Source of the DNA: Candidatus Micrarchaeota archaeon
Lineage (GTDB): Archaea > Micrarchaeota > Micrarchaeia > Micrarchaeales > CABMGC01
DNA length: 64,000 nt
Assembly: GCA_027334165.1 (NCBI GenBank)
Contig: DAHWXM010000019.1
Span: 9,983-73,982 of the forward strand
Direction of reading: 5' to 3'
How positions within the stretch are numbered: the stretch's first letter is position 1; every line of letters starts with the position of its first letter. The notes beneath the pieces were generated by a model that saw only the letters and a program-made list of their open reading frames with translations, had not been told where the DNA came from and did no database searches. Positions 1 through 64,000 of the stretch are shown here, one piece after another. Both the position numbers and the translations under genes were made by a program.

Positions 1-1146
1 CTTCAGCCGGTGTGATTTGTAGTCGAAGAGCAGTGCCACAAGCATCAGTGCCAACACGGAATAGCCCAGATATGAAATCTTCTCGTTAACGTCAGGCGTG
101 TAACTTACCCCCTGATAAGTGAGACCGTAAAGTGATGCGTAGTTCCTCACTGCGGCAAAATTGAGCAGAGGGTTGTAGAAGCTGGGGATGAAGAATGATG
201 CGAGATTGTTGCTCCATAACATGTTGTGCGTGACTCCGGAGAGCTGATTGGCGGATGATACAACGCCGGGCTGGAGCGCTCCAAACGCTATCGGTATCAG
301 GAACGGACTTCCGAGTATAGCAGCCAGGGCCAGCATGCCGGCAAAGAGTTTCGCAAATTCGAAGTTTATGATCTCCTTCCTGTATTCCTTCATTATCACA
401 AACATTATCAACAGCAGGAACATGAATAGAAATAGCTCTATGCCTTGTAGCAGGTCCCCGAAGAAATTTACCAGCACTATGGACACCGAAGCAAGTACCA
501 TGTAGCGCACCTTCTTTTCACGCAGCATGAGCAGCAAAGCCAGTGCGAATAATGGCACGAATTCGATAGATGCCCAGTTAAGATGGCCCATCGATTGGGC
601 TATGTGCATTGGGCTAAATGCAAATATAAGTCCGGCAATGAACGAGGCGTACTTGTTCCCTGTAAGCTTGTATGTCAGTATAAATGTAAAGAGCCCAGAC
701 AGCATGAATCCCAGGAAGAATATGGCATCGTATGTAAACGGAAGGCCGAAAATCTGCAGCGGTGCGGTGAGTATACCGGCAAGCGGCATCAATGTTTCGG
801 TCACCAGGTTCGCACCGACAGGGAAGTACAGGAGGTTTGTGAAATACGGATTTACATGAAACGAGAATATCGCGGTAGGAACCCACCATAGGCTCCACAT
901 GCTCTGATAAACGTCACCTCCGCCATTTGGCACGGTGTTCCATGCCCCAACGGTTATGTACCAGAACAGTATCAGTGTTATCGCGGCGTATGCTGCGAGC
1001 GACTTCAGGTACAGTCGCCCGGACTCACTAGTCGCGTGGTGCCGCGCGGATTCGTAAACACGCCTGTGGATAGATTTTTTGTGCACGCTCGGCTGCTTTT
1101 CAGTGCTTGGTTCATCTTCGCTCAAACAATCACGCTGAAACCGCAT
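1..1146 (-). CDS. Multi-pass membrane protein, probable GT-C fold glycosyltransferase (YfhO/PMT-like); runs off left edge
   Basis: Not in the ORF track because it has no stop in the window. Manual translation from ATG 1146 gives ...NGGGDVYQSMWSLWW...YFPVGANLVTET...AGLIFAFSPMHIAQSMGHLNW... with many hydrophobic helices. It follows the GT2 gene in the same direction. Start uncertain. Confidence 0.65.
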   Translation of the reverse strand, partial: MRFQRDCLSEDEPSTEKQPSVHKKSIHRRVYESARHHATSESGRLYLKSLAAYAAITLILFWYITVGAWNTVPNGGGDVYQSMWSLWWVPTAIFSFHVNPYFTNLLYFPVGANLVTETLMPLAGILTAPLQIFGLPFTYDAIFFLGFMLSGLFTFILTYKLTGNKYASFIAGLIFAFSPMHIAQSMGHLNWASIEFVPLFALALLLMLREKKVRYMVLASVSIVLVNFFGDLLQGIELFLFMFLLLIMFVIMKEYRKEIINFEFAKLFAGMLALAAILGSPFLIPIAFGALQPGVVSSANQLSGVTHNMLWSNNLASFFIPSFYNPLLNFAAVRNYASLYGLTYQGVSYTPDVNEKISYLGYSVLALMLVALLFDYKSHRLK

Positions 1147-1158
1147 GGTGCCGATGCA

Positions 1159-1920
1159 TCACGCGATGATACTATCTTTTTCTCGTCCTGTTTTAAATAT
1201 CTTGGTATGGCTGCTGGGATTTAACCGGAAGCCCATCATGGACCTTATGAAAACAAATACGTCAATCATGCGTATTTTTGTTTCCTTGTGCTCCCTCCAT
1301 GCGACTGGGAGCTCGTACGGTATTATACCTTCCTGCTGCGCACGGATCAGCAGTTCAGAATCAAAGAACCAGCCATTCTCGGTTATTTCCGAAGCTATCC
1401 TGGCGGAGTACTTGCCCTTGAAGAACTTGAATCCGCACTGATGGTCATGGACCGAAGAGTTGAACAGCGCACGTATCATTAAGTTATATGCCGCGCTCAG
1501 GGAGTACCTCAATGGGCTGCGGTCTATGTTGGAGCCGCTAACGTACCGCGAGCCAACGACTATTTCATTGCCCTCATTAACTAGTCTAACGGCTTTTTCC
1601 AAGTAGTCGAGCGGCACTGACAGATCTATGTCCATATAGCCCACAACGTCAGCGCGCGCCGCTGACATCGCTGCTTTGATGCCACCCCCTTTTCCGAGCC
1701 GGTTCCGGCTAGTTACTAGTTTAACGTTAGGAAGCCGCGCGTACTTTTTAGCAATGGATCTGGTGCAATCTGTTGATCCGTCCTCCGCTATTATTATCTC
1801 GAAGCTGCCGAGCTTTTTGGCTGCCGAGTATATCTTATCGAAGTTGCGCTTCAGATTGGCGCATTCGTTGCATACGGGAAGTATTATTGCAATGTTTTTC
1901 ATGCGAGCACCATGTGTCAT
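1159..1920 (-). CDS. GT2 glycosyltransferase, dolichol-phosphate glycosyltransferase-like
   Basis: IILPVCNE, AEDGSTDCT, GKGGG, YMDIDLS (DxD), DHQCGFK and WFFDSELL motifs. Confidence 0.9.
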   Translation of the reverse strand: MTHGARMKNIAIILPVCNECANLKRNFDKIYSAAKKLGSFEIIIAEDGSTDCTRSIAKKYARLPNVKLVTSRNRLGKGGGIKAAMSAARADVVGYMDIDLSVPLDYLEKAVRLVNEGNEIVVGSRYVSGSNIDRSPLRYSLSAAYNLMIRALFNSSVHDHQCGFKFFKGKYSARIASEITENGWFFDSELLIRAQQEGIIPYELPVAWREHKETKIRMIDVFVFIRSMMGFRLNPSSHTKIFKTGREKDSIIA

Positions 1921-2861
1921 TGTTTACCTGCAATTGTGCTGCCGTGCAGCAAGTCATTTACCGCGGTTTCTACAGCCTCGCGCGAGCTCTTCTCTGGGCT
2001 CCATCCGAGACCGCGCAGTTTCTTGTTGTCGAGCAACATTACGCGCACATCGCCCTTCCAGCCTCTGCCGTTCAGGTTGTTCTTGTAGGCGTACTCTGGC
2101 GACAAGCCCATCTTCTTGCATATTATCTCGGCTATCTCATCGACTGATATCGAATCGTCACTGCCGACGTTTACGCGCGTATGCCGCATGCGAGTCTTGC
2201 CGGATAGGAGCGTCACGGCGTGGATTACGTCGTTTATGTATACATAGCTTTTCCGCTGCTTGCCATCTCCCAGGATCTCCAGCCGTGCGGGGTTTGAACG
2301 CAGTTTCTCCATGAAATCAGGTATTATCCCGTGCGATGTTCTTCCGCCTATCACGTTAGCGAGTCGCAACGATACCGCCTTTATCCCATAGTCAGTCGAG
2401 TATCTCTCCACTAGTTCCTCGCCGAACAGCTTGAACAAGCCGTAGTTCGACACGGGCTTCGTTCTGTATTTTTCGGGAGTGGGTACCTTCCTTGCCTCAC
2501 CATATACCACAGACGAGGAAGCGAACACGAATTTTGACGCGTCATGCCGCCTTGCGAGTTCTAGCGCGTTTAGAGTGCCGGTGACATCCTGCTCAAAGTG
2601 ACGCCGCACATCGAGCATTGATGTCCTTACGTTCGGGTTCGCAGCGAGGTGCAGCATCGTACATCCCCTCTCGAGGCGCACTTCGTCGATAGCCTTGCCG
2701 TTGGACAAATCGACCTTTAGCAGCGTTGCATTTGGATTTGTGTGGTGCCCGGATGAAAGGTCATCTATGACCGTGACATTGTTCCCTTCGGCGAGTGAGT
2801 CGACGATATGGCCGCCTATGTATCCTGCGCCTCCGGTTATCACGTAATCCAAAATAAACAC
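1917..2861 (-). CDS. NAD-dependent epimerase/dehydratase (UDP-glucose 4-epimerase-like)
   Basis: ITGGAGYIG Rossmann motif, ASSSVVYG, YGLFK (YxxxK), GDGKQRKSYVY; 4-nt overlap with the GT2 gene. Confidence 0.9.
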   Translation of the reverse strand: MFILDYVITGGAGYIGGHIVDSLAEGNNVTVIDDLSSGHHTNPNATLLKVDLSNGKAIDEVRLERGCTMLHLAANPNVRTSMLDVRRHFEQDVTGTLNALELARRHDASKFVFASSSVVYGEARKVPTPEKYRTKPVSNYGLFKLFGEELVERYSTDYGIKAVSLRLANVIGGRTSHGIIPDFMEKLRSNPARLEILGDGKQRKSYVYINDVIHAVTLLSGKTRMRHTRVNVGSDDSISVDEIAEIICKKMGLSPEYAYKNNLNGRGWKGDVRVMLLDNKKLRGLGWSPEKSSREAVETAVNDLLHGSTIAGKQ

Positions 2862-3100
2862 CGAAACAGATTATTCAATCGCAGTATATAATTGTTTGTG
2901 GGAATCGGCATTATCTCGGTTAGCGATGGTACGCTGCGGTACGGCGGTTTGCGTCGCGATGCCATTCCCATGTATTCTCTATTTGCGCATCGACACAAAA
3001 ACTTTAAATAACTATCGCAACACTTATGTTATTACGGAAAGGCGGCCTTTGGGGAGGCCTAAACAGTGGGGTAAGACAGGCATTAGGTCAAGGCACTTAA

Positions 3101-3361
3101 ATGGGTGGAAGGATGGAAGTGGAATACGCAATGCGAGAGTTAGAGGAAGGGGGAACGTATGACGTGCGAGTCGATGCGAAGAACCCGAAAGGGGAAGGTA
3201 TCGGCAGGGTGAACAACGTAGTAGTTTTCATAAAGAACGCGAAGGCGAGGTCGGGCAAGACTTACAAGGTCAAGATAACCAAACTGCACCGTACCTTTGC
3301 ATATGCGGAGCTCCTTGAGAATAGCAAGTATTTTATAGGTAATGGTAGTTTAATAGTGTAA
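3101..3361 (+). CDS. Stand-alone TRAM-domain RNA-binding protein
   Basis: GEGIGRVNNVVVFIKNA...KVKITKLHRTFAYAE matches the TRAM fold; start may be 3113. Confidence 0.85.
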   Translation: MGGRMEVEYAMRELEEGGTYDVRVDAKNPKGEGIGRVNNVVVFIKNAKARSGKTYKVKITKLHRTFAYAELLENSKYFIGNGSLIV

Positions 3362-3460
3362 GGGAATTTTTATTCTCTTACTTTTTAGTTTGACCGGATA
3401 GGGGCTTTGTCCGGTGTGGGTTTATTCAGGGTTATTTTTGAGGTATTTATAGGTGCAGAT

Positions 3461-4096
3461 ATGGATAGTAAGGAATTTTATGAGAATGTGAAGAAGGGCA
3501 CTACGACCGTAGGCATCGTGTGCGGGGACGGAGTGGTCGTTGGCGCTGATTCTAGGGCGACAATGGACACGTTCATCGCAAGCTCAGAGGCCATAAAGGT
3601 CTACAAGATAAGTGACAACCTGGCTATGACCATAGCAGGAGGAGTCGGAGATGCGGAATACCTGGTAAAGCTCCTCAAAGTGCAGAACGAGATGTACAAG
3701 ATGGATGAGGGCAAGACACTTTCACCGACATCCGCAACATCGCTAGTGTCCATCATACTTCAGGAGAACAAAATGTTTCCATACCTGGTGCAATTGATAC
3801 TGGCAGGCACCAACAAGGGCGTACCAGAGCTCTACAATATAGACGCGCTAGGCGGCTATACCAAAGAAAGCAAATTCACGTCTACCGGAAGCGGTTCGCT
3901 GACCGCGCTTGGATACGTGGAGAGCATATATTCTCCGGATATGCAGACCCAGGAGGCTGCCAAGTACGTGCTTAAGGCGCTAAAGATAGCAATGAGAAGA
4001 GACTCCGCAACAGGTGACGGCACGAAGCTCGTGGCGATAACCAAGAAGGGTTTCAAAGAGTATACCAGAGAGGAGATGGAAAAACTGCTCAAGTGA
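3461..4096 (+). CDS. psmB: Proteasome beta subunit
   Basis: Propeptide ...KKG|TTTVG with N-terminal Thr nucleophile, GADSRAT, GSGS, RDSATGD; GGTG RBS before ATG 3461. Confidence 0.95.
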   Translation: MDSKEFYENVKKGTTTVGIVCGDGVVVGADSRATMDTFIASSEAIKVYKISDNLAMTIAGGVGDAEYLVKLLKVQNEMYKMDEGKTLSPTSATSLVSIILQENKMFPYLVQLILAGTNKGVPELYNIDALGGYTKESKFTSTGSGSLTALGYVESIYSPDMQTQEAAKYVLKALKIAMRRDSATGDGTKLVAITKKGFKEYTREEMEKLLK

Positions 4097-4187
4097 CGCG
4101 AGAGCGGTGCACACGCAGTGCGTGGAGCGCACCGGCATGATGGCGTCTGAAGCGACGGATGTATAGCATAATCCTTAAAGTGATAAA

Positions 4188-6128
4188 GTGAGTGTAGAAA
4201 GCGAGAATAAGGAGCTTATAGACAAGATAAAGGAGCTCGTTCCTAAGGAAGCAGGGCTTTCGAAGATAGAGTACGAAGGTCCGGACATAGCGATATACGT
4301 TAAGAACATCGCTTACTTGTACGGCGACGAGAACGTAATAAAGAACATTTCAGCTGCGATAAAGAAAAGGCTGTTGGTCAGGTCGGATCCCTCTGAGCTG
4401 AGCGATCCGGACGAGGCGCTAGCCAAAATAAAGGAGATAGTGCCTGCAGAGGCGGGAGTCAATGAGGAAGGTATACGCTTCATGCCGGAGTTTGGCGAGG
4501 TGCACATCGAGGCGCTTAAGCCAGGACTCGTTATCGGGAAGGGAGGCGCGACGCTTATAAAGGTAGTGAAAGAGACCAGATGGGTACCGCGTGTGCTCAG
4601 GACCCCCACGATGAACAGCGATGTGATAAAGGGGGTCAGGCAGATGCTGCTTAAGGAGAGTGACTTCAGGAAGAAGTTCCTAACAGGCATAGGCAAGAAG
4701 ATAAACCAGCAACTGGTCAAGAGTGACTGGGTCAAGGCCACCGCACTGGGAGGCTTCAAGGAGGTAGGTAGGAGTAGCCTTCTGGTAGAGACACACCATT
4801 CAAAGATACTGATAGACTGCGGGATAAGCCCGGAGCCCGGAATACGCGGGGCGGATGCCAACGAGGGCAATGCGAACAAGGCATTCCCATACCTGGATAG
4901 CGCGAACATAACAATCAACGACATAGACGCGGTTATACTGACACACGCTCACATGGATCATACCGGATTCGTTCCATACCTGTTCAAGTTCGGGTACACT
5001 GGGCCGGTGTACTGCACACCGCCAACACGAGACCTTATCGCACTGCTGCTTTACGACTATACAAGGCTAGTGGCAAAGGGCGGCGGAGTCCCGTTGTATG
5101 GAGAGAAGGACATCAAGAACATGCTAATGCACACCATAACACGCGACTATGGTGAAGTCACTAACGTCACTGATGAGATAAAGCTTACGTACCACAACGC
5201 GGGGCACATACTAGGCAGCGGCACGGTGCATCTGCACATAGGCGAGGGCCTTTACAACATAGTAGACACTGGCGATTTCAAGTATGGATTCACCAGGCTC
5301 TTCGACCAAGCGGACACGCGCTATCCCAGGATAGACGCGCTCTTTATGGAGAGCACGTACGGCGGACCGCACGACATAACAGCCAACAGGAGGGATGCTG
5401 AGATAGAGCTGATGGAGAATATAAAGCGCACCATAGAGAATGGTGGTAAGGTTCTTGTGCCCCTATTCTCCGTAGGCAGGAGTCAGGAGATAATGCTTGT
5501 GCTTGAGAGCTACATGACCAACAATCCACGGTACAAGCTCGACGTTCCGATATACCTAGATGGCATGATACTGGAGGCAAGCGCAATACATACCGCGTAC
5601 CCCGAATACCTGAGGACCAACCTTCAGCACAGGATCCTGAGCAACAACTCTCCTTTCGAGAGTGAGATATTCGAAATAGCCAAGGGCGAAAGACAGGAGA
5701 TACTTGAAAAGGGACCTGCGGTCATACTTGCCAGCGGCGGAATGCTTAATGGTGGAGCGAGTCTGGAATACTTCAAGGCCATGGCCGAAGACCCAAAGAA
5801 CATGGTGATATTCGTAGGATACAACAGCGTGAGCTCCCTTGGTAGACGCGTTCAGAACGGCCTGCGTGAAGTGGCGCTCCCCGGAGAGGATGGAAAGATG
5901 AGCTCGATCAAGATAAACCTCCAGGTAAAGACGGTTGAGGGGTTCTCCGGACACAGCGACAGAAGAGAACTAATGCGCTTCGTGGAAAACCTTCGCCCTG
6001 CTGCGAAGAGAATATTCACGATGCACGGAGAGGAATCGAAGTGCGAAGACCTCGCGCGAACGTTAGGAAACAGGTTTAGGGTCGAATCGCGCTCGCAGAT
6101 GAACCTTGACTCGGTAAGGCTTAAATGA
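4188..6128 (+). CDS. fttA: KH-domain beta-CASP ribonuclease aCPSF1 (FttA transcription-termination factor)
   Basis: N-terminal KH region (KPGLVIGKGG), THAHMDH metallo-beta-lactamase motif, AGHILGS, MESTYG, GFSGHSD; conserved position after psmB. Confidence 0.95.
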   Translation: MSVESENKELIDKIKELVPKEAGLSKIEYEGPDIAIYVKNIAYLYGDENVIKNISAAIKKRLLVRSDPSELSDPDEALAKIKEIVPAEAGVNEEGIRFMPEFGEVHIEALKPGLVIGKGGATLIKVVKETRWVPRVLRTPTMNSDVIKGVRQMLLKESDFRKKFLTGIGKKINQQLVKSDWVKATALGGFKEVGRSSLLVETHHSKILIDCGISPEPGIRGADANEGNANKAFPYLDSANITINDIDAVILTHAHMDHTGFVPYLFKFGYTGPVYCTPPTRDLIALLLYDYTRLVAKGGGVPLYGEKDIKNMLMHTITRDYGEVTNVTDEIKLTYHNAGHILGSGTVHLHIGEGLYNIVDTGDFKYGFTRLFDQADTRYPRIDALFMESTYGGPHDITANRRDAEIELMENIKRTIENGGKVLVPLFSVGRSQEIMLVLESYMTNNPRYKLDVPIYLDGMILEASAIHTAYPEYLRTNLQHRILSNNSPFESEIFEIAKGERQEILEKGPAVILASGGMLNGGASLEYFKAMAEDPKNMVIFVGYNSVSSLGRRVQNGLREVALPGEDGKMSSIKINLQVKTVEGFSGHSDRRELMRFVENLRPAAKRIFTMHGEESKCEDLARTLGNRFRVESRSQMNLDSVRLK

Positions 6129-6176
6129 CATCTTTTTCATCTTGCCTTGTAAAGTGGACCGCGACTGGAACGCGTA

Positions 6177-6956
6177 TCAGAACACTTCTGGTTTAGGCCA
6201 CTCTATGTCGTTCGGTTCCACGTGTTCTTCGGCCTTTATAGAAACAGAGCTCATGCGGCTGTATATGAGGAATGCTATGGATGCAATTGACACCGCAGTA
6301 GCAAGAAGCAGGTAGGATGTGCTGCTGTTCATGTACTCATAGCTTGACATCATCAGCGTGAATACGCCCATGACTGCGCCGAACTGGAACCCGCGTTTGT
6401 AGGTCGCGAGTATTATTATGCCGGAAAGAAAGCTAGCCAGCGCCAATATTATGTTTATTATCTGAAAGAAGTAATTAGATACAAACAGTGAGAGTGTAGA
6501 GGTAGAAAGCGATGTCAGCAGGTCGCCGACGATGAACGAGGCGGTAGGATAGGCAAAGTACGTGAAGATGAGCGCGTTGATGAAGAAGGATAGCCCAGCG
6601 GCGTATGAGAACGCATTCTTCGCGTATGTCTTTTCGGTCTTGCCCCCAGATACAAAGTCTATATCCTCCAAACAGTAAAAGTTGCCCTCGAACTTGACAA
6701 GATCGGCGTAGCAGAATGGCCTCTTGCATCTCTCGCATAGCGAATATGCAGGACGCCAGGTGTGCATAACGCAATTCAAGCCCTTCGCTGCCTCTATGTT
6801 ATTCTTTGCGGTTGTGAATATCTTAAGTATCTTAGGCTCCTCGAGCTGTACGGCGGTTTTGGACTCGCCGTTCGCTGGCTTACCGGAGGCCTCAGCCCTG
6901 GCGCCTGATGCTCCACTCGGCGTAGCGCCGCCAGTAGGGACATCCTCCTCTGCCAA
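6177..6956 (-). CDS. Hypothetical membrane protein with B-box-like zinc finger
   Basis: CVMH...CERC...CYAD...CLED followed by about 4 hydrophobic helices. Start placed at TTG 6956 to avoid overlap with rps26e; the track start is 7046. Confidence 0.7.
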   Translation of the reverse strand: MAEEDVPTGGATPSGASGARAEASGKPANGESKTAVQLEEPKILKIFTTAKNNIEAAKGLNCVMHTWRPAYSLCERCKRPFCYADLVKFEGNFYCLEDIDFVSGGKTEKTYAKNAFSYAAGLSFFINALIFTYFAYPTASFIVGDLLTSLSTSTLSLFVSNYFFQIINIILALASFLSGIIILATYKRGFQFGAVMGVFTLMMSSYEYMNSSTSYLLLATAVSIASIAFLIYSRMSSVSIKAEEHVEPNDIEWPKPEVF

Positions 6957-6978
6957 TAATCCCACCACCAAATCAGAT

Positions 6979-7221
6979 TCAATATCCACGCGCAGCATTT
7001 CGTGCAGCAAATCTCGCTGCCGCAGCCTTCTTCTTCTCGAAGACACCCCTGTGCTTTGCGCAGCTTATGCAATAGTATACCTTCCTTCTTGTTACAAAGC
7101 GTATGTTGCCCTCATTGGCTTCAGTGCTGAGATTTATGACCCTCTCATCCATGACTGCCTTGTTCCTAGGTACTTTTCTGCCACAATTGTCGCACGTTAC
7201 TGGCGGTTCCCGTCCTCTCAT
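6979..7221 (-). CDS. rps26e: 30S ribosomal protein eS26
   Basis: VTCDNCGRKVPRNKAV...YYCISCAKHRG matches the S26e zinc-binding signature. Confidence 0.9.
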   Translation of the reverse strand: MRGREPPVTCDNCGRKVPRNKAVMDERVINLSTEANEGNIRFVTRRKVYYCISCAKHRGVFEKKKAAAARFAARNAARGY

Positions 7222-7831
7222 CAATCACACCAATGTATATTTCTCCTTTGAATTAGTAGATTATAACGTGCTATCTCTATATATACCTATTTGAGGACAT
7301 GTGCCGGTAGCATGCAACGGGCTTACAGCAGTATTGTGGTGCCATCGGACCCAACGGACCCTGAAGGACCCGTGTTTACTCCAGAATTGACATTTCTTGT
7401 TATTATCAAGTCTATCTCCGGTGCAAATTCGATCGGGGTAGCTGGTTTAAACTCTCACCCGTTATGCCGGGCTTATACGCCTGCGTCGCTGCTGCGACCA
7501 ACTGTCCCAAAAAGCCCCTTTCGTGGCGGAGGCGATATTTAACGGCAACACCTTAGAAACCGATGCGAGGTCGGCCTTTCTGGCAGAATCCTTTAATAGG
7601 CAATTGCATCAAAAAAGACTTCGCCGACAGCGAGGAGCTTGCGGATGCATCCTCAAACACGTATTCGCCCTGTTTGAAATCCATGCTAATCCCGATGGCG
7701 AGTTATGTTTTACGGGTTGCGTTTTATGCTTTCTGAGACTGATCCAAGGAGTTCGTTCCGTTTGAATTGGGAATGCACTTACACCACATTTGTTTTACAT
7801 TATAAATAATTTTGCATGGCACAGTAGAATA

Positions 7832-8140
7832 GTGGAATCGGAAGAGCTAAACTGCAAGCGGATAGTTTCGTCCATGATACCTGCGGTGCGCATACGCATT
7901 GCCGAGGTGCTCGATTCTAGATACGGGTACAAGCAAAAGGATATAGCGGCAAAACTCGGGGTGGTCCAGGTGGCAGTGAGCAAGTATCTCAACAAGAAGT
8001 ACTCTAAGGCAGTGGAGAGGGAAAAGGAGGAGCTGAAGGACAGGATAGAGAAGGAAGGCCTTGTGGATGCCATAATAAAGTGCAATGACCCCAACGAAGT
8101 GAACTACAGGATAGAGAGGTTCTGCGAAGGAACCGCTTGA
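7832..8140 (+). CDS. Predicted HTH transcriptional regulator (COG2522-like)
   Basis: IPAVRIRIAEVL...GYKQKDIAAKLGVVQVAVSKYL HTH; directly upstream of gdhA. Confidence 0.75.
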   Translation: MESEELNCKRIVSSMIPAVRIRIAEVLDSRYGYKQKDIAAKLGVVQVAVSKYLNKKYSKAVEREKEELKDRIEKEGLVDAIIKCNDPNEVNYRIERFCEGTA

Positions 8141-8161
8141 TTGCGATTAGGAGGTAATAAA

Positions 8162-9427
8162 ATGGTGGAAGAATTAGATCCGTTCAAGATAGCGCAGAAG
8201 CAGCTCGATGATGCGGCAGCGATAATGTCGCTGGACAAGCAGGCGCTCGCAATATTGCGTGAGCCAAAAAGGGTTGTCACCGTCAACATACCGGTGAGAA
8301 TGAGTGATGGCACCACTGAGACATTCACTGGATTCCGTGTGATGTACAACGATGCAAGAGGGCCGGGCAAGGGAGGCATACGTTTCCATCCTGAAGAAAA
8401 CGTCAGCACGGTCAAGGCACTTGCTGCATGGATGACATGGAAGACGGCACTGGCGGACATACCTTTCGGAGGGGGCAAGGGCGGTGTCATATGTGACACT
8501 AAGAAGATGGATGCATTCGAACTGGAAAATCTCTCCAGGAGCTACGTCAGGGCACTTGCAGAAGTTGTAGGGCCCAAGAAGGATGTGCCCGCACCTGACG
8601 TCTACACAACGCCGCAAATAATGGCGTGGATGATGGACGAGTATAACAAGCTCGCTGGCGGAAGCGAGCCCGGATTCATAACTGGAAAGCCGGTCGAGAT
8701 AGGCGGCTCCCAGGGAAGATTCGACTCCACAGCAATGGGGGGGATGTACATACTAAGGAACGCAGCCAAAATGGCGAAGATGGATCTTAAGAAGGCAAGA
8801 GTTGCGATACAGGGCTTTGGAAACGCGGGCAAATTCGCCTTCGACATAGCAAACACTATGCTTGGCGCGAATGTGGTGGCCATAAGTGATTCGAAGGGGG
8901 GGGTATACTCAGAAAAGGGCCTGGACTATGACAAGTTGAGCGCGGCGAAGGAGCAGACCGGCACAGTGCAGGGTTACAAAGGCACTGAAGACGTCAGCAA
9001 CGAGGATCTTCTTGAGCTTGACGTAGACGTATTGATACCGGCCGCAATAGAAAATCAGATCACCGGAAAGAACGCGGACAGGATAAACGCAAAGATGGTG
9101 CTCGAACTCGCAAACGGCCCGGTCACCCCGGATGCGGACAAGATCCTGTTTGAGAAGGGTATACTAGACCTGCCGGACTTCCTTGTGAACTCGGGAGGCG
9201 TGATAGTGTCTTACTTTGAGTGGGTCCAAAACAACTCCGGAGAGTATTGGACAGAGGATAGCGTTTACAAGAAACTAGACGGCATAGTTACCAAATCCTT
9301 CAATGATATGGTTGCCATGCAGAAGGAATACAAGGAAAAGGGAAAGAAGATAACTCCGAGGCAGGCGGCGTACATAATAGCCGTTGATAGGGTCGCAAAG
9401 GCCATGAAGCTTAGGGGATGGTACTAA
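8162..9427 (+). CDS. gdhA: Glutamate dehydrogenase (Glu/Leu/Phe/Val family)
   Basis: [51 protein letters not shown]; GGAGG RBS. Confidence 0.95.
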
Positions 9428-11163
9428 CGCTGAAGGCCGATCTGCTGTAGCAGTTCGGCACAGTTTAGCGTGTTTACCACATCCTGCTTGCGCAGCCAAC
9501 CTCTCCGTGCAGTGCCTACGCCATAGCGCAGCAGTTGTAGGTGCTGCGTGTTGTGCGAGTCGGTATCTATGGAAAAGCGCAGCTTGTACGCTCTGGCACG
9601 TAGTATGTTCTCGTCGTTAAGGTCAAGCCGGTTAGGAAAGGAGTTTATCTCCATGATTACGCCGTTGCGTTCTGCTGCCTCGAAGACCTTCTCAAAATCG
9701 AAGGCTATCGGTGCCCTGCTGCCTATCAGGCGGTCGGTGGGATGCGCCCATATGCTCACAAGCCCGGTATCGAAAGCACGCGTTATGCGCTCGGTCATTT
9801 CTTCTTTTGGCATGGCAAGGTACGTGTGCACGCTTGCTAGGGTGTAGTCCATCATGCGTATGGTCTCTTTGTTTAAGTCAAGACTTCCGTCTTTGAGTAT
9901 GTCTATCTCCGCACTCTTCAGCAAACACAGCTTATCCAACTTCTTTGACGCCGCGTCTATGTGCTTCAGATGCTCACGGAACTTCGAATCAGTCATCCCG
10001 TGTGCGACGAATTCGCTCTTGGAATGATCACTTATGCCAAGGTATTCGTAACCCAGGGCCTCGGCGGCGGCGGCCATCTCCTCAACACTGTTCTGTCCAT
10101 CGCTTGCCTTGGTGTGTGCATGCAGGTCGCCGCGAATTTCGCCAATAGATACTGGCGTTGGCAATTCCCCTCTGGCAGCGAGCTCCACCTCTCCGCGATT
10201 CTCGCGCATCTCCGGTTCCACATACTGAAGGCCAAGGCGCGCATATACGCCTTCTTCGTCATCACCGCACACCCTCTTACCGCGTCTGCTGAATAGGCCG
10301 TACTCGCTGAGTTTGTATCCTTTCCTGATGGCTATTTGCCTTACCCTGACACCGTGATCCTTGCTTCCGGTGAAGTACTGCATCGCAGACCCGAAGCTCT
10401 CTTCTTCGACTATGCGCATGTCACACGTGATTCCAAGGCTTAGCTGCACCGTGATCTTTGTAGGTCCGCTGACTATGACTTTAGTAACCCCGTCCATAGT
10501 GGGTACGAATTTCTGCAAGTCGCCGGCCCCGTGCGATACGATGAGTATGTCTATGTCGCCTATTGTTTCACGCATGCGCCTTAGGGAACCGGCTATCTCT
10601 ACCCGTTTTGCCAGACCTGATGAGAGCAGTATTCCGCGGAGCCTTTCGGCCTCGGGAAGCACGGTACCGAGAAGCATGCGGCCGCTAGAGCCTTTGTACA
10701 ATTCTAGGCTGGTGCGTATGGTATCTTCGCTTTTCTTTCCGAACCGAGGTAAATTGGTTATCCTGTGCGCCTCGACGGCTGCCTGCAGGTCCGCAACGTT
10801 CCGCACCTTGAGTGCTTTGTAGAGTTGCACTATTCGCTTGGAGCCCATACCCTGAAGCTTGGTGAGCTCGGTGAAGTCTATCGGGTATTTTTTCTTCAGC
10901 TGGTCGTGCTTCTTAATCTTCCCGGTAGTGATGAATTCGGCTATCCTATCGGCAAGACCCTTGCCTATTCCTGGCAACCCCATGAGGGCATCTGTGCCAC
11001 CCTTCCGGTACAGTTCGGCAACGTCCTTCTGCATGGTACCGATGGTCAGAGCAGCCCGCCTGTAAGCGCGTATCTCAAACTTGTGTGACGCTTCGCCATT
11101 GCCGTCTATCTCAAGCATGTCGGCAATTTCCTCGAACAGGGTGCTAATCTCCTCATTCTGCAT
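9424..11163 (-). CDS. polX: DNA polymerase X family with C-terminal PHP domain
   Basis: HhH GIGKG, AGSLRR...GDIDIL (DxD), YFTGSK, PHP motifs GDLHAHT, SDHS, AHPTDR, DTDSH. Confidence 0.93.
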
Positions 11164-11293
11164 GTTGATTAACAGATACTGCAACATTCATAAACATTCC
11201 ATGCTTCCGGAAGATCGCTGCGCGAATGCCAAGCGGTTTCTCACAAACCGTATATAAATGTTTTTTCCTATTGTTAATAAGCGTGGTGTGAAG

Positions 11294-11776
11294 ATGGGTG
11301 TGGAGAGTTATCTAGATGAGAAGGACTTTGCAAAGAAACTGATAGTAGACAACAAGTACATGGTCGTTGCAACCTCCAATCCGGAGTCAAAACCGTGGGC
11401 GGCGCCGGTCCTGTACGTGTACGACGAATCGTATGCCTTCTATTTCCTTTCGGCGATAGATTCTTTGCATGCAAAGAACATACTTGGCAATCCGCAAGTT
11501 TGCCTATCTATATTTAACTCGGAGCAGCCGATAGGGAAATCCGATGGAATTCAGATAGAGGCCCTTGCGCACGTCGTTGATAAGACGGCAATAGAAGGCG
11601 TAATAAACATCTACTGCAGGAAGCTCTTCCCGGAATCCAACGTGCCTCCCTTGAAGCGATACCGGCCGGAAGACTATCTAGAGCCATCGGAATTCAGATT
11701 TTTCGTCGTAAAGCCAACCAAGGTTTATGTTACGGATGGATTGGAGAGGCGCGTGGAAGTGGATCTGTCTGAGTGA
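11294..11776 (+). CDS. Pyridoxamine 5'-phosphate oxidase-like FMN-binding split-barrel protein
   Basis: MVVATS...KPWAAPVLY...FYFLS..DSLHAKNI..NPQVCLSI...GIQIEA. Confidence 0.8.
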   Translation: MGVESYLDEKDFAKKLIVDNKYMVVATSNPESKPWAAPVLYVYDESYAFYFLSAIDSLHAKNILGNPQVCLSIFNSEQPIGKSDGIQIEALAHVVDKTAIEGVINIYCRKLFPESNVPPLKRYRPEDYLEPSEFRFFVVKPTKVYVTDGLERRVEVDLSE

Positions 11777-11864
11777 AATCCCGATCGGACTATGTCGCCA
11801 AAGTGCAGATTCCGAGGACGAAAGGTATTTATCATAATATTGTCAAACTTAAATTGGTGTAGCC

Positions 11865-12902
11865 ATGTATGATTCCATTGTTTCTCAGAACCAGAGCATG
11901 AATGCTGAATATGAAATGTTCAAGCCAAGGATAGCCGTTGTTGGTGTAGGTGGCGGAGGCAACAACACGGTGCACAGGCTCAGCAGCATGGACATAAAGG
12001 GGGCAGCGCTGTTTGCTTTCAACACCGACGGCAAGCAGCTCGGCATGCTTGGTCCGACCATAACTAAGCTCATGCTGGGCAGACAGATAACCCACGGACT
12101 CGGTGCGGGCGGATATCCGGAAGTTGGGGAGAAGGCTGCGGAATTGTCCAGGACGGATATAGAACTCCTAGTGCGCGATACGAACCTTACCTTTCTGACA
12201 GCAGGAATGGGTGGAGGGACTGGCACAGGTGCCGCACCGATAGTCGCAAGAGTCGTTAAGGAGAGCGGCTCAATTGTGGTAGGCATAGTTACAATACCTT
12301 TCGCTCTTGAAAGGGTCAGACTCGAGACGGCAAAGAGAGGGATAGAGAGGCTAAGGCAGAACATAGACACGCTCATAGTCATAGACAACCAGAAGCTCGT
12401 ACAGCTTTACCCGAATCTCCCGATAGAAAAAACGTTCGCTCTCGCAGACGAGATAACCGCAAAGGCCGTTAAGGGGATAACCGAGGCCATAACGCAGCCG
12501 AGCCTGATAAATACCGATTTTGCTGATGTAAGGACGATAATGTCGGCAGGTGGCTTGGCCATGATAAGCGTAGGCACTGGCCAGGGCCCGAACAAGGTCG
12601 AGGAGGTCGTTACGAATACACTGAAGAACAAACTTCTTGACGTTGATTACAGGAACGCGACAGGCATACTGCTGCACATAACAGGGGGGCCAGATATGAC
12701 ACTCGGAGATGCCAACTTGATAGGGTCGAAGCTTACCGAAAGCGCATCGCCCAATGCAAACGTCATCTGGGGCGCAAGACTTGACCCCAACTACACAGGA
12801 AGGGTAGAGGTCATCGCCATATTCACAGGAGTCTCAGGAGGATCCGTACTTGGCAACAACAAGTCTGAACCGGAGGATGAGACAGGGCTATTCCAAATAT
12901 GA
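11865..12902 (+). CDS. ftsZ: Cell division GTPase FtsZ (probably FtsZ2 subtype)
   Basis: VGVGGGGNN, GAGG.PEVG, GMGGGTGTG tubulin signature, NTDFADV; PFALER suggests the archaeal FtsZ2 clade. Confidence 0.95.
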   Translation: MYDSIVSQNQSMNAEYEMFKPRIAVVGVGGGGNNTVHRLSSMDIKGAALFAFNTDGKQLGMLGPTITKLMLGRQITHGLGAGGYPEVGEKAAELSRTDIELLVRDTNLTFLTAGMGGGTGTGAAPIVARVVKESGSIVVGIVTIPFALERVRLETAKRGIERLRQNIDTLIVIDNQKLVQLYPNLPIEKTFALADEITAKAVKGITEAITQPSLINTDFADVRTIMSAGGLAMISVGTGQGPNKVEEVVTNTLKNKLLDVDYRNATGILLHITGGPDMTLGDANLIGSKLTESASPNANVIWGARLDPNYTGRVEVIAIFTGVSGGSVLGNNKSEPEDETGLFQI

Positions 12903-12926
12903 ACGCCTTGGTTTTACTAGGATTGG

Positions 12927-15233
12927 TCATAGCTCCTCTATGACCGCTTCCTTATTCTCGTCTTTGTTCCTGTTGAGCAAATAAACTTTTGAGTTATAAG
13001 CTTTCTTGAGAAGCGGATCATGCGTTATGATGAATGTTTGCTCGACTATCCGAGGCAGGGTCTCATTGAACATTTTTACAAATTTCTCCAACCCGCGCTG
13101 ATCTATGTTGTGCGTAGGCTCGTCTAGGATGAGCAGGCCCAAGCCAGGCGCCAGCACCAACGAGAAGGCCACGCGCATGGCGAGACACGCGATGCTCCTC
13201 TCACCCCCGCTCGCTATCGCATCCACGTCGTTCCACGCGGTATTTCCAGAGGCATTGGTAAGTACCTTTAGCACATAGTCGTCAGAATCGGCCTCTAGTT
13301 TCACGCTTGTGTAGTCGCTATACGGATATATCTCCGGCCATACATCATGCATTATGGAATTTATAGAGTCTATGAGTCTTGACCTGAGCAACGCCTGCGT
13401 TTCCTGCAAGGACGTCTTGAATTTTGTCATGTTTGCGGCTACGCTGCGCTTGGTTTTTATATCGTCGTATATGCGTTCGACCTTGGAGATTTCAGTCTTT
13501 TTCCCAGTGATCTGTTCTTCGATATCGGCCACGTACTTTCTGTTAGCAGATGCGTCTGCCGAAAGTCGGCTGTGCTCCGATACTGTCCGCGTGAGTGCCT
13601 CCTGTAGTGCATATAGTTTCGCCTCGTCCACGTTTATAGTTGCGGAAAGTTTGACATTCGCTTCCAGGGCGGAGGAGAGCTGGAACACCTCTCGAACATA
13701 ACCATCACGACGATCCACGGCCTCAAGTTTCGAAGCCAGCATCCCGAGTGACGCAGTAGAATCGTCAACAACAGCAACTGCGCCATCGTAAAGCGACTTC
13801 TGTGCCTTCAGTCCCTCCTCGGCCATGAGCATCGTGTCTTTCAGCTGTGCGATTCTTTGGGAAGGGTCATTGTATTCGTGAACCTTTTCCTCCAATAGGG
13901 CAAGCTTACGGAGCTGCACTTCTGAAGCCTTAATCCTACCCTTATACTCAGCATCAGCCTTGGCTAATTGCGCTATGCGATCCGCCAATAACAGGATTGC
14001 GTGTTTCTTCTCGGCTATGAGCTTCTGCCGCATATCCTCCCCAAGTTCCCTTTCGCATATAGGACACTTCTGCGTGTGTCGTTCGAGTTCCGAAATCCAT
14101 CGCACGTACTCGTTCCTTGTTGCAATGCATTCGGCAGTCTCCTTCATATTGGAATCTATTAACGCATTGGCGTCTGAGAGGGATGTCTCTATCGATTTAC
14201 GATCATATTGTGACAGTTCTTTCAGCATCCTCGAATTCTCCTCGACTCTTTTCGAGTGCTCTGAAATTTCGGCTGACGCCCGTGCGTACTGTCCCTGAAG
14301 CTCACGCTCCCTCGCCTTGATCGAAATCACTTCAGCTTTTGCCTTCTCGATGGCGCCCTTTAGAGCCGTGATGCCCTTTTCTAGTTCTGCGCGTGACGGG
14401 TGGCCAGCCGCATTTATCTTGTCTATCTCCTTTGAAAGAACGTCAATCCTGTTGCGTTGCGCGACTATCTCCTTATCGAGCCGCACCTTTTCCTGGTACT
14501 TATGTTTCATGGCACCGAGTTTCGCCTCTGCTTCGGCAACGAGCGACGATCTTGCAGCCAATTCCGAGTCTATCCTCTTTTGTTCAGATGCGAGCCTTTG
14601 CATTTCAGACCCCATGTCTGATAACTGTTGCTTTAATCCAGGGATATCGAAGTTTGCAGCCGTCTTCTCATTGTCGGTTATGAGGTCCTTCAACTTATTT
14701 ATGATTGCTGATGAATTCTCCTGTGCCGTGGAAAACCGATCAAGGCCCAGGAGCTCGTCGATCTGTCGCTTCCGGTCTGATGCGCGCAGCTTGAGGAAGT
14801 AATCGAGATCGTTCTGCTCCGAGTAGATTGCTTTAGAGAACAGGTCATAGTCTATCTTAAGTGCTTTCTCTATCTCTTCATTTACCCTCTGCGGCTGCGA
14901 CTGAACGTACGCGCCATCCTTCTCGAGGGTAGCCTTGGGTGCGCCAATCTTGCTGACCTGCCTGGTCACCACGTAACTGGAACCGCCAGAGTCAAAGGAT
15001 AATTTTACAACCGCGGTGTCAGTTTCCTCAGGCCTATTGCGTATGATGCCAGCTATGCCAACCTTTCTGTGCTGCACCGCTGGGAAGGTGCCGAATAGCC
15101 CAAAGGATATGGCGTCCAGGATCGAACTTTTACCGGCCCCCATCTGCCCTATTATTATGTTGGTGCCCTTTGTGAACGTCAGCGTACTGTTTCCGTGAAC
15201 CTTCCAGTTCCTCAATTCTATGCTTCTTAACAT
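12927..15233 (-). CDS. rad50: Rad50/SbcC SMC-like ATPase
   Basis: Walker A GQMGAGKS, long coiled coil with central zinc hook CPIC, signature ASGGE, Walker B LILDEPT, H-loop IITH. Confidence 0.9.
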   Translation of the reverse strand: MLRSIELRNWKVHGNSTLTFTKGTNIIIGQMGAGKSSILDAISFGLFGTFPAVQHRKVGIAGIIRNRPEETDTAVVKLSFDSGGSSYVVTRQVSKIGAPKATLEKDGAYVQSQPQRVNEEIEKALKIDYDLFSKAIYSEQNDLDYFLKLRASDRKRQIDELLGLDRFSTAQENSSAIINKLKDLITDNEKTAANFDIPGLKQQLSDMGSEMQRLASEQKRIDSELAARSSLVAEAEAKLGAMKHKYQEKVRLDKEIVAQRNRIDVLSKEIDKINAAGHPSRAELEKGITALKGAIEKAKAEVISIKARERELQGQYARASAEISEHSKRVEENSRMLKELSQYDRKSIETSLSDANALIDSNMKETAECIATRNEYVRWISELERHTQKCPICERELGEDMRQKLIAEKKHAILLLADRIAQLAKADAEYKGRIKASEVQLRKLALLEEKVHEYNDPSQRIAQLKDTMLMAEEGLKAQKSLYDGAVAVVDDSTASLGMLASKLEAVDRRDGYVREVFQLSSALEANVKLSATINVDEAKLYALQEALTRTVSEHSRLSADASANRKYVADIEEQITGKKTEISKVERIYDDIKTKRSVAANMTKFKTSLQETQALLRSRLIDSINSIMHDVWPEIYPYSDYTSVKLEADSDDYVLKVLTNASGNTAWNDVDAIASGGERSIACLAMRVAFSLVLAPGLGLLILDEPTHNIDQRGLEKFVKMFNETLPRIVEQTFIITHDPLLKKAYNSKVYLLNRNKDENKEAVIEEL

Positions 15234-15324
15234 TGGCACACCTTGCCGAAGCTGACGCTGTAGGAATAAATGCACCGAACGTATTTATAGTTACCAGGAA
15301 GAACCTAGTATGCCAGTGACCGGA

Positions 15325-15573
15325 TCAGAGAAGGCTTTCATCCTCCACTTCCACTTCGGTAACTCCGCCTATCTTCCTGAGTCCATCCTCTAACGCTGTG
15401 CTTCCTTCACTGTCCTCGTGAACGAACATAACTTTCAGCACCTTTATGCCGAATGCCACCTCGTCCGTTTGGACAGCCTTAGGGTTGAGGGTCTTCCTTA
15501 TGCTATCGGAAACCTCCTGCTCCTTGCCGCTCTCTACGTAGACCTTGAATACTGTTGCGACACTGCTCATCAT
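15325..15573 (-). CDS. ef1b: Translation elongation factor aEF-1beta
   Basis: EVAFGIKVLKV...LEDGLRKIGGVTEVEV; conserved pairing with a Zn-ribbon gene. Confidence 0.9.
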   Translation of the reverse strand: MMSSVATVFKVYVESGKEQEVSDSIRKTLNPKAVQTDEVAFGIKVLKVMFVHEDSEGSTALEDGLRKIGGVTEVEVEDESLL

Positions 15574-15746
15574 GGTCCCTCAAAACCACACTTAGGACAG
15601 CGATACTTAGTGTGCGTCTTTCTGCACTCGTCGCATCGTATTATCACGTATTCGCCACATCGTGGGCAGTTAACATCAATGTACCTGCTGGTCAGCTTCC
15701 CACATGAAGAACAGACCTTGCCCGGAACTCCAGAAACATCGCTCAT
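15570..15746 (-). CDS. Small Zn-ribbon protein (DUF1610/HVO_2753-like)
   Basis: CSSC...CPRCG...RCDECRK...YRCPKCGFEGP; real start ATG 15746, 4-nt overlap with ef1b. Confidence 0.88.
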   Translation of the reverse strand: MSDVSGVPGKVCSSCGKLTSRYIDVNCPRCGEYVIIRCDECRKTHTKYRCPKCGFEGP

Positions 15747-15849
15747 TTGAACCATCCAGTAGAGATTGCATAAATTAGCAGATATCTTATAAACGCAAGG
15801 ATATAAAAATATACTTGTCCATCGGACCGGTTGTCGGTAGGGCGATATT

Positions 15850-17130
15850 ATGTCAAGGATACTTCTAGATACGTACGGATGCACCCTCAATGGTGCCGAC
15901 AGCGATATAATGCAGGCGGCGCTAGAAAGGGAAGGGCACAGTGTTTACAGAGGGGATGCCAATATAGCTGGTTCGTACGACTATGTGATAATAAACACAT
16001 GCACGGTGAAAAAGCCGACGGAACAGAAGATACTCAGCAGAATAGACAAGGCACGGCACATGGGTAAAAAACTCATCGTTGCGGGATGTATGGTTGGCGC
16101 AAACCGCGAAAAGGTGTTGAGGCATGCACCAGATTCCAGCATCTTGAACACGGGCAATGTGGGCAATGTGTCTGAAGTCATCGCATCCATTTCCGCAGGA
16201 AGAGATGCGAATGCTGTTACGCGAGTGCTGCCGGACAAGGCAGGATTGTTAGTGGCAAGAGGAGGAACTGTAGCAAGGATACCGATAAGTGAGGGGTGCC
16301 TTAGTAATTGTTCTTTCTGCGAGACAAAATTTGCCAGGGGACCGTTGCACAGTTTTGATCACGCTGTAATAGTAAGGGCAGTAGGAAGGGCCGTTGAAGC
16401 AGGCGCGCGTGAGATAGAATTGACTTCGCAGGATGTCGGGGCGTATGGAAGGGATACTGGAACGGACATAGCCGAACTCGCTTCTGCCGTATGCGACATA
16501 GATGGAGATTTCAAGGTAAGGATAGGGATGCTAAATCCGGAACACCTGCCCAGATACATGGATAGGCTGATAGATGCATTCGGAAGGGGCAAACTGTACA
16601 GGTTTGTGCACCTGCCGGTGCAGTCTGGCAGCGATGCGGTCCTGCGCAGCATGCGCAGGAGATACTCGGTGTCTGAATACAGCGCGATGGTCAGAGAGTT
16701 CCAATCTCGAATAGATGACATCAGTGTGGCAACAGATATGATAGTCGGATACCCAACAGAGACGGAGACAGACTTCGTCAGGTCGGTTGAGCTCATAGAA
16801 GAACTCGGATTCAGCAGAATCAACATATCGCGTTTTGGAGCCATGGATCACACCGATGCCGCAAGGCTACCAAAATTAGATGACAGGCTTGTCAAGGAGC
16901 GCGCTGCAAGAATGCACAGGATAGCCAGGATACATGAGATTAATGCGTTGGCTAAGATAATGGGAAAACGAGTGCGGGTGCTCGCCACCGAGATAAACCA
17001 CGGCTCATTGCTAGGAAGGGACGACGCATACAGACAGATAGCGATAGAAGGGGAGAATGTGCAGCCTGGGCAGATCCTGACTGCGGAAGTCTATGCGAGC
17101 AGCCCGGTATGTTTAATAGCAAGAGCGTGA
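15850..17130 (+). CDS. mtaB: tRNA t6A37 methylthiotransferase (archaeal MtaB/CDKAL1-type radical SAM)
   Basis: TYGCTLN, INTCTVK, AGC, radical-SAM CLSNCSFC, HLPVQSGS, C-terminal TRAM-like region. Confidence 0.88.
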   Translation: MSRILLDTYGCTLNGADSDIMQAALEREGHSVYRGDANIAGSYDYVIINTCTVKKPTEQKILSRIDKARHMGKKLIVAGCMVGANREKVLRHAPDSSILNTGNVGNVSEVIASISAGRDANAVTRVLPDKAGLLVARGGTVARIPISEGCLSNCSFCETKFARGPLHSFDHAVIVRAVGRAVEAGAREIELTSQDVGAYGRDTGTDIAELASAVCDIDGDFKVRIGMLNPEHLPRYMDRLIDAFGRGKLYRFVHLPVQSGSDAVLRSMRRRYSVSEYSAMVREFQSRIDDISVATDMIVGYPTETETDFVRSVELIEELGFSRINISRFGAMDHTDAARLPKLDDRLVKERAARMHRIARIHEINALAKIMGKRVRVLATEINHGSLLGRDDAYRQIAIEGENVQPGQILTAEVYASSPVCLIARA

Positions 17131-17153
17131 GAATATCATCGAGGGTGTTCTGC

Positions 17154-17762
17154 ATGTTCATATATCCACAGATTTATAGGAGGCTTAAGCGTGGGCCGCA
17201 GGTCATACTGCCAAAGGACATTGGGATACTAATGGCATACCTTGGCATCTGCAAGGAGGACGTCGGCATGGATGCGGGAAGTGGAAGCGGATGGCTAGCC
17301 GTCAGTCTGGGCAGAGTGTGTAAGAAAGTATACAGTTACGACGTGCGGGAGGATTTTAGCAAAATAGCTGCGCACAATGCCCGCCTGCTTGGTCTTGAAA
17401 ACATCGAATTTAAGGTAGGTGATGTCACTAAGAAGATCCATGAGAAGGGACTTGATTTTGCCATACTGGACCTCCCTGATTCTGACAAGGCGCTTGCGAA
17501 TGTGAAGAAGGCGTTGAAGGACAATGGAGGAGTAGCGGGTTACCTTCCACACATGGAACAGGTAAAAAAATTCGTGATGAGGCTCGACGCGCTTGGATTT
17601 ACGGATGTGTACACGGTTGAGGTCATAGTGAGGGATATGCTAGTGCGGAAAGAGGGCGTGCGACCATCAACAAAAGGGATCTGGCATACGGCTTACCTAG
17701 TATTCGCAAGAAAAACGACTGCACGGGTGGCCGGAACCGCGGGAATGCGTGATCCTAAATGA
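17154..17762 (+). CDS. trmI: tRNA (adenine-N1)-methyltransferase TrmI
   Basis: RGPQVILPKD, DAGSGSG, LDLPD, VRPSTKGIWHTAYL. Confidence 0.9.
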   Translation: MFIYPQIYRRLKRGPQVILPKDIGILMAYLGICKEDVGMDAGSGSGWLAVSLGRVCKKVYSYDVREDFSKIAAHNARLLGLENIEFKVGDVTKKIHEKGLDFAILDLPDSDKALANVKKALKDNGGVAGYLPHMEQVKKFVMRLDALGFTDVYTVEVIVRDMLVRKEGVRPSTKGIWHTAYLVFARKTTARVAGTAGMRDPK

Positions 17763-18728
17763 CTACGTATCCTTTGGTATGAGAGCCATGCTCGCGAGCA
17801 TTGATTCGAGCTGTATCCGGTCGTTAGCGCCCTCGACTATACGGAAGTTGTAATCACCTACCATGCTTATTATCCTAAGCTTTACCCTGTTGTCTATGTC
17901 TAGGTTCAGTGCCTCCCGGTAACACTGTATCAGTATGTCCTCCCCACTCATGCCCTGCGACAGTATAAGGGAGTTAAGCTCGGTTCTTGCCTTGACGAAT
18001 TCGCCGGACAATGCATACTTGAGCATTGATACGATCTCCTTTGGGCGGGCCCTGGCAGCTATCTCGTAGATTGCCGCCTCTGAAACCTTCTTCTCAGACA
18101 CAGCGGTGCTCTGCATAATGTTTGTTAGCTTCCTGAGATCGCCATCACTCACGTATATCAGCGCGGTTATTGCCTTCTCATCTATCTCAAGCCCCTCAGT
18201 AACGGCTATCCTCTTGATGTACTCGCGCATTTCATCCTCTTTTAATGGCTTGAACCGGAGGACGACGCACCTGCTCTGTATTGGCTCGATTATCTTGCTG
18301 GCGTAATTTGCACTTAATATGAAGCGCGTGGATGAGGAGTACTTCTCCATTGTACGCCTCAACGCATGCTGCGCTTCCGAGGTAAGCGCATCGGCTTCGT
18401 CCAGAAATATTATCTTTACTAAGCCATTAGACAGGGGAAGCGTGCGTGCAAATTCCTTTACCCTTCCGCGTATGACGTCTATTCCCCTTGCATCAGAAGC
18501 GTTCAGCTCCAGGAAAGCCGCATTAATGTCTTCGCCGTATAGTTCCTTGGCCATGGCTATTGCAGAGGTCGTCTTTCCCACCCCTGCCGGTCCGCCGAAT
18601 ATCATGCTTGGAAAGGTTTTTGCATTGACAAATTCCTTCAGCTTGTCCACTATTGCAGTCTGACCTATCACTTCGGATAGTCTTGCGGGCCGATACTTCT
18701 CCGTCCAAGGTTTTTCAGTAGCATCCAT
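17763..18728 (-). CDS. rfcS: Replication factor C small subunit
   Basis: PWTEKYRP, GPAGVGKT, ELNASDARG, LDEAD, QSRC. Confidence 0.96.
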   Translation of the reverse strand: MDATEKPWTEKYRPARLSEVIGQTAIVDKLKEFVNAKTFPSMIFGGPAGVGKTTSAIAMAKELYGEDINAAFLELNASDARGIDVIRGRVKEFARTLPLSNGLVKIIFLDEADALTSEAQHALRRTMEKYSSSTRFILSANYASKIIEPIQSRCVVLRFKPLKEDEMREYIKRIAVTEGLEIDEKAITALIYVSDGDLRKLTNIMQSTAVSEKKVSEAAIYEIAARARPKEIVSMLKYALSGEFVKARTELNSLILSQGMSGEDILIQCYREALNLDIDNRVKLRIISMVGDYNFRIVEGANDRIQLESMLASMALIPKDT

Positions 18729-18922
18729 GTGATCAGCAATAAGTAGTAATATTGATTCGCTGGAAAAAGCTATAAAGTTATTCCACCCCTTCGCCGCGTG
18801 GGTTTGAACAAAAACGTGAATCTCTCGCCATTTGGTTTTGGATAAGGACGGGATGTGTATGCAGTTACATGCAGCAAGGCTGTCCCGTATTTAAATTCGT
18901 TTCATTTAATAGACTTGATTAT

Positions 18923-19003
18923 ATGAGGGATACGCCGATTGTTGCGTCTTTCCTTTTCCGTTCCTTCCGTTGTCTAAGTTCAGGGGTCGATTTAAATGGC
19001 TGA
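18923..19003 (+). promoter_or_regulatory. Candidate 26-codon leader ORF with pyrimidine tract overlapping the carA start
   Basis: ATG 18923 to TGA 19003 encodes MRDTPIVASFLFRSFRCLSSGVDLNG; TTTAAA at 18890-18895 lies about 30 nt upstream; T/C tract at 18947-18971. Confidence 0.3.
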
Positions 19004-20087
19004 GCGTAAGGCATGGCTCTATCTGGAGGATGGTACAGTGATGGAGGGCAGGGGATTCGGCGGAACATCCAGACGTGGGGGAGAAGTCGTCTTCACCACG
19101 GCCATGAATGGATACCCAGAAAGCCTTACGGATCCTTCTTACCTGGGACAGATACTCATTATAACGCATCCACTCGTGGGAAACTATGGTGTCCCTAGTC
19201 CGAAATTTTTAAACGGCAGGCTACTGAACTTCGAAGCCGAAATGATAAGCGTCGAGGGACTTATCGTAAGCGAGCTTACTGAGGGCAGCAATTATGAGGA
19301 GAGAAAAAGCCTCGAATCATGGTTCATGGAAAGTAACGTCCCTGGGTTGTCGGGCATAGACACGCGAGAGCTGGTAAAAAAGATACGCGATAATGGAGTC
19401 ATGCGAGGAATTATCTCACAGGAAAAACTGTACCAACCGCTCGCAGAATTTGCATCCCAGGAACCGCTCTGCCTTGTCAAAAAGGCATCCGTCAGCCAAC
19501 CTATCGAATACGCGGGAAGTAGGAGAGGAAACATAGTCATTGTTGATCTTGGCGCGAAGCAGGGTATAGTAAACTGCCTTGCGGATACAGGATACACGAT
19601 AGTGAAGGTGCCGTACGATTCTGATGAAAACAGGATAATGAATTACGATCCGGTAGGCATCGTGTACAGCAATGGGCCCGGAAATCCCAATGAACTCAAA
19701 CGGCAGGCGGAAGAGCTATCAAAACTTCTAGAACGCAACATACCTACGCTTGGAATATGCCTTGGGCATCAGGTGGCAGTCTTGGCGCTTGGGGGTGAAG
19801 TTGAAAAGATGAAGTATGGTCATAGAGCCATCAACAAGGCGGTTCTTGAGCGAGGCAGCGGAAGATCTTACATCACAACGCATAACCACGGATACGCGGC
19901 GTCGGGAAAGGGCATAGACAAATCCGACGTCTGGTTTGTGAGCCCTGATGACGGAATCATAGAAGGCCTTCGAAGAGGGAACCTTATGACGACGCAATTC
20001 CATCCAGAAGCAAGGCCAGGACCGAGGGATACCGAATTCGTGTTCGGGCTTTTTGAAAAGATGATTGAAAATGCAAGACACCCTTAA
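18996..20087 (+). CDS. carA: Carbamoyl-phosphate synthase small (glutaminase) subunit
   Basis: GEVVFTT.MNGYPESLTDPSY, SNGPGNP, GICLGHQ, HNHGY, QFHPEARPGP. Confidence 0.96.
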   Translation: MAERKAWLYLEDGTVMEGRGFGGTSRRGGEVVFTTAMNGYPESLTDPSYLGQILIITHPLVGNYGVPSPKFLNGRLLNFEAEMISVEGLIVSELTEGSNYEERKSLESWFMESNVPGLSGIDTRELVKKIRDNGVMRGIISQEKLYQPLAEFASQEPLCLVKKASVSQPIEYAGSRRGNIVIVDLGAKQGIVNCLADTGYTIVKVPYDSDENRIMNYDPVGIVYSNGPGNPNELKRQAEELSKLLERNIPTLGICLGHQVAVLALGGEVEKMKYGHRAINKAVLERGSGRSYITTHNHGYAASGKGIDKSDVWFVSPDDGIIEGLRRGNLMTTQFHPEARPGPRDTEFVFGLFEKMIENARHP

Positions 20088-23000
20088 AAAGATTCTGATA
20101 ATAGGCTCCGGAGGGATAAAGATAGCTGAGGCTGCGGAATTCGATTACAGCGGAAGTCAGGCGCTCAAGGCTCTGAGGGAAGAGGGCATAGAAAGCGTAA
20201 TAGTGAATCCAAACATCGCAACGATACAGACAAGCAAGAACATGGCCGACAGGATTTACCTGCTTCCTGTGACCGGAGAATTCATAGAAAAAGTGATAGA
20301 GAAAGAAAGGCCGGATGGCATAATGGTAGGATTTGGGGGGCAGAGCGCACTTAACGCTGGCGTTGACCTTTACAAAAAAGGTGTGTTGGAAAGATACAAC
20401 GTCAGGATACTAGGAACAGATATCAAAAAAGTCGAGATAGCCCTTAGCCGAGAGCGCTTCAAGAATCGAATGAAGGAACTAGGAATAACGGTACCTCCGA
20501 GCATCTCCGCTTCCAGTCAGGAAGAAGCGGTGCGCGGAGCAAAAACGCTCAGGTATCCAATAATGATACGTGCAAGCTTCAGTCTTGGGGGGAGGGGATC
20601 AGTAATAGCGCGTAATGAAAAGGAACTTGTTGAAGGGCTAGACAAGGCCTTTGCGCAAAGCGGCACAGGAGAGATACTACTTGAGGAGCATCTCAGAGGC
20701 TGGAAGGAGATAGAGTATGAAGTGGTAAGGGATAGGCTCGGAAACTGTGCGGTCACCGCATGTATAGAGAATCTGGACCCGATGGGGATCCATACCGGGG
20801 AATCGATGGTTGTGACACCGCCCCAGACGCTCAACGACAACGATTATCAGAATATGAGAAGCGTCGCGATAAGAGTTGCGGAGGACATGAAACTTGTTGG
20901 AGAATGCAACGTTCAGTTCGCATTAAACCCTTCCAATGGTGAGTTCTGCGTCATAGAGACAAATCCGAGAATGTCGAGATCCAGCGCGCTGGCGAGCAAG
21001 GCAACGGGATACCCGCTTGCGTACGTGAGCGCAAAATTGGCGTTAGGCTACAGCTTGTATGAAATAAAGAATACCGTCTCGGGGTCGACGACGGCATGCT
21101 TTGAGCCCAGCCTTGACTACGTAACGATAAAGGCGGCAAGATGGGACATGGAGAAATTCGACGGAATTAGCAGAAGCTTGGGCACTGAAATGAAAAGCAC
21201 CGGTGAGATAATGAGCGTAGGCAGAGGCCTCGAAGAGGCGATGCAAAAGGCCGTGCGTATGCTGGACATCGGAGAACCGGGACTTGTCGGGGGGAAAATT
21301 TACGGCTCGATAGATTTGGACACAACGGACGTGTTGAGTGCACTCGAAGAAAAAATGCCTTATTGGTTTCTCTACGCTGCCCGGGCGATGAGGGATGGGA
21401 TCGGGACAGAGGAATTGCACGAAATCACACACGTGGACAGATTCTTCCTGAAAAAAATCGAGAAGGTAGTGAGATTTTACGAAAGCAACAAGGGCAAAAA
21501 ACTCGAGGGAGAAGATGCAGATATGGCAAGGCGCCTCGGCTTTTCTGAGTCGCAGTTAAGCATCGAATCGGCGATGCCGAAGATAAAAAGGATAGACACA
21601 GTTGCTGGAGAGTGGCCGGCAGACACCAATTATCTATATTCAACGTTTAACGGTAGCACAAGCGATTCCGCACCGGATAAGAGAGGAGGCGTGCTGGTTG
21701 TCGGGGCAGGGGGCTTCAGGATAGGAACGTCGCTTGAATTTGATTGGAGCACCGTATCACTTGTCAGGGGGTTCGGAGGGATGCGGAGAAGCGCCGTGCT
21801 CAACTGCAATCCAGAGACGGTTTCCACAGATTGGGATGAAATAGGGGAGTTGTATTTTGACGAGATAACTGAAGACACAGTTGCAAAAATATATTCGTAT
21901 GGAAAATTCGACAATGTTGCATTGTTTACAGCCGGACAGGCAGGAAACAACATAGCTACGGGACTTGAGAGGCGTGGTGTAAAGATCTACGGATCGTCGG
22001 CAAACGCAATCGACACTGCGGAAGACAGGGAGAAATTCTCCAGGCTTGCCGAGAGTATAGGTATACGCCAGCCGGATTGGATCGTGGCAGTATCAGCCGC
22101 GGAAGCGGAAAAATTCGCGGATTCTGTGGGATTCCCTGTAATAATAAGGCCAAGTTACGTGCTGAGCGGATCGGCAATGAAGAGAGTGAACAACAAGGAG
22201 GAATTGCACATGTACATCAGAAGCGCGGCGGAAGTTTCCAAAAAGCACCCGGTAGTGATTTCTAAGTATCTGGACAATAGCATTGAGGCAGAACTTGATT
22301 GCGCCGCGGACTCTAAGAACGTGATAGGGATAGGCATGACGCACATAGAGGAAGCAGGAGTGCACAGCGGTGACGCTACGATAGTTACACCTTGCACAAT
22401 TTCGGCTTACGGGATTATGAAGGAAGTCGCCCTAAGGCTTACTAACGAGATGGCTATACGCGGTCCATTCAACATACAGTTCGTGGTGAATGGCAATGAC
22501 GTGTACGTAATAGAGCTTAACCTAAGGGCAAGCAGGTCAATGCCATACTCTTCAAAAGCCGTAGGGATAAACCTGATAGAGCATGCGATAACTGGCATCG
22601 ATGGCGCGTTTGACTTTAATGGCTTTCACGAGCCAGAGCATGGCGCATACTTGGTGAAATCGCCGCAATTCTCTTGGAGCCAGCTGAGAGGGGCTTACCC
22701 GCATCTTGGCCCAGAGATGAGAAGTACAGGAGAAGTGGCCGCTTTCGGAAAGACAATCGATGATGCTCTCATAAAGAGCTGGCTTGGTGCAACGCCAAAT
22801 ATGGTTCCAAAATCAAAGGTGCTAGTATATGGCGTATCCAATGTGCATAACCTTGAGGTTGCGGCAAGAACCCTTGGATCGGAAAACACACTCACGCTTT
22901 CTGGAGCCGCGATAGATGATGCAGCAACGATCAGCGCAGACGAAGCAGTACGGATGATGAGAAGGAGGGAGATTGGCCTAGTGGCAACGGATGGAGATGT

Positions 23001-23142
23001 GCGAGGCATAGATTATACGGTACGCAGGGCTGCGGCAGACCTGAACACACCACTCGTGCTTAACGGGAAACTCGCCGAAAGGCTGGCTGGAGCGATGAGT
23101 GCTGAAGAAATCACGTGCATGGAGATGAGCGAATATAGTTAG
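20071..23142 (+). CDS. carB: Carbamoyl-phosphate synthase large subunit
   Basis: IIGSGGIKIAEAAEFDYSG, GWKEIEYEVVRD, IETNPRMSRSSALASKATG, second half NCNPETVSTD, RPSYVLSG, ELNLRASRS. Confidence 0.96.
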   Translation: MQDTLKKILIIGSGGIKIAEAAEFDYSGSQALKALREEGIESVIVNPNIATIQTSKNMADRIYLLPVTGEFIEKVIEKERPDGIMVGFGGQSALNAGVDLYKKGVLERYNVRILGTDIKKVEIALSRERFKNRMKELGITVPPSISASSQEEAVRGAKTLRYPIMIRASFSLGGRGSVIARNEKELVEGLDKAFAQSGTGEILLEEHLRGWKEIEYEVVRDRLGNCAVTACIENLDPMGIHTGESMVVTPPQTLNDNDYQNMRSVAIRVAEDMKLVGECNVQFALNPSNGEFCVIETNPRMSRSSALASKATGYPLAYVSAKLALGYSLYEIKNTVSGSTTACFEPSLDYVTIKAARWDMEKFDGISRSLGTEMKSTGEIMSVGRGLEEAMQKAVRMLDIGEPGLVGGKIYGSIDLDTTDVLSALEEKMPYWFLYAARAMRDGIGTEELHEITHVDRFFLKKIEKVVRFYESNKGKKLEGEDADMARRLGFSESQLSIESAMPKIKRIDTVAGEWPADTNYLYSTFNGSTSDSAPDKRGGVLVVGAGGFRIGTSLEFDWSTVSLVRGFGGMRRSAVLNCNPETVSTDWDEIGELYFDEITEDTVAKIYSYGKFDNVALFTAGQAGNNIATGLERRGVKIYGSSANAIDTAEDREKFSRLAESIGIRQPDWIVAVSAAEAEKFADSVGFPVIIRPSYVLSGSAMKRVNNKEELHMYIRSAAEVSKKHPVVISKYLDNSIEAELDCAADSKNVIGIGMTHIEEAGVHSGDATIVTPCTISAYGIMKEVALRLTNEMAIRGPFNIQFVVNGNDVYVIELNLRASRSMPYSSKAVGINLIEHAITGIDGAFDFNGFHEPEHGAYLVKSPQFSWSQLRGAYPHLGPEMRSTGEVAAFGKTIDDALIKSWLGATPNMVPKSKVLVYGVSNVHNLEVAARTLGSENTLTLSGAAIDDAATISADEAVRMMRRREIGLVATDGDVRGIDYTVRRAAADLNTPLVLNGKLAERLAGAMSAEEITCMEMSEYS

Positions 23143-23167
23143 GCTTGCAGATAGGAACGATGCGGAT

Positions 23168-24613
23168 TTATTTCACGCACATATAATTGGCCGGCAGGTA
23201 TATGGAAAATGCGGGGTACTTGAACTGCGCATACGTGCCAGGCATTAGACTCACACTCCCACCACAATAATCCTGTGCACTTATATTGTAGAACAACAAG
23301 AAGGGCATTCTAGCCACGGTGGAATTGCAATAGTATGGGGAATAGGTAGTCACGTTGTAATAATCCATGTATGGCCATGCGTTGGAAACTATAGAACAGC
23401 CGGAAATGCCAGTGCTCTTCAACGCGGAGACAGCATCGGAGAGCACAGGATTCTTGGAATCCACGCTGCCGTGTAGATTAAACCCCGAATGTGCCAAATT
23501 AAAACACGTTGCGATCATGAGGACCATGCTTGTGCCAAAGACCGCATATGGCATTGCCTTCTCGCTCGCGCGTTTTCCAAACAGCATCATGTTCCCAATT
23601 CGACTTCGGTCCAGAACAACGGCCACCAACATCGATGCGCTAAGATAAACTAGGAAGCCCAATCTTATCGCACCTTGCGCATTGTCGAATGAAAATGCAA
23701 ATCCTGCAATAGACAGCAGAAGAGATACAAACAATATCGTAATCCCGCGTTCCGCGATGAACTCATGCGTCCTTATGCTGCGCCTTAATTTTTTACCATC
23801 ATTTAGCCGATGCGCTGCCCAAAAACATGCAGCCACTGCCAAGACCATAGCAAGTATCACAATGGGATACCAGAGCACCAAGCCGAGCATATTTGCGAAT
23901 GCACCGAGTCCGAGGCTTTGCTGCTGGGTTTCGGCCAGCTGCAGGAAGTAGCTTTGAAGAGGATCTCCGAAAATGGCCCAGTTCACTGCAAGCCATGGTA
24001 ATGTCACAAGGGCGAACATGCATAGTGAGCGTACTGTGCTCCGACGCTTTCCTACGAATAACAGCATAGGCAAGAGGGCTAGCCCAACGTATTTTGACAG
24101 GCCTGCCAGGCCTACCAGTATGCCGGCTTCAGATCTCTTGGCCACTATAAGCCCCATTGCCAGCATGGAAAAACTTGCCGCCAATATTTCATTGCCGTTG
24201 TAGAGTACAGTGTAGCTTATAACATAAGGGCTTGCCATTATTGAAGAAAGCATCAGTGGATCCACGTTCAGTGATTTTGCAGTAGCATACGCGGCCAGAA
24301 ACAGCATGGCCATTAGGAAGAGAAGGTATGCCGGTAACGCCAGGTTACCCGCAAATAGTATAAACGCGGCGAGGAGGAGGGATGGAAGTGGCTCCCATAC
24401 GCCATCGAAATAGAAGTTCTTGCCAACACTTAGTGCATGGGCAGGATTTATCGCATGGCCAAAGCCTTCTGCAACGGACCTTCCATTCAGATAGTGCGAT
24501 ATGAAGTCCCATCCAACACCGTTTGTTCTATACACGCCAAGGATCGCAACCGAGCTTATTGTGAATAGGATTATGCCGCCCAGTGCCTTGTACACATTCA
24601 TTGAATATACCAT
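23168..24613 (-). CDS. Multi-pass membrane protein, probable GT-C glycosyltransferase
   Basis: First-loop WDF.SH acidic motif, GILVGLAGLSKY, PWL..NW.IFGDP, about 11 TM helices, C-terminal soluble domain with SNAWP. Confidence 0.65.
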   Translation of the reverse strand: MVYSMNVYKALGGIILFTISSVAILGVYRTNGVGWDFISHYLNGRSVAEGFGHAINPAHALSVGKNFYFDGVWEPLPSLLLAAFILFAGNLALPAYLLFLMAMLFLAAYATAKSLNVDPLMLSSIMASPYVISYTVLYNGNEILAASFSMLAMGLIVAKRSEAGILVGLAGLSKYVGLALLPMLLFVGKRRSTVRSLCMFALVTLPWLAVNWAIFGDPLQSYFLQLAETQQQSLGLGAFANMLGLVLWYPIVILAMVLAVAACFWAAHRLNDGKKLRRSIRTHEFIAERGITILFVSLLLSIAGFAFSFDNAQGAIRLGFLVYLSASMLVAVVLDRSRIGNMMLFGKRASEKAMPYAVFGTSMVLMIATCFNLAHSGFNLHGSVDSKNPVLSDAVSALKSTGISGCSIVSNAWPYMDYYNVTTYSPYYCNSTVARMPFLLFYNISAQDYCGGSVSLMPGTYAQFKYPAFSIYLPANYMCVK

Positions 24614-24818
24614 GACTTGGTCTCCTCATTCTCCTCGTCTACTCTTACACAGGTGTGTTTTATAGCCTTTAACATGCATCGTGCACGGAACAAGACCGGA
24701 ATTAGGATGTTAATGTATGAAGTTCGGGATAACATTTCAGTTGCACGTGTCAGCTTGAATTGAACGCCACGCAAAGGCTTAAATTGGCGTGAACCGCATC
24801 AGTCTTGATCTACGATTA

Positions 24819-25700
24819 ATGGCAATGGCCAGGGATAGCGTGAGACTGCAATCTGCGATGGAGTACCTGATGACCTACGGATGGGCGATACTCGTCATCG
24901 CGGTCGTCCTGGGCGTGCTGTACTCCATAGGCGTGTTCAACCCCTCAAATTTCGCGCCGAAGGCGCAGTCCGGATCGTGCCAGGTGTTCAGGCCGAACGG
25001 TCCGGGAACGAGTTATGACTTGAATCTGGAAGGAACGTGCAACGGTGAGCTGCCACAGTACGTTGCCTACTTCAACGGGCAGTCATATTTTCAAATGTCA
25101 TCAAACCAGTACGTGCCAATAGAAGGCAATGCAGTGACTATAACCGCATGGATAAACCCTTCACAGACGTCAAGTGTGGGACAGGTGGTCAGTGTCGGGG
25201 GAAATGCATGGAATTACCTTATTGAAACAGGGACCGAATTCAGCTTCTGTCTCATAGCAAGCAATGGCGGGGGCACTTGCGTGGTGAATCCGAAGCCCCT
25301 GCGGAGTAACACATGGTACTTTGTGGCGGGGGGATACAATCCGTCAGACACTACGGCTTTTGCGTATATCGATGGTTCCTTGGAGACAAGCAACTTCGGT
25401 ACGATGTCCTACGAGCCGCCATACCAAACGGTCAGGATAGGAACATCGCAATCTGGCACGATACAGTTCTTCTCCGGCATGATAGCCAACGTGCAGGTGT
25501 ACAATGCAACCCTTTCCGGGGATGATGTGAATGCACTTTATGCGGAGGGAATAGGTGGCGCGCCGATAAAACCGCAGAATCTCGTGGGATGGTGGCCGTT
25601 GAACGGAGATGGGAATGACTACTCAGGGAACTTAAATGGCGGTACGGGACACAATGTAGAATTTAGCGGCAGTTGGCTTGGAGCGTACGCGACCACGTGA
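24819..25700 (+). CDS. Class III signal peptide (pilin-like) protein with LamG/concanavalin-like domain
   Basis: VRL|QSAMEYLMTYGWAILVIAVVL N-terminus; VTITAWIN, WYFVAG.Y, YIDG, F.GMIANVQVYN, LVGWWPLNG LamG motifs. Confidence 0.88.
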   Translation: MAMARDSVRLQSAMEYLMTYGWAILVIAVVLGVLYSIGVFNPSNFAPKAQSGSCQVFRPNGPGTSYDLNLEGTCNGELPQYVAYFNGQSYFQMSSNQYVPIEGNAVTITAWINPSQTSSVGQVVSVGGNAWNYLIETGTEFSFCLIASNGGGTCVVNPKPLRSNTWYFVAGGYNPSDTTAFAYIDGSLETSNFGTMSYEPPYQTVRIGTSQSGTIQFFSGMIANVQVYNATLSGDDVNALYAEGIGGAPIKPQNLVGWWPLNGDGNDYSGNLNGGTGHNVEFSGSWLGAYATT

Positions 25701-25724
25701 ACCATAAACATGTGCGAGTTTGTG

Positions 25725-25810
25725 TGCAGGGGGAGAGATTTGAACTCTCGCATCCGATAAGGAAGCGGGTCCTAAGCCCGTCGCATTTGGCCAGGCTCTG
25801 CCACCCCTGC
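25725..25810 (-). tRNA. tRNA-Leu (anticodon TAG), intronless, no encoded CCA
   Basis: Reverse complement: GCAGGGG acceptor, D-arm, CGGG-CTTAGGA-CCCG anticodon arm, long variable arm, GAGAG-TTCAAAT-CTCTC T-arm, CCCCTGC-A. Confidence 0.95.
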
Positions 25811-25871
25811 AGCAGATAGCAATTTGCTGTTTAAGGTATTTATACTTGCTTATGCAAGAATATGTGATGGG

Positions 25872-27170
25872 ATGATAACCACAAGATACGTAAGAGAACA
25901 CGTAAAAGAGATAGAAGAATCCATGGGCAAACGTCATTCGGATTATCCCATCTCAGAACTCATGGAACTTGATGAAAAAGGCAGGAGGGTAAACACTGAA
26001 TTGCAGGAACTACGCGCCGAGAGGAACACCGGAAGCCTCGAAATAGCGAAGATGAAGAAAGAGGGTAAGGCAATCGATAAAGAAAAACTCGATGGACTTG
26101 CAAAAATCAAGGATGACATAGAAAGGAAAGAGCAGGAGTTCGCAATGGATCAGGCGAGAATCGAGCACCTGCTCATGAACATGCCAAATACATTGCATCA
26201 GAGCGTTCCGTTCGGAAAAGACTCTGGTGAAAACGTTGAAATTAGGAAATGGGGCACGCCGCGGCGCAGTGCTTCCAAGAACCACGTAGACTTACTCAAA
26301 GACCTCGGACTGCTAGACCTGGAGACCGCCGCAAAAGTTTCAGGGGCGCGGTTCTACTACCTGAAGGGCGACCTTGCGCTTCTCGAACAGGCCCTAATAC
26401 GTTTCTCCATAGACATAATGGTCAGTAAAGGATACGTGCTCGTATCACCGCCGCTGATGCTGAAAAAGAAGTACTATCAAGGAGCTACGGCGTTGGGTGA
26501 TTTCGAGGAAGCGCTTTACAGGGTGTCCGAACCTAGCGAGGTGCAGGGAGCATCTAACCTGGAAAGGATAGAGGATGAACTGTTCCTGATAAGCACATCG
26601 GAGCACCCCATGGCGGCACTGGTCGCGGAAAATGTGTACTCCACCAGGGAACTTCCGATAAAGTATGTCGGAATAAGTCCATGCTTCAGGCGCGAGGCTG
26701 GCGCGCATGGAAAAGACACAAAGGGTATATTCAGAGTGCACCAGTTCTACAAGGTAGAGCAATTCGTTGTGTCAAAACAGGAGGATTCATGGGCGCTTTT
26801 TGAGGACATGATGAAGAACTCCGAGGAGATCTTCCAGAAGCTCGGTCTTCACTACAGGATAGTTAACATATGTACGGGAGACATAGGGATCGTTGCTGCG
26901 AAGAAGTACGATCTCGAGGTGTACATGCCTTCCAGTGGTGAATATCGCGAGCTCGTATCGTGCTCCAACTGCACAGACTGGCAGTCCCTAAGGCTGGACA
27001 TAAAGTACGATGAGGGCGGCAAGCGCAGTTATGCGCACACACTCAACTCCACAGTAAGTGCGATTGAAAGGCTCATAGTGGCGATAGTCGAGAACTATTC
27101 GAACGACGACGGAAGCATAACGGTGCCGGATGCTCTAGTCAAGTACATGGGCAAGAGCAAAATAGGCTGA
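25872..27170 (+). CDS. serS: Seryl-tRNA synthetase
   Basis: N-terminal coiled coil, SGARFYYL, ISTSEHP, CFRREAG, RVHQFYKVE, ELVSCSNCTD, HTLNST. Confidence 0.96.
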   Translation: MITTRYVREHVKEIEESMGKRHSDYPISELMELDEKGRRVNTELQELRAERNTGSLEIAKMKKEGKAIDKEKLDGLAKIKDDIERKEQEFAMDQARIEHLLMNMPNTLHQSVPFGKDSGENVEIRKWGTPRRSASKNHVDLLKDLGLLDLETAAKVSGARFYYLKGDLALLEQALIRFSIDIMVSKGYVLVSPPLMLKKKYYQGATALGDFEEALYRVSEPSEVQGASNLERIEDELFLISTSEHPMAALVAENVYSTRELPIKYVGISPCFRREAGAHGKDTKGIFRVHQFYKVEQFVVSKQEDSWALFEDMMKNSEEIFQKLGLHYRIVNICTGDIGIVAAKKYDLEVYMPSSGEYRELVSCSNCTDWQSLRLDIKYDEGGKRSYAHTLNSTVSAIERLIVAIVENYSNDDGSITVPDALVKYMGKSKIG

Positions 27171-27182
27171 CGGGGGAGTGGG

Positions 27183-28379
27183 ATGAAGAAGGAATATGAC
27201 GTTATAAGGGATATAAAGCGTCTGCGTGGCGTACGTGGCTACGGTACCGAATTGATAAGTATATACGTGCCTGCAGGGTACCAGATAACAGAGGAGATAT
27301 CAAGGCTTAGGCAGGAGCATAGCGAATCGGGAAATATCAAGTCCAAATCGACCAGGACAAACGTACAGAGCGCCATTGACAAGATAATACAGTACCTCAG
27401 GCTGTTCAGGGAGACCCCGAAGAATGGATTGGTGGTATTCTGCGGCAACATATCGAAGAATGCCGGAAAAGTGGACATAGAGCTATTCTCGATAGAACCT
27501 CCCCTGCCACTCAAGGTTAACATCTACAGGTGCGATTCCACGTTTCTGCTTGGACCTATAGAGGAGATGGTCGGCTCGAAGGACATGTATGCACTTGTGG
27601 TAATGGATGGTAGAGAAGCCACAATAGCGACGCTGAAAGGTTCCCACATACAGGTCATAAAGAAACTGAATTCTATGGTGCACGCCAAGGTAAGAAAGGG
27701 TGGACAGTCTGCCGCAAGATATGAGCGAGTTATAGAAGAGAGCATAGGGGAGTACTACACTCGTGTATCTGAAGTGGTAAACTCGACTTTCATGCAGAAC
27801 CAATTCAAGCTAAAGGGGCTCATCGTGGGCGGGCCTGGACCCACAAAAGAAAACTTCGCGAAGTCAAACACGCTCAACTACCAGGTAAAGATACTTGGTG
27901 TGTACGATACGGGATACACCGATGAATACGGACTGAGTGAGCTTGTTGAGAAGGCCGCAGACCTTCTCAAGGAGCAGGAAGCCTTCCAGGAAAGAAAGAT
28001 CGTTGAGAGATTCAAGCAGGAGATCGTTAGAGGCGGACTTGCTGCGTATGGTTATGAGAATACGAAAAAAGCGCTGGAGAACAACCAGGTCAGCCTTCTC
28101 ATACTGAACGATGAGCTCGAGATACACGAAGTCAAGTACAAGTGCAATTCCTGCAACCAGGTCTTCGACGCGGTTGAGATAGGGGAGGGCAGGAAGACAA
28201 AGCACGAATGCGGAGGTAATCTCACAATAGTTGAGGAGCATGATGCACTTGGCGACCTGATAGACATTGCCGATAATGGAGGAGTCGAAACGGTGTTCAT
28301 ATCAAGCGAGAGCTCGTACGGCAAAGAATTCCTTTTTGGCTTCAGCGGCATAGGGGTCTTGCTAAGGTATAAGAGTTAG
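27183..28379 (+). CDS. prf1: Peptide chain release factor aRF1
   Basis: GTELISIY, NIKS, YRCD, GGQS motifs. Confidence 0.96.
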   Translation: MKKEYDVIRDIKRLRGVRGYGTELISIYVPAGYQITEEISRLRQEHSESGNIKSKSTRTNVQSAIDKIIQYLRLFRETPKNGLVVFCGNISKNAGKVDIELFSIEPPLPLKVNIYRCDSTFLLGPIEEMVGSKDMYALVVMDGREATIATLKGSHIQVIKKLNSMVHAKVRKGGQSAARYERVIEESIGEYYTRVSEVVNSTFMQNQFKLKGLIVGGPGPTKENFAKSNTLNYQVKILGVYDTGYTDEYGLSELVEKAADLLKEQEAFQERKIVERFKQEIVRGGLAAYGYENTKKALENNQVSLLILNDELEIHEVKYKCNSCNQVFDAVEIGEGRKTKHECGGNLTIVEEHDALGDLIDIADNGGVETVFISSESSYGKEFLFGFSGIGVLLRYKS

Positions 28380-28436
28380 CAAAGTAACAAGAAACCCGAG
28401 AAAGATTTATAAATATGATTCATCTCATCTATTTTG

Positions 28437-28599
28437 GCGTTTAGAGCATATTCTATTTATCCTTCCCCACCCTCTAAACGCTTTTATCCTTCATTTCAGC
28501 AAATAAGTATTATCACTAATACTCGCGATTTCTCACGTTCCGGCATCCGGAACACGCGCACCACAAACGGTGGCACGTTTCATGCCATGCTTTATAAAG
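28437..28599. promoter_or_regulatory. Cluster of inverted repeats upstream of lonB (candidate ncRNA or operators)
   Basis: GCGTTTAGAG/CTCTAAACGC (28437-28446/28472-28481), AGTATTA-N4-TAATACT (28506-28523), GTTCCGG-N3-CCGGAAC (28537-28553), TGGCA-N7-TGCCA (28571-28587), CTTTATAAAG (28590-28599). Confidence 0.45.
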
Positions 28600-28621
28600 T
28601 TTTAAGTGAGATTGAATTACC

Positions 28622-30586
28622 ATGAAAAAATTTGCGACCACAGAAGAGGTTAAGATTCCTGACAAGATCATTGACCAGGTGATAGGGCAGGAAAAGGCAG
28701 TCGCGATAATAAGGAAGGCGGCTAAGCAGCATAGGAACGTGCTGCTCATCGGAGAACCGGGCACGGGCAAGACGATGCTCGCACAGGCCATGGCGGAGCT
28801 GCTCCCCGCGGCCGATCTGGAAGACGTGCTAGTGTACAGGAACGCGAACGATGAGAACAAGCCACTGATCAAAAATGTCAAGACTTACCCAACTGCCCCT
28901 GACATGTCAAAACCGCTCCCAGATGGGCAGGGGAGGCAGATAATACAGAAGGAGAGGATAAAGAACAGACTTGATTACGGAAAGGGCAAGAATAACATAG
29001 CCCCCATAATAACTGTAATACTTATAGCGCTGTTCGTGGTCTCACTGCTCGGTTTCTTCCAGGGATACCAGTTATTAATATTCGCAGCGGCGATACTTGC
29101 GGTAGCTCTGGTTGGTTCTGTCGCTCTCTTCGTGAGCGGGTTCAGGCGCGTAGGAGGCGTCCTCCCGGGAATGTTCGACTCCAGTGAGCCGAAGCTCATA
29201 ATAGACAACACAGGCATGACTCATGCGCCGTTCGTGGACGGAACGGGCAGCCGCGCGGGTGCGTTGTTCGGAGACGTTAGGCACGACCCACTGCAATCAG
29301 GAGGGTTGGGCACGCCGCCGCACCTTAGGGTAGAAGCCGGAGCAGTGCACAGATCAAACAAGGGCGTCCTTTTCATAGACGAAGTGGCAGACTTGGAGCC
29401 CAAATCCCAGCAAGAGTTGCTGACTGCAATGCAAGAGAAGAAATACCCTATAACAGGGCAGAGCGAAATGAGCTCTGGTGCCATAGTCAGAACAGAGCCG
29501 GTGCCATGCGATTTCCTACTCGTTGCTGCAGGAAACCTTCAGGACATACAGAAGATGCACCCCGCACTCAGGTCAAGAATACGTGGATATGGATATGAAG
29601 TGTACATGGAATCCTCAATGCCAGACACCGCAGAGAACAGGGACATGGTGATACGATTCATCTCGCAAGAGGTTAGAAAGGACAAAAAGATACCGAATTT
29701 CAATTACGATGCGTGCATGGTAATAGTTGATGAGGCCAGGAGGCGCAGTGGAAGGAAGAATAGACTTACCCTGATATTAAGGGATCTTGGCGGTCTTATC
29801 CGCGCCGCGGGTGACATAGCAATAGAACGCAATGCAAAGTTTGTGACAGCGGATGACGTGATAAAGGCCTTATCACTGGCAAAGCCCATAGAGGCACAGT
29901 TTGTAGAGCAGTCGCTGGAGTACAGGAAGGACTACAAGATATTCAAGACAAAGGGCTTTGCGATAGGCAGGGTGAATGGCCTCGCAATAGTCGGTTCAAC
30001 ATATCTCTCTGCCGGGATAGTGCTGCCGATAGTTGCGGAAGTCACGCCAGCAAGCTCAAAAACCGAGGGCAAGCTAATACCTACAGGAAAACTTGGCAAG
30101 ATAGCAAAAGAGGCTGTGAAGAACATAAGCGCCATCATAAAGAGGCATATGAACAGGGACGTGACGCGTTACGACATCCACGTACAATTCCTGCAGACTT
30201 ATGAAGGCGTTGAGGGAGACAGCGCAAGCATTTCAGTTGCGGTGGCAGTCATATCGGCAATGGAGGGCATCCCGGTCAATCAGGACTTGGCAATGACGGG
30301 TTCGCTGTCGGTGAGGGGTGACGTGCTTCCCGTAGGAGGCGTAACAAACAAAATACTCGCTGCGATAGACGTTGGGATGAAGACCGTGCTGATACCAAGC
30401 ACAAACATGAAGGACATATTCATAGACAAGAAGCGGCTGAGCCATGTGCGCATAATACCGGTGAGCAACATAGCAGAGGTGCTGAAATACGCGCTAAAGC
30501 AGAGCCCGAGGCGCGACGCCATGATAAAGGAGTTGAGCAGTTACATAACGAGCGATTCGCGGGAGAGGAAGCCGTTAATAGTCTAA
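28622..30586 (+). CDS. lonB: Membrane-anchored ATP-dependent protease LonB
   Basis: Walker A GEPGTGKT, two TM segments within the AAA domain, LFIDE, catalytic GVEGDSAS and GGVTNK. Confidence 0.95.
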
Positions 30587-30603
30587 GACAGGTGTAAAGA
30601 GCC

Positions 30604-31707
30604 ATGGCAGCAAAAACTAATGATTCGACCAAGAAACTGGAGGGAATGGGAGCAGGCATAGTGTCAGACATAAAGAAAGGCAAGAATCCAACCTTTAGCA
30701 CATTGGTCAGGGCGCGCTCAAACATAATCTTTGACCAAAAGGAGGGATATCTCAAACTAGGTAAGACGAGAGAGGAAAGGAGCTTCCTGAATTTCTCCCA
30801 GTCGAAGAGGTTCATGCAGACAGTAGCGATAGCATCGAAATGTCATAAGTTCGTGAAGGAGAACTTGCACACCACCATAAGGGGTCTGTTTTATCAGCTG
30901 AAGTATTCGCTTGGTGACGACATAGATGAGAATATATTCAGCGAACAGTCGGAGTCCAATCCACTCATAGAAGACCTCGAAGTTGCCCTGGAAGTAAAGA
31001 GGGAGAACCTGAACTTGAACGCAAATAGGAAAGGAGTACTTGCGGGAAACATGAAGGTCATGGACACGTTCGGCAATGAGAGGCTTGAGATAGACTGCAG
31101 CAAGCAGGGCAGGAGCGGCTGGGCCATCCCGAGCGACGTTGACAATGACATAGAATTTGTAGACGTAAAGGCAAAGTACGTGCTCGTAGTGGAAAAGGAC
31201 GCGCTATGGCAGAGGCTTAACGAAGATGGGCTTTGGAAGAAGGAAAATTTCATACTTATAACACCGCAGGGGCAAGCGGCAAGAGGCACGCGAAGGCTCA
31301 TACGCAAGCTCGCAGACATGGGGCTTCCTGTATACGTATTCACAGACTCTGATGCCTGGGGATGGTACATATACTGGACGATAAAGACGGGCAGCATAAA
31401 TCTTGCATACATAGGCAGCGATGTGGCTACACCGGAAGCGAAGTTCATCGGTGTCACAATGTCTGACCTTGACAAGTACGATTTCCTCAACAAGATGACC
31501 ATAAACGCCAGCGAGGTTGACCTTAAGCGGGCACAGGAGATGCTAAATTACAACTGGATAAACAAGAGCAAGGAATGGGTAGCCGAGCTTGAGAGAATGA
31601 TAAAGTCGAAGAAGAAGCTGGAGCAGGATGCGCTCCAGGGCCCAAGGCTCACGTTTGTAGACGATTACATAAAGGACAAGATAAAAAGACACGATTTCCT
31701 GCCTTGA
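30604..31707 (+). CDS. top6A: DNA topoisomerase VI subunit A
   Basis: TIRGLFY catalytic Tyr, VVEKDA TOPRIM, TDSDAWG, KLEQDA. Confidence 0.93.
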   Translation: MAAKTNDSTKKLEGMGAGIVSDIKKGKNPTFSTLVRARSNIIFDQKEGYLKLGKTREERSFLNFSQSKRFMQTVAIASKCHKFVKENLHTTIRGLFYQLKYSLGDDIDENIFSEQSESNPLIEDLEVALEVKRENLNLNANRKGVLAGNMKVMDTFGNERLEIDCSKQGRSGWAIPSDVDNDIEFVDVKAKYVLVVEKDALWQRLNEDGLWKKENFILITPQGQAARGTRRLIRKLADMGLPVYVFTDSDAWGWYIYWTIKTGSINLAYIGSDVATPEAKFIGVTMSDLDKYDFLNKMTINASEVDLKRAQEMLNYNWINKSKEWVAELERMIKSKKKLEQDALQGPRLTFVDDYIKDKIKRHDFLP

Positions 31708-31712
31708 TGGAT

Positions 31713-32360
31713 CTACGCGCCCTTGTTGAGCAGACTACTCGGACATAAATCGCTTAGCGGGCATTCCGCGCATGCAGGAGTTCTCGCATGGCATACGTCC
31801 CTGCCTAGCGCTATGAACAGATTGGATATTTCACCGCGTTTTTTCGTAGCGGCTATCCGCATGAGAGAGCACTCTACGGCGTGTGGGGCGCCGGATGGGC
31901 TAAGGCCCAACCGATGCGCGACCCTCGCGCAATGAGTATCGACGACTATGCCCTCGTTTATCCCGTACATCTCATTCAGCACGACGTTGCCGACCTTTCT
32001 TCCCACGCCGGGCAAGACCATCATCTCGGCAAGTGTCCGCGGGACCTTTCCATCAAAAATTTCGACAAGCATCCTTGCTGACCTCCTCAAGTGCTTCGCT
32101 TTCGTCCGATAATAATTCAAACCGCCTAGATCCTTCTCCAGCTCAATAGGATCCGCATTTGCGTAATCTGAAAATGTCTTGTACTTCTTAAAAAGGCCGC
32201 GTGTAGCCGCATTCACTTGCTTGTCAGTGCATTGTGGCGAGAGAAGCACGGCAGTGAAAAGATCAGAAGCAGTGCGATGCTTCAGCTCGGTGTGTAGATT
32301 CCTCCCATAACGTCTTTCGAGCCTGCCGAGCACTGCGGATAACATCTTCTTCTTATTCAT
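31713..32360 (-). CDS. nth: Endonuclease III
   Basis: LSPQCTD, LPGVGRKVGNVVL HhH, VDTH, C-x6-C-x2-C-x5-C Fe-S cluster. Confidence 0.92.
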   Translation of the reverse strand: MNKKKMLSAVLGRLERRYGRNLHTELKHRTASDLFTAVLLSPQCTDKQVNAATRGLFKKYKTFSDYANADPIELEKDLGGLNYYRTKAKHLRRSARMLVEIFDGKVPRTLAEMMVLPGVGRKVGNVVLNEMYGINEGIVVDTHCARVAHRLGLSPSGAPHAVECSLMRIAATKKRGEISNLFIALGRDVCHARTPACAECPLSDLCPSSLLNKGA

Positions 32361-32385
32361 GGGAATAGATTGCCCGTCTAGGTTT

Positions 32386-32673
32386 TTAATTCTTGATGGA
32401 TAGATAGGTACCATAGCCGTCCGATAACACGTAATAATCTCCAGACTGGCGCATGTTTACCCCATCAAGCAGCGCGGCTTGTACGGCAAAAGGATAACAG
32501 GAAGGGGCCGTCTGGACAAGCCCCACGTACATACTAGATTTTATTGATGCTGATGCCTGTCCATAGTATATAAGATTGGATTGGAGCACGGACAGCGAAG
32601 AGAGGGCCGACGCCGTGTATATAGAACCAGCAAGGACGGTTAGCATGATCGAAATACCATAAAATGACATCAT
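32386..32673 (-). CDS. Small protein with N-terminal hydrophobic helix, last gene of pilus operon (minor pilin-like)
   Basis: 4-nt overlap with upstream pilin gene; hydrophobic N-terminus, Ser-rich remainder. Confidence 0.55.
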   Translation of the reverse strand: MMSFYGISIMLTVLAGSIYTASALSSLSVLQSNLIYYGQASASIKSSMYVGLVQTAPSCYPFAVQAALLDGVNMRQSGDYYVLSDGYGTYLSIKN

Positions 32674-33065
32674 GCACCAGCCTCGAGACAGAGAAACACG
32701 TATTTATTTCCAGCATGGAACGGGAAACATGAACCCATCCGGTTGGACAAAGATGCACCGATGCTACCCCCATTCACTGACACCAGCGACATGTTTTCAA
32801 ATCCATAAATGCCAGCGTATTCGTCAAGATAGTTGATTATGCACGACGAACCGTTTATTATGAATGACGAAATGCAAGTTTGCATCGAGGCGTTTTCGGT
32901 GGCTTGACGTACAAAATCGTAGGCCGTGTATGACCACATCAACTCCCTGTTTGAGGCAGAGAAGTTTGCAGTGTATCCTGAAATGCAGTAGGCGATTGTA
33001 CACAGTAGCGATAACGAAAAGGATAGCGATAGGAGCGATTCGAAAGTAGCTAATTGTAACCGCAT
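32670..33065 (-). CDS. Type IV pilin-like protein
   Basis: MRL|QLATFE followed by a hydrophobic helix; Cys-containing extracellular domain. Confidence 0.65.
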   Translation of the reverse strand: MRLQLATFESLLSLSFSLSLLCTIAYCISGYTANFSASNRELMWSYTAYDFVRQATENASMQTCISSFIINGSSCIINYLDEYAGIYGFENMSLVSVNGGSIGASLSNRMGSCFPFHAGNKYVFLCLEAGA

Positions 33066-33069
33066 GCAT

Positions 33070-34350
33070 TCACGTTATTTCTATCTTTGAGCCGTTGTAA
33101 TATACTGTAGAATCCACGCCATTACTGTCATTAAGCGATATCAGTATCACGAATGTGAATCTGACGTGTGGTGTGCAGATTATGGAATCATGGGACATGC
33201 GGCAGGAGTCGTTTGTTGGTTCTGCTGTGCGAATCATCACTGAGGAAGCATTTTCATAAGCTGCAATGGCCTGTTGGATCGCGGATTGTTCTGGTGAGGA
33301 TATGTCTGTTTTGTTGTAATACCATAGAAGATACTTAGCATTAGTCATAGCCCGCGAATATTCTACATACGAATTCGGATTCACATTAAGCATTGATCCA
33401 GAGTGCCAGAGCAGAGGGCCTTCTGCAGTCCCGGAATATGAGACATTCTGGATTGATGCCGTTCCGACAACCTCGTTTGCGGAGTACACGAAGTCTCTGC
33501 TCATGGAACTTATCACGGTGGAAAGCATTTCGCCATTCGGAGTTGTCAGGTTTATTGTGAACGAGTACGAATATCTTGGGGCATTTGCGGTATTTGTACC
33601 GACTTCCTGGAAGCTAGTGTTTTTTGGGGTTATGCAGAACGTCTCCGTCTGACTTCCGCCTCCGGTATAACAACCTGTAGAGAATATGTTGTACTCCCAT
33701 GCATTATAAGTTCCGCATTGTGAATTGATTCCGTACGGATTGCCCCAGAAGCCTATCTGTGTGCAATGGCCCCATTCGTTAAATTGTGATACATTTTCTG
33801 ATGTGCTTTCGTTGTATACTATGGATTCGCTGATATTCGATATGGTTGCGGAGTATTGAGAGTCAGAGTAGGCATAGGCTGCCGAAAGGGCGTCGGTGTA
33901 GGAATAATATGTGCCGTTGCGCTTTGTGCCTGCACAACGTATAGAATAGTTAATCGATGCATAGTCAATACCGGCTCTCGTGGGCATAAACCGAATTTCT
34001 GAGAGATACATGCCAGAAAAATTACCGTGTATGGAAGTCGTATTAAAAAGAATGGCACTTGACGATAGTGAGAAGTTCAACGAGCCAGAACCGCAGCCAT
34101 ACCCAAGCGCCTGTGCGACCGCTTCCTTCCCCACAGAGGAGTTTAAAGGCATCGCAAAAGAGAATGATGGAGCATCAGTACTGTCATTAATCGGTACAAT
34201 CTGTGTCGTGACGTATGAAAAATTTTCCGATGAAAATGTTGAATGCTCAAGGCTTATGCCCTTCGTGTACAGCGATATTGCGCTCAGGCTCAGAATGCTC
34301 ACTGCAGATAGGATGAGCATGAATTCTATACTCGTTTGGACACGCATCAT
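33070..34350 (-). CDS. Large pilin-like/adhesin protein with class III signal peptide
   Basis: MMRV|QTSIEFMLILSAVSIL; Ser/Thr/Asn-rich with many N-x-S/T sequons and paired Cys; ATGA overlap with upstream gene. Confidence 0.75.
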   Translation of the reverse strand: MMRVQTSIEFMLILSAVSILSLSAISLYTKGISLEHSTFSSENFSYVTTQIVPINDSTDAPSFSFAMPLNSSVGKEAVAQALGYGCGSGSLNFSLSSSAILFNTTSIHGNFSGMYLSEIRFMPTRAGIDYASINYSIRCAGTKRNGTYYSYTDALSAAYAYSDSQYSATISNISESIVYNESTSENVSQFNEWGHCTQIGFWGNPYGINSQCGTYNAWEYNIFSTGCYTGGGSQTETFCITPKNTSFQEVGTNTANAPRYSYSFTINLTTPNGEMLSTVISSMSRDFVYSANEVVGTASIQNVSYSGTAEGPLLWHSGSMLNVNPNSYVEYSRAMTNAKYLLWYYNKTDISSPEQSAIQQAIAAYENASSVMIRTAEPTNDSCRMSHDSIICTPHVRFTFVILISLNDSNGVDSTVYYNGSKIEIT

Positions 34351-34697
34351 TTCAACACCATTACGTAGGATTTTCTGGATACTGTTATTATGCGGCATAT
34401 CTTCCCGGGGCAGATCCCCACATCGTTTGCTCCGAAAAACAGGGCGGAGAAATTTCCTTGTTTGGCCATGGAGTTGGTAAACGTAGTAAATTCAGAGTAG
34501 TTCATTCCGGTGGCATAACCTGTGGCAATAATTTTCTGGGAGTCTGCTGCGATGGCCAGAGCAGAGGCCTGCACGAGCGCTGCGTGCCGAATGTACTTCA
34601 TGCCTGTGGTTCCCCCGATAAGCAGCAGTAGTATTGCAAATAGGGTTAACGGCACACCGATTGCAAAGTCCATGTTTTGTATCAATGTATCAACCAA
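34347..34697 (-). CDS. Pilin-like protein
   Basis: IQNMDFAIGVPLTLFAILLLLI hydrophobic N-terminus, C-terminal C-x3-C; start uncertain (34697, 34685 or 34673). Confidence 0.55.
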   Translation of the reverse strand: MVDTLIQNMDFAIGVPLTLFAILLLLIGGTTGMKYIRHAALVQASALAIAADSQKIIATGYATGMNYSEFTTFTNSMAKQGNFSALFFGANDVGICPGKICRIITVSRKSYVMVLK

Positions 34698-34890
34698 TGT
34701 TAATGCAGCCCGCGCATACGGATATTGAAGATGAATTGCCGGATTCTGATGATGCGAGCGCTGATACATAGTCTGCGACGACGTGCGAGAATCCGTAAAG
34801 ATGCGATATCATCGGTATGGTCGTTGCTGCAAACATTATCACCAGGCACATGGTGAGCAGCATTTCTATGCTCAATTGCAGTTTTTGCAT
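34690..34890 (-). CDS. Short type IV pilin-like protein
   Basis: MQKL|QLSIEMLLTMCLVIMF; real start ATG 34890. Confidence 0.65.
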   Translation of the reverse strand: MQKLQLSIEMLLTMCLVIMFAATTIPMISHLYGFSHVVADYVSALASSESGNSSSISVCAGCINIG

Positions 34891-35252
34891 GACATCACGT
34901 ATTGCCCCACACCGTCGGGTGAGATCTCGAGCTCTTTGTACACACCATCTGGACACAGCGCATTTCCTGCGACTCGGATTTCGGCGACAAAATCGAATGT
35001 ACCGTATCCGTTTTTAATCCCGTGGCCCGTGAAGGTCGAATTGCATGCCCCTACAGGAACATACGCAGTAAAGGAGGTATTGGTACCGGAAATGTGGTTG
35101 TTTATAATGAATGAGAATTCTGAAAACGCGTACGATGCGATGTGCCATTCCACAAATGAGGATTTCGCTGCGAGCATGCTGATTGAGGATAGCAGGGCCA
35201 GCGCCGCTACCCCAATGTAGATCAGCCACTCAACAGACAGTTGCAGGCGCAT
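34872..35252 (-). CDS. Type IV pilin-like protein
   Basis: MRL|QLSVEWLIYIGVAALAL. Confidence 0.7.
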   Translation of the reverse strand: MRLQLSVEWLIYIGVAALALLSSISMLAAKSSFVEWHIASYAFSEFSFIINNHISGTNTSFTAYVPVGACNSTFTGHGIKNGYGTFDFVAEIRVAGNALCPDGVYKELEISPDGVGQYVMSCKNCN

Positions 35253-35267
35253 GTGGATGTACCCCAA

Positions 35268-35540
35268 TCAGGCAGAACCGGCGGATAGGCGTGACAGTTG
35301 CTGCGATATTGCGGAGGTTATGCTGTAATTCGTCCCGTTTATGAGCACGTTGTTCGGGATAGTTGTTTTCAGTTTTACGATCATGACCAATGCCATAACT
35401 ATCACAATGCTCGCCGTAGCTATCATCATGACATATTCCAGAGAGCCTTGGGCCCTGGAAGCTCGAACCATCAGGGGTAGGGTCTTCACTTCCATAGGCA
35501 ACATCCCGTACACGACCTTTACATATTTTCTCAAATCCAT
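35268..35540 (-). CDS. Type IV pilin (class III signal, candidate major pilin)
   Basis: RASRA|QGSLEYVMMIATASIVIVMALVMIV; real start ATG 35540 or later. Confidence 0.78.
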   Translation of the reverse strand: MDLRKYVKVVYGMLPMEVKTLPLMVRASRAQGSLEYVMMIATASIVIVMALVMIVKLKTTIPNNVLINGTNYSITSAISQQLSRLSAGSA

Positions 35541-35548
35541 TTTATCAC

Positions 35549-36301
35549 TCATACAATATAAGGGGTGTAACTTGCCGATACTACCAGTATGGCAATGGCA
35601 ATTGCCACGCGTGGTATCGCATCGTACAGGATGTTCTTTGTGTCTGCCAGAGGATTCCTGAAAAATGCGTTTATTAGCATTGTAATCACTATGTAACATG
35701 CCAACACCAGAATGAAGTGTGACTGTACAGTGAGATAGCTGAAGGAGTTTATCGAAGAAGAAATCTCGAATATCGCCGTGCTTATGCCGCCGAACAGGGG
35801 AAGAAAGAAAGTAAGGCCCAGCATGGCTATGGAGTTCGCACTGCCGATCCGAGAGTTGAACGCATTGGTGCGCCTTGCACGCTCTTTAACACGCGCCGAG
35901 AACGCCGAGATTTGCCTAACAGAATGCTTCCTTCCCGAGAGACCTAGATGAAGCAACCACACGAATTCGGACAAAGTTGCATCGGCACTATATCGGGAAA
36001 GGGAGTCGGTGTCGCCGAATAGGAAACTGCGGATGAGCGGCGCAATCTTACCGGAGATTGGATGTGGAAGGGATGTTGCGCGGCGTATCGCCTTCCATAT
36101 TCCTGTGTCTTGAGAGGAAACAATGCTGTCAGCCAAAAGGGATAGGCCGGTATCGTTAACGTCGGCCCTCCTTGGCCGCAGAAAAAGCAGCGCGGCGCAC
36201 GCAAATGGGAACAGCAATGACGCCGGAACTTCTCGGATCAGGGCTAATGGTATCAAGATGACCTGAAGCAAGGTGAGCGGCAGTAAATATCTATCAAGCA
36301 T
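35549..36301 (-). CDS. Pilus membrane platform protein (TadC/ArlJ-like)
   Basis: TM-cytoplasmic helical domain-TM layout with FFLPLFGGI; second membrane gene after the ATPase. Confidence 0.65.
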   Translation of the reverse strand: MLDRYLLPLTLLQVILIPLALIREVPASLLFPFACAALLFLRPRRADVNDTGLSLLADSIVSSQDTGIWKAIRRATSLPHPISGKIAPLIRSFLFGDTDSLSRYSADATLSEFVWLLHLGLSGRKHSVRQISAFSARVKERARRTNAFNSRIGSANSIAMLGLTFFLPLFGGISTAIFEISSSINSFSYLTVQSHFILVLACYIVITMLINAFFRNPLADTKNILYDAIPRVAIAIAILVVSASYTPYIV

Positions 36302-37013
36302 GCAAAACCCTGTTTATAACTATGTTTAGCGCCAATGACATCGATGGAAGGAGTAGGAGCATCGCCATTGAAAACATAATCATTGATCCCGCAGTTTGTC
36401 CGAGTATGGCATTGCCTATGAACCCAAAAATGGCAAAGGACGGAAGCACGGTAGATACGAACATACCAAGAGTGGCATTCCTTTGGAGCATTCCTTCGGC
36501 ACGGGACATCTTCTCCGCGAGATCCATGTGTCTGGAGTCCAACACACCGCGAATTGACGCTCCTTCCTCGATGTTTGAACCGTGCAACAAGCCCCGCACC
36601 GCTTCTCCAGGCGCGGAGATAGAGCAAGATACAACTGCCTCGGGCAGCCGCATTCCGAACCTCGTTCTCTTGCGTATCTCGTCTACCGCTAGCTTTAATG
36701 CAGCCGAACTGGAGAAACGGGATATTTCGGCCAGTTTGCATAACGTGGGCAGATTAGACGCGTTTTCGCCAAACACACTGTCGAACGCGTAAAGAGCTTC
36801 TGCCCGAAGATGTGTTGCCCTCAGGTCATGCCTCGCGGAATTTACCGCGGCGTAGACGCCATAGGCAAATACGGATGACGATATTATTGATGCGTACATT
36901 ATGGCCGATGCAGTAAATATATGCGGGTATGTAATTACAAGTCCGATAGAAGTTCCGGAAAATAGGGATAGAAGTATGCGCCACTTATCGTTCTTGAAGT
37001 TCATATTCCGCAC
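36294..37013 (-). CDS. Pilus membrane platform protein (TadB/TadC-like)
   Basis: TM-soluble helical (EIRKRTRFGMRLPEAV)-TM layout; directly follows the ATPase. Confidence 0.65.
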   Translation of the reverse strand: MRNMNFKNDKWRILLSLFSGTSIGLVITYPHIFTASAIMYASIISSSVFAYGVYAAVNSARHDLRATHLRAEALYAFDSVFGENASNLPTLCKLAEISRFSSSAALKLAVDEIRKRTRFGMRLPEAVVSCSISAPGEAVRGLLHGSNIEEGASIRGVLDSRHMDLAEKMSRAEGMLQRNATLGMFVSTVLPSFAIFGFIGNAILGQTAGSMIMFSMAMLLLLPSMSLALNIVINRVLHA

Positions 37014-38515
37014 CCATGCCGTGCCAATTCTTCACTGAAGCCATCGATTCCGGCATTTTTGGCAATGACCATTTCGATGAACGATTTTTGCCGCTCGAAT
37101 TCCTTTGCGGCCAGGCGGACGGATATCCCGCGAATCTTTGCATAAACCCGGATGGCTTTCGAATCCTTAAGGTCATTCGTCAGCAAGGTGCCGTCAGAAA
37201 CGAGGTTGTCTATTCGCACCTTATCCTGGTCGCCCATGTTGATCCCCGTATCTGTTTCGGCACGGCTAAGCCAGTTATATTCGTACACGCGAGTTATCCT
37301 CCTCCCAATTGTGCCAAACTGGGAAAGGTGTATTGATAGGTCAAGCATGCTTATGCTCTTCGTGTCAACCCCCATTGGTCTTGTCATTAGGCGGCGTATG
37401 ACACCCATTGAATCATCTGGACTGTGCATAGTTGTTAGGAATTGAATGCCGAGGTTCGCTCCGGAGAACAGGTCTCGCGCCTCCTCCCCGCGGATCTCGC
37501 CAATTATAAGACAGTCCGGACGCAGACGCAGCGCGTTTATTACCTGTTCTTTTGTGGTTACGCGGCCCTTCTCCCCATAGAGGGACACGGAGTTCATGTA
37601 GTCCTTTAGACTTATCTCATGAATGTCCTCTTCCACTGCTATTATCCTCCTGCCCCGTGGCACAAGCCCAAGAAGGGTGTTTAGCATCGTGGTTTTTCCG
37701 CTTGCTGGTGCGCCAGAGATGACAATGTTCAACCCAGAAGCCACGCAGAACCAAAGATATGCCAATGTGCCGGCGTCCATCGTACCATTGCGTAGCAGCA
37801 GATCGGCAGAAACGCCGTCTTCCTTGCCAAGGCGTATGCTTGCTGCAGCGCCACTTCTCACGTATGGATATATCTGGGCGTGCACACGCGCGTCTCCATG
37901 CTGCACATCTATTATCGGACTGTCCTCAGAGAGTTCCTTCTCCGAGTCGAGTATCATCCGGTTTATATCATAGCGGAATGCCCCCGCATCCTTGAACTTA
38001 AGGTTGGTTACGCATCTCCCGTACTTTTTCGTATACACTGCAAGCGGAAGATCCGGTGAATTGACCTCTATCTCCTCTAGATGCGTCTTGTTTAGCAGTA
38101 GTAGGCTCAGCGGGCCGTGCCCGGCAATATCGTGGGCTACGAAAGGATACAGTTTGTCTGCCGTCTGCGCGTCAGCGTATCTGAGAATGGCGGCCTTTGC
38201 AAGGTGATATGCACTGCCCATCACATCGGTGGCTGGATCTGCGCCATCTGCAACCAGCGTGTCTATAACGTCACGCTTTGCTCTCTCCATCGCGCGGGAA
38301 TCCCATTCGCTGCCCTTCAATCCGTAACCCACAACGTACGCGTATCCATTCTTGCGTTTCACTATTGCGGACGAAGCGATATCTCCCAAACGCTCCACAA
38401 CGCTGCCGAAATCGAAATCGCACAGGCCATACGTAAGATGAGACGGCTCTTTTTCTATTGGCATGTTTTGGGGCCTTCCCCATGTTCCAAGGCTCCGGGC
38501 CAGTTTTTGTAGCAT
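37001..38515 (-). CDS. Type II/IV secretion (VirB11/TadA/ArlI-like) assembly ATPase
   Basis: Walker A GAPASGKT, Asp box AVEEDIHE, ALRLRPD, Walker B IIGEIRG, His box TTMH. Confidence 0.93.
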   Translation of the reverse strand: MLQKLARSLGTWGRPQNMPIEKEPSHLTYGLCDFDFGSVVERLGDIASSAIVKRKNGYAYVVGYGLKGSEWDSRAMERAKRDVIDTLVADGADPATDVMGSAYHLAKAAILRYADAQTADKLYPFVAHDIAGHGPLSLLLLNKTHLEEIEVNSPDLPLAVYTKKYGRCVTNLKFKDAGAFRYDINRMILDSEKELSEDSPIIDVQHGDARVHAQIYPYVRSGAAASIRLGKEDGVSADLLLRNGTMDAGTLAYLWFCVASGLNIVISGAPASGKTTMLNTLLGLVPRGRRIIAVEEDIHEISLKDYMNSVSLYGEKGRVTTKEQVINALRLRPDCLIIGEIRGEEARDLFSGANLGIQFLTTMHSPDDSMGVIRRLMTRPMGVDTKSISMLDLSIHLSQFGTIGRRITRVYEYNWLSRAETDTGINMGDQDKVRIDNLVSDGTLLTNDLKDSKAIRVYAKIRGISVRLAAKEFERQKSFIEMVIAKNAGIDGFSEELARHGCGI

Positions 38516-38554
38516 GGTAACAGTATTTTATTTTAGTATATAATCTTTTACTTA

Positions 38555-38592
38555 TGTATAATACGAAAAGGTATATATACTTTTCTTATACA
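38555..38592. promoter_or_regulatory. Imperfect palindrome in divergent promoter region between pilus operon and wHTH gene
   Basis: TGTATAA..GAAAA-g-GTATATATAC-TTTTC-TTATACA. Confidence 0.4.
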
Positions 38593-38650
38593 CACATTAT
38601 AAATTGACAGTGCCGTAAAATCGGCGACAACCGGATAAATAGGGTATAGC

Positions 38651-38983
38651 ATGCCTAAGATTGAAAAAGAGCGGGATGAAATTTGGCTCTTGAGGAAATT
38701 GTTCAGCAAGCCAAACTACGCGGTTCTTAAGCTGCTGATGATAAAGGCGCCGAGAACGACAAGGGAGCTTTACACGGTCCTTGGAAAAAGTTTCACTCGC
38801 AAGACCCTTATAATAACGCTAAGGAACCTATCAATGAACCTGAACATCCTCCAACCGACGCACATACGCACCGAGCGCGGTTATGACCTTGGCTATAACA
38901 TAAACCCAAAGCTTAAGGAGATAATAAAGGCTATGGAGAAATTCGAAGGAGTTATAGAAAATATAACAGGAGCGAAGAAATGA
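38651..38983 (+). CDS. Winged-helix DNA-binding protein (putative regulator)
   Basis: Basic 110 aa; VLKLL...PRTTRELY..L..SFTRKTLI..LRNL helix-turn-helix followed by a beta wing (GYNI). Confidence 0.65.
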   Translation: MPKIEKERDEIWLLRKLFSKPNYAVLKLLMIKAPRTTRELYTVLGKSFTRKTLIITLRNLSMNLNILQPTHIRTERGYDLGYNINPKLKEIIKAMEKFEGVIENITGAKK

Positions 38984-39101
38984 TGGGTTTTCTTTACCCT
39001 CTGCCAACACAGACTCAGGACATAATCACAAAAAACAGCGAAGATTGTGTCAGACGCAGTTAGGTATTTATATCAAAAACACGCACGTATCAGCGGTAAG
39101 C

Positions 39102-39539
39102 ATGGTTTCTAAACAAAAGACCAAGGTGCTTCAGGAAATACTTAAGATAACCGAAGAGAGGGGCAGCGTAGGCATCTATGGCATCGATGGTATCACCGGG
39201 AAGCTTACGCGCGGTAGTCTGACGGGAATAGATGATAGCAGCCTGCTCAGCAGGAAAGCTCTCAGAGACATTCAGCGCAAGATGAACGGAAAAGGTGGGG
39301 ATCAGTTCAGAATGGAATGGCACATGCAGGAAGGTGCAAAAAGGCTCGCCTTGCTGCGCGATGATAGAAACAACCCAGATCTCATAATGGTGGACAGGAT
39401 ATCGCCAGAGCGCCCGGAACTCATTAAGGTAGTGTTCCTTACTGGCAGCGAAGCGGGCAGGAGGAGCTGGGTCTCAATGCAGAAAATAGATGACAGCCCG
39501 GAGCTAAGAAGTGTGCTGCGATACCTTAAGCGGAGTTGA
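39102..39539 (+). CDS. Hypothetical protein
   Basis: Clean ORF with an upstream TATA-like TTTATATC element and typical codon usage; no recognised motif. Confidence 0.6.
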   Translation: MVSKQKTKVLQEILKITEERGSVGIYGIDGITGKLTRGSLTGIDDSSLLSRKALRDIQRKMNGKGGDQFRMEWHMQEGAKRLALLRDDRNNPDLIMVDRISPERPELIKVVFLTGSEAGRRSWVSMQKIDDSPELRSVLRYLKRS

Positions 39540-39554
39540 TCCGGAGCGACAGGG

Positions 39555-40022
39555 TTAATCTCGTAGCGACGTGTGCCCTTCCTTAACGACATTTAGTATT
39601 ATATCAATCTGTACATCGTCGCATGGGATTTTTGATATCTCGTTCTTCATAAATGTATTTAGGGATCCTATGTCTCCGTGCGATGTCTTTATTATGTATG
39701 TCCACTTGCCTATTGGCTCATACGCAGCCTCTACAACATCCATTTCAGCAAGCCTCGCTGCAACCTTCTGTTTTTCTTCGGGCAGCAGGGGTTTTGCAAG
39801 GTTTAGGTATATGAAAGCCTTGAGAGACTTGCCTATGAGGCGTGAATCGATGTTTGTGGTATGACCAAGTATCACATTGGCCTTTTTTAGTGAGACAATT
39901 CTGCGATAAACTGTCGCGTTTGTGGTGCCAACAGATTTTGCTATATCGGAGAGTTTTGGGGCCAGCATCTGTGGGTTCTGGAGTGCCTCTAGGATCTTCA
40001 TGTCAAGCATGTCCAGTTTCAT
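39555..40022 (-). CDS. Lrp/AsnC family transcriptional regulator
   Basis: MKLDMLDMKILEALQ...SDIAKSVGTTNATVYRRI..L HTH plus C-terminal RAM domain. Confidence 0.9.
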   Translation of the reverse strand: MKLDMLDMKILEALQNPQMLAPKLSDIAKSVGTTNATVYRRIVSLKKANVILGHTTNIDSRLIGKSLKAFIYLNLAKPLLPEEKQKVAARLAEMDVVEAAYEPIGKWTYIIKTSHGDIGSLNTFMKNEISKIPCDDVQIDIILNVVKEGHTSLRD

Positions 40023-40092
40023 AGTTCTCTATGCCGGTTACGATTTTATATATTATTCGGTGGGAGTAGTATAGGCAACCAGTAGTGATCGG

Positions 40093-40803
40093 ATGATAAT
40101 ACAAAAACCGTACGTGCTTATAGAGACGGTAAAAACCACACCGGAAGTGACAGTGTTCAAATTCAAGGCGCAGGACAACAGCCGGATTGACTTCGTTCCA
40201 GGCATGTTCGCGATGCTGTTTTACAAGAACCAGGCAACAGGCGAACAGGTAGGCAGAGCATTTTCGATAGCCAACTCGCCTAACTCCGATTACCTGGAGT
40301 TCTTCATAGCACTGATAAACGGGAGGATGACGTCGAAACTCGCGCAGGCGAAAACAGGGGACGTTTATTACGTGTCCGCCCCCTACGGCCAATTCAAGTT
40401 CGCCGACGGCGACAAAAAGCTCCTATTCCTTGCTGGAGGCACAGGGATAGCGCCGTTTTTCTCCGCGTTAAGGCAGATGAAAGAGCAAGGTCAGGTTGTT
40501 GACTGTGCATTGATGTACAGCACTAAATATTCAAATGACATAATAATGAAGGAAGAACTGGACAGCCTCACCGACTCACTCAAGACAAAATTGGTGATTA
40601 CAGTCACGCGTCCGGCAGATGGAGAGGTACTGCCTTACGAGACAGGGCATATAGGCCCAGATATGATACTGAAGCACGTGGCCGATGCGAAGGGGCGCGT
40701 GTGCTACATATGTGGTCCGCCGGCATTCGTTAAGGCCATGAAAGAAGGGCTTCTGTCAATCGGAACGCCGCAGGAAAACATAAAGGCGGAGATGTGGGGC
40801 TAA
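40093..40803 (+). CDS. FAD/NAD(P)-binding oxidoreductase, ferredoxin-NADP+ reductase-like
   Basis: FVPGMF, RAFSIAN, G.MT, APYGQF, LAGGTGIAP, YICGPP. Confidence 0.9.
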   Translation: MIIQKPYVLIETVKTTPEVTVFKFKAQDNSRIDFVPGMFAMLFYKNQATGEQVGRAFSIANSPNSDYLEFFIALINGRMTSKLAQAKTGDVYYVSAPYGQFKFADGDKKLLFLAGGTGIAPFFSALRQMKEQGQVVDCALMYSTKYSNDIIMKEELDSLTDSLKTKLVITVTRPADGEVLPYETGHIGPDMILKHVADAKGRVCYICGPPAFVKAMKEGLLSIGTPQENIKAEMWG

Positions 40804-41858
40804 CGGAGTTGATCTCTGCGGGTCTTGCGTTTTGAAGAAATTTCAAAGTCCAGCACTATCTCCACATCGGTAGGGGAGTACTGCCTTACTACCCTCTTGA
40901 ACAGGAATTTGACCCTCTTTCCCTTCGCTGCAAAGAAGGACTTTATGTCAGACATTGGCTTTGAGTACGGATTGAGCTTTGGACCGAACGCGTAGTAGTG
41001 TATTACGCATCTGTCCGCGGACATCGAATTCGCCACATCGATAAAATCACGGGAGTCCTTTGGCAGCGGCATGAGTATCCTATCGGCAAATCCGCCGTAT
41101 TTCTTTGAGAATCTGCGCACATCGCCGTGAAGCGGGGTCACATTCAACGCCTTGTTTAGAGTCACATTGTCAAGCATGTACTTGTATGCTTCCATGTTTA
41201 GTTCTATTGCCACTACCTTTGAATGTGGATGCTCTTTTGCAAGCAGGATTGCAAACGGGCCTACACCGGCGAACATCACCACCACGGCCTCTCCGTCTTT
41301 GGCGAGGTCTGATATGCGCTTGCGTTCGTATGCAAGACGGGGAGAGAAGAACGCCTTGCGTATGTCCATTGATATGCGAATGTTGTTTTCCGCATACGTC
41401 ACCGAATAGCCGCGCTCTCCGGCAACGTGATGGAAGTTCCTTGTGCGGTACCGGCCGGACACGGCACCGGCCTTACTTATGACGCGAGTGACTTTCGGAT
41501 TGGCGTCCATTATCGCCTCGGCTATGGCGCGCTCTGTAGAAGGCTGCGATCCTATTATTGCGGTATTTCCGATGAGATCGAAGCTCTTTATCGCATCCTC
41601 GTAACCCTTCTTGCCTATGCGCTTCAGGAGCAGTGTGCGATAATCAGGCGACCTTGACGATCGTCTGAAAGCCGCTTTTGTAAGCGTCCCGCCAATCAAA
41701 CGCACCTTCCTCTCGACCTGTTCGTCTAAGGGCAGTATAGGAAAGTATATAAACGCACCCCTACTAAATACATAGTGTTGTTTATCGAGTAGCTTGTGCG
41801 CTTTTAAGTATGCCTTAACGGCTTCGGCGCCTTTCTTGTTTACTCGGATTCCGAGCAT
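40800..41858 (-). CDS. trm5: Trm5/Taw2 family tRNA G37 methyltransferase
   Basis: SFDLIGNTAI, FFSPRLAYER, VMFAGVGPF, IELN, DRILMPLP. Confidence 0.85.
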   Translation of the reverse strand: MLGIRVNKKGAEAVKAYLKAHKLLDKQHYVFSRGAFIYFPILPLDEQVERKVRLIGGTLTKAAFRRSSRSPDYRTLLLKRIGKKGYEDAIKSFDLIGNTAIIGSQPSTERAIAEAIMDANPKVTRVISKAGAVSGRYRTRNFHHVAGERGYSVTYAENNIRISMDIRKAFFSPRLAYERKRISDLAKDGEAVVVMFAGVGPFAILLAKEHPHSKVVAIELNMEAYKYMLDNVTLNKALNVTPLHGDVRRFSKKYGGFADRILMPLPKDSRDFIDVANSMSADRCVIHYYAFGPKLNPYSKPMSDIKSFFAAKGKRVKFLFKRVVRQYSPTDVEIVLDFEISSKRKTRRDQLR

Positions 41859-41902
41859 GGGAGAATATAATAAGGAAAAACTAAAAAGGGTATGGTGATC
41901 TG

Positions 41903-42349
41903 TTGTACTTCGTAGTAAGAGTAACGTCAAGCCAGGAGAAGATTACCGCTGACATACTTGAAAACAAGATTCAGAAGGCAGATACGGGAGTGTACGCCAT
42001 AGTGCTCCTCGAAGGCATGAGAGGGTACCTAGTCGTTGAGGCCGAGAATGAGCTTTCGTGCAGGGAGATGGTAATGAACGAACCGCACGTAAAGGGCATA
42101 CTTCCAACACCACTTACCGAGGAAGAGCTCGATAAGATGCTCGTTTCAAAGAAGCACGTGCAGGAGATAGCGGTCAGTGATGTTGTGGAGTTCCTTGCCG
42201 GACCGTTCAAAGGTTACAAGGCAAAAGTAATAAAGGTAGACTCAGCTAAGGAGGAAATAACTGTTGAGCTTATGGACGTTGCCGTTCCGATTCCAGTGAC
42301 AACGAAATCGAACATGGCAAGGGTCATTGAAAAAACAGAGGCTGCGTGA
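41903..42349 (+). CDS. spt5: Transcription elongation factor Spt5 (NusG)
   Basis: VRVTSSQEK, GYLVVEA NGN domain; KOW GPFKG..AKV..VD; TTG start. Confidence 0.93.
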   Translation: MYFVVRVTSSQEKITADILENKIQKADTGVYAIVLLEGMRGYLVVEAENELSCREMVMNEPHVKGILPTPLTEEELDKMLVSKKHVQEIAVSDVVEFLAGPFKGYKAKVIKVDSAKEEITVELMDVAVPIPVTTKSNMARVIEKTEAA

Positions 42350-42819
42350 ATATGGCTGAAGTAGTAATAAATGGATTGATAGAGGGAGGAAAAGCAACGA
42401 GCGGTCCGCCTTTTGGGCCAGCACTTGGCCCACTTGGCGTTAACGTTGCCAACATAATAAATGAGATTAACTCGAAGACGAGCGCTTTTGAAGGGATAAA
42501 AGTGCCGGTGAAGGTCACTGTTGACGGAGTCACAAAGGCGTTCAAGGTCGAGGTAGGATCCCCTACGACTAGCGCGATGATACTGAAGGAATTAGGACTG
42601 CAGAGCGGCGCCAAGACCAAGGACGAGATTGCAGGCAACATAACGCTCGAGCAGGTAAAGAAGATAGCCAAGGCTAAGGAGATGTCCATGTATGGCAATT
42701 CCCTCCAGTCTAGAGTCAACCAGGTATTGGGGACATGCAAGAGCATGAACATAACATGCGAAGGGGCAGGCGCCAGAGACATGATCGCGAAGATAAAGAA
42801 CGGGGAAGTAAAACTCTGA
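42346..42819 (+). CDS. rpl11: 50S ribosomal protein uL11
   Basis: GGKATSGPPFGPALGPLG, VPVKV, VLGTCKSM. Confidence 0.96.
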   Translation: MNMAEVVINGLIEGGKATSGPPFGPALGPLGVNVANIINEINSKTSAFEGIKVPVKVTVDGVTKAFKVEVGSPTTSAMILKELGLQSGAKTKDEIAGNITLEQVKKIAKAKEMSMYGNSLQSRVNQVLGTCKSMNITCEGAGARDMIAKIKNGEVKL

Positions 42820-42821
42820 CT

Positions 42822-43508
42822 TTGCAGAGATTCCGCGTCTTGTCTTCGTTGTTCCCGCTGATGCGGGTTTATACGACGCTTAGAGGACGCTTCGGCTTCC
42901 AGGATTGGTGGTCTGGCGACACTGCGGACGAAATTCTCGTTGGTGTAGTGCTCACGCAGCAGACTTCGTGGAAGAACGTGGAACGCGCACTAACTAACCT
43001 GAAGGATGCAGGAATGCTGAGCATAGAGAAGCTCGCGGTTGCCGATTTGAAAATGCTAGAGCGTCTCGTAAAGCCGTGTGGATTCTACAGGCAGAAGGCA
43101 GTGCGCATTAGGAATATATCGTCCTACATACTGGCCAACCATAAAGGGATGACAGGACTGTTGCGGCGAAGGGCTGGTGCCCTGAGGAGGGAGCTGCTTT
43201 CTCTTGACGGTGTAGGTGAGGAAACGGCAGATGCCGTAGCGCTTTATGCCGGAAACAAGAGAACATTTGTTGTAGATGCGTACACAAGGCGGATAATTGG
43301 CAGGCTTTATGGAATTGATACGGGAATTAGCTACGGCAAAATGCAGTGCTTGATAACCGATAATATAGACAACAGACTAGCGGTATACAAGGACCTGCAT
43401 GCGCAGTTCGTAGAGCTTGGAAAGAGATTCTGCAGAACGCGGCCGCTTTGTAGAACTTGCCCTTTGAACGAAGGCTGCGGATCCTTTAAATTACTATCGG
43501 AAAGATAA
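42822..43508 (+). CDS. HhH-GPD endonuclease III-related protein (COG2231-like)
   Basis: WW.GDT..EI.VG.VLTQQTSWKNV, GFYRQKA, GVGEETAD, VDAYTRR, C-terminal 4-Cys cluster; start 42822 or 42861. Confidence 0.85.
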   Translation: MQRFRVLSSLFPLMRVYTTLRGRFGFQDWWSGDTADEILVGVVLTQQTSWKNVERALTNLKDAGMLSIEKLAVADLKMLERLVKPCGFYRQKAVRIRNISSYILANHKGMTGLLRRRAGALRRELLSLDGVGEETADAVALYAGNKRTFVVDAYTRRIIGRLYGIDTGISYGKMQCLITDNIDNRLAVYKDLHAQFVELGKRFCRTRPLCRTCPLNEGCGSFKLLSER

Positions 43509-43520
43509 GATAGTGATTCA

Positions 43521-44543
43521 ATGAATTTCAAGGAATATGTTGAAGCCCATAGGGCAGAGATATTCAACAAGATAGACGGATACCTGAGGGTGAAGGAACC
43601 GGCAAAGCATTACGAAATCGCCAGAGACTACAGCGTGAGGCAGGGAAGCTATCGACGACCAGGGTTGCTCATGCTCACCGGGCAGATGTTTGGTGCGAAG
43701 AGGGAGGACCTTCTGCTTCCTTCTGCGGCGATGCAGATGTCGGAGGATTGGATACTAATACATGATGATGTGGAGGACGATTCGGAGATGCGGAGAGGGA
43801 AACCAGCATTGCACAGGATCTACGGCAATGAGATAGCGATAAACGCGGGGGACGCCGTGCACCTTGCGATGTGGAGAGTCCTGATTGACGTACTGAATGG
43901 TGGAAAGACCGGCTTTGAGAAGGCGTTCGTCGATAAATTTTACGGAATCCTGGAGGAGACCGTGGAGGGGCAGTACGTTGAGACAGATTTCATGTACAAT
44001 GTCAAGGCTCTGTCTAAGGCGGATGAAAATCTGTATTACAGGATAATAAAATCCAAGACGTGCCACTACACTGTATACGGGCCGATGCAACTCGGTGCAA
44101 TACTTGCAGGAAGGGGGGGTGACACCATGGACGCACTTAAGGAGATAGGATATCCAGCAGGGATAGCGTTCCAGATAACCGATGATATACTGGACATGAC
44201 TGCCGATGAAAAGGTGTTTGGAAAGAAGAGATATGGAGACCTGTACGAAGGCAAGCTCACTCTCATAGTGCTACACGCGTATCAGAAGTCAACAGCGGAG
44301 GAGAGGAAAGAGGTTGATAGGATATACCTTAAGCGAAGGAAGGACAAGACCCAGGAGGAGATAGCGTACATAGTCGGACTTATAGAAAAGTACGATGGCT
44401 TGGGATACGCATCTGAAATGGCAGAACGGTATGGCCAGATGGCGAAGAACGCAGTGGAGAAGTACAAGCACCTGTTTCCCGAAGGCGAGTTCACCGAAAC
44501 GCTTCTTTCCGCCATGAAGGAAATGTACGTCAGGAAAAAGTAG
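43521..44543 (+). CDS. idsA: Short-chain polyprenyl diphosphate (GGPP) synthase
   Basis: LIHDDVEDDS..RRG (FARM), AINAGD, GQ, FQITDDILD (SARM), GDLYEGK. Confidence 0.9.
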   Translation: MNFKEYVEAHRAEIFNKIDGYLRVKEPAKHYEIARDYSVRQGSYRRPGLLMLTGQMFGAKREDLLLPSAAMQMSEDWILIHDDVEDDSEMRRGKPALHRIYGNEIAINAGDAVHLAMWRVLIDVLNGGKTGFEKAFVDKFYGILEETVEGQYVETDFMYNVKALSKADENLYYRIIKSKTCHYTVYGPMQLGAILAGRGGDTMDALKEIGYPAGIAFQITDDILDMTADEKVFGKKRYGDLYEGKLTLIVLHAYQKSTAEERKEVDRIYLKRRKDKTQEEIAYIVGLIEKYDGLGYASEMAERYGQMAKNAVEKYKHLFPEGEFTETLLSAMKEMYVRKK

Positions 44544-44598
44544 CGACCCTTGAAAGGAGTGCACGAATCGGGCGTGGCATGGCCTGAGTAAATAAAAA

Positions 44599-44715
44599 TG
44601 CCAAACAGCAATATGCTTTCCCACCCCAAGGGGCAGTATTTCATATCGTGGACAGGCTTAGCTTCCGAGTTCGGAATGGGTTCGGGCGTTTCCCCGTCCC
44701 TATGGCCGTTTGACA
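44599..44715 (-). rRNA. rrf: 5S rRNA, unlinked from 16S/23S
   Basis: Reverse complement TGTCAAACGGCCATAG...CCCGAACCCATTCCGAACTCGGAAGCTAAGC...GGGAAAGC...GCTGTTTGGCA; terminal stem pairs; followed by a T-tract. Confidence 0.95.
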
Positions 44716-44790
44716 GATAGTATATGCCAGCGAAAGCTTAAATATCTTTCATAGGCAGCCTGTGTGCGCATGGTGAGGGCGTCGTTTACC

Positions 44791-45483
44791 CTATTTGACT
44801 ATGCTGCCGGGATACTCCTCACCCTTGAAAGCCTGCTCTACCTCCTTTATGTTGGCGCGGACGAACCTGACCTCTATGTTTGCCCTTTTTGCAAGCTTGC
44901 TTGCGAAGAAATCGAACAGGAAGTTGGAACCCGCAACCCTGGTGTCGTAGGTGTATGCCAGCTCGAGCAGCTTGTCGTGGGTGAGCCTGGGCAGCGGCTT
45001 TGCGTCCTTGTTGACAGGGGGCTTGTCGTACAGATATGCTATACTGCTTATGTTGAGCAGGAGCTTGCTGTTCATGACCTCGCACGCCAGCACGGACACC
45101 GCGTCAGTTGACATTCCCGGTATCAGCCCGCCGAGGACCACTATGTCGTTGCTGCTTATGGCCATGCGCAGCTCCTCTAGGCTTGTTGCCACGTTCTGAT
45201 ATACGTTTAGATTGGCGAGAGACAGCACGTCCTTGAGTATGAGCGCATTTATCCTTGTGAATGCGATTGCAATTTGGTCCAACAGCGAATTGTTGTTTTC
45301 GAGTATGTCTTTGGTAGAGGAGACGTAAAGCCTGCTGGAATATCCGCCTCCGACAACCAGGATGAACTTGTGTTTTTTGGAATATTTAGCAAGAAACTGC
45401 GCAAGTTCCTTTGCAAACTCCTTGTTCACTCCGCTCTCTGTAGATATTATTCCCCCACTCAGGGATATGCAGGTCGTATCCAT
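44791..45483 (-). CDS. pyrH: Uridylate kinase
   Basis: ISLSGG, LVVGGG..SR.Y, DQIAIAFTRINA, PGMSTDAV, DKPP. Confidence 0.88.
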   Translation of the reverse strand: MDTTCISLSGGIISTESGVNKEFAKELAQFLAKYSKKHKFILVVGGGYSSRLYVSSTKDILENNNSLLDQIAIAFTRINALILKDVLSLANLNVYQNVATSLEELRMAISSNDIVVLGGLIPGMSTDAVSVLACEVMNSKLLLNISSIAYLYDKPPVNKDAKPLPRLTHDKLLELAYTYDTRVAGSNFLFDFFASKLAKRANIEVRFVRANIKEVEQAFKGEEYPGSIVK

Positions 45484-45487
45484 ATTA

Positions 45488-46399
45488 TCACGGTCGTTTC
45501 TTTAATTTCTTGCCCATCAGATATAATATAAGAGCCTCCTCGATAAGCATCTTGTTTTTGGCCTGTTCCCAGACTACACTGTGCTCCCCTTCAAGCACAC
45601 TTGCCGATATCTCTTCTCCTCTGTGCGCGGGCAGGCAGTGCATGACTAAGGCATCGGGCTTTGCGTGCCGTAGAAGCGAGGAGTTGATCTGGTACCTGCG
45701 AAACATGCGCCTCCTTTTCTCGGCTTCCCCTTCCTGTCCCATGCTGACGAACGTGTCGGTGTACAGTATATCTGCATTGCGCACTCCTTCTGTCGGATCC
45801 GAATTTATGGATACATCACCATAGCTGCGGGCGAGCTTCACGTAATGAGGATTAGGACCGTAACCCTTTGGGCCGACCAAAGTAACGCGGGCACCAAGTT
45901 TCGTTGCAATTACCATCAGGGAATTTGCCGTGTTTGCCGCAATGTCCCCCACAAACGATATCTCGATTCCGTTGGCGCTGCCCTTTGCCTTCGTTACCGT
46001 GTACATGTCAGCAAGGGCCTGTGTGGGATGCTCCAAATCGGTAAGTGCATTTATCACCGGCACTGTGGATGAGGAAGCGAGCTCCACAAGGTCACTGTGA
46101 GAGCGTAACCTTGCGGCAATCATGTCCACGTACGAGCTCAGAACACGACCCGTGTCAGACACCGTCTCGCCGCGCGACATCTGCGATGTGCCTGTATCCA
46201 CGTATATAGAGGCACCGCCCAGCTTCGCCATGGCTGCCTCGAACGACACGCGAGTTCTTGTGGAAGGTTTTTCAAAAAGTAGTGCAAGCACTGTGCGGGC
46301 CTTGACAGACATGCCGCGACCGGATGCAAGTCTGTCCGCAAACGAGAACACCTGCCCGATTTCTTTTTTTGAAAGATCATCAGAACCGAGCAGATGCAT
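45488..46399 (-). CDS. argF: Ornithine carbamoyltransferase
   Basis: FEKPSTRTR, HPTQALAD, YTDTFVSMG, HCLPAHRG. Confidence 0.93.
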   Translation of the reverse strand: MHLLGSDDLSKKEIGQVFSFADRLASGRGMSVKARTVLALLFEKPSTRTRVSFEAAMAKLGGASIYVDTGTSQMSRGETVSDTGRVLSSYVDMIAARLRSHSDLVELASSSTVPVINALTDLEHPTQALADMYTVTKAKGSANGIEISFVGDIAANTANSLMVIATKLGARVTLVGPKGYGPNPHYVKLARSYGDVSINSDPTEGVRNADILYTDTFVSMGQEGEAEKRRRMFRRYQINSSLLRHAKPDALVMHCLPAHRGEEISASVLEGEHSVVWEQAKNKMLIEEALILYLMGKKLKKRP

Positions 46400-46407
46400 C
46401 AAAACAC

Positions 46408-46791
46408 CTATCCGAATATCAGTCCGAGACCCTGCTCGCTTTCCTTCCTTTCCGTCTCGATGCGCGTTATGATCTGCATCTCGAGATCCTCTGGGGCACG
46501 AGTTATGCCGTCTATCTTCTCCTTAAGCACCTTCTCCGCCTTGTCAAGGAAATCGTCGGTAGCGTTGAGATATAGATAGCTGCTCTCACGATCCAGGCCG
46601 AGAGATATACCGTCCTTGAGTAGGTAATCCTGACGTGCAAATATTACAACAGATTCCTCTTTCTCTTTGAGGGCATGAAGCTGTTCTTCTGTAAGGCTCT
46701 TGTCCAGATAAGGATCGTACTCAAGCAGGCTCTTCAGTTCGGAAGCCCTGTCAGTCCTGCAGACGTATATGCGCTGTGGCAAATGGATCAC
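46408..46791 (-). CDS. Hypothetical protein with ribosomal-stalk-like C-terminus
   Basis: Abuts the rps8e stop; acidic; ends ...ETERKESEQGLGLIFG. Confidence 0.75.
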   Translation of the reverse strand: MIHLPQRIYVCRTDRASELKSLLEYDPYLDKSLTEEQLHALKEKEESVVIFARQDYLLKDGISLGLDRESSYLYLNATDDFLDKAEKVLKEKIDGITRAPEDLEMQIITRIETERKESEQGLGLIFG

Positions 46792-47184
46792 TCATATAAG
46801 CCTGGCATTTATGCTGCCCTCTTTACCGGGCCTGTTTGTGACCATGGCCTTGCCAAGCTCAGTGTCTATCATGGTACCCTTTGTGATTATGTTAAGCCTT
46901 GCGAAGTTCCTGTTATCCTTCGACTCCATTATTGCCTTTATCTTGGTCTTCTTGTATCCATCCTTGGTAAGCAGGTTAGCGAAACCAGCATACATGAGCT
47001 TGCTTCTCACGTTGCCTCCTCGTCCGCGGACAGGCTTTACCTCGTTCTCCTGCTCAAGCTTCGTTGCCACAAAGTAGCCGCCCATCTCGTGCCTTCTCTT
47101 GTCTCTCGACTTTATCTTTATCTTGCCGCTTCCGTTAAGTTTCCTTCCGGATTTTGAATGCAGCTGCGATCCAAATTGACTCAT
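46792..47184 (-). CDS. rps8e: 30S ribosomal protein eS8
   Basis: KRRHEMG, VRGRGGN, NFARLNIITKG, VTNRPGKEGSINA. Confidence 0.95.
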   Translation of the reverse strand: MSQFGSQLHSKSGRKLNGSGKIKIKSRDKRRHEMGGYFVATKLEQENEVKPVRGRGGNVRSKLMYAGFANLLTKDGYKKTKIKAIMESKDNRNFARLNIITKGTMIDTELGKAMVTNRPGKEGSINARLI

Positions 47185-47357
47185 CAAACTCACGCTAACG
47201 ATATTGGAATTTAAAGTATATGTAGATATATGCTAGCAAAGGGTTTTAATCCTTGCTATATAGTATCGATTGCGTGAACACGCCCAACGCGCCACACTTG
47301 CGGCAGGTATATAAAAACAACACGGCATAAGGGTTATGTCAGGATCCAGGGTATACT

Positions 47358-49082
47358 ATGGTTACGCTTGGCATACACGATGCGCACGATGCAGGTGCTG
47401 GCGCCGTTAGTGGGGGAAGAGTCATAGGCGCAGTTAATGAGGAAAGATTCACAAAACGCAAGAATGATGTAGGTTTCCCGGTAAGTTCCATAAGGTACAT
47501 CGTGGATGCCGCGGGAGACATAGATGACGTAGACAGCGTAGCTGTGCCTTGGATAGGAGGCAGTGCACTGTTTGCACGTATGTTTCCAGGACTTGAGGTT
47601 AAAAGAAGGCAGCTATGGCGCCGCGAGACCGGAAAGCCATCGCGCACCAGCATGAAGCTCAGGAATGTGGCGTTCAGACTCATTCAGGACCAGAAGCCAA
47701 AATGGCTTTGGCATCTTGCGGGAAAAAGCATTGGTGGTTATGCACTTTCAAGGAGGCTCACGCATTCAGGATTGGACAAGGAGATAGTATTTGTTGACCA
47801 TCACACTGCTCATGCGGCTGGCGCGTATTATGCATCGGGATTCAAAGAGGCATTAGTTGTAACACTTGACGGGGCAGGAGACGGTCTTAGCGGATCCATA
47901 TCTATAGGAGATAATGGTGCCCTCAAGCGCATCAAGGAGTTTAGGGCCAGTGCCAGCCTGGGAATCCTGTACGGCGCGGCGACTGTCGCGTGCGACATGC
48001 GCTATAGTGAGGATGAGGGAAAGCTGATGAGTCTTGCAGCGTACTCATATCCGGAGGAAATAAAGGAGTTGGACAAGATATCCATGTTCGACTCGCACAG
48101 GGGAGAACTCGTCTGCCATCAGGGTGCAAAATTCGAATTTCTTCTCGCTGAGCACATGAAGGACACATTGCTTTGGAAGTACAGCAGAGAGGCATTCGCA
48201 TATGCGGTGCAGAGGCACGTAGAGACCCAGGTACTGAAGATCGTGCAGCATTACATGAAAGAAACGGGCATACACAACGTTGCTGTTTCCGGGGGGCTCT
48301 TTTCAAACATAATAGTGAACATGCGGCTAAATGAAATGGATGGCATGAAAAACTTTTTCGTGTTTCCACAGATGGGAGATGGAGGACTTGCGCTGGGCGC
48401 GGCTTATTATGTCGACTTCCTTAAGAATGGGAGGTTCAACACCAAACAAGTAGAGAACATGAACTATGGCCCCGCATACACAAATTCCGAAATAGGAGAC
48501 GCACTGAAGAAACAAAGGAAAGGAATCGAGTATGAGGAGATAAAGGACATAGAAAGGTATGCCGCAGACAGAATGGTTGACGATAACGAGGTACTGCTGT
48601 GGTTTCAAGGCAGGATGGAATACGGTCCGCGTGCGCTTGGATGCAGGAGCATACTGTCATTGCCAGGCAACAACGACAACAGGACCAGGATAAACCTAAT
48701 TGTGAAACGGAGGCCGTACTACCAGCCGTTTGCTAGCACGATACTGGAGGAAGACGCGCCGCGGCTGCTGGAGCCGTACAGGGCAGGAACGAAGTTCATG
48801 ACTATAGGCTACAGGATAAGAAAGGAGCACATGGCGGATTTGGTTGCAGCATCGCACATAGATGGCACTACGAGGCCGCAGATGCTTGGAGAGGAGAATG
48901 GGCCGTACAGGAAGCTTATAGAGAGAATAAGGGAGCGCACGGGCATAGGCGCGGTGCTTAACACCAGCCTCAACAAGCACGGAAGGCCCATATCCATGAC
49001 CCCGGAGGACGCCATATGGACACTGATGAACACAGGTGCGACGAGCCTTGCGATAGGCAATTACTTTGTAACAAAGACCTAG
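47358..49082 (+). CDS. NodU/CmcH/TobZ family O-carbamoyltransferase
   Basis: GIHDAHD, EERFTKRK, DHHTAHA, LDGAGD, GDGGLALGA, GRMEYGPRALG.RS, HIDGTTRPQ, LNTSLN. Confidence 0.92.
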   Translation: MVTLGIHDAHDAGAGAVSGGRVIGAVNEERFTKRKNDVGFPVSSIRYIVDAAGDIDDVDSVAVPWIGGSALFARMFPGLEVKRRQLWRRETGKPSRTSMKLRNVAFRLIQDQKPKWLWHLAGKSIGGYALSRRLTHSGLDKEIVFVDHHTAHAAGAYYASGFKEALVVTLDGAGDGLSGSISIGDNGALKRIKEFRASASLGILYGAATVACDMRYSEDEGKLMSLAAYSYPEEIKELDKISMFDSHRGELVCHQGAKFEFLLAEHMKDTLLWKYSREAFAYAVQRHVETQVLKIVQHYMKETGIHNVAVSGGLFSNIIVNMRLNEMDGMKNFFVFPQMGDGGLALGAAYYVDFLKNGRFNTKQVENMNYGPAYTNSEIGDALKKQRKGIEYEEIKDIERYAADRMVDDNEVLLWFQGRMEYGPRALGCRSILSLPGNNDNRTRINLIVKRRPYYQPFASTILEEDAPRLLEPYRAGTKFMTIGYRIRKEHMADLVAASHIDGTTRPQMLGEENGPYRKLIERIRERTGIGAVLNTSLNKHGRPISMTPEDAIWTLMNTGATSLAIGNYFVTKT

Positions 49083-49110
49083 TGCAATGCCGGACGACAT
49101 GTGATCACAT

Positions 49111-50652
49111 ATGCGACAAAAAAAGGGCTGGATGGCGGGATCTTTCGCAGCGCTCAGGAAACCATATAACCTTGCGCTCATCGCGATAGTAGTGTACGCA
49201 CTGCTGTACTCCGTTGTCTTTGTGGGCGGGCCATCATATTACGGAGACGACAGCGTGTACCTTAATTATGCATATCAGGTAGTTCACGGCACTTTTACCG
49301 AGCACAGCGGGGATATTTTCAGTGTGAGACTACTGACCATATTACCTATAGCGTTATTCTATAAGACGTTCGGAGTAGGCTTGATGACGGATTCTGCGTG
49401 GGACATAGCTTCGTTTATAGGGCTAATAGCCGTGGCATTCCTAATGGGCAAGGAGTTGTACGACGAACGGGCAGGCGTTGTAGCCGCGCTTCTCACATCA
49501 TTCTTCCCAATGATAGTGATGCTCTCCGCAACCCCCAGTGATGACATACCGATGGCATTCGTCACCGCCCTCGCAATGCTGGCGCTGCTTTACGGTGAAA
49601 GGAGGGATTCCGGGCGGTGGTACTTCGCATCGGGCTTGCTGCTACTAGCCTCAGGACTCGTAACTCCCGAAGGTTTCATAATCTGCGTGGTGGCAATGGC
49701 ATACGTCGCCATAGAGTTTCTCAGGAAAAGGATTGCCATCAGTGGCACCACGCTTATGCTTCCGGCAGGTGTTGCGTTCGCATTCATGCTTATCGTGTTC
49801 GTCAATTCGTTCTATTCTAACCCGCTCATAACATTCACGCTAAACTCCCATTTCTACAGCGCCGTAGGGGGAAATGATACCATACCTTCAACGAACACGA
49901 ACCCGATGTACTACATAAACGTGATGTTCCCGCCGAACGCGCTTAATTTTTCGGGGTTTTTCTTTTACGCGTTGATTGCCGCGGCCATATATCTTGTTGT
50001 GGTACGACCAGATGGTACGTACTTCGTGCTTTTCTACTTCCTTGCGGCCTTCCTCTACTTGGAATTTGGACCCATGCACATTTCCCTGCACCCGTTCTCG
50101 TACCTTCTGAGTTACAGACTCCAGCGGTTTATGACACTCATAGCCGCCCCATTGGCAGTTGCAATAGGCATTGCAGTTTCGGATGTCGCGGCGCGAAGCG
50201 GAAAGACGCGGATGCGCCTGTTTGCGTACGCGCTCCTCGCACTTTTGATCTTCATGATCATATTGAACGCCGCCGCGATAAACCTTACGTGGTATCGTGT
50301 GCTTAGCTACGAACGCTACGACCAGCTCCAGGCAGCGGAATTCCTTGGCAGGATGCCCAACAGCACGATAATCTATTTCGCAGATGCATATCCGAACATA
50401 CCGATATACATGGGATTCAACAACATGAGCAGGTTCAGACCCTACTTCGCACTGACCAACTGCAGTTTCGTTTCGGCGGGAGCGTACGTTGTCGCACCCG
50501 CGCTGCCGCAGAACGGGATTAACTATTCGAAATTTGCATCCGCATGCGGAGGATGGATGGAGATCAATTACACACAGCCTGATTCGGTGCCTCCGCAGCA
50601 GATAGACAACATAGGAGGCTTCTCTGAACTTGCAGTGTATCGCGTAAAATGA
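49111..50652 (+). CDS. GT-C fold (PMT/ArnT-like) membrane glycosyltransferase
   Basis: First-loop YGDDSVY acidic pair, GKELYDERAGVVAALL..FFP, SDDIP, about 11-13 TM helices, C-terminal soluble domain. Confidence 0.8.
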   Translation: MRQKKGWMAGSFAALRKPYNLALIAIVVYALLYSVVFVGGPSYYGDDSVYLNYAYQVVHGTFTEHSGDIFSVRLLTILPIALFYKTFGVGLMTDSAWDIASFIGLIAVAFLMGKELYDERAGVVAALLTSFFPMIVMLSATPSDDIPMAFVTALAMLALLYGERRDSGRWYFASGLLLLASGLVTPEGFIICVVAMAYVAIEFLRKRIAISGTTLMLPAGVAFAFMLIVFVNSFYSNPLITFTLNSHFYSAVGGNDTIPSTNTNPMYYINVMFPPNALNFSGFFFYALIAAAIYLVVVRPDGTYFVLFYFLAAFLYLEFGPMHISLHPFSYLLSYRLQRFMTLIAAPLAVAIGIAVSDVAARSGKTRMRLFAYALLALLIFMIILNAAAINLTWYRVLSYERYDQLQAAEFLGRMPNSTIIYFADAYPNIPIYMGFNNMSRFRPYFALTNCSFVSAGAYVVAPALPQNGINYSKFASACGGWMEINYTQPDSVPPQQIDNIGGFSELAVYRVK

Positions 50653-50733
50653 AATGGATATCACATCGGCATGCAAGGTGCGGTAAGATTCATTAAAGTT
50701 TCGCGTTCATTATCGATTTGTGGAAGTGATGAT

Positions 50734-51243
50734 ATGAGATTTGCAAAACTAGTACTTGACAGGGTAGACAGGATAGTGCCTTTTCAGCGCGCGTACGCGC
50801 ACTGTGACATCCCGTGTGGCATATACGACCCCCACATGGCCCAGTTGGCGGCTCACACCGTTATAAGGATGGACATGCTAATAGCCGATGCGATGAAAAA
50901 CGGGGCGGATGATGCGGAGGGGAAGAACAAGATAGTCAGGTATGTAAGCATCAAGGAACAGCACGCAGAGATATGCAAGCATGAAGTTCGGGTACTGTGG
51001 GGAGATTACTTCAAGCCGGACCACGCGAAAGCACACCCGGAACTCAACGACCTCGTATGGAACATACTCAAACTGGCGTCAAAGGCCAAGCAGAGCACTG
51101 ATGTAAAGGCAGGCGAGGAACTACTCGAGAATGTGGAGAAGCTTGCAGAGATATTCTGGAAGACAAAGGGAATAAGCACATACAGAGCCCAGGCACCCTA
51201 CCCTACAGACCGTGAAATGGTGTACCCGAAGGTAGGCGCATGA
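50734..51243 (+). CDS. sodN: Nickel superoxide dismutase precursor
   Basis: Leader MRFAKLVLDRVDRIVPFQRAYA then Ni-hook HCDIPCGIYDP; KEQHAE, LWGDYFKP, IFWKTK. Confidence 0.95.
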   Translation: MRFAKLVLDRVDRIVPFQRAYAHCDIPCGIYDPHMAQLAAHTVIRMDMLIADAMKNGADDAEGKNKIVRYVSIKEQHAEICKHEVRVLWGDYFKPDHAKAHPELNDLVWNILKLASKAKQSTDVKAGEELLENVEKLAEIFWKTKGISTYRAQAPYPTDREMVYPKVGA

Positions 51244-51530
51244 CGCTCCTGCCGGTCTCTATATACAAGGTGAAGGACAACAGCATGATTCCTACCATAC
51301 TGGATGGAGATTACGTAATTTCCATCGGATGGTACGGCAACATAAGGCGCGGCGACATCGTTGTCCTTCGGCATCCTGCCGGAGCCATGAGATTAGTAAA
51401 GCGTGTAGAAAGGGTAGATGCAGATTCCGTGTATGTTGTTGGGGACAATCGTGCGGAGAGCGAAGACAGCAGAAACTTCGGTGCGGTGAAGAGACAGTCG
51501 CTTTTGGGGAAGGTAGTTGCGGTTATATAG
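51240..51530 (+). CDS. sodX: NiSOD maturation protease (S26 peptidase)
   Basis: SMIPT catalytic Ser, VKRV Lys, GDN...SEDSRNFG; ATGA overlap with sodN. Confidence 0.9.
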   Translation: MTLLPVSIYKVKDNSMIPTILDGDYVISIGWYGNIRRGDIVVLRHPAGAMRLVKRVERVDADSVYVVGDNRAESEDSRNFGAVKRQSLLGKVVAVI

Positions 51531-51598
51531 GTGCGTGGCATGCCAGCACCGGCCCCACATTTAATATCCTTATCGTCCGATAGATAGAATGTGTGTCT

Positions 51599-51820
51599 AT
51601 GGCAACTAGAGCAAATCCGAGAGAGGATATGGATCTCCTGTACCTGTCGGTCGGAGTCGTGGCGTTCAGCGTAATAGCCATCATAGCATTCGTGTATGGT
51701 TATTCTGATGCATTCTATCTGCTAGCCGTGATCGCCATCGTACTCGGATTCTACATGCTGCGCAGGCTCTCGGTTCAGAAGGAGGAGCAGGTAGAGAGAA
51801 AGACACCGAGACAGCGCTGA
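51599..51820 (+). CDS. Small two-helix membrane protein
   Basis: Two hydrophobic helices and a basic tail; 4 nt upstream of topA. Confidence 0.6.
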   Translation: MATRANPREDMDLLYLSVGVVAFSVIAIIAFVYGYSDAFYLLAVIAIVLGFYMLRRLSVQKEEQVERKTPRQR

Positions 51821-51824
51821 TTGG

Positions 51825-54050
51825 ATGAACAAGCTCATAATAGCGGAAAAACCGAGTGTAGCCTTAAGGCTGGCGCTCTCACTGGGAGACGGGCAGCCCA
51901 AAAGGAGTGCATTCAACGGAGTTAGCTATTACGAACTCCAAAAAGACCATGACACCTTGTTCGTGGTCGCGGCGGCGGGCCACCTCTTCACGCTTAGGCA
52001 GAAAAGCAAGGAAAGGGAGATACCGATCTTTGACATAGAGTGGATAGCTTCCTACAAAGTCAACGACAGTTCGTACTTTACGAAACGCTACCTTGACACT
52101 ATAGCGGAGATAGGGAAGCGCTGCACAGAATACGTCAACGCCTGCGACTACGACATAGAGGGCACGGTGATAGGGACTAACATAATAAAGTACGTTGTTT
52201 CTGGCGATGTGAACTCAGGCGTGGATTCCGACAAGATCAAACGCATGAAGTTCTCAACCACCACCAGGCAGGACCTTCTCAGCGCTTACGAGGGGTTGGA
52301 AGGATTTGACTCGAGCAATTTCGATGCCGGGGAGGCCAGGCACATGCTCGACTGGATGTGGGGCATAAACCTCAGCAGGGCACTGATACACGCCATGACT
52401 GCGGTAGGCGCGAAGAAGATACTCAGCATAGGCAGAGTGCAGGGACCAACGCTTTCCATACTATCCGAACGGGAAGCGGAGATACGAGACTTTGTGCCGA
52501 AGGACTTCTGGAGGATACTGATTGTAGCGTCTGGCATTGAATTCGAGAACACTAAGGGCAACTTCTTCGATAAGGCTGCTGCTGATGGTGCCCTCAAACG
52601 CACAGAAGGCGCAACGGTTACGGTCAAGTCCATAGATAGGAAAGAGAACAACATGAGGCCCTATCCCCCGTTCGACCTTACGTCACTGCAGCTCGAAGCG
52701 AGCAGAGTGTTTGGAATAGACCCTTCCAGGACACTCGCAATAGCGCAGTCGCTGTATGAGAAATCTTACATTTCATATCCTAGGACAACATCACAGAAGC
52801 TTCCTTACACACTAAATCTGCCCAGAATAATAGGCATGCTTGCGAAGAACGAAAAGTACAAGGCGCATGCGGAGATGCTCATCTCCGGATCGAGATTCAG
52901 GCCCGCAGAAGGGGCCAAGGCCGATGAGGCGCATCCGGCGATTTACCCTACGGGGGAGGAACCGAAGAGACTCGAGGGAGAAGAGGAAAGGATTTATGAT
53001 CTGATAACGCGTAGGTTTCTGGCATGCTTCGCCGAATATGCGGTGAGTGATTCGACCAGAATCGTGCTCGGCGCCACTGATGAGGAGTACGCGGCGAGCG
53101 GCAGCATAGTAAAGAAACAGGGATGGATGGAAGTGTACGGATATTACAAGCCGAAGGAGGCCGTACTGCCGGAGATGCGGGCAGGAAGTGAGGTTACTCC
53201 AGAAAGGATCTACTCGAAGAAGGGCGTCACCGAGCCGCCAAAGAGATACGGCAAGGCGAGCCTTATAGCGCTTCTTGAGAAAAAGAATCTCGGCACGAAA
53301 GCCACCAGGGCGGAGATAATAGACACGCTCTTTAGGAGAGGATACATAAAGGGCACCAGACTTGAAGTTACTGCGCTTGGGCTCAGCGTCTATTCGGCAT
53401 TGAAAAAATACTGCGCACAGATACTGGATGAGGACCTTACAAGAAAGCTGGAATCCGACATGGAGGACATAATGCGCGGAAATGCAAAGGAAAGTGCTGT
53501 GATAGAAGAGGGCAAGGGGATAATCCAGAGCCTGGTATCGGCATTCAAGGCCAACGAGAAGGGCATAGGCGAAGAGCTAAGAAAGGGGCTCAAGGAGTCA
53601 GAAGCGGCAAATGCACTAGGCAAATGTCCGAAGTGCGGCGGCAACCTTGTTATAAAGAGGTCATCAATTGGCAAGAACTTCGTCGGTTGCAGCAACTGGC
53701 CCGAATGCTCGGTAACGTATCCGCTTCCACAGGGTGCAGGGATATATCCTACTGGCAAGGTGTGTGAACTCTGTCATACACCAATAGTCAAGGTATTTAG
53801 GAAAGGCAAACGCGTCTTCCAGATGGACCTCGATCCCAACTGCAGCACGAAGAAGGACTGGGAGAAGCCTAAACCACAGGAGGGTGCGGCATCGGCACAA
53901 GGCGCGCAGGCGGAAGGTGCTGGGGCGCACGTGGTACCGCCGCGATCCGCGGGGAAGGTTTCCGGAAAACGCACAGGGAGCACGACACCCAGGGCCAGAA
54001 AGAAGACATCTAGAAATGCGGGCAGGGATACTGCTAACAAGCAGCAGTGA
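51825..54050 (+). CDS. topA: DNA topoisomerase IA
   Basis: IIAEKPSVA, ACDYDIEG, SIGRVQGP, ISYPRT catalytic Tyr, EAHPAI, LGTKATR, C4 zinc ribbons. Confidence 0.96.
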   Translation: MNKLIIAEKPSVALRLALSLGDGQPKRSAFNGVSYYELQKDHDTLFVVAAAGHLFTLRQKSKEREIPIFDIEWIASYKVNDSSYFTKRYLDTIAEIGKRCTEYVNACDYDIEGTVIGTNIIKYVVSGDVNSGVDSDKIKRMKFSTTTRQDLLSAYEGLEGFDSSNFDAGEARHMLDWMWGINLSRALIHAMTAVGAKKILSIGRVQGPTLSILSEREAEIRDFVPKDFWRILIVASGIEFENTKGNFFDKAAADGALKRTEGATVTVKSIDRKENNMRPYPPFDLTSLQLEASRVFGIDPSRTLAIAQSLYEKSYISYPRTTSQKLPYTLNLPRIIGMLAKNEKYKAHAEMLISGSRFRPAEGAKADEAHPAIYPTGEEPKRLEGEEERIYDLITRRFLACFAEYAVSDSTRIVLGATDEEYAASGSIVKKQGWMEVYGYYKPKEAVLPEMRAGSEVTPERIYSKKGVTEPPKRYGKASLIALLEKKNLGTKATRAEIIDTLFRRGYIKGTRLEVTALGLSVYSALKKYCAQILDEDLTRKLESDMEDIMRGNAKESAVIEEGKGIIQSLVSAFKANEKGIGEELRKGLKESEAANALGKCPKCGGNLVIKRSSIGKNFVGCSNWPECSVTYPLPQGAGIYPTGKVCELCHTPIVKVFRKGKRVFQMDLDPNCSTKKDWEKPKPQEGAASAQGAQAEGAGAHVVPPRSAGKVSGKRTGSTTPRARKKTSRNAGRDTANKQQ

Positions 54051-54062
54051 TGAATCGGCTTT

Positions 54063-55001
54063 TCAGACAAGTCTCGCAGCGAGGAATATTACGGTAAGTG
54101 CAATTGATACTGTGAAATTGTCATCAAATCTCCAGGGGGCAGACTCAACAAGCGATGCGGCGATAGCCAATGGAATGGCATACGGGCCCATTACTATACA
54201 GGATATTGCTGCTGTTGCAACAAAATACACAAATGAACCTCCGATGCTCTTCCTCCTGTTCCATGGTAATTTTGCGGTCTTGTACTTCATCCCAAATATG
54301 GTGGCAGCAGAATCACCTATGAATATCGCAGAGAATACGATTATAATGTGAGGCTCGTCAAGCGCGGCCACGGCCACCAACGAGCCTAATGCAAGCCACA
54401 GAGCACCGAGACCGAGGGATGTGTTGCTTCTCTCAAGTGCATATATCATCCTTGAGAAAGGGGTACGGGGGAAGAGTTTTGCGACGTTTACAAGAAATAC
54501 GCCGAACAAGATTATTGAAAGGAGCGCTATGCTGCCGACGTGCAGCCCGTAACCCACGAACAGCACCATGAGTATCACTCCTCCCAAAATCTGCACGACA
54601 TCCCTTCTCAGCTCTATTCCTTTGTTGGCGGCCATCTCCTTTACCGACTTCATTATGGCCACCTCATTGAGCATGCCGAAAAGCATTGCCTGCGCCATTA
54701 TGCTACCGCCTATGCCGGAAAACGCGAATAGGTATACAAACCCAAATAGCACGTATGCAAATTCCATCTTAGAGCCGTATGCCGAAACCACGCCGTTGAA
54801 CAGTAGCATGCCTAATACAAAAATTGGCAGCTCTGAAAATGCAATGCCCTGAGCGTACGCAAGTAGGGAACCGATCAGGGCGAGAGCAGCCAGGGATGCC
54901 AGCCTGCGCCTCTTTTGGACGTCCGTCTGGCTGAAAAGGCGCAAGGACAAGCCTGCGGCGACAAGGGCAAATGCAAGTAATTCAAATATTGTATGCAGCA
55001 T
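54063..55001 (-). CDS. CTP-dependent polyprenol kinase family membrane protein (dolichol/phytol kinase-like)
   Basis: ELRRDVVQ, GDSAATIFG, KLPWNRRKSIGGS, DDNF. Confidence 0.8.
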   Translation of the reverse strand: MLHTIFELLAFALVAAGLSLRLFSQTDVQKRRRLASLAALALIGSLLAYAQGIAFSELPIFVLGMLLFNGVVSAYGSKMEFAYVLFGFVYLFAFSGIGGSIMAQAMLFGMLNEVAIMKSVKEMAANKGIELRRDVVQILGGVILMVLFVGYGLHVGSIALLSIILFGVFLVNVAKLFPRTPFSRMIYALERSNTSLGLGALWLALGSLVAVAALDEPHIIIVFSAIFIGDSAATIFGMKYKTAKLPWNRRKSIGGSFVYFVATAAISCIVMGPYAIPLAIAASLVESAPWRFDDNFTVSIALTVIFLAARLV

Positions 55002-55005
55002 TGAC

Positions 55006-56844
55006 TTACACTATGTATATTATCCAAGCGGCTATCACGAACCCGGCAGCGGCCACGAATGGCACCACGTGCTTAAATGTGCGTATCGCCTCCTTGCTAG
55101 CGCGTATTATCATCTCGTCGGCACCTTCTCCCCACACTTTGAAGCGCTTGATAGTGAAAGATTCGTAATAAAGCGAAACATGCTCAATCCTTGATATAGC
55201 TTCGCTCATCAGGTCATCTATGAGCGGCATCACGTCCTTTGCCTTGGTGTACCTGCCAAGCGCATTGCTTGCCGGCAGCGCTATGGTGTTTACCGCGTGA
55301 GTATCTGTCGTGTACAGCTCTGCGCGTAAGCCAAATTTTTTCCGTATGTGTTCTAGAACCTCAGACCTGAACGAGGGAAGCATGTTGTTAGAATCGAAGT
55401 ACAGCATGGCAAACTTCTTTCCGCCGAACGAGAACACGCCTGCACTCGTGAAGCCATTGCCCATGTCCTTTGCATTGGGGAGCATGTGCCTGAGCTTCCT
55501 ACACGCGGAGCCGAATGACACGGGCTTGCTTGTGGACACCTGCGCGGATGATGATGCTATGGCTTCCTTGTAGTCGGACACGTACTTTGATGTCTTGTAA
55601 ATGCCCCGCAATTCGTCCTTTGATGCCGATTCGAATCGCGAGTTGTGTGCGTCTATCAGGACAACCTTTGACGTATTTGGATTGGCTGCGCTTTCGAACA
55701 CATGACCTATGTCACGATCAATATCCTCAGTAACAAGTGGCGCTTTTGACAATGTGAGCACATTCACTTCGTTGAGCTTCAGGTTTATCGCACGGCATGG
55801 ACCCTTTGCGCCGATGGAGAGTGTTCCGCGCACTGCGCTGCCCCCCTTAGAGTACATGGTGTCGAGCACTCCACCAATGCTCTTCTTCATCTGGACTATC
55901 TGTTGTGCGCTTATGGGATTATCTCCGGCGTTTACTGCACCATGCAGTACGAACGGAGCGGCACCGTACTTTGAATTTATGAAGGAACCTAGAGCCTCAG
56001 GTGCCACGCTGCCGCCGACACTGGCAAACGGACCGTAGTGTATGTCAGGCTTTACAAACACCGCGCCTGGACCGGCCTTCCCCTTTAACGACATCACTTT
56101 TACGTCCACATCGCGGTATACTCCGTGCTCTACAGCGAGATTTGAATTTGGAGTTACGTTGAACAGCCATTGCTGTACCATTATTCCGAATATGGCGAGG
56201 CCGCTCATGGATAGCATCTTCTTGGATGGACGATCTAGGAGGTAGACTATAAGGTAGCTTATGACAAGAAAAACCAGCATGCCTGCGTAGAGTTTTTCTA
56301 GAAGCGATACCAGGGGCACGTCGAGCGTGAACAGGTATTTGCCGAATGGAACGTAGAACAACAGGTTGAACAACGGCTGTATTACCGACACGAATATGGC
56401 GCTCTTGCCAAGACCTAGCGCAATCCGGTTCATGAAGAACCAATATGCGTACATGCCCGCATTTGCAAGTACGAGCAACACCGTAGCAAAGGCGTAGTTG
56501 TGGGACACGGAGAACATCAAAGACACAGCAACAAGTATCGCTGCATAGGTGAATGACATTCCGAACACTGCGAACATTATGTGCTTTAGCCGTATTTTCC
56601 ACCTTATGGCCTTTATTGTCATTCCGGCCAGTATCGAAGGTATGGCAATGGCCATAACGCCGGCACCGGCCCCAAGCGTCACGAACGAGAGCAGAGAGCT
56701 TGATCCCCAATGGATTATGAGTCCGGAGCAGAGACCGGAAATGGTACCCAGCAGCAGAAGTAGAAGTGTCTGAAGTGCGGTGCTGGGTGCGCGGATGTTG
56801 AAGTAGTTGGTGTACTTTATAACGTCTGCCTGCGCGTCCGGCAT
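55006..56844 (-). CDS. DUF2070 (COG3356-like) membrane protein, predicted lipid hydrolase
   Basis: About 6 N-terminal TM helices; soluble domain with PDIHYGPF, FVLHG, IDAHN, FDSNN, TTDTH; C-terminal TM; adjacent to uppS. Confidence 0.8.
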   Translation of the reverse strand: MPDAQADVIKYTNYFNIRAPSTALQTLLLLLLGTISGLCSGLIIHWGSSSLLSFVTLGAGAGVMAIAIPSILAGMTIKAIRWKIRLKHIMFAVFGMSFTYAAILVAVSLMFSVSHNYAFATVLLVLANAGMYAYWFFMNRIALGLGKSAIFVSVIQPLFNLLFYVPFGKYLFTLDVPLVSLLEKLYAGMLVFLVISYLIVYLLDRPSKKMLSMSGLAIFGIMVQQWLFNVTPNSNLAVEHGVYRDVDVKVMSLKGKAGPGAVFVKPDIHYGPFASVGGSVAPEALGSFINSKYGAAPFVLHGAVNAGDNPISAQQIVQMKKSIGGVLDTMYSKGGSAVRGTLSIGAKGPCRAINLKLNEVNVLTLSKAPLVTEDIDRDIGHVFESAANPNTSKVVLIDAHNSRFESASKDELRGIYKTSKYVSDYKEAIASSSAQVSTSKPVSFGSACRKLRHMLPNAKDMGNGFTSAGVFSFGGKKFAMLYFDSNNMLPSFRSEVLEHIRKKFGLRAELYTTDTHAVNTIALPASNALGRYTKAKDVMPLIDDLMSEAISRIEHVSLYYESFTIKRFKVWGEGADEMIIRASKEAIRTFKHVVPFVAAAGFVIAAWIIYIV

Positions 56845-56853
56845 ATCAACACA

Positions 56854-57555
56854 TCACTTACCAAAGCGTCTTTCCCTTGATGAGTAGTCCAGCAGCGCAG
56901 CCTCCAGGTCCGATCGGGTGAAGTCCGGCCACAGTTTGTTAGAGAAGTACAGCTCCGAGTATCCGGACTGCCACGGCATGAATCCCGACAGTCGCATCTC
57001 TCCGGATGTGCGTATCACCAGATCCAGATTTGGTATGCTGTTGGAAAGCAGCGACCTTTGGAATACTTCCTCGAATCTGACACGCTTTCCTGCAGCTACT
57101 GATGCCGCGGCCTTCTTTGCGGCGTGAAGTATGTCCTCTCTTCCCCCGTACCCCATCAAAAGATTTATGACGCGTTCCTTGTAAATGGACGTTTCGGTCT
57201 CAAGCCGGTGCAGCGAAGACGCCAGGTCCGACGGAAGGATCCTTTTGTCGGATATAACGCTTATGCGCGTCTGATTCCGGTGCAACATGTCTATTATCTT
57301 GCGATCCTTTGCAACTTTCTTGTATATGCTAAATAGCGCATTTACCTCCTCCTTTGGCCTTGACAAGTTGTCTGATGACAGGGCCCATATGGTTATGTTG
57401 TTTATCCCATACTCCTTGCACCATTCACCAAACTCAAGGAACTTGGTGACGCCCTTGCTGTAGCCGTTGAATATGGATAGTCCGTGGCCGCGAGCCCACC
57501 TGCGATTCCCGTCGGGGATTAGTGCCAGTGCCGCAGGTACACGCCCTATTTCCAT
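56854..57555 (-). CDS. uppS: cis-prenyltransferase (polyprenyl diphosphate synthase)
   Basis: IPDGNRRWA, ALSSDNLSR, YGGREDI, IRTSGEMRLSGF..WQ. Confidence 0.95.
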   Translation of the reverse strand: MEIGRVPAALALIPDGNRRWARGHGLSIFNGYSKGVTKFLEFGEWCKEYGINNITIWALSSDNLSRPKEEVNALFSIYKKVAKDRKIIDMLHRNQTRISVISDKRILPSDLASSLHRLETETSIYKERVINLLMGYGGREDILHAAKKAAASVAAGKRVRFEEVFQRSLLSNSIPNLDLVIRTSGEMRLSGFMPWQSGYSELYFSNKLWPDFTRSDLEAALLDYSSRERRFGK

Positions 57556-57723
57556 AACTGCTCTACCTCATTACCTATTTATACCACTTTGTTTTTAAGT
57601 GTTACTGTGTATTTTCGGCGTTTGCAGAGGGACGGCAGGGCATTTTTACCGCGGAATTCCGTGAAGGGTTTTCTATCAGCATCTGATTTTTATAGGCTTT
57701 GACCAAATAGAATATGTGATACG

Positions 57724-58254
57724 ATGGCCTCGGACGTTGGAGAACTCATAGGATCAAGGATAAGGGATATACCTGATTATCCAAAGAAAGGCATACTGTT
57801 TAAGGACATAACCCCATTGCTTCGCGATGGCAAGGCATTCGCCGCTTGCATGAATGAGCTGGAAAGACGTGTTGCCATATTGAATCCGGATTATATTGTT
57901 GGCATAGAATCGCGCGGATTCATAATCGGGGCAGCTCTCGCGTACTCGATGGGAATAGGATTCATACCGGTTAGGAAGGCGGGAAAATTGCCGCATGACA
58001 AGGTAAGCAGGACGTACACGCTGGAGTACGGCACCGCCACTGTCGAAATGCATAGGGATGCCATAGAGGATGGGAAAAGAGTAGTAATAGTGGACGACCT
58101 GCTAGCGACCGGAGGCACAGCGCGAGCCGCATCAGACTTGGTAAGGGAAATAGGGGGAAAGGTTGTCGGTTATGCATTTGTGATAGAGCTGAAGGACCTT
58201 GACGGAAGGGCAAAACTGGACGGCGCAGACATAGTATCATTGATAGACTATTAG
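57724..58254 (+). CDS. apt: Adenine phosphoribosyltransferase
   Basis: [41 protein letters not shown]. Confidence 0.95.
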
Positions 58255-58296
58255 CGCTATAGTGGATAGCGCATTGGCACTTTTGCAGATGATTGC

Positions 58297-59532
58297 ATGG
58301 AATCAAACATGGAAGATGATTTAATAAACAAGGTTGCTGCAGGGCTTGTTGGTCTGCACAAGGTCGATGAGGCGGTGGAGCCTGCGGCTGCCGCGCGTGT
58401 CCGCAGAATGGCAGTTGAGAAGGCCACGGGAGCGAACTTGGCTGCGGTGGATGATTCAACGATGGATTATTCTGCGATACGCAACAGGAACGCCGAAAAT
58501 GTGATAGGCAGCACCAGGATACCGCTGGGTGTTGCCGGACCGCTTACGGTAAATGGCGAGTTTGCCGCAGGCAAGTTTTACGTGCCGATGGCGACCACCG
58601 AGGGTGCCCTAATAGCGAGTGTGAGCAGAGGCTCAAAGGCCATAACCGCATCCGGCGGGGCGAATGCGCGAATCATAGAAAACGGGATGAGCAGGGCGCC
58701 CGTGTTCGTGTTAGATTCGGTAAGCGAGACCGGAAAGTTCCTCGAATGGGTAAAACTCAACACACAGGGTATACGGAAGGCGGCCGAAGCCACAACGACC
58801 CACGGGAAGCTTATCGACATTACACCTTTTGCCACGGGCAACAACGTCTGGCTCCGCTTCAGGTACGATACCGGAGATGCGATGGGCATGAACATGGTGA
58901 CAATAGCGACCGAAGCGGCGTGCGCGCACATAGAAGAAAATTTCAGTGGCGCCAGGTGCATCGCGGTGAGCGGCAACATGTGCTCGGACAAGAAGGAATC
59001 ACTGGTGAACAACCTCTACGGACGCGGAAAGAGCGTGCTTGCGGACGCATTCGTAAGCGGAAAAGTCCTCGATGCTGTTTTTGGCACAACCGCTGCGGCA
59101 GCAAATGACGTAAACGTAAGGAAAAACCTTCTAGGAAGCGCAAGGGCAGGCAGCTTCAAGTACAATGCCCATTTCGCCAACGTAGTCGCCGCGGTATTCG
59201 CGGCCACCGGACAAGACATTGCACAGGTCGTGGAGAGCAGCAGCGGATACACGTGGACAGAGGTGCGCGGCGATGGCCTTTACATCTCAGTGACCTTGCC
59301 TTCCCTAGAAGTCGGTACGGTTGGTGGTGGCACATCCCTGCCTAGCCAGAGCGGTGCGCTCTCTATCATGGGGGTTGCGGGGGGCGGAAAACCGGCAGGA
59401 AGAAACGCACTGCGGCTTGCTGAGATAATATCAGCTGCGGTACTGGCGGGAGAGCTTAACCTTGTCTGTGCGCTCTCTGCTCGCGATCTTGGGAAGGCGC
59501 ACAAGAAGCTTGGCAGGAACGTACGAGAATGA
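58297..59532 (+). CDS. hmgA: HMG-CoA reductase, class I (NADPH)
   Basis: [43 protein letters not shown]-terminal catalytic His (AHKKL). Confidence 0.95.
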
Positions 59533-60410
59533 AAGTGCATGGTGTAATTCGCATGAAAAGACTTGGTGGAGTCATTGAAAAGCTACTGGCTGGAAGATGG
59601 ATAGCAGGACCGGGAATAGAAGACGCCATAGGAACAGGCAAGCGCTTCAACAGCAGACATGTTTCGGTCATATTCAATTACTTGGGAGAAGCATTTACCG
59701 AAAAAGGAGACATAGACGATGCGGTTGAAACGTACGCTAAGCTGATCGATAGTATAAAGGCATCTGGCGTGCGCGCCGCAATATCGGTAAAGCCAACCCA
59801 ACTAGGCATGGCAGTAAGTTACGGGACTGCTCTTAATAACTATCGCAGCGTGGTGAAGAAGGCGAGACGGAATAACACGTTCGTGTGGCTAGACATGGAG
59901 GAGTATCGTTATGTAGTTCCGACAATAAAGATGTACAACGCAGAGGTCATGGACGGTGGCGTCGGGATCTGCATACAGTCAGACCTGCGCAGGAGCGCCG
60001 TTGACGCAGGTAGACTCGCAAGAAATGGAGGCGTTATCAGGCTTGTGAAGGGCGCGTACACTCATTCGGCTAAGTACGCGTACACGTCTAGAGAGAAGAC
60101 CACTAAAAATTATCTGAGCATAATGAGAAGCCTGTTCGAAGAAGCAAGTGAATTCATGATAGCGACCCATGATAAAGACGTGATAGATGAGGCCCTGATA
60201 CTAAACAGATCGCACAGGAAAAGGGTCAGTTATGCGTTTCTGAATGGGATACGCAACGGGTATGCGGTCAGGCTCGCGGAATCTGGGCATGACATTTGGG
60301 TGTACGTACCATTCGGCGACAAATGGGCATCGTATGCGTACAGAAGGCTGCTGGAATCCGGGCATGCGTCACTTATCGCAAGATCTCTTCTGAGAAGCCA
60401 AAGGGTGTAG
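59529..60410 (+). CDS. Monofunctional proline dehydrogenase
   Basis: [43 protein letters not shown]. Confidence 0.88.
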
Positions 60411-60555
60411 GTGGATAGGACATTACGATGGTGATTGACAAATCCGGTCGAATCGTCAGATGGTTAACGCCATTCGTAAACTTTATAAAGATTAATTACG
60501 CCAAGTGAAATTGACCAGAAATCTGCAAAGAGTATACCTTAGTATAAGTGCTTTG

Positions 60556-62295
60556 ATGAAGAGTGTTTCGATAAGAATCGCGGGTGCAAACGGTGATGGG
60601 GTTGAATCGAGCGGCGCGCTGCTGATGAAGGTAGCTTCGAAGAGCGGCTTGCACGTTTTCGGCTATAGAGGATACCAGTCCATAATAAGAGGCGGACACG
60701 TGTGGTACCAGGTAAGACTTGGTGATGAGAAGCTGAGCAGCCACGGAGAAAAGATAGACATTCTAATAGCCCTTAATCAGGATTCGATAAAGAACCAGAA
60801 GAGCCATCTGAACGATGGCGCCGTAGTCATATTCGATCCATCCAAGGTCAGCGCATCCGAGATAGACGGAAAGGGCTTCAGACTGGTGCAGATACCGTTG
60901 TTAGACATCGCCATAAAGGTAAGCGGCGATCCTATAATGAGGAACGTAGCTGCCATAGGCGCAGCACTAAGGTTCGTTGGGATAGACTTTGAGATATTCA
61001 AAACGGTAGTAAGAGACATGTGGCTAAGGAAAGGGGAGAAGGTTGTGGACAACAACGTCAACATAGCCATGCAGGCTTACCGTTACCAGGGAGTGAGCAC
61101 GCTATTCGATATAAAAGGGGATGATAAACAGAGATACGCAATGGATGGCAACACGGCTTTCTCGATAGGAACGTTCGCCGGAGGCTGCAAGTTCTATGCT
61201 GCCTATCCCATGACTCCGGCAAGCGGTATACTCCATTGGTATGCTGCACACCAGAACAAGGGCGCGCTTTTCAAGCAGACGGAGGACGAACTTGCCGCAG
61301 TGAATATGGCAATAGGCGCGGCAACCGCAGGTGTCAGGGCAATGTGTGGTACCAGTGGCGGCGGCTTCTCTCTCATGGTGGAAGGCTTGGGAATGGCAGG
61401 CATGATCGAGACGCCGGTAGTTATAGCGGAATCGCAGAGGACCGGGCCCAGCACAGGATTGCCAACAAAGACGGAGCAGGCTGACCTGCTATTTGTCATG
61501 CACGCATCGCAGGGAGAATTCCCAAGGATAGTCGTGGCACCGAGGAGCATACAGGAGTGCTTTACCGTAGGCAGCGAGGTCTTCAACCTTGCAGAGAGAT
61601 ACCAATGCCCGGTAATCGTGCTTCTGGATTTGTACTTGTCTGAAAGAGTTGAAAGCGTGGATGGGCTTGACCTAGATTCGGTGACCATAGACCGCGGAAA
61701 GTTGGTAACAGAGAACACGACAGGGGAACGGTTCAAGAGATATGAGATAACTGAGGACGGGATATCGCCGCGGTCGATACCGGGCACGCCGGGACTCGAA
61801 TTCATAGCGCCAAGCGACGAGCACGACGAGTACGGAGACCTCGTAAGCGACATGTACTCCGGCATAGACGAGTATGTTGAGATAAGGAGACAGATGCATT
61901 CAAAGAGAATGCGCAAGATCGAGACGATGCTCAAGAACGAGAAGGTCTTCACCCCTGAGATCGACAACCCTTCTGCGGAATACTTCTTCGTGACGTTCGG
62001 TTCTACCACTGAGCCGGTGCAGGAGGCTGCACGCGTCCTGAACGAGAGTGGGAAGAGCTTCGGAGTCATCTCATTCAGCTACATAATGCCGCTTGACAAG
62101 GAGAAGACGAGGCGCATGCTGGAAAACAAGAAACTCATAGACGTTGAATGCAACTACACCGCACAGTTGGCGCAGGTCATAATGGCAAACACAGGCATAG
62201 ACATAAAGAACAGAATACTGAAGTTCGATGGCGAGGCTGTTACCGGGACTGAACTCGCTAGGCTCGCCATGGAAACGGTGAAAAATTTCAAATGA
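60556..62295 (+). CDS. 2-oxoacid:ferredoxin oxidoreductase alpha (gamma-alpha fusion) subunit
   Basis: AGANGDGV, YQSIIRGGH, AYPMTPAS, QTEDE, TSGGGFSLM.E, QRTGPSTGLPT. Confidence 0.93.
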   Translation: MKSVSIRIAGANGDGVESSGALLMKVASKSGLHVFGYRGYQSIIRGGHVWYQVRLGDEKLSSHGEKIDILIALNQDSIKNQKSHLNDGAVVIFDPSKVSASEIDGKGFRLVQIPLLDIAIKVSGDPIMRNVAAIGAALRFVGIDFEIFKTVVRDMWLRKGEKVVDNNVNIAMQAYRYQGVSTLFDIKGDDKQRYAMDGNTAFSIGTFAGGCKFYAAYPMTPASGILHWYAAHQNKGALFKQTEDELAAVNMAIGAATAGVRAMCGTSGGGFSLMVEGLGMAGMIETPVVIAESQRTGPSTGLPTKTEQADLLFVMHASQGEFPRIVVAPRSIQECFTVGSEVFNLAERYQCPVIVLLDLYLSERVESVDGLDLDSVTIDRGKLVTENTTGERFKRYEITEDGISPRSIPGTPGLEFIAPSDEHDEYGDLVSDMYSGIDEYVEIRRQMHSKRMRKIETMLKNEKVFTPEIDNPSAEYFFVTFGSTTEPVQEAARVLNESGKSFGVISFSYIMPLDKEKTRRMLENKKLIDVECNYTAQLAQVIMANTGIDIKNRILKFDGEAVTGTELARLAMETVKNFK

Positions 62296-62302
62296 TGTGA
62301 TC

Positions 62303-63193
62303 ATGATGGCCGCGATAAACACAAACGCAAAACCGAACTACAGTTCGAAGAACAAGCCGGTGTGGTGCCCAGGATGTGGCGACTTCGGAGTACATGCGGG
62401 TATATTGAAAGCGATCACCGAACTCGGACTTGATAGGAGCAAAGTCGCGATAGTGTCCGGCATAGGATGTAGCTCTGCGATGCCGCACGTTTTCTCCACC
62501 TATGGCGTGCACAGTCTTCATGGACGCCTGCTCCCAGTGGCCACAGGGATGAAGCTGGCGAATGAGGAGCTCACGGTCATAGGGGCAGGAGGCGATGGTG
62601 ATGGCTACGGCATAGGCGTAGGCCACCTCATACATTCGGCAAGAAGAAACATAGACATCACGTACATAGTCATGAATAACGAGATATATGGATTGACTAC
62701 TGGACAAGCGTCTCCGACAAGCTTCGTTGGCGCCAAGACAAAGTCAACGCCGTTTGGGAGCATAGAAACCCCTGAAAATCCGCTCGCTGTTGCGATAAGC
62801 GCAGGAGCAACGTACGTTGCGCGCGCGTTCTCAGGAGAGCCCGTGCATATGGCAGAAATGATAAAGAATGGCATAGCGCACAAAGGCTTCTCCATAATAG
62901 ACGTGTTCAGCCCGTGCGTCACTTTCAACGACTTTAACACGTACGAATGGTACAGGTCTCGCGTATACAAGCTTGATGGCACAGAACACGATACTGGAAA
63001 CAAGGTAAAGGCATTCGAGAAGGCCACAGAAACAGACACGAACGGATGGAGCAAGGTGCCCATCGGACTGTTGTACAGAGAGAGCAGGCCGACGTACAGC
63101 AGCATGGATATAGCTTCGAAGAACGGGCCGCTAGTGAAGCAGGCTATGCCCAGCAAGGACGTTGTGAAAGGAATACTTGAGGAGTACAGGTAA
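62303..63193 (+). CDS. 2-oxoacid:ferredoxin oxidoreductase beta subunit
   Basis: WCPGCGDF, SGIGCS, HGR, GDGD TPP motif, YGLTTGQ.SPT, SPCVTFN. Confidence 0.94.
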   Translation: MMAAINTNAKPNYSSKNKPVWCPGCGDFGVHAGILKAITELGLDRSKVAIVSGIGCSSAMPHVFSTYGVHSLHGRLLPVATGMKLANEELTVIGAGGDGDGYGIGVGHLIHSARRNIDITYIVMNNEIYGLTTGQASPTSFVGAKTKSTPFGSIETPENPLAVAISAGATYVARAFSGEPVHMAEMIKNGIAHKGFSIIDVFSPCVTFNDFNTYEWYRSRVYKLDGTEHDTGNKVKAFEKATETDTNGWSKVPIGLLYRESRPTYSSMDIASKNGPLVKQAMPSKDVVKGILEEYR

Positions 63194-63212
63194 ACTACTA
63201 CAGGATGGATAG

Positions 63213-64000
63213 ATGGCAGGAATAGTTGGATACGGAGCGTACATACCCATATACAGGATAAAAGTGGAGGACATAGCAAGCGTGTGGAACGAGGATGCCG
63301 AGGCCATAAAGCATGGTCTTGGCATAAAGGAGAAAACGGTTCCGGCGAGAGACGAGGATGCTGCAACGATAGCGGTTGAGGCTTCCAGAAGGGCCGTCAG
63401 GCATGCTGGCATATCCCCATCGAATATACAGGCAGTGTACGTAGGATCGGAATCCCACCCGTACGCGGTGAAACCCACAGCCACAATAGTAAAGGAGGCA
63501 CTTGGAACTGGCAACAGAGTCATGGCAGCAGACCTTGAATTCGCATGCAAGGCAGGCACTGCCGGCATGCAGATGGTCATGGGGCTTGTCGAAAGCAGGA
63601 TGATAGATTACGGGCTTGCTGCTGGAAGCGATACATCGCAAGGAAGGCCTGGAGATGCACTTGAGTACACGGCAAGCGCTGGAGGCGCTGCATTCATAAT
63701 AGGCAGGGAGAAGGAGGAGATTATAGCAAACATACTTAAGACAGTGAGCTTCACCACAGATACTCCGGATTTCTGGCGCAGGGAGAGCGCAAGTTTCCCG
63801 TCCCATGGAGGCAGGTTCACTGGCGAACCCGCGTACTTCAGGCACATAACAAGCGCCACGAAGTTGATGTTCGAAGAAACGGGATTCGAGCCCTCTGATT
63901 TCGCATATGCCGTTTTTCATCAGCCCAATGGCAAGTTCCCAACGAATGTTGCAAGGATGCTGGGATTCTCGGAGGAACAGATAAAGCCCGGACTCCTGAC
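63213..64000 (+). CDS. Archaeal HMG-CoA synthase (partial, runs off right edge)
   Basis: Manual translation: [15 protein letters not shown]...DEDAAT...[11 protein letters not shown]...[10 protein letters not shown]...PDFWRR...[12 protein letters not shown]...FHQPNGKFP; missing from the ORF track because it has no stop in the window. Confidence 0.92.

Follow-up and report, generated by a model that had tools for sequence, protein, structure and literature searches.

Does an archaeon of the phylum Micrarchaeota encode a working nickel superoxide dismutase (NiSOD) together with the peptidase that matures it, and how did such genes come to lie on its chromosome? The question is raised by a sodN-sodX gene pair in a 64,000-nucleotide stretch of archaeal DNA (hereafter the window), which belongs to a 21-contig bin that is 83% complete (genome G000). 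NiSOD with its SodX partner is a textbook system. A preliminary description of this DNA, made from the sequence alone, had set the pair against archaeal SODs of the Fe/Mn type only. That contrast is out of date, as publications on archaeal NiSOD go back to 2021: the available part of one survey counts 26 archaea with NiSOD (Sutherland et al. 2021, bioRxiv 10.1101/2021.01.12.426412), and the accessible parts of later papers place it in DPANN, Asgard, TACK and Thermoplasmatota (PMC10783094) and in Lutacidiplasmatales (PMC9287336). NCBI annotation also already names NiSOD in Micrarchaeota metagenome-assembled genomes. The pair in G000 is an ordinary find, common in related archaea. Our main reading, to which we give a probability of roughly 90%, is that sodN and sodX would form a functional two-gene NiSOD module in a Micrarchaeota (DPANN) genome, inherited within the lineage and apparently the only superoxide-removing enzyme of the cell.

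Table 1 Features of the sodN-sodX locus (positions in the window)
Feature	Position	Strand	Basis or remark
Block of PMT_2-like glycosyltransferase, sodN and sodX, ~2.4-2.5 kb	49083..51560	.	Missing from the corresponding site of congener G007
PMT_2-like membrane glycosyltransferase, 513 aa	49111..50652	+	Pfam PMT_2, E 3.4e-8; upstream neighbour within the variable block
Shine-Dalgarno-like GGAAGTGA	50722..50729	+	Read from sequence, 4 nt upstream of the sodN ATG; putative function
sodN, nickel superoxide dismutase precursor, 169 aa	50734..51243	+	Pfam Sod_Ni, NCBIfam TIGR02753, AF2 model
Propeptide MRFAKLVLDRVDRIVPFQRAYA, 22 aa, ends A-Y-A	50734..50799	+	Predicted SodX cleavage site Ala22|His23
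Ni-hook HCDIPCGIY, residues 23-31 (mature His1, Cys2, Cys6, Tyr9)	50800..50826	+	Read from sequence
SodN C-terminal extension, residues 147-169	51172..51240	+	Missing from Streptomyces chains; predicted beta-hairpin
sodX, S26-type NiSOD maturation peptidase, 96 aa	51240..51530	+	TIGR02754, Peptidase_S26
75-aa ORF, hydrophobic by translation	51593..51820	+	No Pfam family; conserved neighbour of topA
DNA topoisomerase I (topA), host core gene	51825..54050	+	Topoisom_bac, E 3.6e-118

The enzyme, its maturation peptidase and its metal

SodN matches Pfam PF09055 (Sod_Ni; E 5.5e-45, 153.5 bits, cut-off 25) and NCBIfam TIGR02753 (sodN; 164.1 bits, curated cut-off 90). A longer frame, opening at the ATG at 50671, would give 190 aa; the leaders of SodN homologues, whose starts were chosen by script, are mostly 18–27 aa, which favours the start at 50734, and the Shine-Dalgarno-like sequence also supports this start rather than 50671. 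The AF2 model of SodN (pLDDT 85.6) is predicted to adopt the four-helix-bundle fold of the solved NiSODs: NiSOD chains filled the top 16 places among the Foldseek matches (E 7.5e-8 to 1.6e-6), and comparison with the Streptomyces structures, at 41–44% sequence identity, gave target-normalised TM scores of 0.88–0.94.

The predicted cleavage site is strongly conserved. His23 aligned to the first residue of the mature chains 1t6q and 1q0d from Streptomyces. Of 89 relatives, 88 have Ala at position −1, and every one has Ala, Val or Gly at position −3. From His23, the predicted mature N-terminus starts HCDIPCGIYDPH, in which the NiSOD hook pattern H-C-x-x-P-C-G-x-Y can be read, with the His first after the putative propeptide. 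All nine hook residues are identical in 83/89 relatives, and H23, C24, D25, P27, C28, G29 and Y31 are invariant in our alignment (A1). The enzymes of Streptomyces coelicolor and S. seoulensis (1T6U, 1Q0D) carry the same hook, H-C-D-x-P-C-G-x-Y, right after the cleavage site; they likewise have a propeptide at the N-terminus and a small S26 peptidase, SodX, encoded alongside.

The archaeal protein differs from the Streptomyces enzyme in several respects besides its host. Its leader has 22 aa, whereas that of Streptomyces has 14, and its mature chain has 147 aa as against 117. An insertion of about eight residues separates helices 1 and 2, and the chain ends in a conserved extension of 24 residues, predicted to form a beta-hairpin, that is in no solved structure; the alignment to PDB chains stops at query residue 145. 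In the AF2 model, the strands of the extension span residues 149–153 and 161–165 (block pLDDT 81–89), and alignment A1 shows no variation at Y156, P157, T158, V163 and P165. The long NiSOD form with this conserved, predicted hairpin lacks a solved structure.

SodX passes both NCBIfam TIGR02754 (sod_Ni_protease; 70.4 bits, curated cut-off 63.25) and Pfam Peptidase_S26 (E 3.4e-19, 69.9 bits, cut-off 22.9). Its ATG overlaps the sodN TGA by 4 nt (ATGA, 51240–51243). Ser15 (codon 51282–51284) and Lys54 (codon 51399–51401) form the Ser/Lys dyad, and these two residues and Pro18, in the S-M-x-P and K-R boxes, are identical in all 82 aligned relatives; G68, S74 and D76 are conserved in at least 95% of them, S77 in 77 and R78 in 74. 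The complete gene pair, the 22-aa leader, the intact hook and the adjoining S26 peptidase with its dyad had all been pointed out in the preliminary description, and each is borne out here, both proteins scoring above their NCBIfam cut-offs and far above chance level.

Could SodX instead be the general signal peptidase of the cell, next to sodN by coincidence? No other Peptidase_S26 match occurs in the genome, SodX scores above the cut-off of the bacterial signal peptidase I model as well (67.4 bits, cut-off 47), and the SodN cleavage site fits the general Ala-x-Ala rule. The lack of a second match says little, however, since the Peptidase_S26 model misses two of four archaeal control genomes. 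The best-scoring model for SodX is the dedicated TIGR02754; at 96 aa, it has by its profile match only some nine residues in front of the catalytic Ser, too few for a membrane anchor; and sodX follows directly 3′ of sodN in 66/89 loci, across both domains. We therefore consider a general signal peptidase very unlikely and take SodX to be the dedicated NiSOD peptidase.

Given these features, the module would work as follows. One message probably serves both genes, with sodX translation coupled through the ATGA overlap that is seen in the sequence. SodX, a soluble S26 peptidase, would cut the 169-aa precursor after Ala22 at the Ala-x-Ala site. By analogy with the Streptomyces enzyme (1T6U, 1Q0D), the cut would expose His23 as residue 1; the Ni-hook would then consist of its amine, its imidazole, Cys2 and Cys6. 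A NiCoT permease whose gene lies on another contig would probably let nickel in, cycling between Ni(II) and Ni(III) would dismutate superoxide, and peroxiredoxins (four AhpC-TSA matches in G000) would clear the peroxide.

The nickel supply had been left as a gap in the preliminary description, which saw no transporter. None is indeed encoded within the window, but elsewhere in G000, at C2:28255–29094 on another contig of the bin, we found a NicO/NiCoT permease (Pfam PF03824; 274.3 bits, cut-off 27.7), and its 359-aa ORF contains RHALDADHI and LGFDTASE, which we take to be NiCoT signatures of the histidine/aspartate kind expected within a transmembrane segment. We infer that this permease supplies nickel to SodN. 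NicO matches occur in 3 of 41 relatives, two of them over the cut-off, and a NiCoT permease is found in only 2 of 13 NiSOD-bearing relatives (G000 and G019); it is thus not a general nickel route and does not track NiSOD. G000, at 83% completeness, gave no match for NiFe hydrogenase or urease alpha. Nor did it yield a terminal oxidase (COX1 or cytochrome bd), so that superoxide would reach the cell from outside or arise from an undefined source.

The host and the variable block

The setting of the pair is archaeal, in agreement with the DPANN-like host that was proposed before. Other products encoded in the window include a proteasome subunit, FttA, Rad50, RFC, aRF1, LonB, topoisomerase VI-A, Spt5-NGN and HMG-CoA reductase. 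The adjacent topoisomerase I served to place the contig taxonomically: 21 of its relatives carry organism names, and 19 of these names are Micrarchaeota, Micrarchaeia or Micrarchaeaceae. Rfam found only a 5S rRNA and one tRNA across the window.

An enzyme of the Chloroflexota type looks out of place among DPANN genes at first glance, and the genome is a 21-contig bin; the pair might then come from another organism and have been joined onto an archaeal contig by assembly or binning. Three contigs of other runs speak against this by bridging both junctions of the pair: one from X2 (record 4; 49192–52166, 3 differences), one from X4 (record 23; 50060–52166) and one from X5, of a second study (record 25; 49002–52365). 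These independent contigs span the order glycosyltransferase-sodN-sodX-topA, and the X5 strain does so with 83 differing positions over 3.4 kb and no listed insertions or deletions. There are no assembly joints or loose ends within 49200–52100, GC is flat (0.48–0.53 over the pair versus 0.46–0.56 in the flanks), and 12 other genomes of the order hold the same sodN-sodX pair. The bridging contigs confirm that the assembly is continuous at this locus, and we regard an artefact as so improbable that it can practically be set aside.

The surroundings of the pair vary. In congener G007, which carries Fe/Mn SOD, the corresponding locus (L092) reads carbamoyltransferase, 75-aa ORF, topA and 312-aa ORF; in place of the glycosyltransferase-sodN-sodX block, about 120 bp separate the carbamoyltransferase from the 75-aa ORF. 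A 16-mer common to both genomes, TTAATATCCTTATCGT (window 51561–51576), marks the right edge of the block. The 75-aa ORF was also found upstream of topA in G003, as in G007 (tblastn). There are no repeats flanking the block at its edges, and around 48800–51900 only short two-copy direct or inverted matches occur; Pfam detected no integrase or transposase families among the 64 ORFs of the window. In the loci of nine relatives, none of PMT_2, the 75-aa ORF and topA lies within 1.5 kb of sodN, which means that sodN has no conserved neighbourhood. From the opposite side, the eight ORFs around the G007 Fe/Mn SOD (L097) have no counterpart in G000 at E 1e-10, and one 27-residue match appears at E 1e-2. 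An 'empty' Fe/Mn SOD site in G000 is thus not demonstrable; the L097 region may be variable or unassembled.

Relationships of SodN

Identity of the window SodN rises from 41–44% with Streptomyces NiSOD to 47–56% with Chloroflexota and 54–68% with Micrarchaeota-titled records, and reaches 71% within the genomes of relatives. The actinobacterial affinity that had been suspected from the segments LWGDYFK and IFWKTK finds no support, because both fall in family-wide invariant or nearly invariant columns and so do not discriminate between NiSOD types.

For a SodN tree, we collected rows with the scan patterns AHCDIPCG and HAE[IL][CV]KHE under a cap at the best 80, and both the patterns and the cap left out Actinobacteria and Cyanobacteria. 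The window SodN falls within a 26-row clade that is all-archaeal and mainly DPANN-labelled (support 99/91), in which Micrarchaeota form their own large sub-clade. The next starred clade out, of 51 rows (97/93), adds Chloroflexota (14 rows) and Patescibacteria; in this tree, which holds no actinobacterial rows, these two appear to be the nearest bacterial relatives of sodN. The tree is unrooted, and the direction of transfer is therefore unreadable.

The preliminary description had inferred inter-domain transfer into this genome. In its recent form, this would mean that the genome or its immediate ancestors received sodN-sodX directly from a bacterium. In its favour, the Archaea/Bacteria label needs seven changes across the family on the careful tree, all seven forced by starred branches, and several bacteria-to-archaea transfers of NiSOD are reported in the available part of Sutherland et al. 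(2021, bioRxiv 10.1101/2021.01.12.426412). The position of the pair also varies among congeners, and it sits in the ~2.4 kb block that G007 lacks. Against a recent import, however, no bacterial row enters the 26-row clade and bacteria first join in the 51-row clade; the best SodN matches, at 57–73% identity, bear archaeal names in 8/9 organism-named rows; the GC of the locus is in line with that of the host; and neither an integrase among the window ORFs nor flanking repeats were found. The all-archaeal clade, together with the presence of Sod_Ni in 42/301 genomes of the phylum, indicates that sodN is inherited within the lineage rather than freshly imported from the other domain. A recent import is thus highly improbable; inter-domain transfer belongs to the deep history of the NiSOD family, not to this genome.

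This placement fits earlier work in part. Joining Chloroflexota and Patescibacteria, the window clade matches the Chloroflexota-centred NiSOD clade of Sutherland et al. (2021) with its nested Patescibacteria and archaea, the latter including Woesearchaea, as given in the accessible part of that paper. The available main text of the same paper contains none of the words 'Micrarchaeota', 'DPANN' and 'sodX', whereas here Micrarchaeota form a sub-clade. The NiSOD of Marine Group II archaea is reported as sister to Cyanobacteria in the portion available of PMC10783094. Lutacidiplasmatales (PMC9287336) offer another archaeal and acid-adapted host, with NiSOD annotated as K00518; they belong to a different phylum, Thermoplasmatota, and the paper, in its available part, holds no analysis of sodX, the cleavage site or SOD replacement.

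Superoxide dismutase types across Micrarchaeota

The genome search for Fe/Mn SOD that had been called for gave no Sod_Fe_C match in G000, nor was there a desulfoferrodoxin match indicative of superoxide reductase; as the genome is 83% complete, Fe/Mn SOD counts as not found rather than absent. Across 301 genomes of the phylum, 42 have NiSOD, 192 have Fe/Mn SOD and 67 have neither; none has both, a zero overlap that was checked by hand and is counted over related, non-independent genomes. The Fe/Mn SOD counts take in two unpublished genomes (G038 and G214). The same division is seen in 41 relatives (13 NiSOD, 21 Fe/Mn SOD, 7 neither, none with both), and the 23 relatives that are at least 90% complete each have exactly one type, NiSOD in 6 and Fe/Mn SOD in 17. 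Within the order, the NiSOD module would take the place of Fe/Mn SOD, with one type or the other in a genome and never both. NiSOD occurs in 23/54 and 17/74 genomes of the order's two main families and in 6/12 of the genus. Lineage-wide presence, which the preliminary description had named as lowering the novelty of the find, is therefore largely though not universally the case, and the novelty is lowered.

These counts also bear on whether the pair is intact but silent or decaying, with the host cell of the symbiont handling superoxide. DPANN genomes are reduced, and no RNA runs are listed among the holders of window 49000–53000, which gives no evidence either way on expression. Decay is hard to reconcile with two open frames whose catalytic and metal-binding residues are conserved wherever they were checked, with the 83 differences of the X5 strain that bring no listed insertions or deletions, and with the retention of exactly one SOD type in 23/23 of the most complete relatives. 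We give little credence to a silent locus and retain the reading of a functional module.

The label on the runs containing this DNA is mine drainage metagenome. Mine drainage is an iron-rich habitat, which makes the motive of an 'iron-free defence', as put forward earlier, doubtful; an either/or pattern in such a habitat speaks against iron scarcity as the sole reason for using NiSOD. A tentative and broader reading, which we hold at slightly less than even odds, is that the SOD metal in the order is a strict either/or switch, flipped repeatedly even within genera by gain and loss of a sodN-sodX cassette at shifting sites. The cassette of G000 would have arrived or survived with the glycosyltransferase in the ~2.4 kb block, the NiCoT permease would seemingly have been kept for a sole nickel enzyme, and iron sparing would not be the driver in this iron-rich habitat.

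Micrarchaeota have been described with Fe SOD in the available part of PMC5864196, a published picture that the sizeable NiSOD minority of the order corrects. Tables S7/S8 of PMC10783094, as far as accessible, list Micrarchaeum only with Fe/Mn SOD or none. According to the part of PMC10783094 at hand, Marine Group II archaea show the same choice, each clade having either NiSOD or Fe/MnSOD and near relatives being separated by switches; they differ in phylum and habitat label from the DPANN Micrarchaeota of mine drainage. The strict either/or of Marine Group II recurs in an unrelated archaeal phylum. If the tentative reading of a repeatedly flipped switch is true, the order would offer a clean natural system for non-orthologous metalloenzyme displacement in genome-reduced symbionts.

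The sodN–sodX gene pair and its predicted products

The preliminary description had reported a complete nickel superoxide dismutase (NiSOD) system, consisting of sodN and the maturation peptidase gene sodX, and every checkable particular of it proved correct. The sodX start lies inside the sodN stop codon (ATGA). An alternative, longer sodN frame starts at 50671; since the SodN leaders of relatives have about 18–27 residues (starts chosen by script), 50734 is the better start. In Pfam, the first ORF matched Sod_Ni (E 5.5e-45) and the second Peptidase_S26 (E 3.4e-19). Against the NCBIfam equivalog models, SodN scored 164.1 bits with sodN (cut-off 90) and SodX 70.4 bits with sod_Ni_protease (cut-off 63.25). 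The pair is an ordinary system, correctly called.

Coordinates of the gene pair and of other features (window numbering unless a contig or locus is named; G000, the window's own genome; G007, a congener)
Feature	Position	Strand	Remarks
SD-like GGAAGTGA			ends 4 nt upstream of the sodN ATG
sodN	50734–51243	same as sodX	ORF, 169 aa
sodN leader			22 residues, MRFAKLVLDRVDRIVPFQRAYA, directly before HCDIPCGIY
Ni-hook HCDIPCGIY	50800–50826		read from sequence
SodN residues 147–169	51172–51240		conserved extension, PYPTxRExVYP
sodX	51240–51530	same as sodN	ORF, 96 aa
Carbamoyltransferase (NodU/CmcH-like)	47358–49082		
Its paralogue	G000:C20:30299–31978		
Segment within topA	52137–52942		extra depth, loose ends, one joint
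Joint within topA	52444 to 52923		481 other letters between
HMG-CoA reductase	58297–59532		
Six ORFs in a row	32386–36301		95–442 aa, no Pfam family
T2SSE/FlaI-like ATPase gene	37001–38515		
NiCoT/NicO match	G000:C2:28255–29094 (locus L011, 1333–2412)		274 bits, outside the window
Fe/Mn SOD neighbourhood	G007:C10:18500–27000 (locus L097)		8.5 kb, 8 ORFs

Residues 23–145 of SodN align with residues 1–115 of mature Streptomyces NiSOD chains (PDB sequences, E ~1e-26), and therefore His23 would be the future N-terminal His1. The AF2 model of SodN, built from 14 sequences, had a pLDDT of 85.6, the leader and hook being its low-confidence part. All of its top 16 Foldseek matches were NiSOD chains (target-normalised TM 0.88–0.94, 41–44% identity); the first match after these had an E-value of 0.15. 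Mature SodN differs from Streptomyces NiSOD in length (147 versus 117 aa), in a short insertion that follows helix 1 and in a conserved C-terminal extension, in which Y156, P157, T158, V163 and P165 are invariant among 14 sequences and which is predicted by the model to form a beta-hairpin. This extension is absent from all solved NiSOD chains (117 aa), and mature lengths were 137–155 aa in 89/89 relatives examined.

We compared the hook and cleavage site in 89 SodN sequences, taken from the window, nine relatives and 79 named records. Of these, 83 have HCDIPCGIY as the hook. Ala occupies position −1 in 88, and position −3 holds Ala, Val or Gly in 89/89, as in the Ala-x-Ala rule for type I signal peptidases. 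Ser15, Pro18 and Lys54 are invariant across 82 SodX relatives, which also conserve a G-D-N...S-x-D-S-R box. In 66 of the 89 loci, sodX comes immediately after sodN and shares its strand. It lies within 1 kb on that strand in 7 and elsewhere in the locus in 9; the remaining 7 loci, one of them stopping 37 nt past sodN, yielded no sodX. SodX was the sole Peptidase_S26 (Pfam) match in G000 (83% complete). With this model, which misses two of four archaeal control genomes, a separate archaeal signal peptidase I was not detected.

In the proposed mechanism, sodN and sodX would be co-translated from one message and SodX would cleave SodN after Ala22. The freed His1 amine and imidazole, together with the Cys2 and Cys6 thiolates, would then bind nickel, and Ni(II)/Ni(III) cycling would remove superoxide. 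The overlap and the conserved residues can be read directly in the sequence, and the chemistry follows from Streptomyces structures; for this organism we infer that cleavage, loading with metal and activity occur.

A polymorphic site in an archaeal genome

The window is C16:9983–73982 of a genome of 816 kb in 21 contigs (completeness 82.9%, contamination 0.5%). Its other genes are archaeal housekeeping genes, including those for a proteasome subunit, FttA, Rad50, RFC, aRF1, LonB, topoisomerase VI-A, Spt5-NGN and HMG-CoA reductase. GC content is 0.48–0.53 across the pair and 0.46–0.56 in its surroundings. For the topoisomerase I directly downstream, 19 of the 21 organism-named entries among the best 120 relatives are Micrarchaeota, Micrarchaeia or Micrarchaeaceae. 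Six public runs contain the stretch, four of them under the label mine drainage metagenome and the other two under sediment metagenome; four of the six were examined for contig continuity. Single contigs covered 49192–52166 in run X2 (3 differences), 50060–52166 in X4 and 49002–52365 in X5, from a second study (83 differences). All three cross both junctions of the pair, and mis-assembly, which the preliminary description had raised, is thereby excluded to the extent that contig evidence allows. The sole joint and all loose ends in the four runs lay at or before 49002 or at or beyond 52137, within topA. The extra depth, loose ends and joint that contigs of all four runs show within topA probably reflect related strains or conserved topoisomerase segments from other community members.

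The neighbours of the pair were conserved in none of nine relatives' loci. G007, a congener with an Fe/Mn SOD, has the order carbamoyltransferase, 75-aa ORF, topA and 312-aa ORF, in which some 120 bp separate the carbamoyltransferase gene from the 75-aa ORF; at this gap G000 carries a PMT_2-like glycosyltransferase, sodN and sodX. The right edge of this variable block is defined by a 16-mer that both genomes have upstream of the 75-aa ORF; neither flanking repeats nor recombinase genes were seen at the site. The relatives G003 and G009 have sodN–sodX on contigs other than that of topA. This site shows an insertion/deletion polymorphism in a congener, and within the genus the pair has either moved or undergone gain and loss. 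The neighbourhood of the G007 Fe/Mn SOD has no counterpart in G000, and that gene too may sit in variable DNA. The two carbamoyltransferase paralogues of G000, one of them the left neighbour of the block, are 38% identical over 577 aa. Elsewhere in the window, the six-ORF run and the nearby T2SSE/FlaI-like gene may form an archaeal pilus or surface-structure cluster.

Distribution and phylogeny of NiSOD

Among 41 genomes of the order, G000 included, Sod_Ni was found in 13 and the Fe/Mn SOD profile, Sod_Fe_C, in 21; none had both, and the seven with neither were 63–88% complete. The 23 genomes at least 90% complete each had exactly one type (NiSOD in 6, Fe/Mn SOD in 17). The order shows a strict either/or of the two SOD types. 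The window's genus is mixed in this set, with NiSOD in 6 of 12 genomes and Fe/Mn SOD in G005 and G007. When 301 genomes were sampled evenly from the phylum, Sod_Ni occurred in 42, including 23/54, 17/74 and 1/65 genomes of families f1, f3 and f9 and 0/107 of 27 other families. Sod_Fe_C occurred in 192; none had both, by hand comparison of the lists, and 67 had neither. Genus g20 is likewise mixed (NiSOD and Fe/Mn SOD in 6 and 3 of 10, respectively). The Fe/Mn counts include two unpublished genomes (G038 and G214), without which the overlap is unchanged. Because the genomes are related, this zero overlap is a pattern rather than a statistic.

A scan limited to one genome per species gave at least 590 SodN relatives. 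The best 80 loci supplied 79 to the tree, one lacking the motif; record titles mark 46 as archaeal and 31 as bacterial. Near relatives were favoured by the scan patterns and by the choice of the best 80, and for this reason Actinobacteria and Cyanobacteria are missing from the resulting unrooted tree (89 rows, 151 columns). The window's SodN falls in a clade of 26 rows (support 99/91), none bacterial: 13 titled Micrarchaeota, two Marsarchaeota, one Parvarchaeota and one Woesearchaeota, the window and eight of its relatives. Chloroflexota (14 rows), Patescibacteria and a small number of others join in the next starred clade (51 rows, 97/93). The Archaea/Bacteria label requires seven changes on this tree, all forced by starred branches, and therefore inter-domain transfer is real for the NiSOD family. 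The earlier proposal of such a transfer holds at that level but not for this gene singly, which, judged from the tree, is common to a DPANN clade. From an unrooted tree sampled in this way, the direction of transfer and the question of type are only partly answered.

Nickel, oxygen and published context

Whole-genome searches of G000 (83% complete) found no Fe/Mn SOD, superoxide reductase, COX1 or cytochrome bd. Four AhpC/TSA matches were found, and these proteins could remove the peroxide. NiFe hydrogenase and urease alpha were likewise not found in these searches, so that, of the nickel enzymes sought, NiSOD alone was found. As the preliminary description says, the window shows no nickel transporter, but the genome does have one, since contig C2 carries a NiCoT/NicO gene, a 359-aa ORF containing RHALDADHI. 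Since only 2 of 13 NiSOD-bearing relatives gave a NicO match, a link between permease and SodN is inferential. The permease gene adjoins a 420-aa ORF that, by eye only, resembles a second HMG-CoA reductase gene.

According to Sutherland et al. 2021 (bioRxiv 10.1101/2021.01.12.426412), sodN had not previously been identified in archaea; they report 26 archaea with sodN and several transfers from bacteria to archaea, and they describe one half of the family as centred on Chloroflexota, with Patescibacteria and Woesearchaea nested within. A 2023 study (PMC10783094) describes NiSOD in DPANN, Asgard, TACK and Thermoplasmatota and reports that marine group II archaea have either NiSOD or Fe/Mn SOD; Micrarchaeum appears in Tables S7 and S8 of that study only with Fe/Mn SOD or none. 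NiSOD is reported in Lutacidiplasmatales (PMC9287336), Fe SOD in Micrarchaeota (PMC5864196) and sodA only in two Micrarchaeota (PMC8773360). Our literature search found no paper with both 'Micrarchaeota' and 'NiSOD' in its text; NCBI annotation of Micrarchaeota and Micrarchaeaceae MAGs already includes proteins named 'superoxide dismutase, Ni'. What is worth keeping is the either/or of SOD types in the order, the insertion/deletion at this site in a congener, and the NiCoT permease in the same genome.
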